35,634 nucleotides of DNA, from positions 1-35,634 of the forward strand of contig PRDI01000104.1 of assembly GCA_003345595.1 (NCBI GenBank), in the 5' to 3' direction. The notes under the pieces were generated by a model. The model saw only the letters and a program-made list of their open reading frames with translations, made no database searches and was not told the DNA's origin. Positions 1 through 35,634 of this stretch are shown in pieces. Positions within the stretch are counted from its first letter, which is position 1, and every line of letters starts with the position of its first letter. Made by a program: the position numbers and the translations under genes. Source of the DNA: Candidatus Thorarchaeota archaeon. GTDB taxonomy: Archaea; Asgardarchaeota; Thorarchaeia; Thorarchaeales; Thorarchaeaceae.

Positions 1-2
1 TG

Positions 3-2039
3 AACATTGGCCGTGCAGTAAGGGTACTCTACGTAACGGACGTCATCGCATCCATGACCACACTGCCAATTCTCATAGGGGATGTCTTGTATCTCTTTAT
101 GTTTGGGTTGCTTCTGCTTGCAGCTGCACTACTACGTTCCAGAGCACTGCCGTCCACGATGTATGACATTGGCGTGGTTCTTCTGGTCCTGTCCGCTCTG
201 GCAATCCATGGACTCATCTACTTCCTCATTGTACCAAATGAATCGCAGTTTCAGCTTCAAGTGATCGGCATGGTTCTAGGAGTCGCGTCTGCTGCGACAA
301 TCCTGTTGTCAGGCGCCATCTGGTCGCGGCAGCCGGCGCCAGAAAGAACGTATAATCTCGCACAGATGACTGTAGGCTTCACGTTGTTCGGTCTTTCCTG
401 GTTCCCCACAGTGATGACCATGTACTTCTCATCCATCATCTGGAGTATGTCGTTCATCCTGCGATCAGTGGGACTGTGCGTGCTAAACATAGCAGTCATG
501 GCGCCCTTTCTAATCAAAGTAGGAATGAAGCAACTGCGAGCATACGAGTTTGCGCTGATGGTTTCACTACTCGCACTGATTCCTGCGTTCATCACTGTCG
601 TGGCAGAGCGCTTCATGCTGGGCTTCTACTATGCTGGCAGGGACACGTACTATGTGACACACGTCGGCACAGCCATACTGTCAGCGGTCATGGCGTTCTT
701 GGTGATGGCCTATAACCAGCAAAGACGCGCCATGAACAGGTATCCCCTAATCTGGCTCTATCTAGGATGGTCGGTGATCCAAGTCTTCCTTGTCGTGAGT
801 GCAGCCCTGAGCCCGGAGCAACCCTTCCACGAGTCATTGATTCCATACATTATCGGAAGCCTCCTCTTCCTCGTCATGTTGCCTCTCGCTGTGAGGTGGA
901 CCAGGAGCCCACCGCGTCCTGTCACGATTCACATTCGGCTGCGATTGATTGTTCTCGGGATGCTCGCGGTCTTCTTGATCATTCTGCTTAGCACGGGTAT
1001 TCAGGACATTCTCGTGTCCATATTTCCAGCTCTCGATGAAAACCCTCTAGATCGCTCTTTCATGATCAGCGTTAACCTTCTAGTTATTTTCGCTCTAGTT
1101 TATCTGGCAATGGTGCTTGTCGAGAACTCGCGAGGACGTGTCTCTGTTGATGTCTTGTCGGTCGCAATCCTTTCGGTATGGATTGCGCAAATGATACTCA
1201 AGGGCAATTATACGGACTGGACTGCGGGTTGGTGGAGTGCAGAGATGCTCCTGCTTCTCGCGCTATTATTCGGGCCGGCGGTGCTAGTATTCATCTATGT
1301 CAAAGAGCTTGTGAGAGCTGAATCAGCTCAACGAAAAGCAACATTGTTCGCAGACCTGCTGGTTCACGACATCTCCAACTTCCATCAAGCGATACTCGTG
1401 TGCCTCAATCTCTTGGAGATGGAAGATCTGCCAAACGGGCTCAGAGAGCGGACTCTGCAGGATGCAAGTTCAGAGCTCATGAGGGCGGACCATCTGATAA
1501 GGAACGTCAGACGGTTGGGCATGGTGGACAGTGTCACCGAAGAATCCCTTGTCCCTGTCGACGTGGTTCAGACAGCTCAAGAAGCGTTCCAGACAGCAGC
1601 AAGAAGTGCCGCGGCTGACGGTTTCAGCTTCAGCATGAACAGAACAATCGGCGAGTGCTTCGTGGTCGCAAACGCTCTTCTCGCAGATGTGTTTCTGAAC
1701 CTCTTCCACAACTCGGTGGAGTACGCATCGGACGACAAGTCCATCGAGATAGCTATTAGTCCACTTGCAGAGAACGGTCGCGACTATTGGGAGATTCGAG
1801 TGACTGACCATAGTGCTGGAATCGAGCCTAGACGTAAGGCTAAGCTGTTCGAAAGATACATGGATGGTGCTCACGGCACAGGTCTCGGGCTATGGGTGGT
1901 CAAAGCCCTTGTCGACGCCTTCGGGGGCAAAGTGTCCGTCGAAGACCGGATCAAGGGGGACTATACAAAGGGCATAGTATTCGTTATTACCCTAGCTGCA
2001 GCCAAACGAGCTATCTCAGACTCCTCAAGCAATCTCTGA
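3..2039 (+). CDS. Multi-pass membrane sensor histidine kinase (probably 5'-truncated by the window edge)
   Basis: The frame is open from base 3 with no stop before ATG 54. There are about 12 hydrophobic segments, then H-box LLVHDISN, N-box VFLNLFHNSVEY, G1 DHSAGI and G2 GTGLGL. Confidence 0.92.
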   Translation, partial: NIGRAVRVLYVTDVIASMTTLPILIGDVLYLFMFGLLLLAAALLRSRALPSTMYDIGVVLLVLSALAIHGLIYFLIVPNESQFQLQVIGMVLGVASAATILLSGAIWSRQPAPERTYNLAQMTVGFTLFGLSWFPTVMTMYFSSIIWSMSFILRSVGLCVLNIAVMAPFLIKVGMKQLRAYEFALMVSLLALIPAFITVVAERFMLGFYYAGRDTYYVTHVGTAILSAVMAFLVMAYNQQRRAMNRYPLIWLYLGWSVIQVFLVVSAALSPEQPFHESLIPYIIGSLLFLVMLPLAVRWTRSPPRPVTIHIRLRLIVLGMLAVFLIILLSTGIQDILVSIFPALDENPLDRSFMISVNLLVIFALVYLAMVLVENSRGRVSVDVLSVAILSVWIAQMILKGNYTDWTAGWWSAEMLLLLALLFGPAVLVFIYVKELVRAESAQRKATLFADLLVHDISNFHQAILVCLNLLEMEDLPNGLRERTLQDASSELMRADHLIRNVRRLGMVDSVTEESLVPVDVVQTAQEAFQTAARSAAADGFSFSMNRTIGECFVVANALLADVFLNLFHNSVEYASDDKSIEIAISPLAENGRDYWEIRVTDHSAGIEPRRKAKLFERYMDGAHGTGLGLWVVKALVDAFGGKVSVEDRIKGDYTKGIVFVITLAAAKRAISDSSSNL

Positions 2040-2144
2040 ACTACAATTGTCTAGCGGAAACCCGGACGCCATGACTGACACTATTTGACAACCCTTATCC
2101 GGCTGCCCTTTCTGAAGACCACATTGGCTCGGGGTCTATAGACG

Positions 2145-3227
2145 TTGAACTACCATATAGTACTCACAAGGCAATGCAACCTCGACTGCGTTTACTGTCA
2201 TGGAGGAGAGGAGCATGGGCCTCGTGCAGAGGTCGGCTATTCGCTGGATGATCTGGCCGCGTTTTTAGATCGGGATCATGACACCCAGCTGATGTTCTAT
2301 GGAGGCGAGCCGACCCTACGTGTACCGCTGATGGAACAGATTATGGACCGGTTTCCCCAAGCTCGATTCATGCTTCAGACAAACGCCCTTCTCCTCAACA
2401 GGATTCCGGAAGAGTACGTAAAGCGGTTTCACTCAATACTGGTTTCGATAGACGGCCCGAGACAGACAACAGACACGTATAGATCGCGTGGAGTATATGA
2501 CCGTGTTGTGGACAATGTCGGCTGGCTGAGAGAAGTCCACTACTCGGGAGACGTAGTAGCCCGCATGGCGGTTTCAGAACAGAGCGATGTCTACCGAGAC
2601 GTACGTCATCTGCTTGACATGGAGAATCCGAAGTTCGACCATGTTCATTGGCAGCTCAATGTGGTATGGGACGCAGAGGGCAACTGGACGGACTTTGATG
2701 GCTGGGTCAGAGAGTCATACAACCCGGGCATAGCCAGACTCGTGAACGACTGGGTACGAGTGATGGAGGATGGAACCGTCGAAGGAATCGTACCATTCTT
2801 GCCAGTAGTGCACACTCTTCTGACTGGAAAGCCGTCACGGCTCAGGTGCGGGTCAGGAATTGACACGTTCGTGATTCATGTTGATGGCTCAGTTGGAGTA
2901 TGCCCGATATCACCTGATTGGCCATTCTCGATAGTCGGTGACATTTGGACAACAGAACCGAGGTTGCTTGCGGACGTCATGAGCGTGGATGAGCCGTGCC
3001 CATCATGCACGGACTTCCCCGTTTGTGGCGGGAGGTGTCTGTTCGCGAACAAAGAGAGGCTGTGGGGGGAACAGGGCTTCAAGAAAATCTGTGGCACTGT
3101 CAAGCATATGATTGGCTGCCTTCGTGTTGTGTTGCCTCGAATAAGGGAATTGCTTGAGAGCGAAGTAATATCCGTCGAAGACTTCGATTACCCGCAGTAT
3201 AACAACGGTTGCGAAATCATTCCCTAG
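2145..3227 (+). CDS. Radical SAM/SPASM domain protein (archaeal AF0577/TIGR04084-like)
   Basis: CNLDCVYC (CxxxCxxC), FYGGEP, SIDG, SPASM cysteines CGSG...CP...CPSC..FPVCGGRC and C-terminal GCEIIP; TTG start. Confidence 0.9.
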   Translation: MNYHIVLTRQCNLDCVYCHGGEEHGPRAEVGYSLDDLAAFLDRDHDTQLMFYGGEPTLRVPLMEQIMDRFPQARFMLQTNALLLNRIPEEYVKRFHSILVSIDGPRQTTDTYRSRGVYDRVVDNVGWLREVHYSGDVVARMAVSEQSDVYRDVRHLLDMENPKFDHVHWQLNVVWDAEGNWTDFDGWVRESYNPGIARLVNDWVRVMEDGTVEGIVPFLPVVHTLLTGKPSRLRCGSGIDTFVIHVDGSVGVCPISPDWPFSIVGDIWTTEPRLLADVMSVDEPCPSCTDFPVCGGRCLFANKERLWGEQGFKKICGTVKHMIGCLRVVLPRIRELLESEVISVEDFDYPQYNNGCEIIP

Positions 3228-3775
3228 AGGTCTTCCTCGTCCTCTGATTCTGGAACTTCGAACAGATCCTTCTGCAAGAGAATGATGTCCTCACCTGCAT
3301 GTCGGACCCGCTTCATCTGCTTGTAGCCAATGCCTTCATAGAACTTCGTCTGCGTGTCAGTCGTGCCTGACACTTCAAGCTGGACACACTTAGCCCCCAT
3401 ATGTGTCAAAAGGTTCTCGCCATACTCAACCAGAAAGGTGCCTATGCGACGGTTCCTGAACTTCTCTCGAACAGCGACTCGACTTATGGTTCCTACCTGA
3501 CCCTGTAGCTGAACTCTCATCGTACCCACGATGGCATCTCCAATGAGAGCCACATACACATTACCCATCTGAATATACCGCGATATCTTGTCCAGGCCCT
3601 CCTGAAGCACAGCAGGGTCTCCTCCCAGCTGTTTCTTCACGCCTCCGTAAGCTTCTTGTACTATGGATCTTACGATTGAGGTTTCGCCGAGATCTGCACG
3701 ACGAATCGATATTTCAGCATAATTGTACACAGCAGAAATCACCGCTAGTGTGACGTTGGAAAATAGATACCCCAA
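3224..3775 (-). CDS. GNAT family N-acetyltransferase with acidic tail (true start possibly GTG 3730)
   Basis: Motif A VAVREKFRNRRIGTFL and motif B KFYEGIGY; C-terminal EVPESEDEEDL. Confidence 0.88.
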   Translation of the reverse strand: MGYLFSNVTLAVISAVYNYAEISIRRADLGETSIVRSIVQEAYGGVKKQLGGDPAVLQEGLDKISRYIQMGNVYVALIGDAIVGTMRVQLQGQVGTISRVAVREKFRNRRIGTFLVEYGENLLTHMGAKCVQLEVSGTTDTQTKFYEGIGYKQMKRVRHAGEDIILLQKDLFEVPESEDEEDL

Positions 3776-3906
3776 TCAGACATAAAGTATTTGGACACAG
3801 GAACCTCGTACAGCCCATCTAGGCCTTGAGACTAGACAAGAATAGCGGTACGACATGAACAAATGTCGCCCGACGAGATTCGACTATGGACAGGGTTGAG
3901 GCGTGG

Positions 3907-4422
3907 ATGACGACAAGTGAAATCCTGATACGAACTAAGGAACGTTCCGACAGTCACTGGATATCCGAGCTTCTCAAGGCCAAGTGGGCATCCGTGCGGA
4001 TCGTTACGCGTGGCAGGATCCATGACGCCACGAAACTCGCCGCGTTCTTGGCGATCGTCAATGGCAGCAGAGCTGGTCTCATAACCTACAGGGTCGAGAG
4101 GAGAGAGTGCCAGATAGTGAGTCTGAATAGTCTCGTCGAAAACATGGGTGTGGGCAAAGCTCTTCTCACTATGCTGGAGCGTGATGCTTCCTCCCGGGGC
4201 TGCAAGAGGATATGGCTGGTAACAACGAACGACAATACTGACGCACTGCGTTTCTACCAGAAGAGAGGCTTCAGAATCGCAGCACTGTACCCGGGAACCA
4301 TTCGGGACTCGAGAAGACTCAAACCTGAGATACCAATGAAAGGACTCGACGATATCCCGATCCTTGATGAAATCGAACTGGAGAAGACCTTAGGAATCCA
4401 CCAAACAATTAGTCCTCAGTGA
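3907..4422 (+). CDS. GNAT family N-acetyltransferase
   Basis: ENMGVGKALL and LVTTNDNTDALRFYQKRGF. Start moved from 3886 to ATG 3907, which follows GAGGCGTGG. Confidence 0.9.
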   Translation: MTTSEILIRTKERSDSHWISELLKAKWASVRIVTRGRIHDATKLAAFLAIVNGSRAGLITYRVERRECQIVSLNSLVENMGVGKALLTMLERDASSRGCKRIWLVTTNDNTDALRFYQKRGFRIAALYPGTIRDSRRLKPEIPMKGLDDIPILDEIELEKTLGIHQTISPQ

Positions 4423-4443
4423 CACACGGCGACCAGCAGGTTA

Positions 4444-4486
4444 CTTTAATAAAGTCCATGCCCTCTTTTGGAGTTGTCTGGAGGAC
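4444..4486 (+). promoter_or_regulatory. Candidate TATA box and Shine-Dalgarno for the small ORF at 4492
   Basis: CTTTAATAAAG at 4444-4454; GGAGGA at 4480-4485, 6 nt before ATG 4492. Confidence 0.6.
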
Positions 4487-4491
4487 ACAGC

Positions 4492-4638
4492 ATGCCACGC
4501 AAGAAGAAGGATGAAATGTCCGAGTCCCAGAAACTCACCCCAAGAGACAAGAAGGAAATCGAAGAGGGTGCCTGTGTGAATTGTGCGGTGGCGACCTTCC
4601 TGTTCGTTGTTGTTGTGATGGCCGCGATGCTTCTCTGA
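4492..4638 (+). CDS. 48-aa small membrane protein with C-terminal transmembrane helix (not in ORF track)
   Basis: MPRKKKDEMSESQKLTPRDKKEIEEGACVNCAVATFLFVVVVMAAMLL*. It has a TATA and SD upstream, a charged N-terminus and a hydrophobic C-terminus. Confidence 0.75.
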   Translation: MPRKKKDEMSESQKLTPRDKKEIEEGACVNCAVATFLFVVVVMAAMLL

Positions 4639-4828
4639 ACAAGATAATATGTCGGAGGGCTACTGTTTTCGACATCCCCTGTGGAGGCGTCGAGTTCGGC
4701 TTCGTCTCGACGCTCTCCGAAGTCAGACGATGATTGTGATCCACAAGGACCCTGAAAAACGCCGCATAGAGTCCCAAGTCCTGGACCTCGGAGTTCGGCA
4801 GCCGTCCATGCGGCGACTAAGGCAGCTT

Positions 4829-6220
4829 CTACTTCTTCTTATCTTCGTCCTCTTCTTCCTCGCCAAGCCGCTTGCCAGGCTTGAGCCTTTTTGAGCTGTC
4901 GACAGAGAGTCTGCCCGGCGGAGGAGTAGACAGGTCATATCCTGGTTTGCCCTTCTTTATCCCCTCTGCCCTCTCGCTCGGCCACGCCTCACCGGGCGCT
5001 GGCACGTGTTCAGCTATGTCTTTGTCCAGCTTTCCTGGCTCCACAGGTACGCCAGACTCTTTGACTTTCTCCACAATTCTCTCAACTCTTTGCCTCCTCA
5101 GGTAGAACAATGAAGAGAAGATAGCTCCTAGCGGGAACGCAGTGAGCTTTGCTATATCCTTGAAGAGGTATGTCGCCGGAGCATTGGACACCCAATCGTT
5201 GTTGAACCATTGTCCAATGATAGAACCGGGTGTGGCCGAGATCACAATGATGCTGTCAACAAAGAAGAACCCGCTCGCCAAGAAGAATGTCAGAAGTGGA
5301 CCTAGGTCCCGGAGTCTGGAACGCGACTCCTCGACGGACTCGGTTACTGTTCGTCCAATACCACTCATTGCGTAGGCAAGGAAGAACAGAGTAATCGCGA
5401 TATCTGCAGCATTCATCTGCGGCGGTCCGGACCTCCGCATTACATTCACCAAGAAATAGCCCGCGTAGATTGAGATGAAAACAGTCAGTAATGCCACATT
5501 CAACGCCGCACCTCTTGCGGCATAGCGGAAGAATGTGAGTAATGACACCAAGGCAAACAACCCCATCATAAGGTACGCTACGATCAGACCTTGGAAGTTG
5601 CTCGCCAAGTTGGTCAAAGCGTTCGGGAAGATACCAACGATTGTCGTGCCAATCCCCAAGAAGTTATTTGGAATCAACCACAGTGCCGCCAGGGCTTCGC
5701 CTGCGATAAGTCCTATTCCAATCAGGAGAATGACGAAACTCCCAAGCCCGATGGCCACGCCACCTTTCTTGGGCTCGGCGATTGTTGCTATTCTCAGACT
5801 AGTCCTGGCAGAGAGATACGCCTGAAATGCTATCCAGCCCAGCCAACCGAAGACCGCGAAGAAGTACAATGCCGTACGGCCTAGACCTATTGATATGAAG
5901 ACCGCAATGGCAAAGGACACGGCCATCCAAGAGAGACCCTTCATTTCGGTGATCCGACCTCGGCCTCGGCTCGTTATCCACAGTCTGTCGAGCTTCAGAA
6001 GTGCAAGCAGAGTTCCCACGCCAAAGTAGATCGCACCAGTTGCACCTACGTAGACGAAGAAGTTCACGAGTGGTTCCTCAAGTGGAGTACCGACAGAATT
6101 GGTGATTATGTATGAAACAAAAAGCGCTAGGAATGTCGTTGCCACAAACACAGTTAGGTATGCGACATATCTCCGGGTTTTGAAGAAGACTTTCAGACCA
6201 TCGAACAGTGGAATTGGCAC
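4829..6220 (-). CDS. Polytopic membrane protein of unknown function with a charged, Pro-rich C-terminal tail
   Basis: 463-aa ORF with about 10 hydrophobic segments; GGAGG SD before the GTG start. Confidence 0.85.
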   Translation of the reverse strand: MPIPLFDGLKVFFKTRRYVAYLTVFVATTFLALFVSYIITNSVGTPLEEPLVNFFVYVGATGAIYFGVGTLLALLKLDRLWITSRGRGRITEMKGLSWMAVSFAIAVFISIGLGRTALYFFAVFGWLGWIAFQAYLSARTSLRIATIAEPKKGGVAIGLGSFVILLIGIGLIAGEALAALWLIPNNFLGIGTTIVGIFPNALTNLASNFQGLIVAYLMMGLFALVSLLTFFRYAARGAALNVALLTVFISIYAGYFLVNVMRRSGPPQMNAADIAITLFFLAYAMSGIGRTVTESVEESRSRLRDLGPLLTFFLASGFFFVDSIIVISATPGSIIGQWFNNDWVSNAPATYLFKDIAKLTAFPLGAIFSSLFYLRRQRVERIVEKVKESGVPVEPGKLDKDIAEHVPAPGEAWPSERAEGIKKGKPGYDLSTPPPGRLSVDSSKRLKPGKRLGEEEEDEDKKK

Positions 6221-6227
6221 TTAGGCA

Positions 6228-6272
6228 GCCTCCAATGGTTTGAGCATAACACATCAGGTAAAAACCTTTTAG
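6228..6272 (-). promoter_or_regulatory. BRE/TATA promoter and SD of the 4829..6220 gene
   Basis: The minus strand reads CCTAAAAGGTTTTTACCTG (purine-rich BRE followed by TTTTTA), then GGAGG 7 nt before the GTG. Confidence 0.6.
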
Positions 6273-6399
6273 GCGGTCAGCGGCAGTCCCGATAATTCCG
6301 AAGAGAGATTCTGATTCCCTGTGGGAATGGTTTGTAGCAGCAGTTGACCAACTCATATGCCACTGGCTCAACCGAATGGGCCCTGATTCAGCCCTTCGA

Positions 6400-7263
6400 T
6401 CATACCTCGTCGAACTCGTCTGCCTTTAGTGTCAGTCTACGGGGGTTAGCCAACAGACTGAGCTCGTACCTATGCTGAGTCGGATGGGATTTCCCTCCAG
6501 CCCACGCCTTCAGTCCTTTGTCCAGTCTTTCTCTTATTTCATGTCTGTATTTGAGGGCTATGGCAAAACACTGCAAGACCCTGCAGAACCATTCATTCTC
6601 CGCTAATACTTCATCATTGACCGTTACGGTGAAGTCGCCTCCTATGTCGCCGAACTTGCTGTCTACTTTGGCGACAGGAGTATCATAGGCTAGCATGCGC
6701 ACAGTGAAGTCGTCTCCCACGGAAACACGCGCTCCTTCTATCCTGAAAACCTCGAAGTTGCCTTGGGGGCCAACGATGTAAAATGAGTAGCTCTCAGTGG
6801 CAAGGGCGCTACGTTTCGCTTGCCGGATGTAAGTGACCACATCGCTCTCTTTTGTCAGGACAGAGAACACCAAATAGGGAGCCTCGGAGGCAAAGCTAAG
6901 AGCGCACTCTTCGGCGACCATCTCTTCGAGTGACGCTATCCAGTTTCCATTGTTGGAGAATAGCTTGCATACCAACCGTCGCGACATCTCGTTTTTCTCG
7001 TCGCGCCACTGACCATTACGGATTGTTATGAACCCAATCTTCTCTCTGGGCGGGAGCTCTTTGGTCCCTTTCTTGAGCTTCGACTCGTCAATCTTGCCGA
7101 TTATGTCCGAGTCTTGCGTGAACTGGCGGCTCTTCGAACGCCAGTCCTCGTCCTTCTTGATGCCTACCTTGTCTGCGTGTATCCCTGTTGCGTAGAGATC
7201 CTGTGAGAGCAACCTGTATACGATGTTTCCACCGCGTTTCAATTCCTTGCCCGACATAGCCAA
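6400..7263 (-). CDS. Hypothetical protein with probable LURP-one/tubby-C/scramblase-like beta-barrel
   Basis: FRIEG...DDFTV...VAKVDSKFGDIGGDFTVTV followed by a hydrophobic helix (VLQCFAIAL) resembles the LURP-one-related pattern. Confidence 0.6.
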   Translation of the reverse strand: MAMSGKELKRGGNIVYRLLSQDLYATGIHADKVGIKKDEDWRSKSRQFTQDSDIIGKIDESKLKKGTKELPPREKIGFITIRNGQWRDEKNEMSRRLVCKLFSNNGNWIASLEEMVAEECALSFASEAPYLVFSVLTKESDVVTYIRQAKRSALATESYSFYIVGPQGNFEVFRIEGARVSVGDDFTVRMLAYDTPVAKVDSKFGDIGGDFTVTVNDEVLAENEWFCRVLQCFAIALKYRHEIRERLDKGLKAWAGGKSHPTQHRYELSLLANPRRLTLKADEFDEV

Positions 7264-7345
7264 GCCTCGCCTTGCGTTGACGCCATATTGAGCAATTCCT
7301 CTTTATGATTCTATTGATGGCAGACGCAAAGCCAGTACAAGACAC

Positions 7346-7623
7346 CGGTGGCTATCCAGGATTCCTGGTGTACCGCTGAACACAAGGATGTTCATTTCGA
7401 GGAGAGCTGACACCTACGTGTCGCTCGGTAGAATACGAGCGACGCAAGCAACACTGACTATTCAAGGTCAGGAAGGAGGAGCCTGACTGGTCAGTGTGGG
7501 GAGCTGCTACCGCTGGAGTAGCGGCTTCCCAGCAGGTCGCCCACGGAGTAGAGAGCTGATCCTATTTTTAGTCGTGCAATGGGTACGTAAGCACCCTCTC
7601 GCTCGGGTATCCACCTCATGCCC
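7346..7623 (+). ncRNA. Putative structured non-coding RNA of unknown family (boundaries approximate)
   Basis: Six hairpins and a long-range closing stem lie in a 437-nt intergenic gap. All non-canonical pairs in the main stems are G-U on the + strand. Confidence 0.55.
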
Positions 7624-7700
7624 AAGGAAGGACCAAGATGGATAGAACATCAGAACCGAGATTCTATTCAGAAGACACCTATTCTGCCATGGAGTAGCTA

Positions 7701-8159
7701 TCAAAGATCCAACACTGCTGACGACTCGAAGTCTGAAACAACGACCATCTTGTCTACTCGGACCTTCATCACTGCACAGTCACTGGAATTGATGAACCCC
7801 CTGAGTCCGGGGTGCTTTCTCAAGAGAAGGCTCGCGCAACGGCGCTTTTCCTCGCCCACAGTCTCATCAGCAATGCCAATGACTGCTACCGTGGTTGCTC
7901 TCCTTATGTCTTCGCGCACATTCTTACGGGTGTCAACCAGAAGCGACACTCGTGGATTCGACGCCATGTTGCGATATTTCGTTCTGTTGCGCATTGTAGC
8001 AAAGATGAGACCCTTTAGGTCATCAGTCATCGCATAGCTCACCAAGCAGCAATACGGGTCGTCATCCTTCGAGGTAGCCAGAACAGCAGAGAGCTGAGAG
8101 CTTAGTACACGTCTGACCTTGCGCCGAACTTGGTTTTCTTCCATATGCCCCGCCGCCAT
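7701..8159 (-). CDS. Pyridoxamine 5'-phosphate oxidase-like (FMN-binding split barrel) protein
   Basis: AVLATS...PYCCLV...FATMRNRTKYRNMASNPRVSLLVD; start may be ATG 8144. Confidence 0.9.
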   Translation of the reverse strand: MAAGHMEENQVRRKVRRVLSSQLSAVLATSKDDDPYCCLVSYAMTDDLKGLIFATMRNRTKYRNMASNPRVSLLVDTRKNVREDIRRATTVAVIGIADETVGEEKRRCASLLLRKHPGLRGFINSSDCAVMKVRVDKMVVVSDFESSAVLDL

Positions 8160-8359
8160 TGCCGCTCAGGATGTTCCTGTCTGCCACGCCGCCGTGAATG
8201 AATCTTGCTGTCGACCCACGAAGATGGCTGAAACCCCCAAGGGAGACGCCTGTAGTCCAGCCGCAGAAGGACACATTTATCGGGTGCGCGATGTTACACA
8301 GAGGCCAGTTGGGCACTGGGTCCTGAGTTTCTAGAAGCAGCAGGGAGCACACTTGTGTC

Positions 8360-9952
8360 GTGTCAGAATCACTGTCTATGGTTGTGCAGAAGCCATCGAG
8401 GGGCTTGAAGCAGACGGTTGAACACTTGCTGGCACGCAATGGCTGGCCTCTGATGTTCGTCACAGGAGTAGCTATCACTCTCCTGTCTGTTGCACACATC
8501 TCGGTGGTGGCCGCTGCCTGGGGCGTGTTCGGCTTTCCCTTTGACGATGCTTGGATACACCTGCAGTACGCCCGCACGATATTCGAGGGTTATCCCTGGG
8601 AGTACGCTCAGGGTATTCCAAGTACTGGAAGCTCAGCACCTCTTTGGTCGGTCCTCCTAGCGCCCATCTTTGTTCTTGGCTGCGCCCGAGACATGGTGAT
8701 AACTTCGGTACTATTCATCAGTGTGCTTCTGTATGCTATCGACACTTTCTTGGTCGGGTATCTAGTCAGAGAACATACAGGTCAATGGCTGGTCGGGGTT
8801 CTAGGACAAGCTGTCTTCGTTCTTGTACCGCGAAACGCAGGCTTGATGCTTTCAGGAATGGAAACTCCACTCGCAATGATGATGCTCCTGCTGACGCTCA
8901 TAATGCTGCCGAGGAAGGACACCAAATATGACCTGCTCCTAGGCTTAGTCGCGGGTCTCGCATACCTGAGTCGTCCAGAATTCGTGCTGATAGCTGCAGT
9001 CTGTCTGCCTCTCCGCGCTATCTGGCTGCTTGCCAAGGACAGGCTGGCCATAGGAAGACTAGTCTCAATAGGCGGCATGTTTGCGATTGCTGCCCTAGTG
9101 GTAGCCCCATGGGTCCTCCACTGCCTCAACACTACAGGACTGCCGCTGCCTGACTCATACTACTCCAAGCTGAGATGGGGGGTTACACAAACCGACATTA
9201 GCTACTGGGATTTCTTCTGGTACCAAGTATGGTTCCCTGCTGAACCCTACTTGGCGCTGGGCTTCGTTGGTGGCATGATACTCCTCCTCAAGCGTCGACC
9301 CTTCGAGCTGGTGATGGGTACCTCTCTGTTCATCCTTTACAGAATGACAATGCCAGGCATGTCATTGCTGTTCGCTGCCAGATACTTGGTGCCGCTCTTC
9401 GACCTTCTTGCCATCTCTTTCGTCGCCGGCGGATTCGTAGCCTTGGAGAAACTACTGAACAGAGTGAAGCTCCCTGGCTTCACTGCCACAGATAGGGCTT
9501 TCGTGGCGAGTATGGTAGTTTTGCTGCTCTTCACTCCATCGCTCAGCTCGTACATACTTCACGTAGACATTCACGCCAATCAGATCATGAACATAAATCA
9601 GATGCAGGTCACGCTGTCAGAATGGGTAAGAGACAACGTTCCTGAGGACGCAGTGATTGCCACATATGACGTGGGCGCACTCGGCTACTTCAGCAGATGC
9701 ACAGTCATCGACGTCTATGGCCTAGTCACCCCTGAAGTACTGCATAACCGCACGACCGTACCGGAACAGGCCCAGTTCCTCAAGGACATCCATTGCGACT
9801 ACATAATGTTCTATGAAGAGTGGTTCTGGTACTTGTGGAACGAGATTTCTCATATCGGAGGCAGTGTTCACAAGGTTGTTTCGGCTCACATAGAACCCAA
9901 TGTTGTATGCGGGACCAGCAACATGGCCGTTTACGCAGTGACCTGGAGTTAG
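8360..9952 (+). CDS. GT-C/ArnT-like membrane glycosyltransferase
   Basis: DDAWIHLQYAR after the first TM, TGSSAPLW, SGMETPL, SRPE, ARY and a soluble C-terminal domain with DVGALGY. Confidence 0.75.
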   Translation: MSESLSMVVQKPSRGLKQTVEHLLARNGWPLMFVTGVAITLLSVAHISVVAAAWGVFGFPFDDAWIHLQYARTIFEGYPWEYAQGIPSTGSSAPLWSVLLAPIFVLGCARDMVITSVLFISVLLYAIDTFLVGYLVREHTGQWLVGVLGQAVFVLVPRNAGLMLSGMETPLAMMMLLLTLIMLPRKDTKYDLLLGLVAGLAYLSRPEFVLIAAVCLPLRAIWLLAKDRLAIGRLVSIGGMFAIAALVVAPWVLHCLNTTGLPLPDSYYSKLRWGVTQTDISYWDFFWYQVWFPAEPYLALGFVGGMILLLKRRPFELVMGTSLFILYRMTMPGMSLLFAARYLVPLFDLLAISFVAGGFVALEKLLNRVKLPGFTATDRAFVASMVVLLLFTPSLSSYILHVDIHANQIMNINQMQVTLSEWVRDNVPEDAVIATYDVGALGYFSRCTVIDVYGLVTPEVLHNRTTVPEQAQFLKDIHCDYIMFYEEWFWYLWNEISHIGGSVHKVVSAHIEPNVVCGTSNMAVYAVTWS

Positions 9953-10204
9953 CTCTGGAATGTCTGATGGATTGAACAATCAATCGGCCGCAGCACGCCC
10001 TGACCTTCGAACGTGGTTGCCCAAGAAGACCGAAACCCGTCCTTGGCGGTTTCTGCCGTCAAATGCAGATGCAACTGTTTTGGCTAGGAAGAGGGCTATG
10101 CACAACAGAACCTTGGGACTGGACTGATTGACGACCTCTGGACTTCGTCGCAATATCAAAAAGCATGAGTTGGAAGCTGCCGTCAGGCCAAGGCGTACAA
10201 TCGG

Positions 10205-11452
10205 GTGTTTGACATGAAGGGTATAATGTACGATCTGAAGGTGTGGAAGGTCATTCTGAAAAAGGCAAATCTGGCTCCCAAATACCTGATGATTAGGTAC
10301 CGAGAGGATTGGCCTGTGCCAAAGATCAAACACCCAAGACAGATCAAGGTCAAGACACGCATCGCTGGCATTTGCACATCCGACATACATCAGATCAACG
10401 TAAACCTGCCCTATTCAGCAAGTATCCTCGCAAGAAAAGAAAACCCATTCCCAATGGGGCACGAGCTTGTGGGAGAGGTAGTGGAAGTCGGGAATCAGGC
10501 GGGCGATTTCAGCATTGGTGACAGAGTTGTGCACTCCCCGCTCGCGGCCTGTGAGTCATATGGCTTTGCTTTGTGCCCAAGCTGCAGGAACGGTAACCAT
10601 GAAACCTGCTATGCTCTTGTCGGGCGCGGCGACGGAACAGACCTCGAAAATCAATACGGTGGCAGAGGAGGCTTCGGCGGTTTCAGCGGAGGGGGCTTCA
10701 GCGAGTACTTCGTTGGATTCTCGAAACAATTCACGAAAGTGCCCTCATCGCTCGCTGACGACGTAGCGGTCTTGTCGGAGCCCTTTGCTGTCAGCCTGCA
10801 TGCGGTCGCGAGAAACCGTCCTAGGGACAGTGACAAGGTCTTGGTGATTGGAGGAGGAATCATCGGGCTCATGACTGTGGCCGCTCTGCGCGCACTCGAT
10901 TCAAAGTGCAGAATCATAACGATAGCGAAGTACGACTTCCAAGCGAAGGCCGCAAAGAGACTGGGCTCAGATGATGTAATCTCCGAACGGTCACACGATC
11001 GCTTCTATGAAACAGTAGCTGAGATCACAGATGGTGTTCTATTCAGACCCAGAATGGGAAAGCGTATCCTATATGGTGATTCTGGTCCAGATGTCGTTTT
11101 CGACGCCGTGGGCATTGACTCGACGTTAGATGATGCTTTACACCTCGTGAGAAGCAACGGCAGGATTGTCATCATAGGGATGGGCTTCGGAAAGACCAAG
11201 GCAACTGACTGGGCCCTGCAGCTGTACAAGCAGCTCTCCATTACTGGGTCAATGATGCATGGCGTCGAAATGATCGATGGAAACAGAATCGACACAATGG
11301 AACTGGCACTGAGAACGTTGGAGGAAACGCCGGACCTATTCGAAAACCTACTTACACACAAGTACAGAATCGAAGACTTCAAAGCCGCGTTCAGGTGCTG
11401 TCAACAGAAGGCAAAGGCCAATGCAATCAAAGTGGCATTCGACTTTTCCTAG
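10205..11452 (+). CDS. Zinc-binding medium-chain alcohol/polyol dehydrogenase
   Basis: GICTSD, GHE, four-Cys structural Zn site, Rossmann GGGIIG; start may be ATG 10214. Confidence 0.92.
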   Translation: MFDMKGIMYDLKVWKVILKKANLAPKYLMIRYREDWPVPKIKHPRQIKVKTRIAGICTSDIHQINVNLPYSASILARKENPFPMGHELVGEVVEVGNQAGDFSIGDRVVHSPLAACESYGFALCPSCRNGNHETCYALVGRGDGTDLENQYGGRGGFGGFSGGGFSEYFVGFSKQFTKVPSSLADDVAVLSEPFAVSLHAVARNRPRDSDKVLVIGGGIIGLMTVAALRALDSKCRIITIAKYDFQAKAAKRLGSDDVISERSHDRFYETVAEITDGVLFRPRMGKRILYGDSGPDVVFDAVGIDSTLDDALHLVRSNGRIVIIGMGFGKTKATDWALQLYKQLSITGSMMHGVEMIDGNRIDTMELALRTLEETPDLFENLLTHKYRIEDFKAAFRCCQQKAKANAIKVAFDFS

Positions 11453-11487
11453 TGCCGCTGCACGAACCTCAGATCAGCTTAGACGCT

Positions 11488-11787
11488 TTAGACCACTCCC
11501 GCGTCCCGATCGAAAGTTGCCTTTAGTCGTCCATGTTCAATCAGGGCCTCAACGATCATGATCGTTGAGGGGTCGGCCAAGCTCGTGAGCTCAGAAAGGC
11601 GATTGATTGTAATGATTGCATACGATGAAACCGCCGCAAGAACGCGCTCAGCTTCTTTCGTTTCCAAGAACCAAGGAAGTCGTTTCCGCCTCATTCTCGG
11701 CAACGATAGACACGCGGCGACCGACAAAACCGCGGCTATGACAGTAAGTAGGTGTACGAGTGAAATCATCGAATGCTCAGAAGCCAC
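11488..11787 (-). CDS. Small protein with N-terminal TM helix and PCI-like winged-helix C-terminus
   Basis: TM LVHLLTVIAAVLSVAACLSL followed by basic RMRRKR; C-terminal ITINRLSELTSL...IVEALIEHGRLKATFDRDAGVV. Confidence 0.6.
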   Translation of the reverse strand: MASEHSMISLVHLLTVIAAVLSVAACLSLPRMRRKRLPWFLETKEAERVLAAVSSYAIITINRLSELTSLADPSTIMIVEALIEHGRLKATFDRDAGVV

Positions 11788-11856
11788 TAAGCCGCCTTTT
11801 GGGTAATCTTTCGGAGCCTACCATCCTTTGTACTCAGCTCCGGCTGATGGCCGACT

Positions 11857-13335
11857 TCATCCTTGCCAACCGTCAGGCTCGGCTCCAGCCTTCCTTGCCT
11901 TTATCCGATCAGAGTGTCTATGCCCTGCTATTCCCGGCCGGGTCATTCTCTCTGGTGACAACGCCTCATCGAGCTCCTCTGCTGTCATGAGACCCTCTTC
12001 GAGTACCAAGTCGCGGACTGACCTGCTTGTTTCCAGCGCCTTCTTTGCAATGCGGCTTGAAGCACTATAGCCGATAATAGGCACCAGAGCCGTGACCAAG
12101 CCCACACTGTCGTAGACTATGTCGAGACCGGACTTGTTGGCCTTGATGCCCTTGACACACTTCTCAGTGAATATCGGAATCGCGTTGCGCAGCAACTTGA
12201 GCGCTTGGAAAAGATTGTAAGCCAGAAGAGGACCATAAGCATTGAGCTCGAGCATGCCTGACTCAGCAGCGTGTGATATTGTGGCATCATGGCCCAGAAC
12301 CTGAAATGCACACTGCATCATCATCTCAACTATGACCGGGTTTATCTTTCCAGGCATGATTGAGGAGCCAGGTTGCATAGCGGGGAGAGTGATCTCATGG
12401 AAACCCCCTATGGGACCCGATGAGAGGAGCAGTAGATCCCCGCATATCTTGCATAGGTTGGTCGCAAGGACTCGAAGGAGACCGGAGGCATGAACGAACT
12501 CATCAGCATTCTGCGTTTCATCGATCAGGTTCTCAGCTGTCTTCAGCCCTGTCTGACCCGTGACTTCCCGCAGATACTGCTCAGAGAGCCTGATGTACTC
12601 AGGGTCAGCATTCAGTCCAGTGCCAATAGCTGTGGCGCCGATATTGTGAGTATCGAGGACCCCGATTGCAAGCCCTATTCTTAGAATGTCCCTTTTGATA
12701 CAAGAGGACCATGCAGAGAACTCTTGTCCTAGCGTGATTGGCACCGCGTCCTGCATCTCAGTCCGACCGAGCTTAAGTAGTCCTTTGTACTCCTCAGCCT
12801 TGTCATCGAGCGCCATGGCAAGGTTCCCAAGGCTTCCTACCAAATCCCTCATGTTGAATATCGCGGCGATCTTGATGGCCGTTGGGTACACGTCGTTGGT
12901 CGATTGACTCATGTTTACATGATCGTTTGCACTTACTGGTGCCAGCGAATTCCGTGAATTGCCCAGAATCTCGTTTGCTCGAGAGGCTATGACTTCGTTC
13001 ACGTTCATATTAGTCGAGGTGCCGGCACCACCTTGAAGCATGTCCACGATGAATTCGTCGCGGAACTTGCCCGCTATGACTTCATCGCAGGCCTGAACAA
13101 TCGCACCACCGTATTCCTTCTTTAGGTCGCCCAGTTTCATGTTGGCTAGAGTGCATGCCTTCTTCACCATCGCCATCGCTGAGATGAGCAATGCGTAGTT
13201 GGAGAGAGGAACAAGAGAAACCGCAAAGTTCTCGTGAGCCCTGAGTGTCTGAACGCCCCAGTACGCTGTTCGCGGTATCCTCTTTGTGCCGAGAAGGTCA
13301 CTCTCTTCCCTATACTCGATTCTCTCGCCAGACAT
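11857..13335 (-). CDS. aspA: Aspartate ammonia-lyase (fumarase/aspartase superfamily)
   Basis: QGGAGTSTNMNVNEV, HVNMSQSTNDVYPT, GRTEMQDA and signature GSSIMPGKINP. Start at ATG 13335 preferred over 13386 because it matches the family N-terminus (YREESDLLG). Confidence 0.93.
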   Translation of the reverse strand: MSGERIEYREESDLLGTKRIPRTAYWGVQTLRAHENFAVSLVPLSNYALLISAMAMVKKACTLANMKLGDLKKEYGGAIVQACDEVIAGKFRDEFIVDMLQGGAGTSTNMNVNEVIASRANEILGNSRNSLAPVSANDHVNMSQSTNDVYPTAIKIAAIFNMRDLVGSLGNLAMALDDKAEEYKGLLKLGRTEMQDAVPITLGQEFSAWSSCIKRDILRIGLAIGVLDTHNIGATAIGTGLNADPEYIRLSEQYLREVTGQTGLKTAENLIDETQNADEFVHASGLLRVLATNLCKICGDLLLLSSGPIGGFHEITLPAMQPGSSIMPGKINPVIVEMMMQCAFQVLGHDATISHAAESGMLELNAYGPLLAYNLFQALKLLRNAIPIFTEKCVKGIKANKSGLDIVYDSVGLVTALVPIIGYSASSRIAKKALETSRSVRDLVLEEGLMTAEELDEALSPERMTRPGIAGHRHSDRIKARKAGAEPDGWQG

Positions 13336-13526
13336 ATTTCGATCAACTCGGTGCAATTGACTCAGTGGTTCGTTGATGCCTTCCATTATGAGCCTATTGC
13401 AGGAGACCTATGCCAGCAGGACAACGCCAATGTCGCCCAACAGAGGAAGCGCGAGAATACTTCCTGCAGGCATCACCGAATGTACTAGAAACAATCAGTA
13501 GAATCGACAAATCGTGTGAGATGCAT

Positions 13527-14996
13527 TCAATGTGGCATAATCCGACTCCTGTAGTCTGCAAGTGTCCATATGTACTCCTCGAGGCGCTCAGACATCACCG
13601 GGTAATGACGTGAAACATCCTCTGTCGTGTTGAGCTCGTACCCCAACTCAGCCAAAGCATTTCTTGCAGTTTCGAATTGGCGGATGTCACACACTGTGCC
13701 GAGCCCGAGTACTGTCAAGACCCTATGACCATAAGCAGTCAGCCATAGCTGCTTCAGATCGACACCATTTTCCGAAAGCGGAATCACGAGCCGATGCATT
13801 TCTTCGTTCCTAAGTCTGATGACCTTGGCGATTCTGGTCGTCAGGCTCCCATACTCCGCCATTCTCCCAACATCTAGTCCGATTGTCGTACCACCAGTGT
13901 CAATCTGTTTGCAGAGAAGGTCTATCACTTGATCACAGGTCCATCGCTCAAGACTAGGCGAGTCTATCCTTTCCAAGATTTTTCTAAGTAGACTGCAGTC
14001 CTCGTCCTCGACATAGCCCGCCCACGCAAGGCCAACTAGTGACAGAGCGCTCTGAAAGAGATGGGCCATCTTCCAAGGAGGCTCATGTTCGCTTAGCAGG
14101 GAACAGGTGAGGGATACTGCTTGTAGGCTGGGGACTCTGACTGGCACGTCGTATGACTCGTCTGCCGCTCCGCGCCAGTGTTCTATCGCGTCAAGTAAGC
14201 CGGTTGCTTTGGATGACTTCATCGTGTTTCGGCTGAGTAAGGTTTCTCTTCTCACACATGACCCGAGTCCAATCCTCTGCAGACCCATGCACGAAGTCAG
14301 AAGGCTCAAATCGATGCTCTCTAGCCTGTTGTCGCTTAGCCAGATTTCCCGAAGAGCTGTGCATGATTTCAGAGGAGCAAGGTCAATGCTTTGAAGCTGA
14401 TTCTCGTGGAGCAGAATCTCCCGCAGACCAGAGCATGAACCTAATGGGCTGAGATTGATGTTCCGCAGTTGGTTTGCATGCAGACTGAGTCGCTGCAGCA
14501 TTATGCATGATTTCAGAGGAGCAAGATCCACATTTCGTAGTTGGTTCATGTGCAAGGAGAGTTCCTTCAAATCAACGCACGAGCTCAGTGCGCTCAGGTC
14601 AATGCTCCGAATTCTGTTGGCATGCAACAAAAGCCGCTGTAGCCGGGCACATCGGCCCAACCCGCTCAGGTCAATACTATCAAGCAGGTTGTTCTCCAAC
14701 GACAATTGCCGCAGCTGCGTACACGAATCCAATGGCTGCAGGTCAACGCTCTGCAGCTTGTTATAGCTCAGGTCGAACTCCTGAAGACGAGTGCAGCGAC
14801 TTAGAGGCACTAGGTCTATGTTCTTCAGTCTATTACGGTATAGTCTGAGTTCTTCCAAATCATAGCACGAACTCACTGGATTCAAATCAATGTGCTCAAT
14901 GTGACGACCCGTGAGGTCAATCGAGGTGGTTTCGCGGGTGAGCTCTGTCTGCTCCTGAGTGCCGTCTTCTTTTGTATACAGGAGAAACACGCTCAT
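13527..14996 (-). CDS. Leucine-rich repeat protein with conserved C-terminal helical domain
   Basis: About 9 repeats of 24 aa (LxxLxLxxNxLxxIDLxPLxxC). GAGGTGA SD precedes ATG 14996. Confidence 0.93.
   Translation of the reverse strand: MSVFLLYTKEDGTQEQTELTRETTSIDLTGRHIEHIDLNPVSSCYDLEELRLYRNRLKNIDLVPLSRCTRLQEFDLSYNKLQSVDLQPLDSCTQLRQLSLENNLLDSIDLSGLGRCARLQRLLLHANRIRSIDLSALSSCVDLKELSLHMNQLRNVDLAPLKSCIMLQRLSLHANQLRNINLSPLGSCSGLREILLHENQLQSIDLAPLKSCTALREIWLSDNRLESIDLSLLTSCMGLQRIGLGSCVRRETLLSRNTMKSSKATGLLDAIEHWRGAADESYDVPVRVPSLQAVSLTCSLLSEHEPPWKMAHLFQSALSLVGLAWAGYVEDEDCSLLRKILERIDSPSLERWTCDQVIDLLCKQIDTGGTTIGLDVGRMAEYGSLTTRIAKVIRLRNEEMHRLVIPLSENGVDLKQLWLTAYGHRVLTVLGLGTVCDIRQFETARNALAELGYELNTTEDVSRHYPVMSERLEEYIWTLADYRSRIMPH
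14240..14915 (-). repeat. 72-nt-period coding tandem repeat (LRR array)
   Basis: 24-aa periodicity; an identical 22-mer TGCATGATTTCAGAGGAGCAAG occurs at 14360-14381 and 14504-14525. Confidence 0.9.
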
Positions 14997-15209
14997 TATC
15001 CACTCACCTCTAGTCATGCTTCAAAGGACGAGGCGTGTCCCATCGGTCGAACAGTCATCTTGCAGAACACACATGAGGACAGCTATTAGCCCTTTTCTCC
15101 ACGCAATAGAGCAACCTACGACCGTCCAAGCGGGCCTTGTGTGCTGAGTTCAGACTAGCTAGCAAGAGCACTCAGTCCTGTGATGGCCAAGATGACTGAA
15201 GTAGACATG

Positions 15210-16868
15210 CTAATAGCCTGATGCCTGACCATCCTTTCGGTAGTCAGACCCCGCCACCCAGATGTCATGCACCCTCAGTATCGCCTGTCCACCGCCAAAC
15301 TTTACTGTGTGCTCAGGAGCTACCTGATGTCCCTTTTTCTGCAATGCGCCCCTGGTCGAAAGCGGCAGCCCCTCTTCAAGCCAGACCATGTTCGTGCGCT
15401 GGTCATGATGGAACCGTGGATGGTCAATCGCCTCTTGCGGTGACATCTTGTGGTCGACAGTGTTGCTGACGAACTGAGCATGCGCTTCGGCTTGGTGATC
15501 ACCGCCCATTATACCGAAGACACCCATGAGTTCGTCGTCTTTGTAAAGAGCTCCAGGTATTATCGTGTGAAACGGCCGCTTTCTTGGTGCGTAGCTGTTC
15601 GGGTGCCCGGGGTCGAGTGAGAACAAGCAACCTCGATTCTGCAGCTTGATGCCGCAGCCTGTTACCACCAATCCACACCCGAAAGACATGTACAAGCTGT
15701 TGATGAAGGAGACTGCTCGACCATCCTCGTCTGCAGTCGCAAGGTACACTGTGTCTGAGGACCTAGCAATGCCTGACGGAGGCACGTCCATAGCCGTGCT
15801 GGGATCAATCAAACTCGACCTCTCCCCGGAATATGCCTTCGACAGTATCCTGTCAATGGGCACCCTATAGAATTCTGGATCACCGTTGTGCGCATATAGG
15901 TCCGCATAGGCAAGCTTCTTCGCCTCAATCATGACGTGAAGCCGCTCCACATCAAAGGACGAAAATGACGGGAGGTCGAATTCCTCCATTATGTTCAGCA
16001 TAAGCTGAGCTGCGAAACCTTGACCGTTCGGAGGGTGTTCCAACACCTGGACCCCGCGGTATGATGTAGCTAATGGTGTCGTCTCCTCCGTCGTATGCCT
16101 TCTCATGTCTTCTGTTGTGATGAAGCCGCCATCCGACTGGACTGTCTCAACTATAGCCTCTGCGACCGCACCACGATAGAAGACGTCAAGCCCCTCCTGC
16201 GAAACCGTTTCAAACACATGAGCTAGGTCGGGATTCCTCATGGTATCGCCCGGCTCAGGTGCGTTTCCGTTCTTTGTGAATACTCTCTGGGCCTCATTCC
16301 CCCTCAGATTCTGTGCAGTCGCTTTCCAGACCTTCGCCACCTTTGGCGACACAGGAAAACCACTCTTCGCGTACTCGATGGCTGGTGCCATAACGTCGCC
16401 GAAGTCAAGCCTGCCATACTGCTTGACAAGCGTGTGCCACAGATGCATCGCCCCGGGAACGGTGACACTGGCCGCATGTCGCTCTGGTATCTCCGCCCAT
16501 CCTCGAGCAATGAGCTCGTCGAGAGTTGCAAGCGACCCGGCTCGGCCGGAGCCGTTAAAGCCCAAGGGGAAGTCATGTCCTGGTAGGTGCAAAAGCACAA
16601 ACGCATCTCCACCACACCCCGTGCTGAATGGCTCCACGACATCAAGTACTGCTGCAGTTGCGACAGCCGCATCAACGGCATTTCCCCCGTTCCTCAGCAC
16701 ACTGACCCCTGCTTGAGTTGCAAGCGGTTGCGAGGATGCAACCATACCCTTTGGAGCGATCACATCGGACCGGCCCGTTATCCACATTCCAGACACCATT
16801 CTTTCAACATCCTTTGCTTGTCGTTTTCGTAAGCTCACGGCTAGGTCCGTCCTCGAGCGATGTATCAA
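15210..16868 (-). CDS. ggt: Gamma-glutamyltransferase family protein (true start may be near 16799)
   Basis: GGNAVDAAVA, VEPFSTGCGGD, SVTVPG, nucleophile region SDTVYL, LQNRG, KRPFHTIIP and SDYRKDG. Confidence 0.95.
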   Translation of the reverse strand: MIHRSRTDLAVSLRKRQAKDVERMVSGMWITGRSDVIAPKGMVASSQPLATQAGVSVLRNGGNAVDAAVATAAVLDVVEPFSTGCGGDAFVLLHLPGHDFPLGFNGSGRAGSLATLDELIARGWAEIPERHAASVTVPGAMHLWHTLVKQYGRLDFGDVMAPAIEYAKSGFPVSPKVAKVWKATAQNLRGNEAQRVFTKNGNAPEPGDTMRNPDLAHVFETVSQEGLDVFYRGAVAEAIVETVQSDGGFITTEDMRRHTTEETTPLATSYRGVQVLEHPPNGQGFAAQLMLNIMEEFDLPSFSSFDVERLHVMIEAKKLAYADLYAHNGDPEFYRVPIDRILSKAYSGERSSLIDPSTAMDVPPSGIARSSDTVYLATADEDGRAVSFINSLYMSFGCGLVVTGCGIKLQNRGCLFSLDPGHPNSYAPRKRPFHTIIPGALYKDDELMGVFGIMGGDHQAEAHAQFVSNTVDHKMSPQEAIDHPRFHHDQRTNMVWLEEGLPLSTRGALQKKGHQVAPEHTVKFGGGQAILRVHDIWVAGSDYRKDGQASGY

Positions 16869-17308
16869 ATGGCCCCGTGGCCATCGGTCCTTTTCGCTTC
16901 CCGTGTCATCTCCTTCAATGCCTTCATAGCTTCGTCCGACCGGTCAGATTGGACGAATACGTGGTCGTGGTGGAATGCTGAAACCACATTCGTGCTTATT
17001 CCAAGTCTTGCAAGTCGCATCGTGACTGCGGCAAGAAAACCCACTGCCTGAAGATCCGAATGCACCTCCAACGTAATCATAGCCCAAGTCTGATTGTAGG
17101 GCAGGCCATTCCTCTCGGCTTCATCACGGCTGATTATCAAGGTCAGCCCCTCCTTCTCGAGGAAGGCCATGACAGGTTGGGCATCATTTGGCTGCTCCCG
17201 ACTTGATGATACAGTGCAAAAGACATACTGACCCTCAATGAGCCTTGGGCTCATGTTCTTCAAAAGGAACGAGAGATCTTTGGCTCCACTATTCATGCCC
17301 ATTGACAT
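16865..17308 (-). CDS. ACT domain-containing protein (DUF2241/ACT_3 plus ACT_7 type)
   Basis: SGAKDLSFLLKNMSPRL, EKEGLTLI, ITLEVHSDLQAVGFLA, NVVSAFHHDHVFV; start uncertain (17296-17308). Confidence 0.88.
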   Translation of the reverse strand: MSMGMNSGAKDLSFLLKNMSPRLIEGQYVFCTVSSSREQPNDAQPVMAFLEKEGLTLIISRDEAERNGLPYNQTWAMITLEVHSDLQAVGFLAAVTMRLARLGISTNVVSAFHHDHVFVQSDRSDEAMKALKEMTREAKRTDGHGAI

Positions 17309-17541
17309 CACGAATTCAGCAACTGATAGAGGCAAATAAAGCAGGCTGTCATGTTCCATAATGCTCTGACGTACCTGAGCTGCTGTGCGTAGCGATAGAG
17401 AAGCTTGTCACCTGCAAGCTCGAAGACCGAGCTTGTCCTCGCAAGTCGATAGAAGTGCCAGATTACCTCATTCGTTCTCCATCGATTAATCAGGCAGGGT
17501 TTTATGCCCCAAGATGGACTCAAGTGCTGAAGAGAACAACG

Positions 17542-18753
17542 ATGCTGGCTGATCAGTCGGACACAAGTGATGCGTGTACCTCCAGCTGGGACTTCGCCGG
17601 TTCTCCCACCCAGTACTCCACGCACGGAATCCACACATACTTAGCCGCGATGATACCTTGGGTTGCGAAACGTGCCATCACGACGGCGAAACCAAGAAAG
17701 CTCCTGGACCCGTTCTGCGGGGGAGGCGCTGTCCTTGTGGAGTCGTTGTTAGCCGGTATCGCATGCGTAGGGCTGGACATCAATCCCCTTGCAGTATTAA
17801 TCTCGAAGGTGAAGACAAAATGCATCAGCTCTCGGAGGTTGATGCATGAACTAGGACTTATAGTAGAGAAAGCCTGTCTATACGATGGGCCCGTCGCCAA
17901 GTTCACGGCCAAGCAGGGCATTGACTACTGGTATAAGGATTACATGCTCGGACCGCTCACAGCACTCCGGCATGCGGTCATGGAGCTTGGCGAAAACCAG
18001 GTCAAGGATTTCTTTCGCTGCATTCTGTCCGCGACCGCTCGTGATGTCAGTCTCACGCATCGTAACGAGATAAGACTAAGGCGGCTTGAGAGTCCTTACT
18101 TGGAGAGCTTCAACCCCGATGTCATTGATGTCTTTCGGAAGAATGCAGTGGAGGCGGCGGAGCGAGTCGCGGCCTTGCCGAAACTGGATGTGGCAGTCCA
18201 TCAGGGATCGGTACTCGGCATGCCGTTTGCTGACGATGAGTTCTCGACTATAGTCTGCTCGCCTCCCTATGGCGATGAGAGGAATGGAGTGCCCTACACC
18301 CAATTCGCCAAGAACATGCTCTTCTGGCTCGGCTACTCGTGGGATGATATCATCGACCAGAAGAGGAAAACACTGGGTTGGATTAATGGAAGAGAGGATT
18401 TCCCCCAACCGGACTCGCAGACCCTAAGGAAGAGCGTACATCTGATTCGGGACCATCTCAAGTCAGTGAAAGAAGTTAACGCATTCTATCATGATTACGA
18501 CAATGCGCTAACTGAAATGGCGCGCGTTACGGACGATAAGATTGTGATCGTCATAGGTCAGCGAGTGATGCAGAACACAGTCTTCGACAACGCCCGGATC
18601 ACAATCGAGCTGATGGCAAGCAAGGGAATCAGGTTAGGCGCGCAGTACAGACGTCACTTACCGACAAAGAGGCTCCCGAGAATGAGGGAGTATGGTGCGG
18701 CTATAGATCATGAGGATATCCTCTTCTTCGACGTCAGGGGAAAGAACATGTGA
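17542..18753 (+). CDS. Orphan site-specific DNA methyltransferase, N4-cytosine type (SPPY)
   Basis: THGIHTY, motif I LLDPFCGGG and motif IV CSPPY. TTTTAT at about 17500 supports ATG 17542 as the start. Confidence 0.85.
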   Translation: MLADQSDTSDACTSSWDFAGSPTQYSTHGIHTYLAAMIPWVAKRAITTAKPRKLLDPFCGGGAVLVESLLAGIACVGLDINPLAVLISKVKTKCISSRRLMHELGLIVEKACLYDGPVAKFTAKQGIDYWYKDYMLGPLTALRHAVMELGENQVKDFFRCILSATARDVSLTHRNEIRLRRLESPYLESFNPDVIDVFRKNAVEAAERVAALPKLDVAVHQGSVLGMPFADDEFSTIVCSPPYGDERNGVPYTQFAKNMLFWLGYSWDDIIDQKRKTLGWINGREDFPQPDSQTLRKSVHLIRDHLKSVKEVNAFYHDYDNALTEMARVTDDKIVIVIGQRVMQNTVFDNARITIELMASKGIRLGAQYRRHLPTKRLPRMREYGAAIDHEDILFFDVRGKNM

Positions 18754-18822
18754 GGATAAGACCCCTGGGAACAGGGCAAGAGTTAAGTTGAAGGTGGGCA
18801 CCTCACCGAGTCCGGCCATTCT

Positions 18823-27579: not shown

Positions 27580-28033
27580 TATCGCACGTCCTTCCTTCGC
27601 TCAGCAACTAGTAATCATAGATATGATAACATATTAGGTTTATCAGTATATCAACAATCTAGCCGCACCATTCTCAGTTGTTAGAGCCGTCAGATGGGTA
27701 CAGAGAAGACTACCTTGCCCTCTTTGTTATGCCCAGAGTCACTCGCACCCTCAATGACAACAAAGGCTCCCTCTCAATGGCTCGCTGGAGCACGAAGATA
27801 CTCAAATGGCTAACCGTGGACGCCCTCTGACATGAAGCTGGGCAACTCCTGACCCCATCGGTTTCTGAGTATGAGCAGACGCAGGGCGACCTCGAAATGA
27901 ACAGCAGGAGCGCCGGTTCTTGGAGGAGAAGACTTGATTCGAGCTTCGTCGGGCCAACGACGAACGGTATAGGTTCAAATCATCCGAGTGCCTTCTGTCT
28001 GAACCAACGTCAGCAAAGAGAAGAAACTGAGGC

Positions 28034-28663
28034 GTGAGGTTGATAGAACTCAGAGCCACCCTTACCAATGGGATCTCAGAAACAATCCCTGTATCAAGTT
28101 CTGCAGTCAAGGTAGACCTATCCAGCAGATCGCTCGCCGCAGTCGACCTCAGCCCCTTGGACACAGATACCCATCTCCGGGAACTGAATCTGAGCAGCAA
28201 CCATCTCATGTCTCTCGACCTTGCGGTGCTCGCATTCTGTCCGGAAATCGACGACATCGAACTGCATCACAACCTGTTCAGGACTCTCGACATGAAGCCG
28301 CTCGCATACTGCCCCAAGCTGCGACATATCGGCCTGAATGACAATCAGATCATGCGTATTGCCCTCGAGCCACTTGCAGGCTGCACCAGCCTTCTTGCCC
28401 TGCATCTGCATAACAATCGCCTTTTGACAGTAGACCTCGAACCTTTGGCGAAATGCGTCAGACTCGAAGAACTGAACCTCCTAGGCAACGACCTGAAGCG
28501 ACTTGATCTCGGCCCCTTATTCTCCTGTGCCTCACTTCGCATTCTATCCCTGCCCGAAGCTACGAAGCTGGTTTCTCACGTCGCGTCCAAGAGAGACCTG
28601 CTGAACCCTCCCGCTCTGAACGATATCATAACTCAAGGCCGACTCAAGTTCATGACCGAATAG
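28034..28663 (+). CDS. Short leucine-rich repeat protein
   Basis: About 6 repeats of 24 aa with the same consensus as the 13527 LRR; no C-terminal domain. Confidence 0.92.
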   Translation: MRLIELRATLTNGISETIPVSSSAVKVDLSSRSLAAVDLSPLDTDTHLRELNLSSNHLMSLDLAVLAFCPEIDDIELHHNLFRTLDMKPLAYCPKLRHIGLNDNQIMRIALEPLAGCTSLLALHLHNNRLLTVDLEPLAKCVRLEELNLLGNDLKRLDLGPLFSCASLRILSLPEATKLVSHVASKRDLLNPPALNDIITQGRLKFMTE

Positions 28664-28835
28664 GACCTCGATATATGAATCCCCGGGCATATAGCCTAAC
28701 TGCTGATGAACTGGAATCAATCGTTACATGGTGTGGATACAACTAGATACGAGTTTTACTTATTTTCGTAGTTTTCCCATTACCACTCCATAAGCGGTTG
28801 GTCCGATTGTCCAGATAGATGGCCGTATTTCTGAG

Positions 28836-31800
28836 GTGGTTGAACTGAGAAGAGCTCTTGCATTCTTCCCCATAATCCTGATACTGCTGATCCCGTCTTT
28901 GGCTCAGCCGACCGTAACGCCGACCTCAGTCATACCCCGTTCTGGCAGTTTGGGGGAGGGCCAAGAGGGGGATACACTTGCAGACGGCCAATCAGCATAC
29001 TCTGGAAAAGGCGCTCCTCTTGCAGTCTCGTTGAATGGAATGAAGGTATCCACCGGGACTGCGACAATCGACAGGTACACCTCAGGATATGTGTGGACGA
29101 CTCCACCTTCTGGTTGGTCGGGAAACTCACTGTCAGCATCGATTAATGACATCTCAACATATGTGGATGTCACACTTGCCAACGGAATGTTCACTGGGGT
29201 TCATAATGAACGTCGGTTTGGTCTTGGCTATGATACGCTTACTGTTGTTGTGCCCGACAGCTGGACTCTGGTGAAGAAAGAAGATCCCGCGGGCACAGGA
29301 AGAAGCGCTCATCCGATACGTGGCATCTTCAGCCTGCGTAGGGCCTCAGGCTACGGGTACGACGGTGGCTACGGTTTCTATGCCAACGCTTCTTGGTACG
29401 CAAGTACTGTTCTTTACCCAACAGATGAGATCTATTTCAGCCAGCAGGTTAGCGCGCCCTATAGGGAAGTGCGCACAGCTGAAATCAGGTTCTTTTATCG
29501 AGTTAGAAGCACATCGAATCTCTTGGATCAGGTCCACCTGTTCGTAAGGTTTGCAGACTACGAAACCAAGCTCCACGTCCTTGAGTCTGGAGATACCACA
29601 GACGTGTGGCTCGAAGCTGTGGTGACCATTCCCTCTTCTCATTTCGTTGGAATCACAACACCGAATGCTTTCCTTCTATCACTGGGTCTTGGTACTGACC
29701 TGAGCGGCAGTCAGACATCTGCTGCTAGCGCACTTGTCCAGATAGACGAGATGCGACTCACTCTCGGCGTTAGGCCCTTTCCGGAGCAGGTCGGACTCAA
29801 GGCAAATGGGGCGTCTGTTACTGGAACCATTAGCGGCAGTGTGTCACCCTTTGTACCTGATGGCAGCAGCCGCGACTGCTTCAGCAGACCCGATCGTGGG
29901 GTTGACTTGGACGGCTATTATGACAATGGTGTCCTACACGCCGGCTGCAATGCCCTGAACTCGAACTCGGTCTACCAGATGGCGTTCCAGTTCCCTGTGT
30001 CGATTCCGCAGGGTGCGGCGATTAATTCGGCCCGTCTGGAAGTCGAGGCCGAATCTGGAGTCGTCAATAGACCTAACATGACTGTATACGTAGCGAACGA
30101 GGACACCGTTTCAGCCTTCGTGAGCGGATTCCCAGTCATCAGGGACCGATATGAGTGGGTAGATACAGGCCTCGATTGGTTCCCGAGTGCGTGGAGTGCC
30201 AACGTCAGGTATACGTCACCCGACATCGCCGCGCTTGTGCAGAAGGTCATCTCAAGAGCTGGCTGGTCGTCAGGCAATTACATACTTGTGATGTTGGACT
30301 ACCAGTACTCATCATCAGTCCCTGCATATAACCCCGCCAAAGGATCAACCGGCTACATGCAGTCGGATCTCGCTCGACTCTATGTCGACTACCTCGTGCC
30401 TCAATCTGATACAGTCAACTCGTTCCTATACACGAAGGAGATAACTGTAAGTCGAACCAAAGTGACTACAGACCTGGTAGACTTCCCCTTATACTTGGAC
30501 CTCTACGACCCCGACCTAAGAACCAAAGTCCAGTCTGATGGCGATGACATTGTATTTATGATCGGGTCGCAGACACTCGATCACGAGATTGAACTCTTCG
30601 AGCAGGCTTTCAATTCAACGCACGCACATCTCATTGCCCATGTAAGAGTGCCGAAGCTGTCCTCGACAATCGACACTACGATTCTGATGCTCTATGGAAA
30701 TCCCAGTATTGGCAAGCAGGAAAACCCGGCCGGCGTATGGGATGCCCACTATAGGGGCATCTGGCACATGAGAGAAACACCCACTGTGGATTCGTACGCA
30801 TACGACTCCAGCCTAAACAACAAGGACGGAACGTTCAATGTGACCATGGACTCGGCCGACCATGTGACAGGCAAGATGGGATACGCGTTGGATTTCGACG
30901 GGGTCAATGACGGGCTTCAGATTCCCGACCCTCTCAACGGTCAGGTGTTCACTTTTTCTGCATGGGTGTATTTGACTGCCACCACGGGCGACTGGCGGAG
31001 TGTGATGGTCAGAGCAGACAGCGACAGCAATTGGTTCGATATGATAATGTATGCAAGAGCACAAGGTGCTCCGACCGCATACCGTGCGGTCATCGGAACG
31101 GGGCATACAGATAGTACCTGGGTGCGGGCCCAGTCAGACATAATACTCGCGGCTGGCACTTGGTATCACCTAGCTGGCATTCACAATGGCACACACCTTC
31201 TTTTCTACAGGGATGGAAGCCTGACTAACACCGTTGCAGAATCCATTGATATGCAGGATAACGGCAAACCCCTGTGGATAGGCGGAAACCCGGTTTGGGG
31301 CTATGCGGGCCTGTATGGTAGAATTGACGAAGCCAGAATATCGAAAACAGTGAGATCTGGAGCATGGATTGCGGCTGAGTATAGCAACCAGAACAATCCG
31401 TCCAGCTTCTACAGCATCGGAATGGAGTGGACCACCTCTCAGATGAGAAAGTCGATAACCATCGATCACACTGAGGTGGCTGGCGACCTGACGAACCACC
31501 CTGTCCTGATTGACATCTATGATGCTGACCTCAAGGCTCGTGCAAGGTCAGACGCTGCCGATATCAGTTTCTTTGCAGGCACCAAGTTCCTTGCTCATCA
31601 GATAGAGGACTATGACCCTAGCTATAATGCAACCCATGCACATTTGGTCGCCTGGGTCTGCATACCCACCTTGTCTGCCAGCATCGACACTGCGATCTGG
31701 ATGTCCTATGGAGGGTCCTATGCAAGCAGTACTGAGAACCCGTCTGCGGTCTGGGACGCGAACTACTGCGCCGTCTGGCATCTGTCCGATGCCATTCCCG

Positions 31801-34800
31801 ATGGGACGAGTAAAGGAGTCCTAGACTCTACTGGCAACAATAACGATGGAACGCCCTACAACTTCGAAGACGGAGACGGTGGCAGGACCGGTGCCGCAGG
31901 ACAGATTGACGGCGCAGCTCAGACGGTTGCCGACGACCACATGTCAGTGTGGAATCCCGTCAACGCTAAGCCGGCCACTCAGCTCACGCTCTCTGCTTGG
32001 GTGAAAGTACAGGCGCCCAAGTATGGCGAGGTTGTGACACTGGGTGACTGCTATGCCCTGCGAGTGAGGGCTGATGGTGATGCCCAGTTCTTCAAATGGG
32101 ATGGTAGCTGGTGGGTGAATGTTGTAGCGGCGGGAAGCAATGTCGCGGATGGCAAATGGCACAACATCGTTGGCATCCAGAACTCAACGGGCATGTTTCT
32201 ACTTGTGGACGGAGTTCAGAAGGCGAGCAACAGCAACACGGCTCCGATTGTATACAAATCACCTGATAAAATAGAGATCGGAATGAACGGCGGTTTATCG
32301 CCTGATCCTACACTGAATCTCACGGGCACCATTGATGAGGTCCGCATATCGGCAACTGGAAGGCCTGCTAAGTCCGTTGTGACTTCATACAACAACCAGA
32401 AGGACGCTTCCAAGTTCTACACAGTGGGTATCGAACAAACAGGTCCTGATATCTCGTCTATAGAATTCAAATACAAGAAGACTATCACGGTTGACCACAC
32501 AAAGGTTGCCGCTGACCTAACGAACTTCCCACTGCTAGTTAGTTTGTACGACAGGGATTTGCGAACCGATGTACAGTCCGACGGAGACGATATTGTCTTC
32601 AAAATCGGAAACCAACTCTTGAGCCATGAGATCGAACTGTTTGACCAAGCATACAACAGCACACATGCAAGGTTAGTTGCGTGGGTTAGGGTACCCTTCC
32701 TGTCGTCGGCGAGTGATACGGAGATTACAATGTACTATGGGAACAGCGCCCTAGGAAGCCAGCAGAACCGAGCAGGGGTTTGGGACAGCCGCTATTTTGG
32801 AGTCTGGCACTTGGGAGAAACCAGTGGCAATGTACTAGACTCCACGTCATATGGCACTCAGGGAACTCCTGCAGGAGGGATAGTTCGAGGAGCGACGGGA
32901 GCGATAGGAAGAGCCTCCGACTTCGATGGCGTCGACGATACCATTAGCTTTGGAGATCCTACTGACGGTCATCTAGACCCCGGAACAATGAGCTACACCT
33001 ATAGCATGTGGGTCAGAGTAGATAGGAACACCGCGAACTATCAACGGGTCCTATACAAGGGCGGCAGCTCATCAAGCGACAGGGGCTATGATTTCGAAAC
33101 GACTCAAGACGCATCTAGCATCAATGCTTGGATCTCGGACGGAACGACTTCTGTGACCGCTTATTCTACACCTGTTACGCTCGGCACATGGATGCATCTA
33201 GTGGCTGTCGTCAATCGAACGTCCGGCATGCTTGTTCTCTACAGGGACGGACTCAACACCGGACGACGAAGCCTCGGCACGATTGGCACTCTAAGCTCAA
33301 CGACGACATTCCGGCTCTCGCACACAAGCTACCCGACTGACGCCATCATGGATGAGGTGAGGGTATGGAACTTCGCCGCCTCAGCCGACTGGATCAGCAC
33401 AGAGTATGCAAACGAGAAGACACCCTCAACATTCTATAGTGTAGGCAATGAGGTCGTGCTCGCTACAGACCCTGAGACTCAAGGAGGATACGGAGTAGCC
33501 ATCGGAACTAGTTCACCATCTGAGGTTTCAGTCAGCATGGAATTGACACTGAGTGCCTACTTTGCTGCTCAGAGTCTAGCAGACGATCTGTCACCGGGGA
33601 CCTCCTTTTCATCATCAAATAACACACTGACAAGCTGGAGTGCAGGTATCTTGGTATCAAAACCTAGTGAACTCCAGAACATGAACTTCAGCATCTATTA
33701 CCCCGCAGGTAAGTGGGTACCGCTCACCGTCACTGACCCCTCAGGCACTGCCAAGTCTACGCCGGCCGATTGGACATATACTGACGGAGTTCTTACTGTA
33801 AAGTCATCATCGATTGACACTTCTGGTCTTTGGAGGGTCGGATTCCAGGATGAGAACAAGGTTTCCGACCTGTTGATGGGCCTCACCGGAGGGTCACTTT
33901 CTGGCACAGCTAGATTCAGCGTGGGTGATAGAGTAGACTTCCGAGCGTATGCCCCAGGCAAAGCCGGGTCCATGGTTGAACTCACTCTGCTCGACCCCAA
34001 CGGATCGCTCTGGTTCTACAACAAGACTGTCATCCAAGGCATAGGCTTCCCTGTCGCGTATCGTCACCGCAAAGACTTGCTGGTCAATCATTCGAAAGTC
34101 TTGGCGGACCTCACGGACTTCCCGATGCTGGTTGATCTGTATGATAGAGACCTTCGAACGGATGTGAAGCCTGATGGCAGTGACATCGTGTTCGTGGTGG
34201 GCGACCGTGTGGTAGAGCACGAAATGGAGTCATTCGTCCAGAACTACAACACCACGCACGGACACCTGACAGCTTGGGTCAGGGTCCCCCTGCTTTCAAG
34301 CTCTGTTGATACGACGGTGAGCATGTACTACACCAACCCTAGCGTCTGCAGTCACCTGAGTCCAAAGGGAGTGTTTGACAGCGGATACTTGGGAGTCTGG
34401 CACCTCACAGAGAGCGGAAATGGCACGGCGAATGAGTATAAGGACAGCAGCAAGTATGACAACAATGGTCAAGGAGGTGAGGGTGAGTCCCTCTACGTAC
34501 CACACCAAGTAGCCGGCAGGATTGGATACGCCCAAGACTTCAATAATGTAGATGGCAAGTACGACCTGATCGACTGCGGCGACAGCCCGCTCTGGGACAT
34601 CACTGGAACGCAGATTACGCTTCAAGCTTGGATAAAGCATCAGATTACGCCGCAGGATCATGTCTATGGCATCATGAATCACAAAGGCTGGTATGACGGA
34701 TATAGCCTGTTGATTGACAGATACTCACTCAAGATCACATTTGACCTTCCGGGCGATACCAACAGCCTGGTGGGTGCGAACGATGTCACAACCGGCACAT

Positions 34801-35634
34801 GGCATCACATCGCCGCGACTTACGATGGAGCATACATGCGCATCTACATCGACGGCATACAGGACCCGAATGTGATGGTCAAGACCAACGACATTGAAGC
34901 AGCCTCATACGAGAAAGGATTCTGGATAGGCCATGGAGACCAACCGAAGAACGAAACTTGGAGTGGTGAGTTCGTAGGACAAATAGATGAAGTACGTATC
35001 TCTAGAGTGACGCGTTCCGCGAGCTGGATCAGGACTGAATTCAACAATCAAGCAAGCCCAAGTAGTTTCTACAGCGCTGGAAATGAGAAGACCTCGGGTT
35101 CATTCGGCTTCACGAACATTCTGTTGGATTCGACAGCTCCTGCAGGAGTCTGGCAGGCTTATGCAACATACCTCGATGATTCGACCCAGGTCCTGAATGG
35201 AGCAGGCCAATCCCACCGCAGTTTCATTGTAGCACACATCACCGGACTGACCCTCACTGCACCGAGCGATGCAGTTTCTGACCATCTCTGTGCCCACCAA
35301 ATCGGCGACCAGCTCTATGTAGAACTGAACCTGACTGATACGGTAAACGCGAACATGATACATGGCGCGTCGGTGACAATGAACTGGACGGTAGGCGGTA
35401 CGCCGACGAGCGTGCAGCTTGTCGATTACGGAGACGGGAGATACGGCACAACGATGAACACCTCCGACCTGCAGAATGCCAGACGTTGGAGGATTGACTT
35501 CCGTTCATATCACCTCTTCTACAACAATGCAACCAACTATCTGTACTTGGACCTCTCACATACGTCCTATCTATCATACCAGACTCCTTTGTCTTCTCCC
35601 TACGGTGACGACTTCCAAGTCAGAGTCACCCTCC
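28836..35634 (+). CDS. Giant secreted/cell-surface protein with four DUF2341 + LamG (ConA-like) units; 3'-truncated; not in ORF track
   Basis: The frame opens after TAA 28791, and the same frame is in register wherever I translated it, including the window end (about 2266 codons). Signal peptide LRRALAFFPIILILLIPSLA. Start is GTG 28836, or CTG 28845 after GAGGTGG. Confidence 0.92.
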   Translation, partial: MVELRRALAFFPIILILLIPSLAQPTVTPTSVIPRSGSLGEGQEGDTLADGQSAYSGKGAPLAVSLNGMKVSTGTATIDRYTSGYVWTTPPSGWSGNSLSASINDISTYVDVTLANGMFTGVHNERRFGLGYDTLTVVVPDSWTLVKKEDPAGTGRSAHPIRGIFSLRRASGYGYDGGYGFYANASWYASTVLYPTDEIYFSQQVSAPYREVRTAEIRFFYRVRSTSNLLDQVHLFVRFADYETKLHVLESGDTTDVWLEAVVTIPSSHFVGITTPNAFLLSLGLGTDLSGSQTSAASALVQIDEMRLTLGVRPFPEQVGLKANGASVTGTISGSVSPFVPDGSSRDCFSRPDRGVDLDGYYDNGVLHAGCNALNSNSVYQMAFQFPVSIPQGAAINSARLEVEAESGVVNRPNMTVYVANEDTVSAFVSGFPVIRDRYEWVDTGLDWFPSAWSANVRYTSPDIAALVQKVISRAGWSSGNYILVMLDYQYSSSVPAYNPAKGSTGYMQSDLARLYVDYLVPQSDTVNSFLYTKEITVSRTKVTTDLVDFPLYLDLYDPDLRTKVQSDGDDIVFMIGSQTLDHEIELFEQAFNSTHAHLIAHVRVPKLSSTIDTTILMLYGNPSIGKQENPAGVWDAHYRGIWHMRETPTVDSYAYDSSLNNKDGTFNVTMDSADHVTGKMGYALDFDGVNDGLQIPDPLNGQVFTFSAWVYLTATTGDWRSVMVRADSDSNWFDMIMYARAQGAPTAYRAVIGTGHTDSTWVRAQSDIILAAGTWYHLAGIHNGTHLLFYRDGSLTNTVAESIDMQDNGKPLWIGGNPVWGYAGLYGRIDEARISKTVRSGAWIAAEYSNQNNPSSFYSIGMEWTTSQMRKSITIDHTEVAGDLTNHPVLIDIYDADLKARARSDAADISFFAGTKFLAHQIEDYDPSYNATHAHLVAWVCIPTLSASIDTAIWMSYGGSYASSTENPSAVWDANYCAVWHLSDAIPDGTSKGVLDSTGNNNDGTPYNFEDGDGGRTGAAGQIDGAAQTVADDHMSVWNPVNAKPATQLTLSAWVKVQAPKYGEVVTLGDCYALRVRADGDAQFFKWDGSWWVNVVAAGSNVADGKWHNIVGIQNSTGMFLLVDGVQKASNSNTAPIVYKSPDKIEIGMNGGLSPDPTLNLTGTIDEVRISATGRPAKSVVTSYNNQKDASKFYTVGIEQTGPDISSIEFKYKKTITVDHTKVAADLTNFPLLVSLYDRDLRTDVQSDGDDIVFKIGNQLLSHEIELFDQAYNSTHARLVAWVRVPFLSSASDTEITMYYGNSALGSQQNRAGVWDSRYFGVWHLGETSGNVLDSTSYGTQGTPAGGIVRGATGAIGRASDFDGVDDTISFGDPTDGHLDPGTMSYTYSMWVRVDRNTANYQRVLYKGGSSSSDRGYDFETTQDASSINAWISDGTTSVTAYSTPVTLGTWMHLVAVVNRTSGMLVLYRDGLNTGRRSLGTIGTLSSTTTFRLSHTSYPTDAIMDEVRVWNFAASADWISTEYANEKTPSTFYSVGNEVVLATDPETQGGYGVAIGTSSPSEVSVSMELTLSAYFAAQSLADDLSPGTSFSSSNNTLTSWSAGILVSKPSELQNMNFSIYYPAGKWVPLTVTDPSGTAKSTPADWTYTDGVLTVKSSSIDTSGLWRVGFQDENKVSDLLMGLTGGSLSGTARFSVGDRVDFRAYAPGKAGSMVELTLLDPNGSLWFYNKTVIQGIGFPVAYRHRKDLLVNHSKVLADLTDFPMLVDLYDRDLRTDVKPDGSDIVFVVGDRVVEHEMESFVQNYNTTHGHLTAWVRVPLLSSSVDTTVSMYYTNPSVCSHLSPKGVFDSGYLGVWHLTESGNGTANEYKDSSKYDNNGQGGEGESLYVPHQVAGRIGYAQDFNNVDGKYDLIDCGDSPLWDITGTQITLQAWIKHQITPQDHVYGIMNHKGWYDGYSLLIDRYSLKITFDLPGDTNSLVGANDVTTGTWHHIAATYDGAYMRIYIDGIQDPNVMVKTNDIEAASYEKGFWIGHGDQPKNETWSGEFVGQIDEVRISRVTRSASWIRTEFNNQASPSSFYSAGNEKTSGSFGFTNILLDSTAPAGVWQAYATYLDDSTQVLNGAGQSHRSFIVAHITGLTLTAPSDAVSDHLCAHQIGDQLYVELNLTDTVNANMIHGASVTMNWTVGGTPTSVQLVDYGDGRYGTTMNTSDLQNARRWRIDFRSYHLFYNNATNYLYLDLSHTSYLSYQTPLSSPYGDDFQVRVTL
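30435..35080 (+). repeat. Four dispersed coding repeats (DUF2341-LamG cassette, about 330 aa each)
   Basis: Units begin at 30435, 31449, 32478 and 34071 (K.I/L...V..DL...P....LYD.DL....SD..DI.F) and end in FY(S/T)xG; LamG motifs WHL/WHM, WVK/WIK and IDE(V/A)RIS. Confidence 0.9.

What the first reader, a model, noticed from the sequence alone, without database searches (positions are those of the whole stretch)
7346..7623. Unannotated, highly structured intergenic RNA candidate
Seen: consecutive stems CGGTG..CCAGG/CCTGG..TACCG (7346-7375), TGAACA/TGTTCA (7377-7394), GTGTCGCTCG/CGAGCGACGC (7418-7445), ACACTGACTA/TGGTCAGTGT with inner GTCAGG/CCTGAC (7451-7497), a directly abutting 13-bp GGGGAGCTGCTAC/GTAGCGGCTTCCC (7498-7530) and GGGTAT/ATGCCC (7605-7623). 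CGAGGAGAG (7398-7406) can pair with CTCTC-g-CTCG (7596-7605) to close a multibranch domain. The wobble pairs are G-U only on the + strand, opposite to both flanking genes, and a TTTATG box lies at 7302. I could not find tRNA, RNase P, SRP or TPP-riboswitch consensus motifs. Inference: an independently transcribed ncRNA, or a structured non-autonomous mobile element.
Basis: partly seen in the sequence, partly recalled or inferred. Interest (0 to 1): 0.8.

Follow-up and report, generated by a model that had tools for sequence, protein, structure and literature searches.

The report
Clade-restricted folded small RNA, Thorarchaeota
The gap holds a real but smaller, roughly 200-base folded non-coding RNA gene on the plus strand; it is found only in a handful of closely related Thor-type Asgard archaea, is in no RNA catalogue, and its job is unknown.

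Summary
The organism is an archaeon: RNase P, SRP and 16S RNAs lie elsewhere in the genome, and relatives are named Thorarchaeota. The 437-nt gap between a conserved 287-aa hypothetical gene (P0001, minus strand) and a PNPOx-like gene (minus strand) contains a conserved block, 7264-7538. Its right-hand 120 nt form three strong hairpins, H1, H2 and H3. The plus strand folds at -66.6 kcal/mol (z about -7.8) against -48.9 for the minus strand, and the same asymmetry holds in all five lineages found.

Across five sequence variants, 97.6% of plus-strand pair cells are standard pairs, against 83.9% for the mirrored minus-strand fold. Five pairs changed on both sides. Twelve pair columns carry G-U and two carry A-C.

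There is no Rfam family, no conserved ORF and no second copy, so this is not a mobile element. The element occurs only in one sub-clade of one genus. Sister lineages carry a CxxCxxCC gene at that position instead.

The 'TTTATG box' is the TATA element of P0001.

Function is unknown. My best guess is a trans-acting sRNA that uses the near-invariant AAGGAGGAG loop. The scan already followed up the homologous locus in another genome (e1-5655599).

The parts
7298..7316 (-). BRE/TATA-type promoter element of P0001 (reads CAATAGAATCATAAAGAGG on the minus strand). It may also fire in the plus direction to drive the RNA.
   Evidence: TAGAATSATAAAGA sits at the same distance from the P0001 start codon in all close lineages, including L067 and L069, which lack the RNA. 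Other genera have AAGACTTATCA at the same distance. Bidirectional use is inferred only; Warman et al. 2021 is cited in PMC10268837.
7334..7538 (+). Proposed ncRNA, about 205 nt. The 5' end is inferred and the 3' end is set by the conservation boundary.
   Evidence: Identity to G001 is 86% over 7264-7538 and about 52% beyond 7538. CM R1 matches 7338-7540 in five lineages at 198-250 bits. Homology to RNA-less lineages stops near 7330. The transcription start site was not measured.
7342..7387 (+). 5' domain with two mutually exclusive folds. Fold 1 is hairpin P1: 7342-7348/7365-7371 plus 7350/7364 and 7351/7363. Fold 2 is an H-type pseudoknot: S1 7346-7349/7372-7375 and S2 7364-7366/7385-7387 plus 7368-7371/7380-7383.
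   Evidence: P1 is 100% paired; 7345/7368 and 7346/7367 go CG -> UG -> UA. The pseudoknot is 98.2% paired with three pairs changed on both sides. The choice is not resolved with five sequences, and in the window alone the fold is not significant (z -1.3).
7388..7419 (+). P2, a 4-bp helix (7388-7391/7416-7419). It encloses a 24-nt loop with invariant UCAUUUC and CUGAYACCUAC-like stretches and abuts H1.
   Evidence: Pair 7389/7418 is U-G, U-A or C-G in different lineages. The helix is weak, at only four pairs.
7420..7443 (+). H1, an 8-bp hairpin with a variable 8-nt loop.
   Evidence: 100% paired in five sequences. Two columns vary only through G-U, which would be A-C on the minus strand.
7451..7497 (+). 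H2, a 10-bp outer stem, a 6-nt 5' bulge (UUCAAG) and a 6-bp inner stem.
   Evidence: 90-94% paired. Pairs 7460/7488 (A-U / C-G) and 7469/7485 (C-G / U-A) changed on both sides.
7473..7481 (+). Apical loop of H2, AAGGAGGAG. This is Shine-Dalgarno-like and is the candidate interaction site.
   Evidence: Identical in 4 of 5 lineages (AAGAAGGAG in L070). AGGAGG is complementary to CCUCCU at the 3' end of this genome's 16S rRNA. No start codon lies at a usable distance and no conserved ORF follows.
7498..7530 (+). H3, a 13-bp hairpin that directly abuts H2. The stem is invariant and the loop is variable.
   Evidence: All 13 pairs are unchanged in five lineages, including two G-U pairs that are A-C on the minus strand. 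All substitutions fall in the loop.
7539..7700 (.). Spacer that is not part of the conserved element. It contains a T5 run (7565-7569) that could be an archaeal terminator in this genome only.
   Evidence: About 52% identity to G001. Fold z -0.7 / -1.4. The T-run is absent in the four relatives.

Best explanation
A single-copy gene for a structured small non-coding RNA of about 200 nt, read on the plus strand. It runs from roughly 7334 to about 7538. It is transcribed divergently from the conserved hypothetical gene P0001, and it converges on the PNPOx-like gene.

The RNA has a fast-evolving 5' domain whose pairing is maintained by compensatory changes in two alternative registers. It also has a very stable 3' domain of three hairpins (H1, H2, H3).

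Shown:
- conservation well above the neighbouring spacer;
- strand-asymmetric folding and pairing;
- compensatory changes;
- no coding potential;
- no catalogued family;
- restriction to one sub-clade of one Thorarchaeota genus.

Inferred:
- Transcription probably starts about 25-30 nt downstream of the quasi-symmetric TATA element it shares with P0001, used bidirectionally.
- The RNA most likely acts in trans (about 35-40% of my belief). It would do so like other archaeal intergenic sRNAs, by base pairing through a conserved exposed loop. Here that loop is the purine-rich AAGGAGGAG loop of H2, which would bind CCUCC-type pyrimidine tracts in mRNAs, other sRNAs or the 16S 3' tail.
- The long invariant helices would give stability or bind a protein.
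For: - No Rfam match at gathering score, and only chance-level hits at relaxed thresholds.
- Archaeal RNase P, SRP and 16S RNAs are elsewhere in the genome, and there is no tRNA in the window.
- Single copy.
- Syntenic homologs exist in G001 and in three further metagenomic lineages.
- Identity is 97% over 7440-7538 against about 52% just downstream.
- The 3' domain on the plus strand has MFE -57 to -67 kcal/mol, z -5.3 to -8.0, in all five lineages. The minus strand gives -36 to -49 kcal/mol, z -2.6 to -4.4.
- With a 50-pair structure, 97.6% of cells are paired, 5 pairs changed on both sides, and the covariation score is 0.142 (reached by 2 of 500 shuffles). Slid controls give 34-44% paired.
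- The mirrored minus-strand structure is only 83.9% paired. Twelve pair columns use G-U on the plus strand and two use A-C.
- There is no conserved reading frame. The best 32-codon frame loses its start in two lineages and is frameshifted in a third.
- The loop-based mode of action of archaeal sRNA154 is described in PMC5867862.
Against: - No transcript evidence of any kind is available.
- No plus-strand promoter of its own can be pointed to. The only TATA-like box is P0001's and is kept where the RNA is absent.
- No conserved oligo-T terminator exists.
- Only five closely related sequences are available, so the covariation statistics are weak and not phylogenetically independent.
- The 5' domain fold is ambiguous.
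- Known archaeal and bacterial sRNAs usually display anti-SD loops, not SD-like ones. That would fit the minus strand.
- Target pairing was not tested.
Confidence: 0.5

Rival explanations
1. Only the 3' domain (about 120 nt, 7418-7538) is the RNA, with its own promoter in the invariant AAGGATGTTCATTTC stretch (7384-7398). On this reading, 7338-7415 is regulatory DNA. This is the reading an earlier follow-up gave for the homologous locus in another genome.
For: Only the 3' domain is significantly folded in single sequences. GTTCATTTC, about 22-28 nt upstream of H1, is invariant in five lineages.
Against: TTCATTTC is a poor TATA box. Stepwise CG-UG-UA changes occur at 7345/7368 and 7346/7367, with further double changes at 7346/7375, 7349/7372, 7368/7383 and 7389/7418. 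All of these are wobble-compatible on the plus strand only and point to RNA-level selection upstream of 7418.
Confidence: 0.17
2. The functional RNA is on the minus strand. It would be either an sRNA showing an anti-Shine-Dalgarno loop (CUCCUCCUU) that masks ribosome-binding sites, or a structured tail or leader of the PNPOx-P0001 transcripts.
For: The best, though weak, Rfam hit is the anti-SD sRNA family ar14 on the minus strand (19.6 bits, E 0.21). Anti-RBS loops are the documented mode of sRNA154 (PMC5867862). Both flanking genes are on the minus strand. A TAAAAATA box at 7562-7569 on the minus strand would place a start near 7539 in the window. The minus strand still folds with z -2.6 to -4.4.
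Against: The mirrored structure is only 83.9% paired against 97.6%. Two invariant mismatches fall in H3 and up to three in H1. The minus-strand MFE is 17-25 kcal/mol weaker in every lineage. The TAAAAATA box is absent in all four relatives. P0001 has its own conserved promoter at 7298-7316, so the block is not its leader.
Confidence: 0.12
3. A cis-acting plus-strand transcript whose role is local. By running towards the convergent PNPOx-like gene, it would regulate that gene through transcriptional interference or 3'-end antisense pairing. The folded part would serve only to stabilise it.
For: The RNA and this PNPOx ortholog always occur together. The closest PNPOx outside the carrier clade is 61% identical. 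No conserved terminator separates them.
Against: Co-occurrence is explained by linkage. The 160-nt spacer is unconstrained. Strong conservation of helix sequence and of the H2 loop is not needed for interference.
Confidence: 0.08
4. A small protein gene or a decayed gene remnant, such as the CxxCxxCC gene that occupies this position in sister lineages.
For: A 32-codon frame (7388-7486) is open in the window and in G001. In P0004/P0005 lineages a CxxCxxCC gene lies here.
Against: The frame loses its ATG in L062 and L070 and is frameshifted in L071. There is no similarity to the CxxCxxCC gene or protein beyond the shared promoter. Substitutions follow helices, not codons.
Confidence: 0.03

Closest known systems
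Archaeal intergenic trans-encoded sRNAs, e.g. Methanosarcina mazei sRNA154 / sRNA162 (review PMC5867862)
   Same: An intergenic, independently encoded, stably folded RNA of 100-250 nt. It is restricted to a narrow taxon and has conserved hairpin loops that are the presumed interaction sites.
   Different: There is no sequence or structural homology. The conserved loop here is SD-like (purine-rich) rather than anti-RBS. No expression data or targets are known, and the carrier clade is much narrower.
Alphaproteobacterial ar14 (Rfam RF02344), three hairpins with CUCCUCCC loops
   Same: Three consecutive hairpins. On the minus strand, one loop reads CUCCUCCUU.
   Different: The score is 19.6 bits against a gathering score of 58.8. 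The match is on the wrong strand according to the pairing data, only one of three loops carries the motif, and the family is bacterial.
Orphan structured archaeal ncRNAs of unknown function (e.g. Hgc RNAs of Methanocaldococcus; from my own knowledge)
   Same: GC-rich, strongly folded, intergenic, and with no assigned function.
   Different: There is no homology, and this RNA is confined to a few near relatives.
CsrB/RsmZ-type protein sponges (GGA in hairpin loops; from my own knowledge)
   Same: GGA motifs sit in exposed positions. ACACAAGGAUGU (7380-7391) resembles the CsrA SELEX consensus, and the H2 loop has three GGA.
   Different: No CsrA gene was found in the genome (best 12.7 bits against a cut-off of 27; genome 83% complete). 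The hairpin that would present the first GGA is not conserved.

Membership tests
Any Rfam 15 family | Covariance-model score at or above the family's gathering threshold | tested here: not met
   There were 0 matches in the whole window at gathering score. The best relaxed hits were ar14 at 19.6/58.8 bits and 2dG-II at 13.6/60 bits.
tRNA / RNase P RNA / SRP RNA | Recognised by ARAGORN or by the archaeal covariance models | tested here: not met
   No tRNA is in the window. RNase P RNA is on contig C20 (156.6 bits) and SRP RNA on C34 (75.8 bits).
MITE / non-autonomous mobile element | Multiple dispersed copies and variable insertion sites | tested here: not met
   There is one copy in G000 by BLAST and by CM. 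All five carriers share the same synteny. Nothing was found in viral contigs.
Archaeal C/D-box sRNA | C box RUGAUGA and D box CUGA at the ends of a 50-70 nt RNA, forming a K-turn | tested here: not met
   By inspection, CUGA occurs but there is no conserved UGAUGA. The only TGATGG (7315) lies in the promoter and is not kept in relatives.
Archaeal H/ACA sRNA | Hairpin with a two-sided pseudouridylation pocket, a K-turn or K-loop, and ACA directly 3' of the lower stem | tested here: not met
   H2 has a one-sided bulge only, H1 and H3 have no internal loop, and no ACA follows H2 or H3.
Cis-regulatory leader / riboswitch | Lies in the 5' UTR of, and on the same strand as, a downstream gene | tested here: not met
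   On the plus strand, the strand the pairing data favour, there is no downstream co-oriented gene before the convergent PNPOx gene. On the minus strand, P0001 has its own promoter between the element and its start codon.
Trans-acting archaeal sRNA | Discrete transcript with its own start and end | not testable with these tools
   No transcriptome data could be queried. The promoter and terminator are inferred only.
Trans-acting archaeal sRNA | Conserved accessible segment complementary to target mRNAs | not tested
   Conserved loop AAGGAGGAG and invariant single-stranded stretches were identified. A local search for CTCCTCCTT found nothing beyond chance. No genome-wide target prediction was run.

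The most novel reading that the evidence does not exclude
The RNA is a two-state riboregulator. Its 5' domain toggles between a hairpin (7342-7371) and an H-type pseudoknot (7346-7349/7372-7375 with 7364-7371/7380-7387). Each fold is kept by its own compensatory changes. The switch would control an SD-mimicking loop that titrates anti-SD sequences, such as the 16S rRNA 3' tail or the C/U-rich loops of other Thorarchaeota sRNAs. That would make it an RNA decoy for the translation-initiation machinery of an Asgard archaeon.
Probability: 0.07. Interest if true: 0.7.

Novelty: new member of a known kind. Interest (0 to 1): 0.35.

Why it matters
Asgard archaea have almost no described regulatory RNAs, and none are catalogued for Thorarchaeota. 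This adds a well-delimited, strand-assigned candidate with a testable secondary structure.

It also appears to be evolutionarily young. It sits exactly at a rearrangement breakpoint next to a conserved promoter, so it may show how a new structured RNA gene arises from divergent transcription.

Its very narrow distribution and unknown function limit the wider impact. The same locus in a sister genome was already reported by this scan.

Tried and rejected
- **Rfam:** gathering and relaxed thresholds gave nothing.
- **Copy number and mobile element:** single copy and none in viral contigs.
- **Pattern scans:** a 19-mer from the H2 loop, scanned against metagenome and genome collections, returned only G001's record plus chance hits. 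It missed the L062-type variants because their stem differs.
- **CM searches:**
  - R1 next to 20 P0001 orthologs from other genera and across 86 family genomes found no further homologs.
  - The five-sequence R2 model in 40 relatives gave only 13-16-bit chance hits.
- **Pseudogene of the CxxCxxCC gene found at this position in sister lineages:** no similarity beyond the promoter.
- **Small ORFs:** the frames at 7388-7486 and at 7494/7496 onward are not conserved.
- **CsrA-sponge idea:** no CsrA gene was found.
- **Local target:** no complement of the H2 loop occurs in the flanking mRNAs.
the multibranch closing stem and two of the other stems are rejected by comparison.
- **K-turn in H2:** considered by eye; the required tandem G-A pairs are absent.

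Full report
**Setting**

The window comes from an archaeal metagenome-assembled genome (2.73 Mb, 129 contigs, 83% complete).
- Archaeal RNase P RNA (156.6 bits), SRP RNA (75.8 bits) and 16S rRNA lie on other contigs.
- Relatives of the neighbouring protein are named Candidatus Thorarchaeota in public records.

The finding sits in the 437-nt gap 7264-7700.
- On one side is a 287-aa hypothetical gene, P0001 (6400-7263, minus strand). It has no Pfam or NCBIfam match but is a single-copy gene in most of the family.
- On the other side is a PNPOx-like flavoprotein gene (7701-8159, minus strand; PF01243).

The whole gap folds better than dinucleotide shuffles on both strands (z -3.9 and -3.4). Splitting the gap shows where the signal lies:

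| Segment | Plus strand | Minus strand |
|---|---|---|
| 7416-7535 | -66.6 kcal/mol (shuffles -38.8 +/- 3.6), z -7.75 | -48.9 kcal/mol, z -4.28 |
| 7338-7415 | z -1.3 | z +0.1 |
| 7541-7700 | z -0.7 | z -1.4 |

So the three hairpins H1, H2 and H3 are far beyond chance. The rest is not, judged from this sequence alone.

**Relatives**

- The element is single-copy in its genome.
- BLAST and a covariance model (R1) found it in only one of the other 85 genomes of the family, the same-genus genome G001. It is syntenic there.
- It is not next to the P0001 orthologs of 18 other genomes.
- Following P0001's nearest protein cluster into metagenome assemblies gave three more distinct variants, L062, L070 and L071. 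All lie between PNPOx and P0001.
- A five-sequence model (R2) found nothing further in 40 relatives.
- Lineages whose P0001 is 76-77% identical (L067, L068, L069) lack the element. They carry a divergent CxxCxxCC (PF03692) gene at that position.
- There is no detectable homology between that gene and the element.

The element is therefore young and confined to one sub-clade of one genus.

**Conservation**

Against G001, identity is 86% over 7264-7538 and 97% over 7440-7538. It then drops abruptly to about 52%. That is higher than in the flanking coding DNA, so the block is under selection. No reading frame is conserved. The best candidate, 32 codons from 7388, loses its ATG in two lineages and is frameshifted in a third.

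**Structure and strand**

I tested a 50-pair structure on the five-sequence alignment A8. It consists of P1, P2, H1, H2 outer and inner stems, and H3.
- Plus strand:
  - 97.6% of cells are standard pairs.
  - Five pairs changed on both sides.
  - The covariation score is 0.142, reached by 2 of 500 shuffles.
  - Slid controls pair at 34-44%.
- Minus strand: the mirror-image structure is only 83.9% paired. It has two invariant mismatches in H3 and up to three in H1.
- Twelve pair columns use G-U on the plus strand and two use A-C.
- In all five lineages the plus strand of the 3' domain folds 17-25 kcal/mol more stably than the minus strand.

Clear compensations include:
- 7460/7488: A-U in the window, A.G in G001 and L071, C-G in L062 and L070.
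- 7469/7485: C-G to U-A.
- 7389/7418: U-G, U-A, C-G.
- 7345/7368 and 7346/7367: CG -> UG -> UA, stepwise.

I conclude that selection acts on a plus-strand RNA.

**What does not hold**

- CCAGG/CCTGG, TGAACA/TGTTCA and the 9-bp 'closing' stem 7398-7406/7596-7605 are broken in the relatives.
- 7539-7623 is unconstrained.
- The 5' domain is ambiguous. A hairpin (P1; 100% paired, two double changes) competes with an H-type pseudoknot.
- The two folds are mutually exclusive and about equally supported. Five related sequences cannot decide between them, and a genuine two-state domain is possible.

**Promoter and ends**

The 'TTTATG box' is, on the other strand, TAGAATCATAAAGA.
- This motif sits about 47-60 nt upstream of the P0001 start in all close lineages, including those without the RNA.
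- Other genera have AAGACTTATCA at the same distance.

It is therefore P0001's TATA element. Homology with RNA-less lineages ends near 7330, right where a plus-strand transcript started from this element would begin. Divergent initiation from quasi-symmetric promoter elements is documented for bacteria and archaea (Warman et al. 2021, cited in PMC10268837). Bidirectional use is thus plausible but not shown. A T5 run at 7565-7569 could terminate transcription in this genome, but it is absent in the relatives. The simple sigma-70 and terminator scan is not informative for an archaeon.

**Function**

Nothing is shown about function. These features are constrained beyond pairing:
- the complete H3 stem (26 nt without a change, while its loop varies);
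- the H2 apical loop AAGGAGGAG (one change in one lineage);
- the bulge UUCAAG;
- the linker GCAAGCA;
- two single-stranded stretches in the P2 loop.

The H2 loop is a perfect Shine-Dalgarno sequence, complementary to CCUCCU at the 16S 3' end of this genome. However, no usable start codon or conserved ORF follows it.

By analogy with archaeal intergenic sRNAs such as M. mazei sRNA154, which act through conserved hairpin loops (PMC5867862), I consider trans-acting base pairing through this loop the most likely mode, at about 35-40%. A protein-binding scaffold is next. I also considered a CsrA-type sponge, because ACACAAGGAUGU resembles the CsrA consensus. No CsrA gene was found, and the presenting hairpin is not conserved.

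**Comparison, novelty and verdict**

The element belongs to no Rfam family. It fails the defining features of tRNA, RNase P, SRP, C/D-box, H/ACA, riboswitch leaders and MITEs. It is best described as a new, clade-restricted member of the known kind 'archaeal intergenic structured sRNA'.

An earlier follow-up in this scan (e1-5655599) examined the homologous locus in another genome. It called it a roughly 120-nt three-hairpin RNA with its own promoter. My data agree on the three hairpins. They add evidence from P1, the pseudoknot and P2 that the transcript probably includes about 80 further nucleotides upstream.

Interest is moderate to low. The RNA is real and uncatalogued, but it is narrowly distributed, of unknown function, and already seen by the scan.

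Noticed in passing
window 6400-7263 (-), P0001: A roughly 285-aa protein family with no Pfam or NCBIfam match. It is single-copy in most Thorarchaeota and is detectable at 26-37% identity in other families of the phylum (31 of 41 genomes; 140 database proteins at E <= 1e-40). Its function is unknown.
   Followed up: partly
window 7298-7316 and loci L034, L037, L039, L041, L045, L047, L048: The P0001 promoter is recognisable across genera. It is a TATA-like AAGACTTATCA / TAGAATSATAAAGA box about 45-60 nt upstream of the start codon. This is useful as a Thorarchaeota promoter example.
   Followed up: partly
window ~7330; loci L067 2361-3000, L069 1-366: A rearrangement breakpoint lies immediately beside the P0001 promoter. 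Sister lineages have a divergent CxxCxxCC (PF03692) gene, followed in L067 by MFS and DUF7064 genes. In the carrier clade the same position holds the RNA, a PNPOx-like gene and a 530-aa hypothetical gene.
   Followed up: partly
window 7264-7337 (-): An imperfect inverted repeat (CTTGCGTTGACGCCAT / ATGGCAGACGCAAAG) brackets the P0001 TATA box. The minus strand folds with z -3.3 in the window. It is only partly kept in G001 and may be a regulator-binding site.
   Followed up: no
window 4829-6220 (-) and 8360-9952 (+): Two long ORFs (463 aa and 530 aa) have no Pfam or NCBIfam match. Both are conserved next to this locus in the related contigs.
   Followed up: no
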